A DNA stretch of 58,241 nucleotides, the filler included, from Stramenopiles sp. TOSAG23-2 (lineage: Eukaryota): the NCBI GenBank assembly GCA_900128395.1. It is 6 parts of 6 records of this genome, joined end to end, with 100 filler letters (N's around TTAATTAATTAA, not from the genome) between each part and the next. Parts side by side here need not be neighbours in the genome. Positions count along the whole stretch, not along the records: positions 38,943 to 48,559 come from LT650094.1; 5 more parts are not named here. One strand, written 5' to 3'. Positions within the stretch are counted from its first letter, which is position 1. Every line of letters begins with the position of its first letter. Under the pieces are notes generated by a model, which had not been told where the DNA came from, did not search any database, and saw only the letters and a list, made by a program, of their open reading frames with translations. Shown piece after piece: positions 1 through 58,241 of the stretch. Position numbers and translations under genes: made by a program.

Positions 1-315
1 GAATTCATCAAATGATCCACAAGGTTTTGTAGTTCAAAAGTGATTGTTATATATAGAGAGAGTACGAAAAAGAAGAACATGGTGTGTGTTATTTTTTAAA
101 AGAAGTATGCGTATGGAAAAAAAATGTACATAATTATATTATATATCCGTATGATATCATATGATATGATATCATATGATATGATACGATCGTATGTATC
201 ATACAACGTATGATATCATACTCTAAACACAAATATACGAAAGTAATAAATTTAAATAATGCGTAAATTTTAAAAACCACTGGCAGGCACATAACAACTC
301 TCTTCACCTCCACCC

Positions 316-1835
316 TCACAATGTCAAACTATTATCATTATTACTAATATTATTATCGTTGCTGCCGTGGTTTAATTTTTTCTTTTTCATCATATTATTA
401 TTGCTGCTTGTAGTAGTAGTTGTTGTAGTCGTCGTCGTCGTCGTCATCATTATTACTAATATTATTATCGTTGCTGCCGTGGTTTAATTTTTTCTTTTTC
501 ATCATATTATTATTGCTGCTTGTAGTAGTAGTTGTTGTAGTCGTCGTCGTCGTCGTCGTAATAACATTTCGATTCACGTCGTCGTCATCATTATCATCAT
601 CAGTTTTTTCTCGCTTTTCAAATAAATATAACATATTAAAATCTTCTACATCAACCATATCATTCGTATTTCCAATATTATTACTATTGATATCATTTGC
701 ATCAGCATCTTTACCATTTTGGATTTTATTATTATTATGTGGACTACTACCATATATCCCACCACATATTAACAATGGTTTAGTTGGATGTGAATCTAAT
801 CCAATAATTGGACCATTCAGTTCATCAATATTCAATGATTCGACACATTCACGTGATTGTATATTATAGACAGATATAGATCCATCTTCTGACCCAGTCA
901 TGACTTCTTTACCATTTGATTTACAAAAACAATTAAACATGGCATAATGATTACTTTTATGGTGATTTGCAAATGTACGTATACATTTCCCGGAATTAAT
1001 TTCCCATAGACGTAATGTACTGTCCATTGTACCAGCTAAGATATATTTACCATTTGGGGAGAAACGTGCACATGTAACATTAAATACACGATCATCTGAT
1101 GGAACAGATGGTACCATACTTTTCAAACACAAGCCACTCCCTGCATCCCATACACGTACAATCCCATCATAACTAGATGTAACAAATTCCGTACCATCAA
1201 AATTAAATTGAATGGATGATATACGATCACTATGAGCTTGTATTGTTTGTACACATTTTCCACTTCGAACTTCCCATAATCGAACAGTCATATCAGATGA
1301 ACCAGATGCTATTAAACTACCTTGTGGATTGCAATCAACACAAACAACGGCATCAGAATGCGAATCACGAACATTTTGTTTCCAAGATCCTAGTGTTAAT
1401 AAAATATCTGATGTTTGGCAATCCCATACTTTCACCGTGTTGTCATCCGATGCAGTGCATACATAATCATTTGTTATATGCCAAGCAGCATCGGATAAAC
1501 CACCACTATGTCCATCTTCCTTTGTACCTTTTTTTCAAATGATTCAAACGTTTAGACGTATTTACATCCCATATAATAGCTGCTTGATCAATAGAAGTAC
1601 TGCATATATATTTACCATTTGGTGAAAATCTACAAGATGTAATACCTCCATCGTGTCCTTCAAATCGTTTTTGTTGTAGATAATATTTGTAGGAGGAGGA
1701 GGAGGAGGAGGATGTTGTTGTTGCATTATTATTATTTATCTGATCTTCGACTATGATGCGTTTACGTTTTTTAATTTGTTGATTTACATTATTATTATTT
1801 ACATTTGCATCGTTTTGCGTTATTTTTGTTGGCAT
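316..1835 (-). CDS. WDR5/Swd3-like WD40 protein (reconstructed ~468 aa; one frameshift plus a 3' duplication)
   Basis: WD repeats GHDGGITSCRFSPNGKY, GHSGGLSDAAW, HSDAVVCVDCNPQGSLIASGSSDMTVRLWEV and AHSDRISSIQFNFDG resemble WDR5. Removing one base from the T7 run at 1529-1535 joins the two ORFs (LKKGTKEDGHSGG). Collapsing the 112-bp duplication gives the C-terminus NDNSLTL* with the stop at 316-318. Confidence 0.85.
334..557. repeat. Exact 112-bp tandem duplication at the WD40 3' end
   Basis: 334-445 is identical to 446-557. Confidence 0.95.
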
Positions 1836-2173
1836 CGTTTTAATATGACACAAATTCAACAGAGAAGGGATTAATCTTATTTTATTTTGATCTTGTTGTA
1901 CTGATGTTGTGATTATATTTGCTCTAATTTTTCTTTTCCCTCTTCTCTCTCTCTCTCTCTCTTACAAAACAACACATATATATATATATCGATATGTGTA
2001 TATACATATATACAGATACAAGATATAACAAACAAATAACTAAACATAGATATAGATATATAATACATATTATATTTATCAGATTATAAACAAAGAAATA
2101 ATTTATACAATAGTTAATTTAGTTTAGCATTATATAAAGTAAAAAGAAAAAGGAAATACAGAATAATAAAATC

Positions 2174-2788
2174 ATGTTTCGTAATACATTTCAATCAGGG
2201 TTTTTATCCATATTATACAGTATCGGTAGTAAACCATTACAAATCTGGGATAAGAAAGTACGTAATGGACATATCAAAAGAATTACAGACTCTGATATCC
2301 AAAGTAGTGTACTTGAAGTTATGGGAACAAACGTTAGTACCAACTTCATCACATGCCCAGCAAACCCACAAAAGACATTGGGAATCAAATTGCCATTCTT
2401 GGTTATGATTATTAAAAATCTTAAAAAATATTTCACTTTCGAAGTACAAGTACTTGATGATAAAAATGTAAGAAGACGCTTCCGTGCATCCAATTATCAA
2501 TCCACCACGCGTGTGAAACCATTTATCTGTACCATGCCTATGAGACTTGACGAAGGATGGAATCAAATTCAATTCAATTTATCAGACTTTACCAGACGTG
2601 CATACGGTACAAACTACATCGAAACTTTACGTGTACAAATTCATGCTAATTGCCGTATCCGTCGTATTTACTTCTCTGACCGTTTATATTCAGAGGAAGA
2701 ATTGCCACCAGAGTTTAAATTGTTTTTGCCAATCCAAAGAAAGGAGGGTGGTGAGAAACCTCCACAACAAGAGCAACAACAACAATAA
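2174..2788 (+). CDS. CFAP20: Cilia- and flagella-associated protein 20 (Bug22)
   Basis: Near-invariant sequence [25 protein letters not shown] ... [24 protein letters not shown]. Confidence 0.98.
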
Positions 2789-3486
2789 AAGAATTATTAT
2801 TATACAAAGTGACGACGATGACAACAACGAAGAAGAAGAAGAAGAAACGTATAAAGTAGAATATCAGAAGAAGAGGAAGAACTTAAACTTAGTAGTAGTA
2901 GGTGGTTGAAGACGTGTAGGTTGATATGTGATGAGAGCGAAGCATATATTACTTGTGATAGTATGATGATGAAGAGCAGAGACGATGACAACAACGGCTT
3001 CGTGCAAGAAGAAGAATACAAGTAAAAGCAAATCAAATGCAAAGAAAAAAGCAAAAAAGAATGAATAGTAAAAGTGTGTTAGAATAAAAGGTAGACAAAA
3101 TGAAACTGCGAGAGGGAAAAAAAAAATCCATATATACCGGTGTTAGTGTGGTGCTGTGTGAGAATGTAAAACAAAGAATTGAAAAAAAAGAAGGAGCACA
3201 AAAATATGGTTTTATATAAAAGAAAAGATGTGGGGAGGTGTGTGCGTACGTGGCAGACTTTTAAAACAAGAGAAGATAGCATAATATAGATTTAACACAT
3301 TTTATGTATTATTTGAAAATATACCCTCTTTTACATATGATATATCATCTCAAAATATAAAAATATTTTTCTTAATATCTCTCGCTCTCTCAACGTCAGC
3401 TAACCGCTAACGTATAATATATCATCATTTTTATAATGCATATAAAAAAATATGATATTAATTAAATATAAAATATCAACCCACAT

Positions 3487-4812
3487 TCATTTCTTCTTTA
3501 AACTAGCAACTAACTCATTAAATCTAGCAATACATTCATTACGTGTACGTGTACTAACAATTGAAGCAATTTTATCCCATCGATCGTTTTTATCCATAGC
3601 TTTTGGTACTGTACGTAAACCATGTTCCAATCGTTTCTGTTCAATTTCAGTCCATGGTTTTGTTTTCATCATGTTTAAATCATTGTTATTATTTTTATTA
3701 TTATTATTATTTGCTTGCATTTTCACATTATTATTATTATTATTTTTTCGAACGGTTTTCATTTTCAACTTTTTTACCCTTTTCACTACTTGATCTTCAT
3801 CACGTGTAGCAATATAATTACTTATACAACCCCAGCGATTTGGTGTTCCACTAGGAAATTTTTTCATGCCTTTTATTAACAATGCATTTTCCTCCGCTGA
3901 CCAATCGCCATGATTTATACCAAATTTACCACGTGCTCGGTTGTTTATACCTTTTGAATTATTCATATTTATTTTTCGTAATTTTTCTTCCAATTTTCTT
4001 TTCTCCTCTTCCGCACCAGGTGGGGCATCAACACTCCAAGTATTTTCAGCCTCTTTTTGTTTTTGTAACCTTGCTTGTTCTTCTTGTCGTTGGCGTTTTT
4101 CTGCTTTTGTTTTTTCTTTCTTTTTACGTTGAATTGCCAATTTTTCTTTTTCCTCCTCGGAAAGTTCAATTGGCTTTGCATTTTTCGATGCAACTGCATC
4201 TATTGCAGCTTGTTTTTTTGCTTGTTCTTTTCTAATTTTACTTAAATATTTATCACGTATATTCATAATAAAAGGATAGGCACCACCAATAACAATAGTA
4301 AAAACGATGGCCCAATTTAAAGGTGTATCTTCTACACCGGTTCCATGTCGATTAAATGCATCTTGAAAGTTTCTAAATCCACCACTTCCATCATCATAAT
4401 TACCTTCATCATATTCTTGACGCTTTTCCTCATCAGATAATACTTCATATGCATTTGCTAATTCAATAAATTTTTCTTCCATTTCTTTTTTTTTATCTTC
4501 CGGATGTTTATCTGGATGCTATATATTTACATTAAGAGTTAGAAAAACAGTTATTAAAGGGAATTAATATGGTTATATATATATATATATATATAGCCAT
4601 TGCTAACTTACAAATTGTCTGGCTAATTTTCTATATGCACGTTTAATTTCTCTATCAGTTGCTGATTTTTCAATTCCTAAAGTTTTATAAAAATCTGGAT
4701 ATGCAATAGAAGCACCTTTTACTAATTGTATTTCATTATTAAATGATATGAAAAATAAAGGAACAAAAATAGAAAAAATAAAGAAACGTAATCTTTGGAA
4801 ATGATTGTTCAT
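3487..4812 (-). CDS. DNAJC1/ERdj1-like protein (signal peptide, J domain, TM segment, two SANT/Myb domains); 2 exons, 410 aa
   Basis: Exon 1 is 4812-4612 and exon 2 is 4518-3487. The GTAAGT...CTAAC...TAG intron (4611-4519, 93 nt) splices to give LARQF|HPDK. TM segment WAIVFTIVIGGAYPFIM; SANT motifs WSAEENALL and WTEIEQKRLE. Confidence 0.9.
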
Positions 4813-4923
4813 AATAAAATATCTAATTGTATTTCATTATTAAATGATATGAAAAATAAAGGAACAAAAATAGAAAAAATAAAGAAACGTAATCTTTGGA
4901 AATGATTGTTCATAATAAAATAT
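4722..4923. repeat. Exact 101-bp tandem duplication spanning the DnaJ start codon
   Basis: 4722-4822 is identical to 4823-4923. Confidence 0.95.
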
Positions 4924-5462
4924 AATAAGACACAATGGTTAAGTATTCAAATGATGATGATATGGATATATCTCTAGTTGTATCTCTAGTTGTATTCCTC
5001 TTCCATATGATAGAAATATACAATCACATCAATAAATAGATATTAGTAGATGATTATAATTATTATTTCTTCCATCAACAATTATTTTCAATTATTAATA
5101 CAGGAGTGCAGGAGGAATTCCCTATCAAAACCCCATTTTAATAATATTCTAATAAGCATACTGGTTCCTTTTTTAAAAATGTTTACCTTTTGCTGTGCAC
5201 TGTGCACCTGTATTATTTTAATTCATTGTTAATAGTTAATACCAGGTACAAAGAAAGGGCCACCAACATTACTGTATTATTACAGTATTGTACCTGTTAA
5301 TAATTATTGGTAATAAACACAAAGCTAAGCACCAAAATTTATAATAATAATAATACATATATATACATCATATTCAGAAATATGTTTGATCGATTTAAAA
5401 ATACAACTATATTTTTATGATATATTATTATAAATACGCTATCTAACAAAGCAAATCCGACC

Positions 5463-6675
5463 ATGCCTGTGACAAAAAAAAACAAATTATATATTGTCCA
5501 TCAACCACCAAAATCAGGTGAGCAAGGAACTATATTATTAAAAGGAGCTGATTTGAGAATAGAAGATGGAATATCCAATAGATATATTCGTATAAAAAAA
5601 ATTATATATTGTCCATCAACCACCAAAATCAGGTGAGCAAGGAACTATATTATTAAAAGGAGCTGATTTGAGAATAGAAGATGGAATATCCAATAGATAT
5701 ATTCGTATAAAAAGAACTATGGAAAAAATTAAGAAGTCTATTGTCCCTATTGTCAAAGCACCACAGCCAACATCAATGGAGGCAAAAACAACCCTAGCAT
5801 CGCCAATGCCTGAAGTTGCTACTAGAAAGTCTTTACGTAATGCAGAAGAAAGAAGCAACAACGAAGTAGCAATAAACGAAACAAAAGATAATAATAATAA
5901 AACACAACCTGGGATGACTAAGAAAAGAAAAAGGGTTACAAACTTTAACCCCAACCAATTGAAGGGGGCGAATACTATGAAGGGATGGATATTACAAGAT
6001 TATTTCCATGAAACGGAAAAGCAATTTAATATAGTGAAGTTATTGCCAGCAAAAGTTATCAATTTTAATCCACCTACGATAAGAAAATATGATAAATTCA
6101 AATTTGGTATAAAATCTGCAACTTCACGTATTGCAAGTACATTTGAAGAGATATTGAAAAAAATAAAAGATGCTCTAGATGTCAAGGAAGTGCAATATGG
6201 TTTATCATGGTTAGAGGCTGTGACATTTGAAATATTTTCTACTATTGATGAAATATTTAAAATTCATTCGCCATTCGCTTGCGCTGTATTGAATGGGTTA
6301 ATGTATACATGGGAACGTGTATTTGAAATAGGATCAATGATTTGGGATGTAAATAGGCAACCAAAATTTACAAAAGGTGGTGATATTAATTGGAAAAAAT
6401 CAAACCACCAGAGAAATTTGTTATATTTACGATTTTCAGATAATAACCTTGCAGTAAAGCCTGAATATATAGATATGTTCCGTGTATGGTATTCACAAGC
6501 TTTTTATACATTGCAAGCAATGGTTTGGCGTTGTCATATTCAAAATAAGAATGATAATAATGATAATAGTAGTTCCAGTAATGGCACCAATTCTGTTGAT
6601 AAAAATGCTATGAAAGACGACTGTATAAATAAGTTGGTAGAGACTGTGACAAAAGTGAAGGCAATGAAACCATGA
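5463..6675 (+). CDS. Hypothetical protein (~365 aa after collapsing the 5' duplication)
   Basis: The ATG at 5463 (MPVTKKNKLYIVHQPP...) is in frame with the 5668-6675 ORF once one 115-bp copy is removed. No family recognised. Confidence 0.7.
5484..5713. repeat. Exact 115-bp tandem duplication just after the start codon
   Basis: 5484-5598 is identical to 5599-5713. Confidence 0.95.
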
Positions 6676-6807
6676 AATTAAATTTTTTTATGGTAATGGC
6701 ACCAATTCTGTTGATAAAAATGCTATGAAAGACGACTGTATAAATAAGTTGGTAGAGACTGTGACAAAAGTGAAGGCAATGAAACCATGAAATTAAATTT
6801 TTTTATG
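6578..6807. repeat. Exact 115-bp tandem duplication spanning the stop codon
   Basis: 6578-6692 is identical to 6693-6807. Confidence 0.95.
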
Positions 6808-6981
6808 GCTGCACGTATTCGCATAAAATATAGTATGACCCGATTTTTCTGAGAGAGGCTTTCCGTTGTCAAATAAATATTTAGTATACTAATAAGTACA
6901 AATTGCACATATTTTACTATCAAACCTCGTGCATTATAATTCCTAGATCTCCCAAAAAATCATGAATTTTGGAAAATTTGT

Positions 6982-7762
6982 GACATTTTTATTTTTAATC
7001 CAAGAAGATGGCATAAACGCACTCTGGAAATTGAGCATTTTTGTAAAGGGCACGACGGTGATTTTATACATATAAAGAATATTTTTTTTGATCAACAGAA
7101 AGTGAAATGACACAATGGTGAAGTTGTACATCTAATTAAGTAATCCATCACAAAAACATTTACATTTGTGACATTTTCACACATTCCCATCATATTTACA
7201 TGTTTTTTTTTATTTTTTAATTATGTTTTTTTCCCCTCAAATATTGGTTGAAATCTCTGGTCTAAGTACGGAGTAGTTGTATACTAGAGATATTTACCTA
7301 TATAATATGTTATTTATCAATATCGGCCAGAAAAGTCCTCTCTCAGATACATGGGGTCATATATGAGATATGACGACATACGACATTTATATATTTAATC
7401 CAAGAAGATGCCATAAACGCACTCTGGGAATTGAGCATTGTAAAGGGCACGACGGTGATTTTATACATATAAAGAATATTTTTTTTGATCAACAGAAAGT
7501 GAAATGACACAATGGTGAAGTTGTGCATCTCCATTAAGTAATCCATCACACAAAAGTTACATTGGTGACATTTTCACACTTTCCCATCATATTTACATGT
7601 TTGTTTTTTATTTTTTAATTATGTTTTTTTCCCCTCAAATATTGGTGAAATCTCTGGTCTAAGTACGGAGTAGTTGTATACTAGAAATATTTACCTATAT
7701 AATATGTTTTTTATCAATATACGGCCAGAAAAGCTCTCTCTCAGAAACACCGGGTCATATAT
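6982..7762. repeat. Diverged ~400-bp tandem repeat (two copies; third partial copy at 9597-9651)
   Basis: CAAGAAGATG occurs at 7001 and 7401, with scattered substitutions and indels between copies. GGGCACGA(C/T)GGTGATTTTATACATATAAAGAATA recurs at 7048, 7445 and 9597. Confidence 0.92.
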
Positions 7763-7865
7763 ATAAAAAATATAAAAATTTTCTCTTACACATAATTATA
7801 CTTGCACTTCGTATTTTATTTTGCTTTTTTTTTAAATATTTCATATATTTTTTACATATTATATT

Positions 7866-9451
7866 TTACTTTTTTTTACCACCACCATCACTACCGCCTT
7901 TTCCTCGCAATTTATTGTAAATTTCTAATCGTTGTGAAGCATCAATTACTTGTCCTTTTCGCTGAACTTTATATGCAGCTGGTGGGTTGTTTTTCAAAGC
8001 ATTTTGTGCTGCTATCAATAATTTCTTCGTTTCATTAAATATTTTTTTCATTGGAATAGCTTTAACTTTTTTCTTTCTCAAAGATAATTTAGAAAAAACT
8101 TTACCAAAATCTAATGCATTTCTAATCGTTGTGAAGCATCAATTACTTGTCCTTTTCGCTGAACTTTATATGCAGCTGGTGGGTTGTTTTTCAAAGCATT
8201 TTGTGCTGCTATCAATAATTTCTTCGTTTCATTAAATATTTTTTTCATTGGAATCGCTTTAACTTTTTTCTTTCTTAAAGATAATTTAGAAAAAACTTTA
8301 CCAAAATCTAATGCATTAAATGTCGTCGCTGCATTATCTGGTGCTTGACTAACACAAACAAATACAGCAGTAAGCGCTTCACCTGTCAAGGATTGACTTA
8401 ATAACATGACAAGGTCAAACATATAGTTGCGAAAGGAAAATTTATGTTTAGATCTTCTAGATTTAACTAAATCACGCACTGCACATCCCAACATGGTTAA
8501 TGAATAATTCACTAACATTCCTTGAAATGAAGTTTGAGTCGCACGGTAATCTGAATCCCCGTGTGCATCTTTCATTTTCTCACTACCAGCTAAATCTACG
8601 AATTGAAACCTGGAAGTAGATAAAGTATCATCATTTGGATTGTAACAATACAATTTCAAGACGACAAAGCAATGGGATCTGCTACTATATTGATTTAATC
8701 CTGTCCCTACCGTACATCTTTCTGCAATTCCACTAAAGAAACGAAATAAATCTTTATCATTTTCTAATTGCAATTCCTCCATACCAAACATTTGTGCTGG
8801 TTTTGATACTCTATCAATGCAAACACCATATTGTGTTGCTCTTCCCATTAAGTTACCCAACCCCGGATCAGTATGTTTCTTATTAAGCATATCTTGATTA
8901 CCAAGCATCATGCTCAGTTCAATAGCATTTGCAGTTAAAATATATTTCTTACTTCCTGATGATGATAATTGTTTAAAACGAGAAAAAATTTCCAATGCGG
9001 CACGAGGGAAAATGCCATAGTCTTTGCAAATGGACGTACCATAATCTCCGCGTCCAGCGCGTTCCATTATCCCTGGCGTACCGAACATTGTATGTGTCTT
9101 TCCTGTTCCAGTTTGCCCATACGCCATCACATTAACGTTATACCCATCCAAAAATGCATCTATTCGTCTGGGCAAAAAAAAATTATACAAAGCTTCATTA
9201 TCTGTTTCAGGTGGAATCACATGATTCATATAATCAAAACTTTTTCCATTTATTTTCCCAGCAACAATATCAATTCTCCCACCACCACCATCTCCATTTT
9301 TTACAGCGCTTTGATATCGAAGTGCTGCTTGGCCATCCTGCATACCAAAACCAGATTTTTCTACTCCGCCGCCACCAGCTCCTATAGGTTTTACACGAAC
9401 AATTGCGAGGCCACCATCATCGTCTTCCGTTAGTTGTTTTCTTTTGGACAT
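7866..9451 (-). CDS. Divergent kinesin motor protein with short tail (~462 aa after collapsing the 3' duplication)
   Basis: P-loop AYGQTGTGKTHTM, switch I SSRSH, switch II FVDLAGSE. The true C-terminus RLEIYNKLRGKGGSDGGGKKK* is restored by removing one 197-bp copy. Confidence 0.93.
7921..8314. repeat. 197-bp tandem duplication at the kinesin 3' end with two synonymous differences
   Basis: 7921-8117 vs 8118-8314 differ at GCT/GCG (Ala) and TTG/TTA (Leu) in the kinesin frame. Confidence 0.93.
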
Positions 9452-9604
9452 TATATATTATTGGGCACGACCTGCATACCAAAACCAGATTTTTCTACTC
9501 CGCCGCCACCAGCTCCTATAGGTTTTACACGAACAATTGCGAGGCCACCATCATCGTCTTCCGTTAGTTGTTTTCTTTTGGACATTATATATTATTGGGC
9601 ACGA
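9337..9604. repeat. Exact 134-bp tandem duplication spanning the kinesin start codon
   Basis: 9337-9470 is identical to 9471-9604. Confidence 0.95.
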
Positions 9605-9651
9605 TGGTGATTTTATACATATAAAGAATATTTTTTTTGATCAACAGAAAG

Positions 9652-9751
9652 NNNNNNNNNNNNNNNNNNNNNNNNNNNNNNNNNNNNNNNNNNNNTTAAT
9701 TAATTAANNNNNNNNNNNNNNNNNNNNNNNNNNNNNNNNNNNNNNNNNNNN
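9652..9751. other. Artificial contig linker
   Basis: 44 N + TTAATTAATTAA (stops in all six frames) + 44 N. Confidence 0.99.
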
Positions 9752-9848
9752 GGCTGGGCTGGCTGGGCTGGCTAACAAGAACAATAGTCTAATTAGTATC
9801 TACAATAATTTTGAAAAAGATGGTGGTGTCACCTCTGGAACGGGTGCG

Positions 9849-12242
9849 ATGAATGAAAGTCTTGTAATGCAATCTACTCCTAAAACAGTTGATAAATCGT
9901 TAGCACAAACATATCGACCACAAAACGTGAAACCGGAAACGCCATCATCGATACATATTAAAAGGACTGGCAGTGTTGTCATTGACTTCGACAAACCTAC
10001 GGCTGTTGGAAGTAATTACAGTAGGAATAGCATTAGGAACCCGCAGCAGCAAGAGGTGATACATCAAAGTGAGATGAAACACGGATCTTCTTCTTCTTCG
10101 GCAACTAGAAATCCAACTTCATACAACAACAACAACAACAACAGGCGTGGTATTATGCGGGACGGTCAATCACTGCGAAAATCGAGTTTAGAAACCAGTC
10201 ATAGTAACAATAAGAAATATAATGATAGTAACATTGCAATAAATACGAGTCGTCGTGTCACTTTAAATGATCAAAATAAGACGTATTCAAAAAACAATAA
10301 TTTAAAAGCAGAGAAGCAACGTGCGCTAGGAAGATCGCTTAGAAAAGGTAACAATGACAACAACAACGATAATAATAATAAAAAGACTTATGGTAATAGT
10401 AGCTTCAATCCAGCATCAAGAGCAAATATGGCTAGTGGTACCTCCAAATGGGCATCACGTTCTTCTCGTCCATTTTCTAGAAAGACAAAAGAAGATGTTA
10501 AACGAGAATTGGATAAGAAATTAAAAGAAGAATGTACGTTTAGACCAAAAATTAATCCGATGCCAAGCACATCCAAATTGGCAAATGAAACGCGAGAGCA
10601 GCGTTTGAAACGATTGGCAGAGGATAAATCTGCTAAGATTGCAAGGAGGGAACAAAATCGTGTAGCCAAAGAACAAGCAAATGTGAAAAAAAATTGTACC
10701 TTCAAACCAAAAACCAATAAGGTGTTTGTAACACGGAGGGATGGAAAAGTGGATTGGTCAAGTGTGGAAGACGCTGAACGATCGCGTGTTCCATTACAAG
10801 ATCGATTGCATCATGAAGCTGATGAACGTGCTGCAATGCGTGAGAAAATGAAACGAGATCTGGAAGCACAAGAGATGTCATCATACCCATTTAAACCTAG
10901 TATCAACCCACGGTCCAATGCAATATTGAATATGAATGCATACAAACCAATACACGAGCGAATTGAGGATTTACAAAAAGCAAAACTTACCGGTTTACAT
11001 AAACGGCGATTGCAAACCCAAAAAAATAATCCTGATCTTACATTTCAACCAAAAATTAGCAAGCAGAGTAGACAATTAGTTGCATCCAGGCGCAGAGAAA
11101 ATGCTGATGATGTAGATGCATCAAATGTAACTAAACGTCTTGTGATGGATGCGGAGGAGAAGATAGATAGAGCGATGACAAGGAGGAAAGCATGGGAAGC
11201 GGAACAAAGAAAGATATACACATTTCAACCACGTGTGAATGATACTAGTAGAGCAATCGTCGCCAATTCTGGTGTGGACGATAAATCGTTTTTAAAGCGC
11301 CAAGATATGCTAGCGGAACGTGCGGCGGCTCGTGAAAAACGCTTAAAAAAAAAAGCAATGTTGGAAAACGAATGTACGTTTAAACCAGAAATTGGAAATG
11401 CAACTGCTGTTCTTCAACATACAAGGCCACAACGCTTAAAAGAAAGTGATATGGAGCGGGTAGAACGGCTATCCCGACAAGACCGACTAAGAGTAGAAAA
11501 ACGTAGACAAGCAGCACAAGAGCAATATTACAAACAATTTTCACACCAACCTATTATCAATGAAATTTCAAGCAATTTAGCAAGGTCAAAAACTGTTGAT
11601 GAAATGGCTAGTAATAAATTTGCAAAGAAACGGATGGATGAACGAATAAGGAAGCGCGATGAAGAGTTAAAGCAGCAGTGTCCATTTGAACCAACCTTTG
11701 TCGAGACCAGAATTGCATCCAATTATAGAGACAAAGTATCAGAAAATAAAGGTAGGGCAACGGTTTTAGATCCAGATACGATTATTGAAAAAATAGAAAG
11801 AAGTAGAGAACGAAAACAAATGAAAATAGAAGAAATAACACATCAAAATCAATATGATGAATATAAAATGTGCACTTTTCAACCTTCAATCAATCGCTCT
11901 CGTCCTAAAAAAGGTAATGGTCCAGTTGTTGTCAAAGGTTTTGGGCGGTTCCTTGAATTGAAAGAATTAGCAAAGAAAATTGAGGAAGAAAAATCAGCAC
12001 GTGAAGATCGTGCATTTATGGTTGAAAATTCACGGTATCGATCAGGTAACCGTACGGTTCCCAAACCGTTTAAATTAAGCGGTAAAGGCCGTGCAAAGCG
12101 TAGAAAAGAATTAGAAGCAAAAATTAGGGCAGAAGAATTAAAAGAATGTACATTTAATCCAAAAACAACAGAATCTAGGAATAGGAAATTAATCAGTGAA
12201 TTATTAGCTGATGAGGATAGTGAAATAGAATTTGAAATCTAG
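9849..12242 (+). CDS. Basic coiled-coil repeat protein with ~9 (E.C)TF.P.IN motifs and a TVPKPFKLS motif; probable microtubule/ciliary protein
   Basis: ECTFRPKIN, NCTFKPKTN, YPFKPSIN, LTFQPKIS, YTFQPRVN, ECTFKPEIG, QCPFEP, MCTFQPSIN and ECTFNPKT; T.P.PF.L resembles TPX2/FAM161-type motifs. The frame is open back to the contig start, so the N-terminus may be incomplete. Confidence 0.7.
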   Translation: MNESLVMQSTPKTVDKSLAQTYRPQNVKPETPSSIHIKRTGSVVIDFDKPTAVGSNYSRNSIRNPQQQEVIHQSEMKHGSSSSSATRNPTSYNNNNNNRRGIMRDGQSLRKSSLETSHSNNKKYNDSNIAINTSRRVTLNDQNKTYSKNNNLKAEKQRALGRSLRKGNNDNNNDNNNKKTYGNSSFNPASRANMASGTSKWASRSSRPFSRKTKEDVKRELDKKLKEECTFRPKINPMPSTSKLANETREQRLKRLAEDKSAKIARREQNRVAKEQANVKKNCTFKPKTNKVFVTRRDGKVDWSSVEDAERSRVPLQDRLHHEADERAAMREKMKRDLEAQEMSSYPFKPSINPRSNAILNMNAYKPIHERIEDLQKAKLTGLHKRRLQTQKNNPDLTFQPKISKQSRQLVASRRRENADDVDASNVTKRLVMDAEEKIDRAMTRRKAWEAEQRKIYTFQPRVNDTSRAIVANSGVDDKSFLKRQDMLAERAAAREKRLKKKAMLENECTFKPEIGNATAVLQHTRPQRLKESDMERVERLSRQDRLRVEKRRQAAQEQYYKQFSHQPIINEISSNLARSKTVDEMASNKFAKKRMDERIRKRDEELKQQCPFEPTFVETRIASNYRDKVSENKGRATVLDPDTIIEKIERSRERKQMKIEEITHQNQYDEYKMCTFQPSINRSRPKKGNGPVVVKGFGRFLELKELAKKIEEEKSAREDRAFMVENSRYRSGNRTVPKPFKLSGKGRAKRRKELEAKIRAEELKECTFNPKTTESRNRKLISELLADEDSEIEFEI

Positions 12243-12799
12243 CTAAAATAAAGAATAAAAAAAAAGAAAAGTTGGTGTTAATGGTAGAATTGCATTGCCG
12301 GGATTTTTTAATACTCGTAGATTTTGCAATTAATTGGCATCACATTTGTAAAATTAATTGTTTTTTTTCCTGCTGTGCGTGTTTCTGTAATTATATTCCC
12401 TCCCTGCAGCCCCCCCTGTTTTTTTTATAATAATCCTTAATAATAATTTCAATAATAATGTAGCTATTATTAAATATTAATACTCTCTGGTGATAAAATG
12501 TACTGTAGCAGATAATATTATACATGTTACAGGTAGCGAGCTACAGTATAATAGCTCCAGCAAATGTACAGGAAGCCAGGAAAGCTGGAAAGCAGAGGAG
12601 ACGACAGACCATCACTAAAAATACGTTTTTCAAAAATAAATAATATGAAATATAATAATTTAAATATGGTATGCATAAATTGTGTCTACCTTCAGTATAG
12701 AATTGGATGTATCACTTTAATACAAGAACTGTAAGTCGATTTTATCATAAACTTAATCAAAACTGTTAATAGTTATCAGTTTCAACGCCCATCTTTTGA

Positions 12800-14635
12800 A
12801 TGTCCTGTTTGCAGATTCAAAATATTGCTCTTTTCCTGCTTGTAATTTTTCAATTACAATATATTTCAACTTTTGGAAAGGGAAACATCTTGCCAAGTGG
12901 AACTAACTTGGATTTGTTTGTATATATATCATCTAATGAAGCATTTGATGCATTTGATGATAAGAAATCTCTTCTATGGCATCAAGAAAATATAAGTTAC
13001 ATTAGTAGTAATAATCATTACAACGACGAATCTCATTTTCATGTTTCTGGGTCAGAACTAAATACTGATGCCACTGAAACTTTCTCCAATACACGACGAC
13101 TTTCGAAAAAAATCAATATTACCAAGTCAAAATACATATTTTTCAATACAAATAGTAGTATCTACGCGCATATATATATGTGTAAATCTTCCATGTTTCC
13201 TAATCCGAATGCTAAATCAACATATGATGAGCACACGATGTACAAAAGGCATGAATTGACATTCTTTAAATCAGAAAGTAATGCAGCAAAGCGAAAAAAT
13301 CTATTTGAGAATATTTTTTCATCCTCAAACCCTGATAAAATGAAAAAAAATAAAGTTGCAATGAAGCAACAAAAAAATAGAGAGGGGGGTGAGAACGTTT
13401 ACAACGATGGTATCATGATATATCGTTATTGGAAACCATCAATATCTATACATCTAATTGAAAATATACCGCCATTTTCTAGAAAAGATATGCCAGTCCA
13501 TCTGCGTAAATTAGGAATTTTCTTCCATAGAAATGGGAAATTTTATCCACCAATTTATATAAATGAATTTTGGTTAATGTTTAATACATTTATCTTATTA
13601 AATGATAGTAGTCTAAGTCACAGTAATAGTAATAAATTGTCGTTAAAGAAAGAAAACGATCTTTTTGAAGATGAAATAAAATTGAATTTTATTGGAAACA
13701 AGAAGGAAAATGTTATTCCTTTAACAATGAAATATGAAACCATGGATTATTACAAATGGTATTTTCAAGCTCACATGGAAAACTCATGGGAAATACAGCG
13801 CCAATTAGGGACCCAAAAAATGTATGATCAAGACGAAACAAAACGTATATTTCTTGAAACGAATCCCAAGCTATTGTTTATAACTTTAATTGTTAGCGTT
13901 TTGCATACAATATTTGATTTTTTAGCATTTAAAAATGACATAGTTTTTTGGAAAAACACAAAGTCAATGGTAGGATTATCGGTAAAGTCCATAATTTTAA
14001 ATTGCATATTCCAATTGATAATTTTGTTATATCTTCTCGACAATGAGACGGCAACCATTATTTTGTTTAGTAATTCAATTGCTTTGTCAATAGAATGCTG
14101 GAAACTTACTAAACTTTTCCATATCAAGCTTATTGCCCTCTTTCAAATCTATGCGGGTTTTACTTTTTATATTCCGGTTTTTAGATCATCCTACCATAAT
14201 AATGAAAATTATATCAAATCAAATACGAAACGATACGAATCAATTGCTATTCGGCATTTATCAACTTTCATATACCCCTTGCTTTTGGGATACGCGCTTT
14301 ATTCATTTATATATCTAGAGCATAAAAATGTATATTCGTGGTTAATAAATGCTATGGTTGGATTTATATATGCCTTCGGTTTCATATTAATGACTCTACA
14401 ACTATTTATAAATTACAAATTAAAATCGGTGGCGCATTTACCATGGCGTAAAATGTTTTATAAATTTTTAAATACGTTTATAGATGATTTATTTGCGTTC
14501 ATAATCAAAATGCCAACCTTGCATCGTATAGCATGTCTAAGAGACGATATAGTATTTTTCATATTTATTTATCAAAGTTGCATATATGATATTGACAATA
14601 CACGTTTGAATGAATACGAACAAAAAGAAAAATAA
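12800..14635 (+). CDS. CLPTM1-family membrane protein
   Basis: FLETNPKLLFITLIVSVLHTIFDFLAFKNDI.FWK, QLFINYKLKSVAHLPW, YKFLNTFIDDLFAFIIKMPTLHRIACLRDD. Confidence 0.95.
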   Translation: MSCLQIQNIALFLLVIFQLQYISTFGKGNILPSGTNLDLFVYISSNEAFDAFDDKKSLLWHQENISYISSNNHYNDESHFHVSGSELNTDATETFSNTRRLSKKINITKSKYIFFNTNSSIYAHIYMCKSSMFPNPNAKSTYDEHTMYKRHELTFFKSESNAAKRKNLFENIFSSSNPDKMKKNKVAMKQQKNREGGENVYNDGIMIYRYWKPSISIHLIENIPPFSRKDMPVHLRKLGIFFHRNGKFYPPIYINEFWLMFNTFILLNDSSLSHSNSNKLSLKKENDLFEDEIKLNFIGNKKENVIPLTMKYETMDYYKWYFQAHMENSWEIQRQLGTQKMYDQDETKRIFLETNPKLLFITLIVSVLHTIFDFLAFKNDIVFWKNTKSMVGLSVKSIILNCIFQLIILLYLLDNETATIILFSNSIALSIECWKLTKLFHIKLIALFQIYAGFTFYIPVFRSSYHNNENYIKSNTKRYESIAIRHLSTFIYPLLLGYALYSFIYLEHKNVYSWLINAMVGFIYAFGFILMTLQLFINYKLKSVAHLPWRKMFYKFLNTFIDDLFAFIIKMPTLHRIACLRDDIVFFIFIYQSCIYDIDNTRLNEYEQKEK

Positions 14636-14988
14636 GCGAGCGGAGTACATGTTAAATACAAAAACAAATACGAATTTAAATATAATATATATATATATAT
14701 ATACGCGTATTTTTTAATATATGCTGTACGGGAAGTAAAATTAAAATATTATAAAATAACTTAAAGATTTTAACCAATATTTATTATTTCAATTATGTCG
14801 TATGAAATATACTCGTATATGATATTTAAATATTATATTATATATACTCGTAATATATACGGCTTGTATACTGTATACATGTGCATATATGATACGAATA
14901 TAAATTAAACATAATATCTCATACGTATATAATATATAATATTTTTTTTATTTATTTTACATACCGACGTACGTACATTTATATATGA

Positions 14989-17900
14989 TCAATTTAGTGA
15001 GTCTATCCTTGCACTGTCTCGCTTAAATTTCCATTTCTTATCTCGACAAAGGCAATGAAACTCCCAGACGCAATTATAAACATCTTTCACAGCATCATCA
15101 TCAGAATGGTTTGTTGATATAGATGCGTTCAATTTCGCAGCAAATTGAAAGAAATCGTTTTGATCAGCTGTTGTGGATGGTATTATACGTTCTGTCGCAT
15201 CATTTTTTTGTCTACGTTCCTCTTCTTCTATCCCACATTCATTGATAATATTACATACAATATTTGGATTGATTCGCAGTAACGCATAAAATAATTCCGA
15301 AATACAAACATTATCATTCGACATATCATCTATAAACCTTGGATTGATACCGTCCGCTATGCTATATATTAAACTCCGTACAATTTCTTTACAATGCAAT
15401 TGAAGGATTTCAAAAAAACATTTTTTTATATTTTCTTGCGCTTGCTGGTTTATGCCATTTTTTCCCTCAGACGATTTGAGAAAGGAGTGAAAGAAACATG
15501 ACACAGTTGGCCATGCTTCTGGATGATCTAAACGTAACCCAACACAACCCAATTTGATGCAGATTGACACAACATCTTTATTATCGTCAATTAAAAAAAA
15601 ATCATTTGCTTTGTTACAGACCCTATTTGACAAATTGAAATAATCTTCAACCAAACATGGATTGCTGATGAAGCTTTCGATAGAAGTTAAGTGTTGACAC
15701 ATGCATTTAGTCAACTCCCTATACGTTTGAAATACTTTTAATCTTACTTGGAAGGTATTGTATTGCCTTGATGGTGTTCCAAATTCGCCAACGCAGATAC
15801 TGCATGTATATAAAAATGATGGTATGGGGCATTTGCTAAATACCTCAACCATTTGGTTCAATATTTTTTCTAATAGTGGCAAAAAATGGTTCTTTGCATT
15901 TCGTATGGAATGTTTGTAGACCCGGCATAATTTTTCCATCACCTTCTCGTTTTGATAAAACTTTACAATGACTTGTTCAAATATATTCCATACATTATTC
16001 ATCAATATTAACACTGGGTGTTGCATGTTGACCGATGTTGTATTGCTAGCGTATTGTTGCTGTTGTTGTTTGTTCAATTTAAAAGAAGATCCTTCATCAT
16101 TTATTTTTGCATATTTAAAGACAGCTACCATATGCTCCAAAGATCTTACTACCAACTCCACATTATTTTTTTCTATAGCACTGCATAAATCATTAACCAT
16201 TGGGGTCAATAAACGTTCTAATCCTTTTCCAGCTTGATCAAAAGATAACTTGCTTACTATGGCTGACATTCCTTCAATAACATAAACTTCGTCTTTTACT
16301 TCCAGACCATGTTGACCGATAGAATCATATACTGTCAAAACTGCAGGGGGCATCGAATTTGCGCAAATGCGACAAATGTCGCCAAGCACGTATGCAGCAG
16401 TGCCAGAAATGTCGCAATTATTGCCAGGCTGATTATCATCGGGTAGTGATAAGCTATTTACAATAAATGGAAATAATACGTTTAAGGATGATGGGCGCGC
16501 ATTAATCCAGAATGCAGCTATACCAATTATGTCTAATCCGATTTTGACAACACGTTTTCCAAATGCTGCTGTCCCTGGTATTATTGAATTTAATAACGTC
16601 GGCAAAACTGTTTCTTCGGAGATTATCTCCTTTTTTCTACCAGCTTTTAAAATGTAATAAATAAAACGTAAGCTAGAATGTACATGGATGGCTTTCATTG
16701 CAAGTGTATATGCATTTACATTTGTGGAAGATGGTGTCATCGTATTGGTTGTTGTTATTTCTTTTTGCAATATATTTGTCAAATTATGAAAACCCCTTTT
16801 TAAGCATGGTTGCCAGCCTAATAATGCAGCACACGATCTTGTGCATTCTCCAAATTCCCTAATATCATCTTCCTCCTCAATTTCGTTACCGCTGACACTT
16901 TTAATTATTGAATTTAAATGAATTAAACAAACATCAAATACTTGTAACACATAGTTCGAAAACTCATTACGCCGTTTCTCTGATATTTGTTCAATTTCCT
17001 CTGCCTTATCATCCACAGCTTTGAATCGTTTGGTTCGATCTACTAAATAGTATTTCAAGTCATCCCAAAAAGGCAATGTTATTTTCGCAATTTCAATATC
17101 TTCATGTTTTACACAATTACAAAGCACTGAAATCAAACGTTCTTGGCCGATATCCTCCGCTCCGCAAATAATATGCATGTACGATCCTCCCATACTTGTC
17201 AATATTCGGGCTGTGCTATCTACTTTGTCAAAGCTATTTGTTTGTATATTTTCACTTAACGACATAACAAGAGGGATCATTGCTTGTATAACAGGGGCAT
17301 CTGTTTCTATCTTGTTGTAACAACGTAAAATTTCTGTTATTGTGTCCGTCGCTAAATGTATAAAACATCCTTTTAACAATGGCGATTGCCCTAATACTTT
17401 AGGTGTAATTTCACCGTATCTGATCCATGATTTTAAGCATGCAAATATTTTTACCGGAGGTGGCATTTGATACTCAATACATGCATTTAGAAATTGCAAT
17501 ATATTATCTGCATACATCCGAGCTTTCGCAATAAATAAATCGCGAATCTCTTCTTTTACGGGCAAAGCGTCAGCAGTGGCTTCCTCCAGTAATACAGTAA
17601 ATAACTCTACACCAGCTAATAATAAATTTTTCTGGTATACTTTATTAATCGTATTGTCAAAAAAATTTAGTTGAAATATTTCCTTTAATGGGTGCTCATC
17701 AGGATGTAATGCCATTTTATGTACAGAAAGTGCCATATATGCTAAGCATAATCTATTTCGGACGTTATTTTTATTTGCTGTTTGTAAAATTAATTCCAAT
17801 AATGAGCGCCGTAAAGTATCAATATTCGCATCATTTAAATCTCCACCATCAAGTCTCGATTTTTTATGCAATGTATTTGCAGCGAAATATAAAAATTTTT

Positions 17901-18111
17901 CCGAAATATTGCCATTAACATTGCTACCATCATTTTTATTATTATTATTATCATTATTATTACTATATGCAACAAGCAATGCAAGCGAAATTTCCCATGC
18001 TTCCTTTGTCATTTGAAAATTATTTAACCATTTATCAACACTTTTACGTTCGGTTGGATCAGTAGTTGGATTGTAAAAAATTACAATGTTTGAAATCAAT
18101 CGAGACTGCAT
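14989..18111 (-). CDS. Importin-beta family karyopherin, transportin-3/Mtr10-like
   Basis: N-terminal WL..FQ...EAW, YFAANTL..K, RLCLA; EIAKITLPFW, EKLCRVYKHSIR, NPCLVEDYF; 1040 aa, helical. Confidence 0.85.
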   Translation of the reverse strand: MQSRLISNIVIFYNPTTDPTERKSVDKWLNNFQMTKEAWEISLALLVAYSNNNDNNNNKNDGSNVNGNISEKFLYFAANTLHKKSRLDGGDLNDANIDTLRRSLLELILQTANKNNVRNRLCLAYMALSVHKMALHPDEHPLKEIFQLNFFDNTINKVYQKNLLLAGVELFTVLLEEATADALPVKEEIRDLFIAKARMYADNILQFLNACIEYQMPPPVKIFACLKSWIRYGEITPKVLGQSPLLKGCFIHLATDTITEILRCYNKIETDAPVIQAMIPLVMSLSENIQTNSFDKVDSTARILTSMGGSYMHIICGAEDIGQERLISVLCNCVKHEDIEIAKITLPFWDDLKYYLVDRTKRFKAVDDKAEEIEQISEKRRNEFSNYVLQVFDVCLIHLNSIIKSVSGNEIEEEDDIREFGECTRSCAALLGWQPCLKRGFHNLTNILQKEITTTNTMTPSSTNVNAYTLAMKAIHVHSSLRFIYYILKAGRKKEIISEETVLPTLLNSIIPGTAAFGKRVVKIGLDIIGIAAFWINARPSSLNVLFPFIVNSLSLPDDNQPGNNCDISGTAAYVLGDICRICANSMPPAVLTVYDSIGQHGLEVKDEVYVIEGMSAIVSKLSFDQAGKGLERLLTPMVNDLCSAIEKNNVELVVRSLEHMVAVFKYAKINDEGSSFKLNKQQQQQYASNTTSVNMQHPVLILMNNVWNIFEQVIVKFYQNEKVMEKLCRVYKHSIRNAKNHFLPLLEKILNQMVEVFSKCPIPSFLYTCSICVGEFGTPSRQYNTFQVRLKVFQTYRELTKCMCQHLTSIESFISNPCLVEDYFNLSNRVCNKANDFFLIDDNKDVVSICIKLGCVGLRLDHPEAWPTVSCFFHSFLKSSEGKNGINQQAQENIKKCFFEILQLHCKEIVRSLIYSIADGINPRFIDDMSNDNVCISELFYALLRINPNIVCNIINECGIEEEERRQKNDATERIIPSTTADQNDFFQFAAKLNASISTNHSDDDAVKDVYNCVWEFHCLCRDKKWKFKRDSARIDSLN

Positions 18112-18602
18112 TGCTATTTAAAAAAATATTATTATGATACGTTGAATGATAGATACTAATATAAATGATAGTCTCTAGAAGAAGACGACTGCTAAACTAT
18201 ATACATTGTGCCATACATAACTGCCCAATTCTGTTGCTATTTTTAAATAATAATAATAATGAATTGTTTGTTATTATATACTACTAACATACTACTACTA
18301 ATACAGTATAATATATACTACTATGTATTTTAATAATTACAGTACGAATAATAATAAGCAAAAAAAATGCGTGCATGGCATGCAAAAAAAATCTTTTAAG
18401 GGAAATTGATTGATACAAATAAGTACAGTATAGACAGTATTGGTTAAAGTTAATATGATATTAATAATACATTAACATACAATAAACATGAATATATAGA
18501 AAGATAGATAGACATTCATCTCTACAATAAAAGGTACATATCGTATTTTATTCACCATTCTTTTAAACATACCACATCATGTGTTTTACAGCTACCATCA
18601 GA

Positions 18603-18950
18603 TTATTGCGCAGGTGCTGCTTGTCCCTCCGGTAGTTGTGCAGGTAACACTCCTGGTTGGGGACTTCCAGTATTCATTGGTTGTTCTTTTGACATCATAG
18701 TCAACATTTGTTCTTTTTGTACCTCTATTATGATAGGCATGGCAATAAGCAAGGCTGTGGTGGATATTCCCCATAAAATCGGTCCGCCATATTTCCAGAT
18801 TGGTGTGGCATATTTCTTTATACCATTATATGTTGCACTAATACCATCACTAACTTTGTCTACAATAGAAACTTCCTCCACTTCATCTTCTTCATAATCT
18901 GAAGTATCATATTCATCCTCACCGAACTCTACTTCTTCTACAGTTGGCAT
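18603..18950 (-). CDS. TOM22: Mitochondrial import receptor Tom22
   Basis: Acidic N-terminus, TM segment WGISTTALLIAMPIIIEVQKEQ with the conserved W and P, and a Q/P-rich tail. Confidence 0.85.
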   Translation of the reverse strand: MPTVEEVEFGEDEYDTSDYEEDEVEEVSIVDKVSDGISATYNGIKKYATPIWKYGGPILWGISTTALLIAMPIIIEVQKEQMLTMMSKEQPMNTGSPQPGVLPAQLPEGQAAPAQ

Positions 18951-19389
18951 TTTAATTTTATATTATTATTCAACAATTTTTCTCACTTTATGTATAGATA
19001 TTACTTTTTCTTTCTTTGGATATTTCACAATCCTTCTTACAAGTATTTTATTTGTTTTGTTTCTATTAATATTTTACAAAATTTTTCTGCCTCTATTGTT
19101 CAAAAGTCACTAATTAATTGTATACTTCTTTATTTTCAATTTAGGAATATATTAAAAATAATAGACACATATTAATATATACGTGTCTGGAGCCACATAT
19201 ACAGGTACTTGCGGCGGCGGGGGAGATTAATATCCAGCCCAGCCAGCTAGCTACTAATATACCGTATATATATTGTATACTTGGTACTGTACTGTATGAT
19301 GATGATGCTGGCCACTAGCTGGCTGGGACTGCCCAGCTGGGGTCGTCTGCGAAAATACTGTATAGTATACTGTACTACTCTTATACCAT

Positions 19390-19489
19390 NNNNNNNNNNN
19401 NNNNNNNNNNNNNNNNNNNNNNNNNNNNNNNNNTTAATTAATTAANNNNNNNNNNNNNNNNNNNNNNNNNNNNNNNNNNNNNNNNNNNN
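19390..19489. other. Artificial contig linker
   Basis: Same 100-nt N/TTAATTAATTAA/N spacer. Confidence 0.99.
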
Positions 19490-20004
19490 ACCATCGATTC
19501 TAATGGATTGGAAATGTTATTGTTGATATTGCTAACTGACGCTTCTTTAGCGCTTATTTTGCAACTTAATAACACATCGCCATGTGCACCTTTTCCTTTT
19601 AACTTTAGCCATTTCTTTTTAATATCACTAGCAGCTGCATATATATTTGGTGATCTTAAGTCAATTACTATATATCCTAGGGACATTGTGTCGCTAACTG
19701 CACCTGTACCAGCTGCACCGGATGAGTAGACGTATAATTTAATCGTAGGGTTCGTGCTTTTATATTTGTTTAACGTCTCCTTTGTAATATGCCAAGCCAA
19801 TCTACCACCATCCTGCCATACTGGCTGTGGCCCTAATGTAGCTATTTTGCCACTTCCACTTTTCGTTCTTATTTGAGATGGTATCGTCTCTCTTACTTGA
19901 CTATCCACGGTGGCTTGTATACGTACAGTATGCCCAACAGGTAAACGTGGGAAATGTCTCCCTGAATAAACTGTGACAGCGAGTTCTAATATTGTCGTAG
20001 CCAT
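19490..20004 (-). CDS. CEP120: CEP120-like centriolar protein, first C2 domain (3' truncated by contig end)
   Basis: V.VYSGRHFPR, LAWHI.KE.L, IKLYVY and LGYIVIDLR match the CEP120 C2A pattern. Confidence 0.8.
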
Positions 20005-20108
20005 TTGTTGATAAAAATATTAAATACTTTTTTTGTTTTATAATTTGTAAAAAACTAATTAAAATTATTAAAAATTGAACAACCACGAAAAAAATATATT
20101 TATATATA

Positions 20109-20142
<34 letters not shown>

Positions 20143-20767
20143 AGCGTAAATTAGTAGAATATAACTGGAAATATCTATGTAGAGAAAATAAGTTCAATAA
20201 GCTAAATGATTCAAAATTGCCCAGCACGTTCTACTTTTCTTCTTCCGTAAAGGAGAAGCAATATAGAACACACTTCTTACATCAATAGGATATATATATT
20301 TAAAAAGCTATTATTTGAAAATAATATATATTGGTTTTTGAATTAGCACCTATACAGCATTATTATAACTAACTTAAACTCCAACAAAAAAAGCAATAAT
20401 TCTGCTCTGCGTATTCTCTTCAAAAGTATTGTAAGATGTGCAGATGATCTAACTCCTATAAAATAATAGGGGCCGTATGATATAGCAATAATAGTGATGG
20501 TGCACCACACAGCAGGTGAGAGAATAAGAATGCTGTGTCCTTCTAGCTCTGTAACCCTAATTGCATCAAGTGCTCCTCTCAACTTCTATTTTATCCATCC
20601 ATCTTCTTCACACACACTGCATTTTGTTGGAGAATCGCACCATAGATCGACATTTTTTATAATTATAGATGTAAATAGAAGATATATGAATAATCTAGGA
20701 AATCTAGAGCTTATTCGTATTATACTAATCATACATCTATACATATACATATCTATACAACGACAAT

Positions 20768-23700
20768 ATGAATGAATTTCAATCGGATGTATCCGAATCG
20801 GAAGATGGTGATCAAATGAATCATTCATCATCAACCAGTGGTGACATCAATAAATGGGAAAAACTGGAAAAAACATCATGGTTTCAGATATCGTTAATTG
20901 TATTAGGTATAGCGATTTATATACCTGGGAAAGTAATAGACCAAAAACAAAATGATTTCCGTTATGAAATAGGAAGGGTTGCGCTTTGCACATTAATTGG
21001 TATATTTTTAATTATGTATGGTTTGATGGAAATATGGATTGTGAAAGGTCTTGGAAATAAATTTAAAGCTTTTCGGCATGTGCAAAAAAGAAGCAAAGTA
21101 GACAGTTTAGTCTCGATATTATTTATTTTATTAATATTGTTTCTATTTATCGATAGTGCATATGAAATCAATCGTTGTTTTTGGGTGTTAGGCGCTAGCT
21201 TTCGTTTTTATCCATCGTCAGCTGGGCCAATAAAATCAAGTTTTTCCAACAGTGGTACGTTGCCAAATGGTTTAAAGTATGTCCTATCAAATTATGCAGT
21301 AAAACCACGTGGTCACTTCAGCGTTGCATTAAAAGTGGATGTTGGTAGTTCCACAGAAAATGAACGAGAACGTGGAATTGCACATTTTGCGGAGCATATG
21401 GCATTCGATGCATCCCGAAAACAATTAAGACGTTATGGTGTATGGCTTAGTTTGGATAACCATGGTGTCAAAGCAAATGCATTTACAACTCATCGCACCA
21501 CTGTTTATGAAGTAAATGATGGTAAATCACCAGGTAATTACAATGATGGTGATGGTACAATTACAAATGAGCAAGCGAAAGCTATTCATCAAACTATGTT
21601 GGAACAATTTTTAGAAGGTTCATTAGTATCACGGCATATTAATATTGAAAAAGGTGCTGTTATTGGTGAAAATCGTATGAGGAATGATACTATGGCATGG
21701 ATTGATCATACGGCAGGATGTCATTTTTTTGGTGGTAAATCATTAGTATGTGATCGTTCCCCGCAAGGGACGGATCAAACAGTTGCTGAATTTACGGTAA
21801 ATGATGTGAAAAAATTTCGTGAAAAATGGTATAAAACCACTCGGTCAACGTTGTATGTAGGAGGTGATTTTGAGATGGATCAGATGGAAAAAGTTGTAAC
21901 AGAAGTGTGGGGATCTGATAAATTGAAAGAAGTGACTGTGGGGTCTACCTATCCAGCGACAAATAAAGGTGCTGCACCGGGTGTATATGGTACAGGTGAA
22001 AAAAGAGCAAATACAAAAGATGGAAAGCCTATTAATGAAATTTTAATCAATGGTCAATACAAAGGTATTGATGGCATACAATTTTACTTAATCCTAAGCG
22101 ATCCTTCACGTGGGGATTATCATACGATTCAAAATAAACAAGATATGATTGAAAATATCCATAATTCTTTATTTCGTTATGTATTTAATCATATGGGATT
22201 AGAATCTATTCAAACTGTTTTAAAAGAATCCGATTTAAAAGATGTTGATTTGGATTCTAGTATGGATAATAATTATCAATATGCTGCACGAGTGCATGAA
22301 ATGAAATTAAAGATTGGCATGGGTTATGGTGGTGAGCCAGCAGCACAAAATATTAATATATTACAAAGTCGAGATGCATCATGGCGTAACGTTTTATTTA
22401 CAACTTTGGTAGAATTAAGACGTTTGGCAATGTACGGTCCACATCCAGCTTTATTAGCAGAAGCCTTTGATGCATATTTTGAGAAAATTACAGATGAAGC
22501 TGCAGATGCTGGTAGTAAAAGTGGTGAAGAAATCGTCCAGCAACTATATGGAGATTTATCACCTAATTTTACCTATTACCATCCATATGAAACTTTGAAA
22601 ATAGAAAAAAATATGTTAAACAATGGCATGGCCCATCATGCATTTAATTATATCAAAGGGGAAGCATCAATGATGTGGAAAAGTTGGATCAATTTATTTC
22701 AATTAAATGTTACTAATGTGGAAGAGAAGCTATGGTTGCAAAAAATTCGATCCAGCCCACGTGCATTGCTGCAAGTATCCCATAATGGCGACCTTGCAAG
22801 TAGTGGGACTGCATATGGGGAGATGTTTAGAATCAGTGAGAAAACATTGTATTTGATCAGTGATCAAGTTGCTAAAGCATCGTTAAATCCACCTGATGCA
22901 CCAAAAGGCCATGTGAAAAGCGATGACTTTTTAAAGAAAAAAGATGGTGACGATTTTATTGAAAGATTGCGTAAACGAAAATATGTAAAAACAAACAAAA
23001 AATTTGAATACATGGTTGAAAATAAAAATAATAACTATGTGCATCAAAAAAGTCGAAGTAAGGACAGGTATTATAATACACGTAATGAAAATACATATAA
23101 TTTCAATCCAAGTTTTTCTTATAATAGTGATGGAAACGATAAGCCTGATATGAGCGATGCATTGCCTTCGGGAAGGAAAGGGCATTTACTTGATTATAAA
23201 CGTATGGAGCACCAATTTGATGTTGCTATGAATGCATTAAAAAAAACAAAGCCGGAAGCTGCTAAGATTGTTGAAGAAAGAGGTGCATTCACAAAAGCAT
23301 TTGAGGTGAAAAGTGGTGTGAAAATATTTACTTTATTAAATGGTATAGGTGTGAACATGAAGGAACTTGGTACTGGTAAAATGCAAACTCCATTTGGTGA
23401 AAATGGTACAGCAATTATTGAAATTGTTTCATTAGGAGGTAAATCAGTCGAATCAACTGATTTAAAAGGTGCATGTGATATGTTTGCCATGGATGTGGAA
23501 GATTACATGGTCGCACAATATTCCAGAACTGGAAATGTGAAAGTTGATCAAGAGATGTTTCCAACTGCATTACAAAATAAAGCAGCGAAATTTCGCTCAA
23601 AAGATAAAGCATCCGTAAGCCAACGGATTGGTACGCCTGGTCCACCAAAAGGGCCGATGGTCAATTGTGATACTGAATTTCTTAAAATTCGTGCAATTAT

Positions 23701-24916
23701 ATCAACATCCTGTCCAAACGACGGTTTAGATAAAGAGCCAGTACCATGTTCCACTGAAACAATCATGGATCAAGATGATGTTATTGGAGTGTTAGGCGAC
23801 GCTAGGTTAAAAATGATGCCAATTTTTACTGCTAGGTCTGTCCGCGAAGCATATGGTAATATGATGGAGGAACGAATGCGGGAGAAACGTTCGAAAAAGC
23901 CTCGTGATATTATTAAATCAAAATCAATATATTCAGTATTGGAGACAGCATTTCCAAAGGATAAGCGCATACGTCGTGCAGAACCGGATGATATTAAATT
24001 ATTGAATCCGGAGAAAGTATCGAAGTGGGTGAATGAACAATTTTTACCAGATCGAATTGAAATTAATGTTGTTGGTGATTTTTCTGAAAAAGCCGTATTA
24101 ATGGCATTGCAAGTAATGTTTGGTACACTACCAGTTGTACCTCCTAAGGAGAAAGAAAAGATGAAGATGGTTGGATATGATATTTACAGTAAAGATGATG
24201 TAAAACATTTTCAACGTAAATGGCCATCAAATCCATCAACCAACAAAGTCGGTTGTCATTTAATTACTGATAATGTCGGAAGAGCATTTCCAACGTTAAT
24301 GGTACCTGCACAAGACAAAATTACTTTCCGTGGTGGTGAAATGCGTACTATTGTCAGTGCTATGATGGAAAAAGTCTTGTGGAAAAAATTAAGAATGGAT
24401 GAAGGTTTGACCTATTTCGTTGGGAAAGATTCATTTCACAGTGTCTTATTTCCTGGGTTTGGTTTTCGATTTAGTGATTGGGGTAGTGGACCATATAAAC
24501 CGCGTAATCGTGCTACTGATCCATTAAATGTTGACTTTAGTATCGGACAGGCTAAAGAAGCGATGGGAAAAGATCGTATTATTGGAAAAGATTTATATGG
24601 CATTGTCATGAAAGCATTGGAAGGTTTATATCGTACAAAATTACAAAGTACAGAAGCCTGGCTGAATGTGTTAAGAGGTATGAGCTTAAAATTACCAAAA
24701 GCATTTGAAGAGAATGGTTTAAATGAACCAACATTAAAAGATATAGATGAAGCAGCTGTCCTTGAAGGTTTTAAATCTTTAAAATATGAAAAATATATTA
24801 AATGGATGAATGATCATGTACCTGATACAAGTGCTGATGGCATTTCATTTGTTATTGAAACTGTTGGTGCTAAAGGTGGGTCAAAATATGAAGAAACAAA
24901 AACCACAGAGTGTTAG
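20768..24916 (+). CDS. M16 zinc metallopeptidase (SPP/PqqL-like) with three N-terminal TM segments
   Basis: LPNGLKY, VGSSTENERERGIAHFAEHMAF (HXXEH), ANAFT, EKGAVIGE, FREKWY...TLYVGGDF, LLNGIGVNMK, IEINVVGDF. Confidence 0.88.
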   Translation: MNEFQSDVSESEDGDQMNHSSSTSGDINKWEKLEKTSWFQISLIVLGIAIYIPGKVIDQKQNDFRYEIGRVALCTLIGIFLIMYGLMEIWIVKGLGNKFKAFRHVQKRSKVDSLVSILFILLILFLFIDSAYEINRCFWVLGASFRFYPSSAGPIKSSFSNSGTLPNGLKYVLSNYAVKPRGHFSVALKVDVGSSTENERERGIAHFAEHMAFDASRKQLRRYGVWLSLDNHGVKANAFTTHRTTVYEVNDGKSPGNYNDGDGTITNEQAKAIHQTMLEQFLEGSLVSRHINIEKGAVIGENRMRNDTMAWIDHTAGCHFFGGKSLVCDRSPQGTDQTVAEFTVNDVKKFREKWYKTTRSTLYVGGDFEMDQMEKVVTEVWGSDKLKEVTVGSTYPATNKGAAPGVYGTGEKRANTKDGKPINEILINGQYKGIDGIQFYLILSDPSRGDYHTIQNKQDMIENIHNSLFRYVFNHMGLESIQTVLKESDLKDVDLDSSMDNNYQYAARVHEMKLKIGMGYGGEPAAQNINILQSRDASWRNVLFTTLVELRRLAMYGPHPALLAEAFDAYFEKITDEAADAGSKSGEEIVQQLYGDLSPNFTYYHPYETLKIEKNMLNNGMAHHAFNYIKGEASMMWKSWINLFQLNVTNVEEKLWLQKIRSSPRALLQVSHNGDLASSGTAYGEMFRISEKTLYLISDQVAKASLNPPDAPKGHVKSDDFLKKKDGDDFIERLRKRKYVKTNKKFEYMVENKNNNYVHQKSRSKDRYYNTRNENTYNFNPSFSYNSDGNDKPDMSDALPSGRKGHLLDYKRMEHQFDVAMNALKKTKPEAAKIVEERGAFTKAFEVKSGVKIFTLLNGIGVNMKELGTGKMQTPFGENGTAIIEIVSLGGKSVESTDLKGACDMFAMDVEDYMVAQYSRTGNVKVDQEMFPTALQNKAAKFRSKDKASVSQRIGTPGPPKGPMVNCDTEFLKIRAIISTSCPNDGLDKEPVPCSTETIMDQDDVIGVLGDARLKMMPIFTARSVREAYGNMMEERMREKRSKKPRDIIKSKSIYSVLETAFPKDKRIRRAEPDDIKLLNPEKVSKWVNEQFLPDRIEINVVGDFSEKAVLMALQVMFGTLPVVPPKEKEKMKMVGYDIYSKDDVKHFQRKWPSNPSTNKVGCHLITDNVGRAFPTLMVPAQDKITFRGGEMRTIVSAMMEKVLWKKLRMDEGLTYFVGKDSFHSVLFPGFGFRFSDWGSGPYKPRNRATDPLNVDFSIGQAKEAMGKDRIIGKDLYGIVMKALEGLYRTKLQSTEAWLNVLRGMSLKLPKAFEENGLNEPTLKDIDEAAVLEGFKSLKYEKYIKWMNDHVPDTSADGISFVIETVGAKGGSKYEETKTTEC

Positions 24917-25107
24917 AAACAGAAAATGATGTCGTGCGGGAATGTTATTGTATATTATAATATATCAGAGACGTACTACCCCCAGTAAAAATGTAACAAA
25001 AAAATATTTTTTTTTAATTTGTATATATATGTAAAACGATATAATACTAAAAAATGTTAGACTAAATTTTAAAAAATTGAAATCTTAAAATATATTTTAC
25101 AAAATTG

Positions 25108-25332
25108 TTATTTTATGGCATTAGTATCTATTTTTAATTCCGCAGTTGTTGATGACACTAATGTTTCATTAGAACGATGCCATGATTCTGCTATTTTATC
25201 CACATCCTGACCGACTTCTACAATCGATTCTAAACTTTTATTTAATTTTCTCATACCTGATATTGCACTATCACATGAAATTTTAATTTGTTTTATTAAC
25301 TCTTTTTTTTCCTCCGTTAATGTTGTAGACAT
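25108..25332 (-). CDS. DAD1: DASH/Dam1 kinetochore complex subunit Dad1-like (74 aa)
   Basis: EEKKELIKQI...MRKLNKSLESIVEVGQDVDKIAESW matches the Dad1 pattern LNRSLE.VI.VG.EF..V..LW; ATG at 25332. Confidence 0.7.
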   Translation of the reverse strand: MSTTLTEEKKELIKQIKISCDSAISGMRKLNKSLESIVEVGQDVDKIAESWHRSNETLVSSTTAELKIDTNAIK

Positions 25333-25724
25333 TTTCAAAAACCAAACAAAATAAAAATATAAAATATTCACACAAATAAACAAACAGCAACAATAATAAT
25401 TACAACAACAAACAGAATTGCAATACGTGTTTATGTTATTTACAAGACTATATTGTTTTTGCTATTATGTATATGACACATTGATAGTATATGGCATTCA
25501 CTTTATGTTTGTTTGTATTAGTATTTTTAATAAAAATATACTATACCAGGTACCTGGCAATAAAAAATAAATAATAATAATAATGCCCACAAAAAACAAC
25601 AAGTGCACAACAAAGAAGAAGAAATAGAAAGAATTTGTATTATTATTATATATATAAATATAATATAAACATAAAAACAATAATAGGATATAGAAACATA
25701 CTAATATACATAAATCAATCAATC

Positions 25725-26240
25725 ATGTCGAGTAAATATGAAGGGAAAACAAGTGATGGTGGAGGTGGGAAAACGTCAGAAAGCAATGAAGATACAAATT
25801 CTTTTGAAGTCACTGCATTAACAGTAGAACCAAATAATTGCTTATTGCAAGAGGAATTAAATATTATTATTCAGTTTGAATCAAATACCAATTTAAACGA
25901 TGCAACTTGGAATTTTCAATATATGGTGGATTCGGTTAGAAAGCGCCATATTATCGTATTAGGAAGCCTTGAAGGGCAAGATATTAAAATAGGAAGTAAT
26001 TCCTGTGAATTTCATGTGGATGCTATCAATGTTAGTGGTATACGTCCCTCTCGTTTAGCAAATGTAGGTCTCCTTTCTGCAACACTAAATACAAAAAATG
26101 AAGAGGAGGTATTGACAATAAATATGGTAGTACAAGTAGCAAAAAGCGAAGATAATAATAATGGTGGTGGTGGTAGTAAAAAATCTGGAGATGATGATAT
26201 ACCAAATTTTACCAGATGCATATTTAATCCATTAGAGTAG
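25725..26240 (+). CDS. Divergent ASF1-like protein
   Basis: V..L.VEPN, I.I.FE, W...YMVDS, IG.N..EF.VD and NVGLL follow the ASF1 beta-sandwich pattern; ATG at 25725. Confidence 0.6.
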   Translation: MSSKYEGKTSDGGGGKTSESNEDTNSFEVTALTVEPNNCLLQEELNIIIQFESNTNLNDATWNFQYMVDSVRKRHIIVLGSLEGQDIKIGSNSCEFHVDAINVSGIRPSRLANVGLLSATLNTKNEEEVLTINMVVQVAKSEDNNNGGGGSKKSGDDDIPNFTRCIFNPLE

Positions 26241-26451
26241 TGAAATACATGTGTCATATAATACGTATTAAAAATATATATAATATATGTGTGTGTAAAG
26301 ATACATGATGTATTTTATATTTGTTTTTCCATTTTTTTTTTAAATATTTATTTTTAAGAACACACATACATATGCATATCATAATGATATATATAAATAT
26401 ATTATAAATATATCTTGTTTTAAGAACACATTTTATTTATATTTTCTTTTT

Positions 26452-27408
26452 TCAATTCATTGGTGGTAATTCGCCTTTCGTGGTTGATCTCCTACCTTTC
26501 CCTTTATATTTTGATTTACGTTTTGATTTATCATGTTGAGTAGCTAAAGTGGAACTAGCTTTTTTAATTTTCTCCCTTGTCAATTGTTCACCTTCATCTT
26601 TATCACCACCCATATCATCATCATCCCCGCCATCTTCCATACCAAATGCATCAAATGCATTTCCATTACCAGCTACTAGATTAACACGTTGATTGTATGG
26701 GCGTGTTTCCATGATTTCACGATCGCTGATACCCATAATAGTTAAATTCTTAGCTACTGCTAATTTTTGCGTTGGGGTTGGGCTAGTTGCTTTGCTGCGA
26801 TTAATTTCTTTTAACAAACGAGTTAATAAAGATTCAACTTGATAAAATGCTTCCACAACAGTATCATCAGTTATTAAAATATGTTGATCATCTTCTTCAC
26901 GTATTGATTCAACTTTTTCTGTTAAATGTCGTATACCAGCCTTTACACCTAATAATTTCTTTGCGGATTTTTCATATTTATCTTTGACACGCTCTAATTT
27001 CACAGTTGCTACGCTTAAATTTTCCTCGCTATCATCAACCATTTTACGCTTATGTGTATTGCCTGTACCACTATATTTCAACTCATCCACCGTAGCTTTT
27101 AATTTCTCTTTCTCCTCTTTTAATGTTTCTATCTTTTGCTGATTATCTTTTTGCAAGTCCATTAAATTATTTTGCGTATCCTCTTGATTGACTATACCAT
27201 TTGCATTTGCATTCTTCGTCTCCCGTTGAATAGCAGCTAAACCACGTCTCAATTCTTTGTTTTCACTACGTACTTGTTGTATCAATGCTTTATTTGATTT
27301 CATCGTATGCATGGACATCTCATAATATGCTTTACGATCACCTTCCAATAAATGGAATTTTTGTCGTAAATCCTCCAACTCTTCTTCCGTTACTTGTGAT
27401 TCTTCCAT
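26452..27408 (-). CDS. Outer dynein arm docking complex subunit, CCDC151/ODAD3-like, apparently internally shortened
   Basis: LRQKFHLLEGDRKAYYE is the CCDC151-type N-terminus; LKYSG and VKAGIRHL.EK are C-terminal motifs. Confidence 0.75.
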   Translation of the reverse strand: MEESQVTEEELEDLRQKFHLLEGDRKAYYEMSMHTMKSNKALIQQVRSENKELRRGLAAIQRETKNANANGIVNQEDTQNNLMDLQKDNQQKIETLKEEKEKLKATVDELKYSGTGNTHKRKMVDDSEENLSVATVKLERVKDKYEKSAKKLLGVKAGIRHLTEKVESIREEDDQHILITDDTVVEAFYQVESLLTRLLKEINRSKATSPTPTQKLAVAKNLTIMGISDREIMETRPYNQRVNLVAGNGNAFDAFGMEDGGDDDDMGGDKDEGEQLTREKIKKASSTLATQHDKSKRKSKYKGKGRRSTTKGELPPMN

Positions 27409-28102
27409 GATATTGATATATATATTTATATATATATATATTCTTTTTGCTTGTAAAATATATACGATATGCTTTTCGTTTTTCTTGATTCAAATCTACA
27501 ATTATTATAATATATACAAATATATATATATAAGTATATTATTGATATGGCATACAATCTATCTCTGACTGATTCTTTCTATTGTCTACACCGATACATA
27601 TACTTATTTCTATATATCAAGATGTGTCCGAATATACAACGGTTTTCTAATCAAAAAAAGACACATGATATTCCCATCTTAATTATCGACATTTTTTTGT
27701 ATTGTGTCAAGTATAATTTTTTGCAATATAATATTTCTCCTATCAAAAGTCGTCCATCAAAAAAAAAGTAAAAGCGAATGGAAAAAAGAAAAAACGCTCC
27801 AGGATTGCGCAATCCTACGTACTGCACAGTATAAGGCAAAATTATGCTTTGGACACCTTTTTTTGTTGAAAAAAAAATATAAGTTAAAGCTATTAAAATA
27901 TGTGCCTAGTACTATTTATACTGTATTACATCAGTCAGTGCCACATATAATAATATAAATCTATTGTAGATACACACATTTGATTATATGGATGTACATG
28001 TATCCGGTGTGTGTAAAGATATATTATTACATGTAAAAAATTAGTAAAACATAAATATAACAATATATATATAAACAATATATATATATACATATACGAA
28101 AG

Positions 28103-28879
28103 ATGTCCGAGGCTGCAGAGATTATGAGTTCTCGGTCAGATCCTGATCCATTGAAAACTGTTTTGCTGCAAGAACTAGAAAGGTATAATAAATTGTTGAA
28201 AATATTGCGTTCTAGTCTTGCACAATTAGAACTTGGTATACAAGGCTTATCAGTAATTACGCCAGAATTAGAAACTGTATTTTTTGGCATGTTGTCAGGA
28301 ATCGTGCCAACTATGTGGTCATTTGCATATCCATCGTTGAAACCTCTTGGTTCATGGAGTATGGATTTGATTGCACGTATTGAACAAATGGATAAATGGT
28401 TAAACGATGCATTACCAAATGTATTTTGGTTCACTGGATTTACGTATCCGACAGGTTTTTTGACTGCTTTACTGCAAACGTGTGCGCGTAAAACAGGGGA
28501 AGCAATCGATGCATTGGGTTGGGAGTTCAATGTCATACCACAAGAAGAGAGTGGAATTGGCCAATATCCTAAAGATGGTGCGTACATGAAAGGTATGTTT
28601 TTAGAAGGTGCAAAATGGGATTATGAGCATGGATATCTTGCTGAACCAAATCCTATGGAATTGTTTTCACCTATGCCAATTGTTCATTTCAAACCTGCCA
28701 TGGCAAAGAAAAAGCCACCAAGAGGTACTTATCAATGTCCTTGTTATATGTATCCTATCCGTAGTGGTACTCGAGAGCGTCCATCTTATGTTCTAAATGT
28801 CAACTTAAAGAGTGGCCAGCAATCCAATGAATATTGGATTAAAAGAGGAACAGCTTTATTGTTGAGTTTAGCAGAGTAA
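28103..28879 (+). CDS. Axonemal dynein heavy chain C-terminal domain only (258 aa)
   Basis: PLKTVLLQELERYNKLL, YPSLKPLGSW, FWFTGFTYPTGFLTALLQ, GMFLEGAKWD, YQCPCY.YP.R, WIKRGTALLL. Confidence 0.92.
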   Translation: MSEAAEIMSSRSDPDPLKTVLLQELERYNKLLKILRSSLAQLELGIQGLSVITPELETVFFGMLSGIVPTMWSFAYPSLKPLGSWSMDLIARIEQMDKWLNDALPNVFWFTGFTYPTGFLTALLQTCARKTGEAIDALGWEFNVIPQEESGIGQYPKDGAYMKGMFLEGAKWDYEHGYLAEPNPMELFSPMPIVHFKPAMAKKKPPRGTYQCPCYMYPIRSGTRERPSYVLNVNLKSGQQSNEYWIKRGTALLLSLAE

Positions 28880-29117
28880 AATATTTTTACAAGTGTATCA
28901 TGTTATTTAAAGAAGAAAAAAATAAAAATTATATTATAACTTTCATTCGTACGAGCGTATTTTTTATTAAAAATTTATATACGAATATAATTCGCGTATA
29001 TATATATATAATATCATATATTTAATTAATGCATAGCTTATTTTTTAATTTATGATACTCACATGATAATTCCTACTCTCCAGAAAGAATACAATAACTG
29101 AGACAAATCTATCTCAC

Positions 29118-29217
29118 NNNNNNNNNNNNNNNNNNNNNNNNNNNNNNNNNNNNNNNNNNNNTTAATTAATTAANNNNNNNNNNNNNNNNNNNNNNNNNNN
29201 NNNNNNNNNNNNNNNNN
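29118..29217. other. Artificial contig linker
   Basis: Same 100-nt spacer. Confidence 0.99.
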
Positions 29218-30003
29218 AAAAAAACAATACTACGAGTATTAGAAGAAAAAGGAATTCAATATTGTATTGATAAATACACAGATATAACCAACCAGTTAAA
29301 CGGAGATAATATCAATGAAAGAAGTGTTTTAGATCTAATTGAAAAATCAATACCATCAGCAACAAAAGAATTATTAGATACAGTGGATATAGATAATATG
29401 AAAGAATTAATATCCCTCCGTAAAACATATGATTCTTCTAGTACAACTCGACGTCAAATATCTACATTATTATTTGGAAATAGAGATTTAATAAGAGCAT
29501 TTTATGAAATACGAGAAAAAGCATTAGATATATATATGAAAAATAGACATACAATGCAGAAGAAAGCAAAAGCAATGGAAGATAGATGGCATTGTTGCAA
29601 CAATTGTAATACATGTGTTGAAATAAATGAATTTGGTAAGATAGTTGCAAGAACTACAATAAAAGATGATAAATATAAACATTCTTTTCTAGGAAGAAGA
29701 ATGTGGAAAATTCATGACAACAAATTAAGAAAATATTGTGAAGGTTGTTTTCAAAGTACAAAGTGCAGTGGATGCAATTGTATGTATATTGATGGTAATG
29801 GCGATGATACTTATTGCACTGGTTGCACAGAACCTCTTTTTGATGCTGAAAAGCCAAATCGTTGTATAAATTGTCGAAATAAAGATAAAATGCAATATGA
29901 TAGGAAAAAAAATGCACGTAGATCTCGCGTTGTCTTAGATTCAAATAGAAGAAAGAGTCCGTGCAAAATTAAAACGTTCTTGTGTAGCAAAATACGTAAT
30001 TAA
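29218..30003 (+). CDS. 5'-truncated Cys-rich (multiple CxxC) hypothetical protein
   Basis: The frame is open from the contig start (KKTILRVLEEKG...). Contains CCNNCNTC, CEGC, CSGCNC, CTGC and CINC. Confidence 0.55.
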   Translation, partial: KKTILRVLEEKGIQYCIDKYTDITNQLNGDNINERSVLDLIEKSIPSATKELLDTVDIDNMKELISLRKTYDSSSTTRRQISTLLFGNRDLIRAFYEIREKALDIYMKNRHTMQKKAKAMEDRWHCCNNCNTCVEINEFGKIVARTTIKDDKYKHSFLGRRMWKIHDNKLRKYCEGCFQSTKCSGCNCMYIDGNGDDTYCTGCTEPLFDAEKPNRCINCRNKDKMQYDRKKNARRSRVVLDSNRRKSPCKIKTFLCSKIRN

Positions 30004-30554
30004 CTTTAATTTACAAATTAAAAAAAACCAACAGATGAATCTACTTCAAACAAAGATGCTTATGAAAATATTATTACAAAATAAATATATGGTTCAAGTT
30101 AGATATTTATATCTTTAAAAATACGATCTTGGTGTAAAATTGTAAAATAGCAACCAAACGTATCTTTTATATTAATTAATGTTTTTTATGATATTAAAAA
30201 AAATTATATATAAACGGTATAATATAACGGAGCGAAAAATGATGAAGGTTCGCGGAAAAATCGAAGCGATTTTCGGACAAAAATCACATTTTCCCATACT
30301 GTGTAGTGTTATTTAATTAGCATGAACACAGCAACTATTAAAAAGTATGGGGGATTTGGCTTTTTTCTCCTTGCGTAAGAATATATTAATATATATTAAT
30401 ATTCATAATAAATTGTACTTCGGTAATGCATGCTGAGCACCTGATGAAAGAAACATAATATAGAGTGTGTAAAAAAATTACGAATTTATCACTCCACCCA
30501 TCGCTCTCTTCATCAAATTTTACTTTCCATCACCACTAACCAAAAAAAACAATA

Positions 30555-31451
30555 TCAATGAACACCTCTTGGTCGTATCATTTTCATCACTAAACATGCA
30601 GCGCCAAATCCATTATCAATATTCAATGCACCAACGCCAGGACTACATGAATTTAAAATAGAATTTAATGCAGACATTCCACCTTGTGAGACACCATATC
30701 CAATCGAAGTAGGAACAGCAATAATTGGTTGTGGTACTAATCCAGCCAAGACACTTGGTAATGCACCATCCATACCAGCACAACATACTATGACATCATT
30801 CTCATCATTGCGTAATTCTGGTAATACCGATAACATACGATGTAAACCAGCAACACCAATATCATAATATCGTTCAACTTGTATACGTGGTGTTGATTGT
30901 AATTCTAATGTAATAGCAATTTCTTCTGCAACATTGACATCGGATGTACCAGCACAAACAATACATACTTTTCCACGTATTGTATCGTTGTTATTATCCG
31001 TTTCTTTTTGTTTTTCTGCACGTTCATGATCTTCTTTTAATGTCATAATACGTGCATTTTCATAATAATGTAGATTATCAATGGTTTCTGAACAAAATTG
31101 AAAGACTTCCTCTGAACATCTTGTTGCAATAACTGGTTCTATATTATTATTATTTTCATCACTATTATTGCGCCTACGGTTTGCCATTGATTCCATTATT
31201 TCACGTACATGTAATGGACGTTTACCACTGGTATATATAGCTTCAGGCACCCCAGTTCGTTTCCCTCTTCCAGTATCAATTTTAGTATGACCATCTGTAA
31301 CTTTTTCTTGTTGAAACATATTGGTATTTAATGTGTTCTTTGTATCATTTCCAATTAAATCAGATATAATAGTTGTTGATGATGAAGCATATCTTTTACA
31401 TATTGTTTTTAATGGTGAAATTAATATTTTACGAGTAATCATTCGTTTCAT
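30555..31451 (-). CDS. larB: LarB (nickel-pincer cofactor biosynthesis, AIR-carboxylase-like) with mitochondrial-type presequence
   Basis: R.G.PEAI...GK, ATR, AGTSD.NVAEE, DIGVAGLHR, AGMDGALPSV.AGL, PIIAVPTSIGYG, LNSCSPG...NIDNGFGAA. Confidence 0.92.
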   Translation of the reverse strand: MKRMITRKILISPLKTICKRYASSSTTIISDLIGNDTKNTLNTNMFQQEKVTDGHTKIDTGRGKRTGVPEAIYTSGKRPLHVREIMESMANRRRNNSDENNNNIEPVIATRCSEEVFQFCSETIDNLHYYENARIMTLKEDHERAEKQKETDNNNDTIRGKVCIVCAGTSDVNVAEEIAITLELQSTPRIQVERYYDIGVAGLHRMLSVLPELRNDENDVIVCCAGMDGALPSVLAGLVPQPIIAVPTSIGYGVSQGGMSALNSILNSCSPGVGALNIDNGFGAACLVMKMIRPRGVH

Positions 31452-32224
31452 TTTTTAAAATTATTATCTTCAATAGATACTGTAGAGGGAAAAAAAGATG
31501 GAAAAAGAAAGATACATTAATGTAATGAATGAATACTGGAGGATAATATCAACTTTAACCTAATATTAAATGAAATAAAAACTGATTTTCAATTTACTGC
31601 TAAAGAAATTGTAATTTAAAAAACAAAGATATATATATACAAATAGTTTAAGTTATTTTAAAAATGTTTGAAGATCGGAATGAATTGTTGCTTCTGGATT
31701 TTCCTTAAAGGTTCAAAAAAACCTGGTCTATTTCGTCGTATTCACCTGCTATAGCATTGTAATGATATTTATTTGCCGTACTTATGATGTACTAAATATT
31801 ATTATTATATCTATCAAATATTTACACGATTGTATGTCTATGTTGTATGCCGTATCCATATATATCTATCTATCTTTAGCAGGTGAATACTATAAACCGT
31901 TGTGGGTATTTTGGTGTCATATTATTGTCCGATTTCCGATTTCCATCTATCAAATGACCATAATCTATACTTGAAATGGAAATTAGAATAACCTTTTGTC
32001 TATTTTCCTTCTTCATTTTTCATCATAAAAATTTGTTGTTGATAAATAATATATACAGTATATATATATTTACATAATTACAAGAAGTGAAAAAGAGAAA
32101 AAGAACAAAAGACATAACAAACGTCATTTTTAACTAACCAAGGAACTGGATAAAAAGAAAGAATTAATAACACAATTGATTATTTGAATTTCCTGGTATA
32201 TATATACACACACGCACATATACA

Positions 32225-33463
32225 ATGGCAACCCTTGCAACTGATAATCAAAAGAATTATAAACGTTCATCATCAACACCACGTAGTAAATCAACTATCC
32301 TAATAAATAAAAATGTATCACCAGCTATAATTAAATTAAAAGAAGAAGTGGAAGATAAAAATGTAAATACTATTTCAGATGATATATTGATAGAATTATT
32401 GCAATCCGTTGAAGATGATCGTAAAGTATTAAAACAATTGGAACTTGAAATAGAATCATCCTCACTGAATACTAATCCGGTCCTATCAACGAATAATAAT
32501 AATAATAATAATAAAAAGAAATCATTTGAAAAAAAAGATAATAATAATAGAGTTTCTAAATCCTCTACCGAAGCAAAAAGAAGACAAAGGGAATTTCAAC
32601 GTCGTTTAACTGGTAAAAATAGACACAGTAATAGCAGTAAAAAAAAAAGTAGCCCAACAGCACCACCATCCGCGTCAATTAATAACATAGAAGAAAATAC
32701 AACATCCTCATCATCCTCATCATCATCGGATGTCATTACAATTGATGCAGTCATATCAAAACCAAATCCAAGACTTTTAAGAACAAACAGTGTCGATAAT
32801 GATAATAATACCAATAACCGGGCAAATACAACAACATCTCGAGTTACTGCAATAGAACCTACACAAGAATCAAACAATTCTGCACCACCTGATCCAGTTG
32901 CACGTCTATCAAATAGTATGGGATTTCCACGTCCATGTGTAGAAATTGCATTGAAACGATGTGATGGTGATTTAGAACGTGCAGTGAATGATTTATTGAC
33001 AAACATGTCCACTTTGGAAAAGTTAGCACGTCAAAATTCATGGAGAGATGAATTAAATAGTGGCGATTCAATCGATGTACAAGCTGATGGTCGATGGGTA
33101 GATGGTGTTGTGTTAGAAAAAAACTCACATCGCAGTTTAATTTTAGTACAATTTTTAAATCGTGAACAATGGTTTCGATTAGATACAAAACGGTTAGCAC
33201 AATATAATACCAAATCTAGAACGACTAGTGGAGAATATACTCGTAGTTCTTCTACATCGTCTACTTCATCATCATCGACTCCTCGTAGTAGTAGTAGTAG
33301 TAATACACATGTTGGTAATACTTTAAATGTTGATGATGAATCTAATTATTGGATAGAATATATTGATGAAGAGACGCAAGCACCATATTATTACAATACA
33401 CGTACACATATATCTTCATGGGAAAAGCCAGATTGTTTGGCAGGATCAGATATGCCAACTTAG
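32225..33463 (+). CDS. UBA + Tudor/chromo-barrel-like + WW domain protein
   Basis: UBA: SMGFPRPCVEIALKRCDGDLERAVNDLL. Barrel: WRDELNSGDSIDV...W..G.V...LVQF...EQW. WW: WIEYIDEETQAPYYYNTRTHISSWEKP. Confidence 0.8.
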   Translation: MATLATDNQKNYKRSSSTPRSKSTILINKNVSPAIIKLKEEVEDKNVNTISDDILIELLQSVEDDRKVLKQLELEIESSSLNTNPVLSTNNNNNNNKKKSFEKKDNNNRVSKSSTEAKRRQREFQRRLTGKNRHSNSSKKKSSPTAPPSASINNIEENTTSSSSSSSSDVITIDAVISKPNPRLLRTNSVDNDNNTNNRANTTTSRVTAIEPTQESNNSAPPDPVARLSNSMGFPRPCVEIALKRCDGDLERAVNDLLTNMSTLEKLARQNSWRDELNSGDSIDVQADGRWVDGVVLEKNSHRSLILVQFLNREQWFRLDTKRLAQYNTKSRTTSGEYTRSSSTSSTSSSSTPRSSSSSNTHVGNTLNVDDESNYWIEYIDEETQAPYYYNTRTHISSWEKPDCLAGSDMPT

Positions 33464-33772
33464 TCTAATACAGTGTATATAATGATATACATGGTATTTT
33501 TGAACGTGTATGAGTATGATATGATAGTAATTGATGTAAAGTGAATTAGAATTTTTTACATTATTTTTCAGAGTATCATTTAAAATATCATACAGAGAAT
33601 ATATTTTTTTTACAAAATGTACACGCGGGTTTACACATAAAAATAGTTTACAAACTCTCACACACACAATTCAAAAAGTGTGAAAATACATTTTTTCACA
33701 TACAATATAAGTCGCACTTCCACGCACAACTTATCATAATATACACACCTTCTCTCTCTCCCATATTAACTC

Positions 33773-34896
33773 TCATGGAGAATACAAATGTTGCAAATTT
33801 GGTCCTTTATGATTTTTAACTAAACGTTGTAAATCTTTTAACCAACCTAATTCCTTTGCAAATTTTGTTGTAATTAAATCAACTTCACCTAATACACAAA
33901 CATCACGATAATTTCTTGGGTGGCCAAATAAAAATCCACCATCACTATCATATTCACCACGTAATCCTACTGGGTCTAAATTAAATAACGCACGTGGTAC
34001 ATATGGTGCAACCATATCAATTAATTTACAAAAAGGTTGTACTTGTAAAGATGTACCTGCTACAATTAATAAATCACATTTTGCAAAATCATCATATGCA
34101 ATTTTTTGTAAATCCATTGAAACAGGTTCACCGAAAAACACGATATCAGGTTTTAATAATCCACCACAATGACGACATTTACATGATAATTTCTTTTTAA
34201 TCCTTGTACGAACCCAATTGCCATCTTCCGGTTCCCAACAATCAATACATGATGCAGTTGCCCATGTTCCATGAGCTTCAACAATTTTATAATGTGGAAT
34301 ACCGGCAATACGTTCTAACATATCGATATTTTGGGTATAGGTACGTAATAATTTACCTTTTTTATGTAATAATTGAATGAAAAAATGTGTTAAAGTTGGT
34401 GTATATAATCCAGGATATAATACACGTGCTAAATCATAAAATGGTGTTGGCTATATTATGAATGATAAAATATTTTGTTTGTATTTGTAATAATGTTAGT
34501 ATGTGTATATATTGATATATATATATATATTTGTTTCATAGTTTTTTTTTTTCAAATTTATTTTTGACGTTATTATTGAGAAAAAGAGAAAAATGATTAA
34601 CTTACATCCCTACGAAAATACTCTAAATCAAACATACACTCTGGTTCAGGTAAATTATATTTAGACAAATTACTATATAAACCTGTTCCAGGTGTTCTAA
34701 AATCTGGTATACCGGCAGAGCAAGATATACCGGCACCACTTAACCATATAATATTTTCACACATACCACTTTTCACTAAGTCTATAATACCAGCAAAATT
34801 TAACGTTTCTAAAGGACATTTATTTTTGTTTACAGCATATTGTACATACGGGGTGATGGGAGATGGCCCACATCCACATGACGGTGCACATCCCAT
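33773..34896 (-). CDS. Class I sirtuin (SIRT2/Hst2-like) NAD-dependent deacetylase; 2 exons, 322 aa
   Basis: GAGISCSAGIPDFR, YTQNID, AHG, CxxC...CxxC, KPDIVFFGE, GTSLQVQPF. A GTAAGT...TAG intron at 34605-34451 (155 nt) joins FRRD|PTPFY in frame. Confidence 0.93.
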
Positions 34897-35395
34897 TGTT
34901 TTCAATTGTTATTATTATTATTATGAATCAATCGATATATTGAATAAATATTATTTTACTCTTCTTGATTGTTCTGTTTTCTAATACTCTGTACAGGTGT
35001 TGTTCTTCTTTTAGTTTTTAGTTCTTAGTCGTCGTGACATATATAACGGTGTGATTGGTCGGGTTCATATTTGTACTTGTAGTAGAGTAAGAGAACCATA
35101 AAATTACCTATACAGTTGGTAAATCTAAAAATGACATTATTCACAACATATTGACGGGAAAGGTGAAAAGGGTCTTCATTCAACTACAGTAAAGTCAAAG
35201 ATGAACAAGAGAGAAGAAGGAGCGATAAAGAGCGATGAAGTGAAAGAGAGAGATCGGAACGACTGATTGGTGTCTAAGTACAGAAAATATTAAAAAAGTT
35301 GATAATTACGTTGTTCGTGGTCTAGAATTAGGCACATAAATTATACTGGTTAAACACACACAAGATAGTTTGTATGGACACACACACCTCCTTTT

Positions 35396-37348
35396 TTATT
35401 TTTTCACCACCTTATCTGTAACAAATGTTATTAATGGCAATAAATCTTCCACGGTTTTTTTACCAATACCATCAATATTTCTAAAATCTTCTGCATCTAC
35501 TATAATGGCCTTTTTTTCAATATAATATTGAATTTTCTCCCACGTTTTTAAACCGACATGGGGTAAAATGCCTGTATTTTTCAATTGCTTATCCTCACTT
35601 GGAAATACCTCTTCCGTTGTCAAATCATTAATTCTAAACCTACGATCTGCTTCATCTAATGCATAACGATTTCGTATAGGTTTTCGTTCATTAATTCTAG
35701 CATCATAATCACCATATTCAATGTTGTTTGTACAAATATCCCTTTCTGCACGTTGTACTGAATAATCACCTTCAACTTCTTTCTTTGTTTTGTACACTAC
35801 TTCTTCAAAAAAACGTTTGATACGGTTTTTAAGTGCAACACATTCATCACAAGCATCTCTTAACTTCATTTTTTCTTTTTTACTATCACTATCAATATTA
35901 AAAAAATCTCCAAATTTGCATAAGTTGAAATATGGTTCTTTACCAATCCTATAATTAAACCATAATTCTTTATTTAGTTCCTTCTGGTGTACATTGGTTA
36001 ACTTATCAATGATACCTTTGTACATTTTTATAATCACATCAGCCGCTTCCTTGCAAAACTCTTTTGCTGTAAATGCCTGACTTTCAAACTTTTGAAAATG
36101 CTCTTTGTAATATTTATCTCCAATACTTTTTTTCAAAATTTTTATTTTATTAATTTCTTCTTCTGTTGTGTATGTAACAGGTGCATCATCAAGTACAACA
36201 AAATACAACCCACACGGTTGAAAATCATCATCAGATGAATAATTTGAATCGCTATATTGTATTCCAATCAAATCAGCAAGTTCACCAAGACAATATGGAC
36301 TATTCAACCAAGCAGATGAAATAAAATACAAATTCAACTTTGCCTCTTGTTGTGCCCATGTGAATAAACGTTTCCAATTACGATAACCTTCCCCTTCCAT
36401 CTTACCATTACGCAATAAGTGTTTTTTCTCCTCTACCATATAATGATCAACATCGTAAGCACCACATTGCTCTCCATCAATAAACATAAAATCCATTGGC
36501 CAATATAAAGAATCACGGATATAATCACAAACTCCCCATGGTTCACGCCCAATTTTTTCACTTTCTAAGTTTATAACACTATCAGACCGTCCTTTTTTTT
36601 GGAAATCCCTACCACGTAAATTGTATCCTGGAAAAGAAACACAAACGAGTGGTTTCCACATTGGCAATCGAATAGAATTTGGTTCTTTTTCACCATCCGT
36701 ATCTTCAAGTACTATTCCTGTCACAGGTGCCAGCTTTTCACATTCAACCATTTTTTGATATAATGCATCCTTCTCTGTAACCTCGACATATAAATGTTCT
36801 TTATCAGGATCTATTTTGCTATCATTTTTAAAAAAACCATACATCTCCTTTAAAGCTGCTACACGTGAATTATTAGTTGTAGCAATATTATTATTATTAT
36901 TAACAAATAATTCTTTTTTCACATTACCTTTCTTTTTTAATGTTGATGGTAAATTGCTCTTCCATCGTATTAAATTATTGATCAAATCATTTTTAGTCCC
37001 AGAAACATGTAAATCACGTTCCCTACACATATCTTTCAGTTGATGTTTTGTAAAATTTTCATCAAGCTTTACTTTTCCTAAACCTACTAAATATTCTAAA
37101 TCCATATTATTATTATTATCATTATTGTATTTTAACTTTGACGGTGTATTTGCTTGCTTTTTATTAGATTGTGATAACTTTTTCTTCCATTTCATTAAAT
37201 TATTTATTAGATCCTCTTTATCTCCAGATACGCGCAAATCACGTTCTTTACACATCTCTTTTAATTCCACTTTTGTAAACTTTTCATAAAGCTTTACTTT
37301 TCCTAAACCTTTCAACGAGTCAATATTTTTGTCAGAAAACGAAGACAT
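35396..37348 (-). CDS. Two SAP domains + TIR-like domain + C-terminal helix-hairpin-helix pair (650 aa)
   Basis: SAP: ELKEMCKERDLRVSGDKEDLINNL and QLKDMCRERDLHVSGTKNDLINNL. TIR-like: LVCVSFPG ... LYFISSAWLNSPYCLGEL. HhH: LPHVGLKTWEKI and NIDGIGKKTVEDL. Confidence 0.75.
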   Translation of the reverse strand: MSSFSDKNIDSLKGLGKVKLYEKFTKVELKEMCKERDLRVSGDKEDLINNLMKWKKKLSQSNKKQANTPSKLKYNNDNNNNMDLEYLVGLGKVKLDENFTKHQLKDMCRERDLHVSGTKNDLINNLIRWKSNLPSTLKKKGNVKKELFVNNNNNIATTNNSRVAALKEMYGFFKNDSKIDPDKEHLYVEVTEKDALYQKMVECEKLAPVTGIVLEDTDGEKEPNSIRLPMWKPLVCVSFPGYNLRGRDFQKKGRSDSVINLESEKIGREPWGVCDYIRDSLYWPMDFMFIDGEQCGAYDVDHYMVEEKKHLLRNGKMEGEGYRNWKRLFTWAQQEAKLNLYFISSAWLNSPYCLGELADLIGIQYSDSNYSSDDDFQPCGLYFVVLDDAPVTYTTEEEINKIKILKKSIGDKYYKEHFQKFESQAFTAKEFCKEAADVIIKMYKGIIDKLTNVHQKELNKELWFNYRIGKEPYFNLCKFGDFFNIDSDSKKEKMKLRDACDECVALKNRIKRFFEEVVYKTKKEVEGDYSVQRAERDICTNNIEYGDYDARINERKPIRNRYALDEADRRFRINDLTTEEVFPSEDKQLKNTGILPHVGLKTWEKIQYYIEKKAIIVDAEDFRNIDGIGKKTVEDLLPLITFVTDKVVKK

Positions 37349-38084
37349 TTATAAATTTTAAATGCCAGAATGTATTATATATATTTATTAAAAAAAGAAA
37401 ATAATTATGATTGGCTGTATAATATTGTAAAGCAAGAATGTCAAAACCCTTCAAGCAAAAACTATATACATACACTAGTAGAGAATCAACAAAGGTATGT
37501 ACCTCTACAAATATTATGATTATTATTATGATTATTATACTTATCCGATATGTATTTATCCCCATTTACATTTATATATATAAATTAAAAAAATAAGTTA
37601 TTCATTAATAATTAAATATATATACTACTACTACTACTACTACTATATATTAATAACTCCCAAGCATGGATCAGGCTGGCAGGCACGATTCTCCCATTTT
37701 AATTTAAAGGTGCCTCGAATAGTTTAATGGTAACTGCCTACTAATAATTATTTACACTGCGTAATTATATCTATAAATATATATATCACTATTCAATAAT
37801 AAATAATAATAATAATATAAATAAATACAGTAATAATCCAAGCCAGCAAGAAGCAAGAGTTTATTATTATTATTACTATAATACATGTACCAAGTATACA
37901 TTACCAGGTACCTGGGAAAAAAAAAACTAGTCTAGATCCTCTCATCCTCTCTATTAATAATATTAATACCACCACACACTAGTGGTAGTTTTAAAGTGCC
38001 CAACAACAACAAAAAAATGGATATTACCACCATAGTGCTACATATACAATATACAGTACCACGGTGGTAGATCGCACGATCTAT

Positions 38085-38310
38085 TAGTGCATTTCAAAAT
38101 GGTAGTTAATTTAAGTACTAATTTAGAATACTAAAATATGCATATTTGATAGAGAGGTATTGGATATTGCAAAAAATCCAAAAATAGCCAATAGTGAATA
38201 TAAACTAAGAATATCCGATGTTTTGGAATATCCAATACCACCCTATCAAATATATATAAATTTTTATACTAAATTAGTACTTAAATTAACTACCATTTTG
38301 AAATGCACTA
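38085..38310. mobile_element. MITE-like foldback element with TA termini
   Basis: 42-bp perfect inverted repeat TAGTGCATTTCAAAATGGTAGTTAATTTAAGTACTAATTTAG at both ends, extending imperfectly to ~90 bp. The terminal TA could be a Tc1/mariner-type target duplication. Confidence 0.8.
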
Positions 38311-38511
38311 CTACTAATATAATCCTTCTCCATTTACAAGGAATAATGCACGAATTATAATATATTGAAATTATACGAGGACCTCGGAACTCGGAATACC
38401 ACCAGTACACATGAGTGCATATGCACACGCGCAACTTATAAAGAGAAGAAAATAAAACAAAGGAAGCAAAAGATAAACAAAAGACGCAATAAAATTAATT
38501 TGGAAATAACA

Positions 38512-38842
38512 ATGTCCGCGTTAGTTGAAGCTAGACCGTCCATACCACTTGAGATTGATTGCGACGGATTAAAAGCAAAATGTGAAATGCCTTTTACTAA
38601 GAATTTACAATCCAGTGATGTTGAACTGTTTGTAAAAAACAAATACAACTTAAATAACCATAAAATTAATGTATACAGAGAAAGCTATTACAATTTATGG
38701 GATGTTATCAAATATCATCTTAATCTTTTAAAAGCTAGGAAGGTATACGTTGACGGACAAAAAATTGATGAAATGCATTACAAAGGCACGAAAAAAACTT
38801 CCAAGCTTCCAAATGCTTTGTTGCAACACATTTTTGGGGGGG
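38512..38842 (+). CDS. Hypothetical protein, 3' truncated by contig end
   Basis: ATG at 38512 (MSALVEARPSIP...), open to the gap; no family recognised. Confidence 0.4.
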
Positions 38843-38942
38843 NNNNNNNNNNNNNNNNNNNNNNNNNNNNNNNNNNNNNNNNNNNNTTAATTAATTAANN
38901 NNNNNNNNNNNNNNNNNNNNNNNNNNNNNNNNNNNNNNNNNN
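38843..38942. other. Artificial contig linker
   Basis: Same 100-nt spacer. Confidence 0.99.
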
Positions 38943-38969
38943 TGATAAATGGGAGATCTTTTAACATCT

Positions 38970-40100
38970 TTATGCACTGAACGTAAGTTTGATTTTTTTC
39001 AGTTTCATTTCTTCAAACATATTCATTCTTTTTGTTGCTTTTTTCGGTGTAGTTTTATTTTTCTTGTTCTTACTTGTATTTTTCTTTTTTTGACTTCTAA
39101 TCTCTTCAAATAGACTTGTTCTTCTAGGCCAAAAAGTCGCATCACTACTTTTTGTTTTGCGTAAATTTTTTATATCATCTAAAAGTATTTTCGGGACACT
39201 TGGTCTTTTTTCTTTTTTTCCATCTTCTTCATCATCATTTCTTTTTTCACTATTGCTATTATTTTTTTTTAATATGTGTTTTCCTGATTTTTGAATAGAA
39301 GCAAATAGTGCAATTCTTTCCTTTGATTTTTTCCTTATTACATTTGGTGATGATTTTGGTTTTACTAATTTACGTACTGGTGGACAAGAATATGTCTTTT
39401 TCAACAGCTTTGCATAGCTGACAGCTTCCGGATCAACACTTCTACGACGTATATCCGATAATAAATTCACTGGCATATTACTCTTTCTTCGTTTTTGTTG
39501 TTGTGATGGTAATTGAGTTTTCATATTCTTATTATAATTACTCTTGATGTTTGCTTTTGGCTTATTAATGGCTTTTAAGCTTTTTTTTCTTGGAAATTTT
39601 CGAATATCAGATAATAATGAATTTCTTGGTTGATTCGATGTTTTTAATACAGTTGACTTCGAAGTTTTCTTTGCCACGTTATTATTATTAATAATAATAT
39701 TATTGCCAGCATTCAATTTAACGTTATTAGTCCTACCCTTCTTGCTTTTTCGAATATCAGCTAATAATGAATTTCTTGATTGATCCTGTTTTTTCTTCAT
39801 TAAAAGTCTTTCCCCAGTACCGTATTCCATTTGAAAATCAGTTCCTTGATTAGTGACAATTTTAACTTGGTTTAAGTCATCAATATTATCAGTTTGTGTC
39901 GATGTATGCCTTTGTTCGCTTGCATTGGTTATACGTTTTAAAACCGGAGTTTGCTTTGGTTTCTGCCTTTCATTATTATTCTTATTATTATCATCATCTA
40001 TGTATTGTTCATAGACATATGTACCAAGTTGATATGCGCAATATATTGTACAACCATAAGAGACATATTTTCTTATCATCGTAAATGGCGTGCCACTCAT
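38970..40100 (-). CDS. Tandem WH2-like repeat protein with an N-terminal hydrophobic anchor
   Basis: RNSLLADIRK, RNSLLSDIRKFPRKKSLK, NLLSDIRR, RIALFASIQKSGKHILKK, ILLDDIKNLRKT, RTSLFEEIRS, RMNMFEEMKLKKIKL; anchor YVSYGCTIYCAYQLGTYVY. Confidence 0.7.
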   Translation of the reverse strand: MSGTPFTMIRKYVSYGCTIYCAYQLGTYVYEQYIDDDNNKNNNERQKPKQTPVLKRITNASEQRHTSTQTDNIDDLNQVKIVTNQGTDFQMEYGTGERLLMKKKQDQSRNSLLADIRKSKKGRTNNVKLNAGNNIIINNNNVAKKTSKSTVLKTSNQPRNSLLSDIRKFPRKKSLKAINKPKANIKSNYNKNMKTQLPSQQQKRRKSNMPVNLLSDIRRRSVDPEAVSYAKLLKKTYSCPPVRKLVKPKSSPNVIRKKSKERIALFASIQKSGKHILKKNNSNSEKRNDDEEDGKKEKRPSVPKILLDDIKNLRKTKSSDATFWPRRTSLFEEIRSQKKKNTSKNKKNKTTPKKATKRMNMFEEMKLKKIKLTFSA

Positions 40101-40754
40101 CGTTATTAATTATTCGCGCCGTTTGTGTGTATATATATATTTTCCGTTGTTTATTATTATTACGTATACTTCTATAAAAACTTGGAGAGAATATAAAAAA
40201 TCAGATATATATATATTTTCAAATAAGTATGTATAAAAAAAGATATCTATCCACGAAACTGTCGTCTCGGAGTGATGTTGCGAGTCGCACATTCTGTCAT
40301 TCTCCCTGTTGTGATGTGCTGATAGATCCGGGAGATCAGATAAGCAGACCAGCTGATCAAATGAAAGAAACAAAATCCCTTAAGAATCCAAATCCATTTT
40401 TCTGATTTTATAAAAATTCGGTAAATATATCATTAGGATCATAGTTGAACTTTAAGTATAATTATATTAGTCTTTGTTACTTTGAATATGTGCGCTGTCC
40501 AACACAAATAAAAATGGTATAAAAAATAATTAATAATATAATCCATAAATTTTTTAATCTAAAAAAGAATATAAATGATCTCCACGATTTACGTATAGGA
40601 GATATAGAGATATAAATACTTATATGGTATGTGATGTGAATATCAGATATTGGATATTTCATTGTATATAATCCATTTTATCTTCGTTTATTTTCTTCCA
40701 ATTATATACACCACAAGTGCACGAATCGATACTATCGGAGTGGATAATAATTCA

Positions 40755-43700
40755 ATGGAACAAAATGATAAAAATAATGATGTGGAAATGCCACTATTAA
40801 ATGAAACACAATCAACAATAAATAATAATAATAATAATAATAATAATGATAAAAATAATAATAATAAAGCAATTGATGCAGTGTTTTGGAAGCGTACGAA
40901 AGTTTTGATTAAACTTGGATTCAAAAGTTGGACCAGCTATGCATCAATAAGGATTTATGTTTTTTCCGTTATATTGATAGTTTCGTCCTATGTTAATTTT
41001 ATCATGGCTATTTCCATTATGTCTGAATTTTATTCACCATTGTTAAAATGTGATTTAGAAACCTATTGGTCTAACCTATCCATTTTTATGTTGAAATACA
41101 TTGTCCTTGTCATATTTAAAGTTCTTGTTGGGTATTATGGCGCTAAATTAAGATTAGAATGGAGGACGGAAATTGTATCAAATTTACAATATACAATATG
41201 TTCTCAACGAAATCTTGCAAATTATTTAATCAACATTCAACATTCTGTGGATAATGTAGACCAAAGAGTTGCGGAGGATGTGGAAGTATCTACAGTTTTT
41301 TTATGGCAATTTTTATTTGGAAATACAACTAGTAAAGGTTTAATTGAAAGTATTAGCGACGTTGTGATAGCAATCATTGCATTATTTAATCTTGGTTTTG
41401 TTTATTTCATCTTGGTATTATCTTACAATGTATTATTTTTAATTATAAATTTTATCATTATGAGGCCAATCGTAAAATTACAATTTGCGCAGCAAGTATT
41501 AGAAGGTATTTTTCGTTACGTCCATCTTCGTATTCGTGAATTCAGTGAAAGTATTACATTTTATCGTGGTGTTGGTATTGAAAAGAAAACATCGGATGAT
41601 GCCTTCAAAAAGCTATACGTAAATCAGAAGAAGTTTATAAATAGGCAAGCAATAGTGCAGCTAGTTCGTCAATATTTTACATTGTTTAATCCAATATTTT
41701 GCTTTGGCATGATTGTATTTGTACCATCTCCAAATTCTTCTGGTACACTTAGTGGAGGTGGTTTCTCACAAACATCTATTATATTTTCCACATTACAAAG
41801 CTCAATTACCCCGATCATCAATATAGTAGCATTGTCTTCGCAAATAGCACAGATTGCTGGGACAGTGCATCGAGTTGGGGATCTGATTGAAAAAATAAAC
41901 AATGCTATTGGACTTTTGAAAATAAATGAAGAAAGGCAACGTCCAATAACTGCTGTTCACCGAGAAATAACAGATGAGGAAGTGAATAATAATGAAATTC
42001 AAGTAATAAATGTATCTTGTAAATTGCCGTCTGAGAATGGTAATGAGAATAGAACACTGTTTGATGATTTGACTTTTAATGTAAAAGCAGGTGAACCGAC
42101 AATAATTGTTGGTCCAAGCGGATCGGGAAAGACTAGTTTGCTTCGTATTTTAGGTGGCTTATGGCCAACAAAAGGCAGTGGCACAATAAAAAAACCAAAT
42201 AAAATTGGATACAATGGTATCTTTTTTTTGCCGCAAAGGCCATATTTATCATTGTCAACATTAAGAGAGCAATTTATTTATCCACATACGATTAAAGATA
42301 TTGCTAATGGTGTTGATGCGTTGGACAAGAAATTGTACAAATATTTGCAATTGTTGCATTTAGATCATTTATTAGATGATTATAGTTTTGATTCGATTGA
42401 AAATTGGTCTGATATTTTCAGTGGAGGTGAACAACAACGTGTTGGTTTTGTCCGAGTTTTCTATCATCGTCCAAAATTTTGTATCATGGATGAAGCAACA
42501 TCAGCATTAGATGTCGACTTAGAGACTGTATGCATGAATGCATGTCATCAATTTAATGTCACATGCATATCTGTTGGGCATAGATCTACATTAACAAAAT
42601 TTCATGTACAAGAATTAAGATTACATGGTGATGGTAATTATTCTGTGAAAAATCTAACAAGCTCGCCAGATAAAGTATATTTATCATCTTCAAATACTAC
42701 TACTACTGAAAATATTTTCGAGGATGATGATGATGATAGTAACAATAATTCAAATGTAGATCATAAAAAATGGAGGACAAAGATTCCATCAAATACTATC
42801 AATTCGCTTGTCTCTACTATAAATAATAATGCCACATGCGCCACACGTATGAGTGAAGTGAAAGTAATTTGGTCACGACTTTTACATTTATTATATATTG
42901 GCTTTTCAGGATTTCGAAGCATGCAAACATTTAAGATTATTCTTGCAATTATCTTCCAAATCGGGTTTGTATATTCTAATACACATTTTGTATTGCAATA
43001 TTTTAATCCAACAATATTGTCTGAAATTTCCGCCTCAAATGGAAATTCAGCCAGCAATATTTTGCTATACATGATAGTTGTTATTATCATGGGAATTTTT
43101 TTCATCTTATCTCAATGGTTACCAAAACGTGTTGGTTTAGAATGGAGGCGTCGTTTAGTGAATTATTTACATGCAAAATACCTCAAGTTAACTAACGTAT
43201 ATGCAATGAACCACTTGCAAACTGACGTTGATAATATTGATCAACGCATAGCAACCGATGTGAAACAATTTGCAGCATCAATGAAATCATCTGATTTTAT
43301 GGATAACATATTTGGTTATGGAGGGTTATTGGGTACGTTAATAAATTTAATTGTTGCTATTGCAGTTGGTAATTTATCCTTTACAATAATTTCAATGACA
43401 TTGTTATACGCTTCGATTACCATGATTGCAATGGGGTATTTCATGATTAAAGTTGCAAAAGCAAAATATACATTAAGCAAAAACGAAGGAGATTTTAGGC
43501 GATCGATTGCGCGAAGTTATGAATTTGCTGAAAGTATTGCTTTTTTTGGTGGGGAAATGGCTGAGTATGAAAGCGGTCAATTTGAATATGGAAAATTAGT
43601 TAAAGTGTATGAAAGATTCATAGAAGTTGATTATCAATTACAAGCTTTGCGAGCACTTACTGGGACGTTGTCCATCGTAATCAGTTCAGCGTTTTATGTT

Positions 43701-44663
43701 ATTTTTGTTGTCGGTCCAAATTGTGATCCAAGTACATTAACGTTGTTTGGATTGATGGGTGGCAATGCTATAGTTCAACAATTGATCACTAGTGTTGTTA
43801 GTATTCCAACATCGATATCAAAATTTTCATCTACAATCGGTAATTTAAATAGAATTAGCATCTTAGATGAAGCATTACAATCATTAAAAGGTAATAATAA
43901 TAATAATAATGGTGGTAACAACGATATGGATGGAAACGAGAATGATCGTGGATTTATGAATACGAGGAATGGAGGCGGGGAGACAATTGCTAATGAAAAT
44001 GCTATAATTGTCTCAAATGTTTCTTGTAAAATACCATTTGGAACAAAACAATTATTTTCCGATTTAGATTTTCAAGTTAATGAATCTGATTCGTTAATTG
44101 TTATGGGACCTAGTGGTAGTGGTAAAACAAGTTTAGTGCGATTATTAGGTGGTTTATGGCCATTTCAATCTGGAACCATTAGTAAACCGCAGAAAATTGG
44201 AAAGGATGGGCTTTTCTTTTTACCACAAAGACCTTACTTAGCATTAGGGACGTTACGAGCACAATTGATATATCCAGATCAAGAACAAGAGAAAGGTAGA
44301 TATAACGATACAGAATTGAGAGAATTATTAACCTTGGTAAAAATGGGTCATTTGCTAGTTGATGGTGATGGTTTGGATAACATAGCACCATGGTCTGATA
44401 TTTTAAGTGGTGGGGAGCAACAACGTATAGGTTTTGTACGTTTATTTTATCATCGTCCAAAATTTTGTATCATGGATGAAGCAACTGCTGCGCTTGATGA
44501 AGAAAGTGAACGGATATGCATGACACAATGTAAATCTCGAGGTATTTCTTTTATCAGTGTTGGTCATCGCTTAAGTTTGATAAAATATCATACCAAAAAA
44601 ATAACATTAAAATTAAATCAGGGGCCTGATGGTGGTAGTACATACGAAATTGAAGATATTTAG
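40755..44663 (+). CDS. Full-size ABC transporter, subfamily D (TMD-NBD-TMD-NBD)
   Basis: Each motif occurs twice: DN.DQR.A.DV, EG.FR ... ESI.F..G, GPSGSGKTSL.R.LGGLWP, FLPQRPY, SGGEQQR.GF.R.FYHRP...DEAT, SVGHR. The first ATG is at 40755 (the ORF track begins at TTG 40650). Confidence 0.95.
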   Translation: MEQNDKNNDVEMPLLNETQSTINNNNNNNNNDKNNNNKAIDAVFWKRTKVLIKLGFKSWTSYASIRIYVFSVILIVSSYVNFIMAISIMSEFYSPLLKCDLETYWSNLSIFMLKYIVLVIFKVLVGYYGAKLRLEWRTEIVSNLQYTICSQRNLANYLINIQHSVDNVDQRVAEDVEVSTVFLWQFLFGNTTSKGLIESISDVVIAIIALFNLGFVYFILVLSYNVLFLIINFIIMRPIVKLQFAQQVLEGIFRYVHLRIREFSESITFYRGVGIEKKTSDDAFKKLYVNQKKFINRQAIVQLVRQYFTLFNPIFCFGMIVFVPSPNSSGTLSGGGFSQTSIIFSTLQSSITPIINIVALSSQIAQIAGTVHRVGDLIEKINNAIGLLKINEERQRPITAVHREITDEEVNNNEIQVINVSCKLPSENGNENRTLFDDLTFNVKAGEPTIIVGPSGSGKTSLLRILGGLWPTKGSGTIKKPNKIGYNGIFFLPQRPYLSLSTLREQFIYPHTIKDIANGVDALDKKLYKYLQLLHLDHLLDDYSFDSIENWSDIFSGGEQQRVGFVRVFYHRPKFCIMDEATSALDVDLETVCMNACHQFNVTCISVGHRSTLTKFHVQELRLHGDGNYSVKNLTSSPDKVYLSSSNTTTTENIFEDDDDDSNNNSNVDHKKWRTKIPSNTINSLVSTINNNATCATRMSEVKVIWSRLLHLLYIGFSGFRSMQTFKIILAIIFQIGFVYSNTHFVLQYFNPTILSEISASNGNSASNILLYMIVVIIMGIFFILSQWLPKRVGLEWRRRLVNYLHAKYLKLTNVYAMNHLQTDVDNIDQRIATDVKQFAASMKSSDFMDNIFGYGGLLGTLINLIVAIAVGNLSFTIISMTLLYASITMIAMGYFMIKVAKAKYTLSKNEGDFRRSIARSYEFAESIAFFGGEMAEYESGQFEYGKLVKVYERFIEVDYQLQALRALTGTLSIVISSAFYVIFVVGPNCDPSTLTLFGLMGGNAIVQQLITSVVSIPTSISKFSSTIGNLNRISILDEALQSLKGNNNNNNGGNNDMDGNENDRGFMNTRNGGGETIANENAIIVSNVSCKIPFGTKQLFSDLDFQVNESDSLIVMGPSGSGKTSLVRLLGGLWPFQSGTISKPQKIGKDGLFFLPQRPYLALGTLRAQLIYPDQEQEKGRYNDTELRELLTLVKMGHLLVDGDGLDNIAPWSDILSGGEQQRIGFVRLFYHRPKFCIMDEATAALDEESERICMTQCKSRGISFISVGHRLSLIKYHTKKITLKLNQGPDGGSTYEIEDI

Positions 44664-44873
44664 GAAGGGAGGGGGTATATCACACTTTTAATACGTTCGT
44701 AAAAAATATTTTTTAATTTTTTTTAAAAAAAGTTTTTTTTTTAAATATTTTTATACAGTTCGTACGAAGCTTCGTACATCTCACACATGTGAATCATACT
44801 GCTGCTGTATTTTATCACCCTCTTGTCTATCTATACTATCTCGCACAATTGTCTTTATCACACGCACCCAGAT

Positions 44874-46316
44874 CTAACTTTTCTTCTTCAATTGATTTGT
44901 TACTATACTAATAATATCTTGAAGATACATGATATTATTATTATATAAAAGATTCAATGCAACTTTGTATTGCAATTCATCTTTCACACCTTCACTATTT
45001 TTAATTTGATCTAAATCAAATTTATGAAGTTTTTCTAATTTTTCTTTCAGTTCTTTTTGATATTTCATCATATATTCATTGCTTTGATTACCACCAGTTT
45101 CAATTAATATTGCTTCATATTTCATGACTTCATATGAAAAAATAATTTGTTTTTTGGTTATTCTTAAGCTTTTTTGAACTTCATTTAGATAAGTTGCATT
45201 GATTATCCAATCCAATGGCAACGGCATAGAGTCGCTATCGCTGTTGTTACTACTATTTTTACTACTTGCAAAGGTAAAAAAATTCTTTTTTTTACAAGCA
45301 ATTATATCATTTACTTGACGCATACGGGTCAATACATTGGATGGATCTTCAAATGTCAATTCAAACATATCCTCGCTTTCAACATCTTTTGTAACTTGTT
45401 CCAATAATTTTGATCCATGGCCTTGTCGTTGATTTGTTGGTAAAGTTACAATTTGGCAAACTCGTAATGCTTTTTGTCTCTCTTTTCGAAATGGATTTGT
45501 AAATTCAAGTGCAGTCATATATGCAACGAATTTACGAGTATAATTATTCGTAGTAGTAGTGCTATCATTATTTGGACCAGCTGAAGAAGATGTTAATAAT
45601 TGATATGTTGTATATACTCTCCAACGATGATCATCTAAATCAACTGGAGATGCACCATCAATTAAGTATAATGCCAATGTTTCCAATCGCTCATGTTGGT
45701 CTTTTTCTTCTTTAGATTCAGAAGGAAGAGAACGATATACTTCGAATGTACCAAATTTATTTGAAAATGTTTCTACTTTAACACCAGGTGGAACATGCGA
45801 GCAGCCGTTCAATTCAGTTGTCAATTGTTGGCGAAAAATTTCTTTGTTTTTAGTATAACCAGGTGGCAATCCATACTCTGCATTTAATTTTGCTTCTGGC
45901 GTATCTTTCTCTGGATCTGCTCCAATCGCTAATAAACGATCATCAAATGACATTTGAAAAAAACTATTTGCACCACTAGGTGTATAAAACAAACGAAGTT
46001 TTAAATTTTTAAAACCAACAATTGTTTCACTATCACCAAAAAATTGATGTGTAAATTCAGGTACAAAAGATTGAACGACACCTTCATCATCTTCATCATC
46101 TGAATCATCTTCATTATTGAGATCGTTTAAATTTGTTAAAAATTTTATCCTCATCACATTATTTGCTTTGCAAATGTATTCAGAACCATCCGTCTCTACT
46201 TCATGCATTTCCATTCTCTGTTTTTTCCTTGGAGGTTGAAATACATTTGAACTATTATTACTATTATTATTATTGTTCATTTTATAATTATTATTTTCTT
46301 GCAACGGAGCGATCAT
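44874..46316 (-). CDS. HAT1: Histone acetyltransferase type B catalytic subunit (start uncertain)
   Basis: F.PEFTHQFFGDSETIVGFKNLKL, IDGASPVDLDD..W, RVCQIVTLP..QRQGHGSKLL, ELTFEDPS. Confidence 0.9.
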   Translation of the reverse strand: MIAPLQENNNYKMNNNNNSNNSSNVFQPPRKKQRMEMHEVETDGSEYICKANNVMRIKFLTNLNDLNNEDDSDDEDDEGVVQSFVPEFTHQFFGDSETIVGFKNLKLRLFYTPSGANSFFQMSFDDRLLAIGADPEKDTPEAKLNAEYGLPPGYTKNKEIFRQQLTTELNGCSHVPPGVKVETFSNKFGTFEVYRSLPSESKEEKDQHERLETLALYLIDGASPVDLDDHRWRVYTTYQLLTSSSAGPNNDSTTTTNNYTRKFVAYMTALEFTNPFRKERQKALRVCQIVTLPTNQRQGHGSKLLEQVTKDVESEDMFELTFEDPSNVLTRMRQVNDIIACKKKNFFTFASSKNSSNNSDSDSMPLPLDWIINATYLNEVQKSLRITKKQIIFSYEVMKYEAILIETGGNQSNEYMMKYQKELKEKLEKLHKFDLDQIKNSEGVKDELQYKVALNLLYNNNIMYLQDIISIVTNQLKKKS

Positions 46317-46727
46317 CTGTTTGTACCACGCTGGGGGGGGGAGTAGGGGGATATTCAATTTGATTCCTAATCTAGGGATTATGTGAATATCTTTGTAATG
46401 GAATATATGTTGATGTTGATGATTATATTTTGTGTGTGGATGGATTGGTTTTTGATTTTTGTTTTTTTTATTATGTTTTTTTACTTATATGTATGCCTGG
46501 TATTAATATTGGCTATAATGATACTGTGGCTTAAGCCAGGATTAATTATTTGAAATTCAAAAAAAAATTAGTATATTAATAGCATAGGAATAGCTTCATA
46601 TCAGTTGAAGAGTACTAAGGAGGGTTCAAATACATATATCATGGCCTGCATCGCATTGCACAATTTGCATAATATTGCTAATACATATGCCGCTTGTAAA
46701 AAAAAAATAAAAATTTTGTTAGTATTT

Positions 46728-47366
46728 TTAATGTAGTGTGCTAGTGGAGGAAAGTAAATATATATATATAAGAATGTAATACTTACACTCTTCAACCGTG
46801 ACATCCACATCAGGGATGTCAGCGCGGTTGTTTAAATACACTGCAACCGCCGCTCGGAGGCCGCCGCGACTTGCATTTCTGCATGCAAGCGTTATCTTGT
46901 GCAATATTTGAGCTGTGGCATTGTTATCATCGGCGATATGAACAATGGCACCATCTACAAATTTCATAGATGATGCCCAGGGGTGCCATTTAGATATTCT
47001 TACAATTATAATATATATGAATGCATCAGATTGCATTGGTGTATGCATGACATGGATCAATGCCAGAAACTCTGCTAATTCATTTACAAATCCATATTCT
47101 TTTTATGAATCCATATTCTTTGTCGTTTGAGCCAATTGATTATACACAGAGCAAGTAGCATTTTTTGTGGTTGAACATTTGTACAATTGTTTAAATAATG
47201 GCAATGTTTTGAACACTATATGCTGAATTTGTTTATTGCTCTTTTTTGCTGTCTGTTTTAAAATGTTATTTGCTTTTTTTTTGATTACATGAAAAGTATA
47301 ATCTACTTTGTTGCATAATGGGTGAACGATCTCCGTTGGTGTAATTATCTTTCCTAGCCTTGGCAT
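46728..47366 (-). pseudogene. Interrupted ORF of unknown family directly downstream of the structured element
   Basis: ORFs 47103-47366 and 46728-47060 are in the same frame, separated by one TAA (47103-47105) inside a 19-nt imperfect duplication (AAAGAATATGGATT twice). A GTAAGT...TAG intron-like segment lies at ~46786-46741. Confidence 0.4.
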
Positions 47367-47409
47367 AAAGCCTATTTTTCGAGAAATAAAGTATATATAA
47401 TTTAAATTT

Positions 47410-48348
47410 TAAACGTCGGCTATTATTAGGCGACTACGACTCGACTCTCCAACTCTTATATATTAGTCCTGATACCATGGAAGACTCGTTGTAAACCAAC
47501 TAAACTGAAAACGAGTCAGTTCTCCATCCATCAATAGGCCTATTGGATCCCAATCTACGCATTCTACACCACTAGATTTTTCACCTCACCATTCATCATA
47601 CCAGGCTGCTCATCAAACTCTCCAACCAAAATATTCAAAGCACGTTCCGATATAGATTACTCTACTATATCTACAAAGAACAAATTGCTACTGTTGATGT
47701 ATCTCCCAGACTGTACATCAGCCTCCGTATGCCATTCAAGGTGGCACTTAGGAAACCACGCGTGACCCAGTCCTTAGCGACTCCACAGGCACTTTCGACC
47801 TGATCGTTGCCGACGGTCTACCCCCCGGATCAGGGTATTGACCGTTTTCACACGCATTGCCCTAGTTCATTTTACAAAACAGTAACCCCCCCCGTCGGGG
47901 CGGTCTTGAATCCACGATAAATCATATCTTCAAGGGACTATACATTCTTACCACCACGAGTCTTTTCTAAAAGGGTCCTCGGAAACCTTGCTTTCCTCAC
48001 CTGGACTATTTGCTCCATTTTGCGGTTTTCACCTCCCAAAAAATAGTCAAATTTTGGTTGGAGTAAAGCTCGCGGAATTAAATGAGTGTTACCACCTCAC
48101 GAATGCATATCAAACAATTGAACCATAAAATACTGCAAGTAAAAGTCAACATAATGAGATCGTCCGACATCTTATCCCAGCGTCCCCAGCATTTATGTAC
48201 GGGAGTATATACATCTAAACTTATGAGGCCCGTGCACTCAAAAGTCGAAGTCCGCCTTATGCATTCGGACAATTACAGCAGAATATATTATGAGTCACTT
48301 TCAAAATCTAGCAATTTTTCGTCATACCGATTATACGTGTGACCGCAC
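47410..48348 (-). ncRNA. Large structured RNA-like element (ribozyme-like architecture; class unassigned)
   Basis: GC-enriched and lacking a long ORF. Long-range helices 48303-48311/47572-47580 and 48051-48063/47620-47632, at least four GNRA-capped stems, CCUAAG...UACGG receptor at 47725-47752, and GUGCG at 48348-48344. Confidence 0.6.
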
Positions 48349-48559
48349 AAATAGATATATTATATATAAAAAATTATTATAACTTAGATTTTAACCAATA
48401 TTTATATATAAAAATATCATTCCACCATTAATATAAAGATATATATATATATATATAATTATAATATTTAAAAATAATTTATAAAAAAAAATATAAAATA
48501 TATGTGTGTGTGTATTTGTAAATTTATGTGCGTTGTACACACACACGCACGTCTCTCTG

Positions 48560-48659
48560 NNNNNNNNNNNNNNNNNNNNNNNNNNNNNNNNNNNNNNNNN
48601 NNNTTAATTAATTAANNNNNNNNNNNNNNNNNNNNNNNNNNNNNNNNNNNNNNNNNNNN
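48560..48659. other. Artificial contig linker
   Basis: Same 100-nt spacer. Confidence 0.99.
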
Positions 48660-49208
48660 ATAGCAGGCAATAAGCTTAGGATTGATTTTAGGCTTATTCA
48701 CCTGTTAGAGCTAACTTTTGATGTTTCTGTGTGCCTAAATCTTCTAGATTTATTAATAATAATACCTGCTGGTAGTCGTCTACCATAGGTATAATAATTT
48801 CAATAATATAGCCCAATAATAATAAATATAATACATTTCCCATAGTATAGTAAATAGTGTTATTAATTTGTTCCCTTCCTCAATTTCCACCTCAACCATT
48901 TCTAGCCAAGCATTTCGTGATTTTTTTATATTTTGAAGCCACAATAAAACACATACATATTATTTAATATATGTAAACATAGCTACAGCTGTGGAGAGAA
49001 ACAATCAAACATATTTAATATCACATCTCGTAGTTATATATATATATAGGAGAAACATTTTTTATACACAGAGACACTTTATATATATACATACATAGTT
49101 TATAGGATATAAGAGGAGAAAAAAAAGAGAGAAAATTACTAAAATATAATAATTATATAAATTATAAATTTGCAGTAAAAAGACAATATAATCTATTTTT
49201 CATCGAAA

Positions 49209-52200
49209 ATGTCGACGAAAAAAAAAGTAGATTCCAGAGTACGTACATTAATTGAAAATGCTGTGAAATCACAACATCGATCGTTATTTGTTATAGTTGG
49301 TGATCATGGTAAAGATCAAGTAGTGAATTTACATTACGTATTATCAAAATCACAAGTAAAAAGTAAACCAACTGCGTTATGGTGCTATAAAAAAGATTTA
49401 GGATTTTCTACACATCGGAAAAAAAGAATGAATCAAATTAAAAAAGCAATGGCACGTGGTTTATATGATCCAAACAAAGAAGATCCATTTGAACTTTTTA
49501 TCACTTCGACGCAAATTCGTTGGTGTTATTATAAAGATACGAAAAAAATTCTTGGTAGTACATATGGAATGGTTGTTTTGCAAGATTTCGAAGCATTGAC
49601 ACCGAATTTACTTGCAAGAACTATTGAAACAGTTGAAGGTGGTGGAATAATCATTTTATTACTTCGAACGATGAATTCTTTAAAACAACTTTATTCCATG
49701 TCAATGGATGTTCATACACGTTTTCGTACTGGTGCATATGGGGATATTGTCCCTCGATTTAATGAACGATTTATTTTATCATTAGGCTCCGTGAAAAATT
49801 GTTTGTTATTAGATGATAAATTAAATATTTTACCATTATCAAAACATGCAAAAAATATTGTTCCAATTGCTGGTTCATTAGGTAAAGTTAATGTGGAAGA
49901 TTCCGCTCCATTAAAAGAATTAAAAGAATCCTTAGCAGAAACTCAACCAATTGGTGCATTAGTAGAAACTGCTAGAACAATGGATCAAGCAAAAGCGATC
50001 ATGACATTTGTTGAAGCAATCTCAGAGAAAACGTTACGCAGTACGGTTTCATTGACTGCCGCTAGAGGACGTGGTAAATCTGCTTCCATGGGATTAGCTA
50101 TTGCAGCTGCTGTAGCATATGGTTATAGTAATATTTTCATTACTTCCCCAAGTCCAGAAAATTTAAATACAGTTTTTGATTTTGTTTTCAAAGGATTTGA
50201 TGCATTGAAATACAAAGATCATTTAGATTACGAAGCCATTCAAAGTACTAATCCAGATTTCAATAAAGCGATTGTACGAATCAATATCTTTCGTGATCAT
50301 AGGCAAACGATACAATATATTGATCCATCTGATTCAGATCGTTTAGGACAAGCTGAATTATTAGTTATTGATGAAGCAGCTGCAATACCTTTACCATATG
50401 TTCGTAAATTGCTTGGAAATTATCTAGTTTTCATGTCTAGTACCATTAATGGTTATGAAGGAACAGGAAGATCTTTATCGTTAAAATTGTTATCTCAATT
50501 AAGAAAAAACCAACATTCTTCAACAAGTAGTAGTAATAGCAATAATAAAAAGAATAAACACAAACAATTAAATGAACATCGTGTATTGCGTGAAGTAACA
50601 TTGGATGTACCAATACGATATGCAGAACATGATCCAATTGAAAGTTGGTTAAATGATTTGTTATGTTTAGATTCTACAAAATCATCATATCGTATTGTTA
50701 GTGGCATACCACATCCATCTAAATGCGAATTGTTCCATGTAAATAGAGATTCTTTGTTTTCATATCATAAAGTTTCTGAAGCGTTTTTACAACGAATGAT
50801 GGCATTGTATGTTTCATCTCATTATAAAAATACACCGAATGATTTGCAAATGATGTGTGATGCGCCTGCACATGAATTATTTGTTTTATTAGGACCAAAT
50901 GCCGGAAGCAATGGTTCTTTGCCTGATATATTGTGTGTATTGCAAGTATGTAAAGAAGGAAAAATATCAAAAGAAGCAATTCGTGCATCATTGGCAAGAG
51001 GAAAAGGTGCGGCTGGAGATTTAATACCATGGGTAATGTCTCAACAATATTTAGATAATAATTTTGGATCTCTTTCAGGTGCACGTGTTGTACGTATTGC
51101 TACACATCCAGATGCAACTGGCATGGGATATGGTTCAAGAGCAATAGAACTTTTAGGAAAATATTATCAAGGTGATATTGTTTCTATAAATGAAAATGAT
51201 TCTTCTGAGAAAAAGAAGAACAAGGAAGAAAAAAACAAAAAAAATAAATCAAGTTCATCCTCTTTAACAGAAGAAAAAATTAAACCACGTAAAAATATGC
51301 CACCATTATTAACACCGTTGGATCAACGTCCACCGGAAAGATTACATTATTTAGGAGTTTCCTATGGTGTGACTACAAAATTATTTAATTTTTGGGGCAA
51401 TGCTGGTTTTGTTCCAGTTTATTTAAGACAAACCACGAATGAATTAACTGGTGAACATTCATGTATTATGTTAAAACCATTAAATACGGAAGATATGGTA
51501 TCTGGTCCTGAAGCAGGATGGTGCAATAATTTTTCCAGTGATTTTGCAAAACGATTTTTATTTTTACTTAGTTCATCCTTTCGTAAATTAGATGTACAAT
51601 TAGCGTTAAGCATGCTTTCAAAGTGTACACCAGCTATATCGATAACTAATGCAAACAAAGAAATTGGTGCAAATGAGTCTTCAATTTCAAAGTTTTCCGC
51701 ATTTTTAGGACCATTAGATGTACAACGACTTGAAGCATATTCAAGAAATTTAGTAGATTATCGTTTAATAACAGATTTAATGCCAATTATGTCACAATTG
51801 TATTTTCTTGGTAAATTCGATGAGTCATTTAAATTGTCAGCTTTGCAAACAGCTATATTAGTAGGTGTTGGTATGCAAAGTCATACTATGGATGCAATTG
51901 CTAGTCAATTAGATTTACCAACTGGTCAATTGCTTGCCATGTTTAATAAAACTGTACGAAAAGTTTCATTGTATTTAAAACGTGTTGAGGAAAATGAAGC
52001 GAAAGAAGAACTTAATAAAATGAATAATGAATTACCAAATGGGAAATCTGCTACAAAGAAGAAGAAGAAGAAGAAAAAAAATACAAATAATAATAATGCG
52101 AAAAATGAGAAGACAAATGATGATGAGGATAATAATAGTAATAATAATGATGAAATGGTTGGTCAAACAGCAGTACCAAAAGAATTTATGCAATATGCGA

Positions 52201-52391
52201 TAAAAGGAAATGATAAAGATTGGGATACAGCTCTTAGTAATCGTGCACAAAATGATTCAGCAAGGAAAAATGTAGTCAGTATACGTAGTAAACGGGATCA
52301 TGAGGACGGTAATGAAGATGCAGAACAAGCAAGAAAGAAACATAAAAAGAGTAGTAGTAAAAAGAAGAAAAAGAAGAAGAAGAAGTATTGA
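49209..52391 (+). CDS. NAT10: RNA cytidine acetyltransferase NAT10/Kre33
   Basis: KKVDSRVRTLIEN, LTAARGRGKSA, LLVIDEAAAIP, STINGYEGTGRSL, SHYKNTPNDLQ, GARVVRIATHP...GMGYG; basic C-terminus. Confidence 0.98.
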   Translation: MSTKKKVDSRVRTLIENAVKSQHRSLFVIVGDHGKDQVVNLHYVLSKSQVKSKPTALWCYKKDLGFSTHRKKRMNQIKKAMARGLYDPNKEDPFELFITSTQIRWCYYKDTKKILGSTYGMVVLQDFEALTPNLLARTIETVEGGGIIILLLRTMNSLKQLYSMSMDVHTRFRTGAYGDIVPRFNERFILSLGSVKNCLLLDDKLNILPLSKHAKNIVPIAGSLGKVNVEDSAPLKELKESLAETQPIGALVETARTMDQAKAIMTFVEAISEKTLRSTVSLTAARGRGKSASMGLAIAAAVAYGYSNIFITSPSPENLNTVFDFVFKGFDALKYKDHLDYEAIQSTNPDFNKAIVRINIFRDHRQTIQYIDPSDSDRLGQAELLVIDEAAAIPLPYVRKLLGNYLVFMSSTINGYEGTGRSLSLKLLSQLRKNQHSSTSSSNSNNKKNKHKQLNEHRVLREVTLDVPIRYAEHDPIESWLNDLLCLDSTKSSYRIVSGIPHPSKCELFHVNRDSLFSYHKVSEAFLQRMMALYVSSHYKNTPNDLQMMCDAPAHELFVLLGPNAGSNGSLPDILCVLQVCKEGKISKEAIRASLARGKGAAGDLIPWVMSQQYLDNNFGSLSGARVVRIATHPDATGMGYGSRAIELLGKYYQGDIVSINENDSSEKKKNKEEKNKKNKSSSSSLTEEKIKPRKNMPPLLTPLDQRPPERLHYLGVSYGVTTKLFNFWGNAGFVPVYLRQTTNELTGEHSCIMLKPLNTEDMVSGPEAGWCNNFSSDFAKRFLFLLSSSFRKLDVQLALSMLSKCTPAISITNANKEIGANESSISKFSAFLGPLDVQRLEAYSRNLVDYRLITDLMPIMSQLYFLGKFDESFKLSALQTAILVGVGMQSHTMDAIASQLDLPTGQLLAMFNKTVRKVSLYLKRVEENEAKEELNKMNNELPNGKSATKKKKKKKKNTNNNNAKNEKTNDDEDNNSNNNDEMVGQTAVPKEFMQYAIKGNDKDWDTALSNRAQNDSARKNVVSIRSKRDHEDGNEDAEQARKKHKKSSSKKKKKKKKKY

Positions 52392-52396
52392 AAGAC

Positions 52397-52425
52397 ATGT
52401 ACCCCTCTTTAGGAAAGGGGTACAT
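52397..52425 (+). other. 10-bp stem hairpin followed by a T-run just after the NAT10 stop
   Basis: ATGTACCCCT-CTTTAGGAA-AGGGGTACAT followed by TTTTTATTCTTTT. Confidence 0.6.
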
Positions 52426-52645
52426 TTTTTATTCTTTTATTTTACGCCCCGATCTCGTGTTACTTCTCGTAATTATTTTTACCTTTTTAATCTCTAACAA
52501 CACTCTTAAAAATCTCGTTACGAATATCTTCGTACCTTTTTTGAAAAACGCTCTTGAAAACACCCACCTGAATTATTAAGTATTTTCAAGACTTTCTATT
52601 CATCAAATATTTCTTTAAGATCGGATTGGTGTTCAAATTTTTTTT

Positions 52646-54265
52646 TTACTTTTCAAAAAATTTTTCAAAAGACTTTTTTAATTCCAAAAATTGAAGATAT
52701 GGTAATATGTAAGATATTCCCGGCACATATTCGTATATCAAGTAGGCAACTTCACTCCATTCACCTCCGTAAACGCCGCCGTAAACAGGTCTCTTTGGGT
52801 GTCCATTGTAGTGAATAACCATTATTCCGGCGACTTTTCCGTCGTGTTTTCCTCCCTTGTGTATTAATGTGATTTTTTGTTTTCCATGCATCTTATCATC
52901 TTTCCATTCACCCTCATATACGTGATAACTTTCTTCATCTTTAAGATAAGTTCCATCCGAGTAATGCTTACCCTTTACAACTGTCGTAAATTTACCTTTT
53001 CCGTGTTTTTTGTTATCTTTCCATTCACCGACGTATACAAAACCATTTTTACATGTATATGTACCTTGTCCATGTCGTGATATGACAATTCCTACTTTCG
53101 CCATCATACCAACATAAATATCACCATAGGGATAAGTTACGGTGCATTTTCCATCATGCTCACCATTCTCGTACTTCCATTTACCTTCAATTGTTGTACC
53201 ATCAGTCAAAATGAATTTACCTTCTCCTTGTTGCTTGCTATCTTTCCATCCACCAACATATACAGAGCCATCAGGATATGTCATTTTCCCGTGTCCATCA
53301 TGATTGCCATTTTTATAGTCGCCATCATATACACCACCATCAGGATATTTATCTGTACCTTTTCCATCACGGTAATCATCTTTCCATTCACCATCGTATA
53401 CACCACCATCAGCCCATGTCATTGTACCCTTTCCATCGCGCTTGCCATCTTTCCATTCACCATCGTGTACATCACCATTAGCAAATGTACATGTACCCTT
53501 TCCATGTGTCTTATTATCTTTCCATTCACCATCGTATACATCGCCATTAGGAAATTTATATATACCATTTCCATCGCGATTGTTATCTTTCCATTCACCA
53601 TCGTATACATCGCCATTAGGAAATGTACATGTACCCTTTCCATCAGACTTGTTATCTTTCCATTCACCATCGTATACACCGCCATCAGAAAATTTATATG
53701 TACCCTTCCCATATTTCTTACCACCTTTAAACTCACCTACGTATTCAGCGCCATTTGACAGAGTCAATGTCCCCTTTCCGTGGAATTTATCGTCTTTAAA
53801 ATATCCAATATACACAATGGCCCCAAACATAACCGTCAGTTTGCCATACCCGTCTTTTTCCCCATCTTCGTTATACCTGCCGTCGTATGTACCGAATTGA
53901 TTCAAAAAGAAATTCCAACGATACCGCTTCCATGCATTCCAAGAGACTTTTAGACCGTCTTTCAACTCACCCAGGTAGACGTCTTTCTCACAAATTTTGC
54001 TCGCAATAGAAGTTGTATCTATTTTTTTTGTACTATATTTCTCTAACGATTCAATAGGTGATTCTGAGTTTGAGGATGATGCAAAAAGCGGTGCATTTGT
54101 TATTGAAAAATTATTGAATTTGTTTCTGAATTGTCCATTGTTGAAACATTTATAATTCTTTACATTGCCATTATCAGTATTTTTTTTTTGAATTGAATCT
54201 AACAGATACATACCAGCACAAGCTGTTGATGGAACAATCGTTTTTCTCGTTAACATACGAAACAT
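52646..54265 (-). CDS. MORN-repeat protein with possible mitochondrial presequence
   Basis: More than ten 23-aa Y.GEWKD....G.G repeats, visible as 69-bp DNA repeats at ~53320-53700; basic N-terminus MFRMLTRKTIVPS. Confidence 0.92.
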   Translation of the reverse strand: MFRMLTRKTIVPSTACAGMYLLDSIQKKNTDNGNVKNYKCFNNGQFRNKFNNFSITNAPLFASSSNSESPIESLEKYSTKKIDTTSIASKICEKDVYLGELKDGLKVSWNAWKRYRWNFFLNQFGTYDGRYNEDGEKDGYGKLTVMFGAIVYIGYFKDDKFHGKGTLTLSNGAEYVGEFKGGKKYGKGTYKFSDGGVYDGEWKDNKSDGKGTCTFPNGDVYDGEWKDNNRDGNGIYKFPNGDVYDGEWKDNKTHGKGTCTFANGDVHDGEWKDGKRDGKGTMTWADGGVYDGEWKDDYRDGKGTDKYPDGGVYDGDYKNGNHDGHGKMTYPDGSVYVGGWKDSKQQGEGKFILTDGTTIEGKWKYENGEHDGKCTVTYPYGDIYVGMMAKVGIVISRHGQGTYTCKNGFVYVGEWKDNKKHGKGKFTTVVKGKHYSDGTYLKDEESYHVYEGEWKDDKMHGKQKITLIHKGGKHDGKVAGIMVIHYNGHPKRPVYGGVYGGEWSEVAYLIYEYVPGISYILPYLQFLELKKSFEKFFEK

Positions 54266-54684
54266 GGTTATCTTATCACTTTAATCTTGTAAATTTTATT
54301 CTCTTTTTCTTTATAGATTTTTCGTTTTTCTTTTTTCTTTTAAGAATTCCAGTTGTTGTTCGTGCATATATACATATAGACTTGTTGTTTTTATAGTTAA
54401 TACGACTTCTAGTTGTGTAGTTTTTTGGTGAGATGGGTATGATGGACGCGAAAATTATAATGCTGTGTCTATGCTATTAATATATCACAACGATCAATCC
54501 AGCAATTATCAAATCTTTTTAACCAAGGAAGAGTGAAAGATATTAAGATATTTTTGATTGCCAGATGATTAATGATTTAATAATAAAATAAACCAAAAAA
54601 AGAGAAATTACAAAACAATATATACGTTCACGGATCAACAACAAACAATCGAAGAAATCATACAAACATAAAACAACAAAGTTC

Positions 54685-56343
54685 ATGTTAAGACATTTAT
54701 ATTCATTTAAACATTTGTTGCGAAAAAAAAAGTATAATATAGTATCTAACGCAGCAAAAACATCAACATCAATATTTATCATTAATTATAATAATTATAA
54801 TAATAATAATAATAACAATAATAATCAAATAATATCTTCATCTATACATATGACATCATTAACATCATCCATCATACCATCATCAAAAGATGCATCGAAA
54901 GAACATGAAACATTACTGTCTACAGCACGTTCAGATGCATATCAAATATTTCAATCTGCAATAAATGCTGCTTTGCCTCAAAATGCGATAGAAAATTCGA
55001 TGAAATTTTTACCAGAGACAAATGAATTACATATACAAAATAAAATATTTAATATGAAAAATTATGATTCTATACGAATTATTGGGTTTGGTAAAGCATC
55101 CTCGGAAATGGCTAGTGCTGTTCGTAAAATAGTTTTACCATTGAAAACGAAAGATATTTATGGACATATTGTTACAAAACATAATCATATAAAGGAAACA
55201 GATGAATTAGGCAATGGAAATAATTTACCAATAATTACATATACAGAAGCATCACATCCTGTACCTTGTAAAGATGGTGTAAATGGCACGAAAACGATTA
55301 TTGAAATATTGAAAAATTGTACAAATGAACGCACTTTAATTTTAGCATGTGTATCAGGTGGTGGTTCTGCATTGCTTGTGAAACCAGTAACAGGGATAAC
55401 ATTGTCTGAGTTGCAAACTGCGAATCAAGTGATGTTAAAAAATGGATTAACAATCAATGAAATGAACACAATACGTAAACATTTATCAAGTGTGAAAGGT
55501 GGTCAATTAGCAAGATTAGCATATCCATCAACGATTTGTTCTTTGATTTTATCAGATGTCATAGGTGATCCATTAGATATTATAGCATCAGGTCCAACTG
55601 TTCCAGATCCAGGAACTTTCAATGATTGTTTAACGATTATCAATACGTACAATTTAAAAGATAAATTACCGGCAAGTGTGTATAAACATTTAGAAAGTGG
55701 TTATAACGACAACAACAATAAAAATAACAATGAAACAAATGGCGTGCAAGATACTCCAAGTCATGGTGATCCATGTTTTAATAATTCATATAATTTTATG
55801 ATTGGTAATAATAGTATAGCAGTAGAAGCAGCTGAAGCGAAAGCATCGGAGTTGGGATATAATACATTGATTTTATCTACTAGTGTGGAAGGGGAAGCAC
55901 GTGAAGTTGGTATTGTTTTTTCAAGTTTAATGAAAGAAGTTATGAAGTCGAATCGTCCAATAAAAAAGCCTGCATGTTTAATTGCTGGAGGCGAGACAAC
56001 TGTAACAGTAAATAGTAATAGTAATGGTAATGGTGGAAGACAACAAGAATTGGCATTGTCTGCTGCAAAGTGTATTCATGGTTTAAATTCGATTGATAAT
56101 AATAATGTAGCAGTCTTATTAGCTGGTGGTACAGATGGAACCGATGGACCAAACGATGCAGCAGGTGCTATGGTAGATGGATATACATTGGAGAAAGGTA
56201 TGGAGAAAGAATTAGATATCAATCAGTATTTAAATAATAATGATTCATATAATTATTTTAATGCACTTGATAATGGTTCATTAATAAAAACTGGACCAAC
56301 TGGTACGAATGTTGCAGATGTAAGTGTAATGATTGTGAGGTGA
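54685..56343 (+). CDS. GLYCTK: Glycerate kinase, MOFRL/TtuD (GLYCTK) family
   Basis: GFGKA, EASHPVP, SGGGSAL, RKHLSSVKGGQLA, LILSDVIGDPLDIIASGPT, GGETTV, GGRQQELAL, GTDGTDGP, TGPTGTNVAD. An alternative start is at 54850. Confidence 0.95.
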   Translation: MLRHLYSFKHLLRKKKYNIVSNAAKTSTSIFIINYNNYNNNNNNNNNQIISSSIHMTSLTSSIIPSSKDASKEHETLLSTARSDAYQIFQSAINAALPQNAIENSMKFLPETNELHIQNKIFNMKNYDSIRIIGFGKASSEMASAVRKIVLPLKTKDIYGHIVTKHNHIKETDELGNGNNLPIITYTEASHPVPCKDGVNGTKTIIEILKNCTNERTLILACVSGGGSALLVKPVTGITLSELQTANQVMLKNGLTINEMNTIRKHLSSVKGGQLARLAYPSTICSLILSDVIGDPLDIIASGPTVPDPGTFNDCLTIINTYNLKDKLPASVYKHLESGYNDNNNKNNNETNGVQDTPSHGDPCFNNSYNFMIGNNSIAVEAAEAKASELGYNTLILSTSVEGEAREVGIVFSSLMKEVMKSNRPIKKPACLIAGGETTVTVNSNSNGNGGRQQELALSAAKCIHGLNSIDNNNVAVLLAGGTDGTDGPNDAAGAMVDGYTLEKGMEKELDINQYLNNNDSYNYFNALDNGSLIKTGPTGTNVADVSVMIVR

Positions 56344-56473
56344 GAGATTTGGAGATTCGTGTTGGGGAGAGTGGGGTGGAGAGAGAGAAGAAGAAATTAA
56401 AAAATATGTCTGTGATAATACAATATTATATTTATAATTACGAATAAAAATTATACGAATTCGTATTTCTTTT

Positions 56474-56789
56474 TCACATCATCCCTATTGCAGCTTCACG
56501 ACTAATAATACCTTGTGATACCAATGCTTGTAAATCTGGTGTTAATTGCACATCATTTCCATTATTAGTATTCACATTCGTTGTACCAGAGCCACCATGT
56601 TGCATTTGTTGTAGTTGTTGTGCAACTGGTATCACATCATCCCTATTGCAGCTTCACGACTAATAATACCTTGTGATACCAATGCTTGTAAATCTGGTGT
56701 TAATTGCACATCATTTCCATTATTAGTATTCACATTCGTTGTACCAGAGCCACCATGTTGCATTTGTTGTAGTTGTTGTGCAACTGGTA
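56474..56789. repeat. Exact 158-bp tandem duplication whose boundary is the stop codon
   Basis: 56474-56631 is identical to 56632-56789; each copy begins with TCA (TGA on the minus strand). Confidence 0.95.
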
Positions 56790-57558
56790 CATTATCTTCC
56801 TTTCGATCAGCTTCTGTCATATCATTTGATAATTTTACTATCGCAACATCAAACATATTATACATATCAGCTTGTAAACCATATCCTAAACCGGTAACAC
56901 ATGGAAACAATTGGCATAAAAATCCAGCTGCCATATGGATATCATCTACACTATATATAAAACATTTTGAAAAATTCATATTTAACTCACTTTTTGGATG
57001 AGAATTAAATAAAAGTATTTGTTTACCATTGTTTGATATTACTACTAATGCTGCTTCCCCACCTTTTACAAATAATAATGCAGTGGGTGCATTGTTACAA
57101 TGTTTACGTGTGACATAACCTAACAATTCAAAAAATAACATATGTTCTAAACCATCCTTTAAACATTTTTGTTCACGTTTGCATAAACTAAGTTGTGAAC
57201 TATATTGTTGACTAAAAATAACATCATCTAAATCTAGATGCCCTCGACGACCAACACTTTTATACATATTTATACCATTTTCCATTGCTTCTATCAATAC
57301 TTCTGGTTTAAAATCTTCTTTTTCAATGATTTCATTGGTACCACATATTTTTAATATACGTACAGCAGCTTCACATGCAATTGCAACACATGCAGATCTA
57401 CCGTTTTCATAATCAAATTGTGATTTTATTGAATTAATGTACCAAGATGGTTCTTTTTTTTGTTGTGTTGTATTATTAGCATTATTATTTGTATCATTTA
57501 CATCATTACTATTTCCTTGTTCCTCTGCATTAGTAGTAGCAGTGACAAAACCAGACAT
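56632..57558 (-). CDS. Hypothetical protein with cysteine-protease-like motifs (308 aa)
   Basis: ATG at 57558 (MSGFVTA...); SQFD...GRSACVAIA and ILLFNSHP. Confidence 0.65.
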   Translation of the reverse strand: MSGFVTATTNAEEQGNSNDVNDTNNNANNTTQQKKEPSWYINSIKSQFDYENGRSACVAIACEAAVRILKICGTNEIIEKEDFKPEVLIEAMENGINMYKSVGRRGHLDLDDVIFSQQYSSQLSLCKREQKCLKDGLEHMLFFELLGYVTRKHCNNAPTALLFVKGGEAALVVISNNGKQILLFNSHPKSELNMNFSKCFIYSVDDIHMAAGFLCQLFPCVTGLGYGLQADMYNMFDVAIVKLSNDMTEADRKEDNVPVAQQLQQMQHGGSGTTNVNTNNGNDVQLTPDLQALVSQGIISREAAIGMM

Positions 57559-57672
57559 GGCGCGCGCTAGATATACAATTATTTGTATCATTTACATCAT
57601 TACTATTTCCTTGTTCCTCTGCATTAGTAGTAGCAGTGACAAAACCAGACATGGCGCGCGCTAGATATACAA
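57485..57672. repeat. Exact 94-bp tandem duplication spanning the start codon
   Basis: 57485-57578 is identical to 57579-57672. Confidence 0.95.
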
Positions 57673-58241
57673 TCTAATCTAAATGGTATGATTCGTCTTG
57701 ATGATTGACAATATCGTATATGTTTACTGTTGTTTTTTTTACCATTCTAAACCATTAGCTTATATGTAATTATATATATGTATATGTGCATATATATAAA
57801 ATATTGAACAATAGCAAAAAAATGGAAAAATAGATTTTTTAGATTTTTTTTTAGATTTTTTGATTTTTTCAGAAAATATGTGTGAGATTTAAGGTATGGG
57901 ATGAGGGATGAGCTGCAGCAGGGAAGACAATAAAAAACTCTACCAGAGGTATAGTGTGCTAGTAGTTACCATGGAATACTTTTGCACGGTGTGATTTAAG
58001 GTGCAAATCATCTGCAAAATATGGCCTATGGCCCATCCTCCCATCTGCAAATACGTTATAAAAAAAAAGACAAAAACTAATAAAAAAATTGTTTATATAA
58101 GAAAATAAGCAACAGTGTTCATGCAGAAAGTTGAAAAAATCATTTCCTACGATTTACTCCCTCCGTCCCTCCTGGCCCTCCCTTTCCCCTGGCACGCTTT
58201 CAAAATTTAAATATGGCATATTATATTCAACCGGTAAAGAG

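Follow-up and report, generated by a model that had tools for sequence, protein, structure and literature searches.

A GC-rich, transcribed non-coding island near the end of an AT-rich contig from an uncultured marine protist

Genes and features of the window

The window, that is, the whole stretch of 58,241 nt that was analyzed, consists of six contigs of a fragmentary assembly placed in descending order of length (9651, 9638, 9628, 9625, 9617, and 9582 nt) and separated by five artificial spacers. Adjacency across the spacers is meaningless, and because the contigs are joined in this way, NAT10 is not a neighbor of the island described below (Table 1). More generally, a stitched multi-contig window can suggest false neighbors. 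The island is located near the end of the fifth contig (38943–48559), together with HAT1 and a fused, full-size ABCD-type transporter of 1337 aa, in which two ABC_membrane_2 and two ABC_tran domains occupy a single ORF. The sequence context is eukaryotic, gene-dense, and 32% GC. Relatives of HAT1 were retrieved at 98, 71, 67, 65, and 51% identity, and their sources are all marine metagenomes or single cells, which indicates that the host is a marine protist that is uncultured but has several relatives with sequence data.

Table 1. Features discussed in the text, with positions counted along the 58,241-nt window.
Feature	Position	Strand	Remarks
Artificial spacers, N44-TTAATTAATTAA-N44, five copies	9652–9751, 19390–19489, 29118–29217, 38843–38942, 48560–48659		Identical
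ABCD-type transporter	40650–44663	+	Island's own contig; fused, single ORF
HAT1	44874–46358	−	Island's own contig
Connection between the HAT1 side and the island	46986–47320		No counterpart in contig L002
59-nt piece adjoining the island	47321–47379		Part of another transcript in X1 and X14, where the neighboring sequence differs on both sides
Conserved transcribed non-coding block, as in the window	47380–48352		RNA contigs X1, X6, X14
13-bp inverted repeat, arm 2	47620–47632		No variant listed at partner position 47631
CCUAAG-hairpin-UACGG, 11-nt GNRA receptor-like	47725–47752	−	One departure from the motif
Stretch best conserved in comparison with P0059	47955–48065		Printed sequences compared by eye
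13-bp perfect inverted repeat, arm 1	48051–48063		Carries variant 48052 T>A
Arm of a longer inverted repeat	48272–48301		Partner in the ~110-nt continuation missing from the window
AT-rich flank	48353–48559		GC 0.07–0.20; TG/CA tract at contig end; RNA contigs do not follow
NAT10	49209–52391		Sixth contig
Adjacent direct-repeat pairs	334–557, 4722–4923, 5479–5708, 6578–6807, 7921–8314, 9337–9604, 56474–56789		

The original prediction placed a GC-enriched island without a long ORF at this site, and both properties were confirmed. Nowhere in the window is the GC content higher than in the island, which reaches 0.51 in 300-nt windows compared to a mean of 0.32 (sd 0.048) and whose longest stop-free frame measures 86 aa. 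TAA, TAG, and TGA occur in all six frames of the island, a 3-base periodicity is absent, and no ORF was found under genetic codes 1 or 4. A Pfam search with nine stop-free pieces of the island returned no family above cut-off; two matches fell short of it, at 15.1 bits (cut-off 27) and 13.2 bits (cut-off 27.5). A coding gene or pseudogene was rejected on the basis of the missing ORF under both codes and the missing Pfam family. The minus strand of the island is G-rich (G>C).

Another GC-rich patch, smaller than the island (46700–46950; GC 0.45–0.51), is located immediately upstream of HAT1. Its fold z scores were −4.2 and −4.3 on the minus strand and −3.1 and −2.7 on the plus strand, and it contains a weak scaRNA-like match (46861–46936; 16.5 bits, E 2.8); one part of it (46760–46885) differs from L002, a 10.3-kb contig of the same species. 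Repeats elsewhere in the window comprise seven adjacent direct-repeat pairs of 101–197 nt at 99–100% identity, which may be assembly or amplification artifacts or young minisatellites, and an inverted repeat near the end of the fourth contig (38082–38313; 97 nt, 88% complementary, arms 38 nt apart). The 69-nt DNA periodicity of a MORN-repeat protein with 11 repeats (52646–54265) dominates the repeat list of the window.

Transcripts, full-length unit, and placement of the island

Transcription was assessed in seawater RNA libraries. In 14 runs from seven studies, comprising rRNA-depleted, cDNA, and polyA-selected libraries, 48–60% of the sampled words of 47000–48559 were present, a share that matches the island's fraction of that interval. 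Contigs were placed on 44800–48559 (3.76 kb) for three RNA runs from three studies (X1, X6, and X14) and for the organism-labeled run X16; X2–X5, X7–X13, X15, and X17–X20 provided word shares only. X1 yielded a 963-nt contig on 47415–48352 with no differences (938 of 938 positions), X6 a 1000-nt contig on 47379–48352 with six differences, and overlapping pieces from X14 span the same island interval. It should be noted that this RNA evidence consists of assembled contigs, which carry neither strand nor true ends and whose depth is no gauge of expression. The identity over 938 positions indicates that the RNA is colinear with the DNA, with neither splicing nor editing, and no spliced form devoid of the entire island was seen among the RNA contigs. 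Since the flanks are silent in X1 and X6, with 44800–47320 and 48454–48559 uncovered in both runs, DNA carry-over is an unlikely source of the signal. Transcription, the absence of which would have spoken against the predicted RNA, is thus documented by contigs from three studies, and the island displays what is expected of a transcribed non-coding RNA gene: an RNA independent of its neighbors, no ORF, and retention in relatives. No GT-AG splice borders were found at the edges of the adjoining 59-nt piece.

The RNA contigs of X1, X6, and X14 share a single continuation past 48352 that is unlike the flank in the window and that extends for at least 189 nt in X14. Further information on this side of the island came from gene callers, which translated an accidental frame (48082–48342, plus strand) in many public assemblies, giving rise to 10 protein clusters from ENA, NCBI, JGI, and Logan, one of them with 27 members. 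P0028, P0033, P0050, and P0052–56 read through 48352 into the common continuation for ~36 codons (~110 nt). Residues 97–106 of P0028 match the opposite strand of 48301–48272 (8 of 10, E 0.001), and this inverted copy in the continuation indicates that the full RNA contains a long hairpin that is truncated in the window. In a deletion form (P0034 and P0060), 48261 is joined to the far side of the partner arm; this form may reflect natural variation or may have arisen by a skip during reverse transcription. Among the 25 contigs listed for the 27-member cluster, 15 measure 960–1441 nt and the rest 535–2557 nt, from which a conserved unit of ~1.1 kb was deduced; the longest contig on record (P0033) is 2557 nt. 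The window holds an incomplete copy, 47380–48352, which lacks ~110 nt at the 48352 side.

The placement of the island beside HAT1 was compared with related loci. L002 is 97.8% identical to the window over 41810–46759 and shares a second block of 100 nt (46886–46985, 95%), and nothing is shared beyond 46985; no island is found beside HAT1 in L002. Another contig, L001, ends before the island region, and none of 11 metagenome HAT1 loci carries the island. Conserved synteny of HAT1 and the island was rejected, as it was seen in none of these 11 loci. Two stretches, 46690–47193 and 48454–48559, are uncovered in all four placed runs, which is no proof of absence. The nuclear, AT-flanked placement of the island in this contig is not corroborated, and three readings of it may apply: a chimeric contig end, a low-copy element inserted at various sites, or a polymorphic locus.

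The borders of the common sequence bear on these readings. At 47379, the window, X16, and X1/X14 continue differently, and at 48352 the window departs from all others. P0037 and P0035 leave the common sequence at 48210 and 48243, respectively, for AT-rich sequence, and beyond the ~110-nt continuation the AT-rich flanks of P0028 and P0052–56 differ from one another. In addition, X16 contains minor contigs that have diverged, one by 7 differences over 125 nt and another by 9 differences and 8 gaps over 143 nt, as well as a variant of the island with a 5-nt insertion. Such a pattern could be produced by a non-autonomous element that is interspersed at low copy number, be it an abundant RNA that was retroposed or a transposon that encodes no protein, in which case the window would hold a truncated insertion, stopping ~110 nt before the common end, and transcription would in part be read-through. 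The absence of the island from L002 and the tendency of most contigs to end near the block borders, as is typical of repeat assemblies, are in line with this possibility, which we nevertheless regard as fairly unlikely. The X16 island pieces have depths of 4.8–10.6 in three of four cases (59 in the fourth), close to the 8.19 of a contig of the nuclear flank; depth is a weak measure, and it suggests a low copy number. High copy number was rejected on these per-contig depths. No second copy was found in the 58-kb window or the 11 related loci, and inspection by eye at 47379 and 48353 revealed no terminal inverted repeat, TG...CA ends, A-tail, or target-site duplication. Some of the flanks counted as different (P0053 with P0056, P0052 with P0055) are alike by eye when frame shifts in TA runs are allowed, and the block-wise conservation relative to P0059 described below suits a gene better than a neutral repeat.

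Another explanation is that the island belongs to a different replicon or locus (an organelle, an episome, a virus, or another site in the nucleus) and was mis-joined to the HAT1 contig, so that its nuclear placement next to HAT1 would be an artifact. Colinearity with L002 stops at 46985, no placed run supports 46690–47193, alternative continuations exist at each of 47321, 47379, and 48352, the contigs of the window contain exact tandem duplications of the kind typical of faulty assembly, and the flanks of the island are far more AT-rich than the other spacers of the window, all of which would be accommodated by such a join. The content of the island, however, offers little to a foreign replicon: there is no signal of rRNA, tRNA, or organelle genes, no ORF under code 4, and no match in two scans of viral contigs, while the depth in X16 is near the nuclear level and no contig on record exceeds 2557 nt. 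We consider a mis-joined origin unlikely.

Conservation, fold statistics, and comparison with known families

Homologues of the island are present in many public assemblies, and differences among the close variants amount to a few per cent. Clear divergence is seen in P0059 and P0062, with 47% identity in the accidental frame over 47920–48336, and in both of them the interval around 47955–48065 is almost fully preserved; a search with a central ORF returned P0060 only. The GGU-GAAA-ACC hairpin and the GACUAUUU/AAAUAGUC stem fall within the stretch best conserved relative to P0059, as do a U6 tract and one of the two arms of the 13-bp repeat. In P0059, the read-through peptide of this stretch is almost unchanged except for a small indel between the stem strands, and later parts diverge.

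The original prediction described a densely structured, ribozyme-like RNA on the minus strand. Its motif strings were found on that strand where it had located them, with the exception of CGAGCU, which was to extend the inner 13-bp helix: the string is present (48072–48067), but it does not directly adjoin the helix, as a 3-nt bulge intervenes. The structural claim itself fared less well. The whole-element minimum free energy (MFE) gave z scores of −0.96 (5 of 20 shuffles equal) and −0.68 (13 of 60) on the minus strand compared to −3.05 (0 of 20) and −2.3 (1 of 60) on the plus strand, so that the better fold score falls on the plus strand. In 150-nt windows, mean z was −0.13 (minus) and −0.44 (plus) within the island and −0.22 and −0.21, respectively, outside it. 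Dense structure is not borne out by minus-strand scores of this size and by local scores equal to those of the flanks; folding no better than shuffles, which the prediction itself had named as evidence against its RNA claim, is what was found for the minus strand.

The individual elements were evaluated against shuffled sequences as well. GNRA-capped stems of at least 3 bp occur five times in the island and 2.75±1.61 times in 1000 shuffles, 14% of which reach five; the stems are present, but as a sign of structure their number is at chance. The proposed outer helix comprises nine Watson-Crick pairs, the commonest length of the longest inverted repeat in shuffles. The UCG-GCAA-CGA stem overlaps CCUGAUC/GAUCAGG by 2 nt, which renders the two mutually exclusive. 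The inner 13-bp perfect helix does exceed chance expectation, a repeat of this length being reached by 1 of 300 shuffles, but it is a minority state: the variant 48052 T>A, present in X6, X14, X16, P0030, and P0059, is the commoner allele, and with 47631 unchanged it breaks the twelfth pair of the helix.

The 11-nt GNRA receptor consists of CCUAAG paired across a helix with UAUGG. The predicted variant of it, CCUAAG-hairpin-UACGG, is present in the island, and a CCUAAG...UAYGG arrangement appears in 1.8% of 3000 shuffles, a post hoc test; the motif differs in the P0060 lineage, where Phe replaces Leu at this position and the minus strand would, by back-translation, read CCUAAA.

Variant sites in the placed runs allowed a search for covariation. 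None of 22 sites has a varying partner, and paired variant sites stay paired in 8 of 14 cases for the minus-strand MFE structure and in 6 of 14 for the plus strand. Hence no compensatory change was seen and neither MFE structure gains support, in a set of sites that is small, drawn from close relatives, and of low power. On the minus strand, G-C becomes G-U through the variant at 48024, one isolated and weak indication in favor of this strand. Taken together with the counts above, these data illustrate that a hand-drawn, GNRA-rich fold can be no better than chance.

Membership in described RNA families was assessed with Rfam (4227 families), which gave nothing at gathering score over the whole window. 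At E≤10, five noise matches were obtained on 46800–48700, the best being mir-297 on the TG tract (27 bits versus 90), and two matches on the island alone (17.7 and 14.8 bits). No small ribozyme, rRNA, RNase P/MRP, SRP, snRNA, or telomerase family was matched on 46800–48700 or on the island, and a tRNA search returned none. Intron_gpII (domain V/VI), group-II-D1D4, and Intron_gpI (P3–P9 core) likewise had no match at E≤10 on either sequence.

The possibility that the island is a portion of a group II-like intron, as the original prediction inferred for its 5′ part, or another self-cleaving or self-splicing ribozyme is largely refuted, and we now find it scarcely credible. Its starting points are real: the GUGCG pentamer at 48348, four GNRA-capped stems, and the receptor-like CCUAAG...UACGG hairpin are present, the last being rare in shuffles in the post hoc test, and the change at 48024 preserves a pair on the minus strand. 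GUGCG, however, does not mark the 5′ end that group II introns would have there. RNA contigs of three studies run through the pentamer, so it is no RNA end, and eight database contigs are also colinear past it. With GUGCG internal to a transcript that is colinear with the DNA, no E≤10 match to domain V/VI, to domains 1–4, to Intron_gpI, or to any small ribozyme family, a GNRA count at chance, and minus-strand z scores of about −0.7 to −1, little is left of a catalytic intron.

Several other identities were pursued. A likeness of the minus strand to SSU rRNA (about positions 515–800) noted by eye was rejected: alignment of the island to E. coli 16S and 23S rRNA gave z scores of −0.6 to +0.1 against 40 shuffles, and neither blastn against E. 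coli genomes nor Rfam produced a match. A telomerase template was rejected, 13 telomere-type motifs being absent from 47300–48450, and a virus was rejected after two exact-pattern scans of viral contigs with no matches. A scan of genome contigs with a 23-mer of the island gave three exact matches, all prokaryotic (L013, 6436–6458; L014, 4206–4228; L015, 3136–3158), within genes that appear tubulin-like, hypothetical, and secretin-like (names assigned by eye from translations), where the 23-mer reads TVGNDQV or, on the opposite strand, DLIVADG. Prokaryotic origin was rejected, since the three genes are unrelated and their agreement with the island is a fortuitous one between GC-rich codons rather than homology.

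A match to a known organellar intron or rRNA, which would have removed the novelty of the predicted element, was thus found neither by Rfam nor by rRNA alignment. The island is neither a group I or group II intron nor an rRNA or organelle fragment, and it belongs to no Rfam family. What holds of the original prediction is its broadest part, a non-coding feature at the RNA level outside the described families: the island is transcribed, has no ORF, and matches nothing in Rfam.

A candidate non-coding RNA locus and its relation to known RNAs

Based on these data, we rate as about even the chances that the island is a genuine, conserved locus of ~1.1 kb for a non-coding RNA, in the AT-rich (32% GC), gene-dense genome of an uncultured marine protist. 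According to this model, a block of ~1.1 kb would be transcribed colinearly with the DNA, unspliced and unedited, and would be kept among related ocean lineages. It stands out by its GC content in the manner of RNA genes in AT-rich genomes, and the copy in the window is incomplete, the missing ~110 nt including one arm of the long hairpin. Counted against the model are the missing thermodynamic and covariation support for a fold on either strand, the strand-less nature of the Logan contigs, the better z score of the plus strand, and the absence of the island beside HAT1 in L002. The several continuations, the X16 minor contigs, and the piece with a depth of 59 are as compatible with a repeat family or assembly chimeras as with a single gene.

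More tentatively, and with less confidence than we place in the locus itself, the product may be a stable RNA that most likely serves as a protein-bound scaffold, with the G-rich minus strand as the sense strand. Its predicted binding platform would be the best-conserved stretch (~47955–48065), with its hairpins and U-rich tract. This proposal draws on the G>C composition, the block-wise conservation, and the occurrence of the RNA in libraries of the polyA-selected as well as the rRNA-depleted type; a motif that would define a function was not found. A more ambitious version posits an undescribed, large (~1.1 kb), conserved, highly expressed non-coding RNA family that would be restricted to an uncultured clade of marine heterotrophic protists, could be detected in metatranscriptomes throughout the ocean, and would have a compact tertiary fold that is possibly catalytic. 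We judge it improbable. If true, a tertiary-folded RNA with the 13-bp helix, GNRA loops, receptor-like motif, and terminal hairpin would be a eukaryotic counterpart of the large structured RNAs of bacteria.

The closest known kind is that of RNA genes that stand out by GC in AT-rich genomes. The island resembles these in a GC peak ~4 sd above background, in the absence of an ORF, and in being transcribed. Base-composition screens such as those of Klein, Schattner, and Larsson reportedly recovered mostly known classes (rRNA, tRNA, snRNA, snoRNA, SRP, and RNase P). In contrast to such finds, the ~1.1-kb island RNA matches none of the 4227 Rfam families. Screens of this type (Klein et al., 2002; Schattner, 2002; Larsson et al., 2008, the last in Dictyostelium) are listed among the references of PMC3150283.

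Resemblance to other systems is partial. With group II introns, the island shares the GUGCG pentamer, GNRA loops, and a receptor-like motif, but it contains no domain V/VI, GUGCG is not a boundary, and no model matches. GOLLD, ROOL, and OLE are large structured non-coding RNAs of bacteria with GNRA/receptor contacts, and all are in Rfam. The island is like them in size class, lack of an ORF, and high expression, and it differs in its eukaryotic, AT-rich context, in the absence of an Rfam match, and in the lack of covariation or energy support for a compact fold. Long snRNAs and telomerase RNAs of the yeast type measure ~1.1–1.3 kb, carry an Sm site, and exist in polyA+ and polyA− forms. Their length, a core U6 tract followed by GG, and the presence in polyA-selected as well as rRNA-depleted libraries are echoed in the island; in contrast to these RNAs, however, no telomere-template repeat was found among the motifs tried, U1, U2, and telomerase are not matched, and the U tract overlaps a proposed stem. 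Finally, like non-autonomous retroposons or solo repeats, the island is non-coding, has common ends with differing flanks, and is represented in the window by a terminally shortened copy, whereas no A-tail, target-site duplication, or terminal repeat was seen and the copy number is apparently low.

Within the accessible part of the literature, no report of such an RNA in marine protists was found. Annotated non-coding RNAs are almost missing for uncultured marine protists, and the island represents a discrete, ~1.1-kb, family-less example. Its RNA is conserved between lineages and was assembled in full from small seawater RNA libraries, and metatranscriptome studies could use it as a marker of the lineage. 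It is also a candidate for the RNA component of a new RNP.
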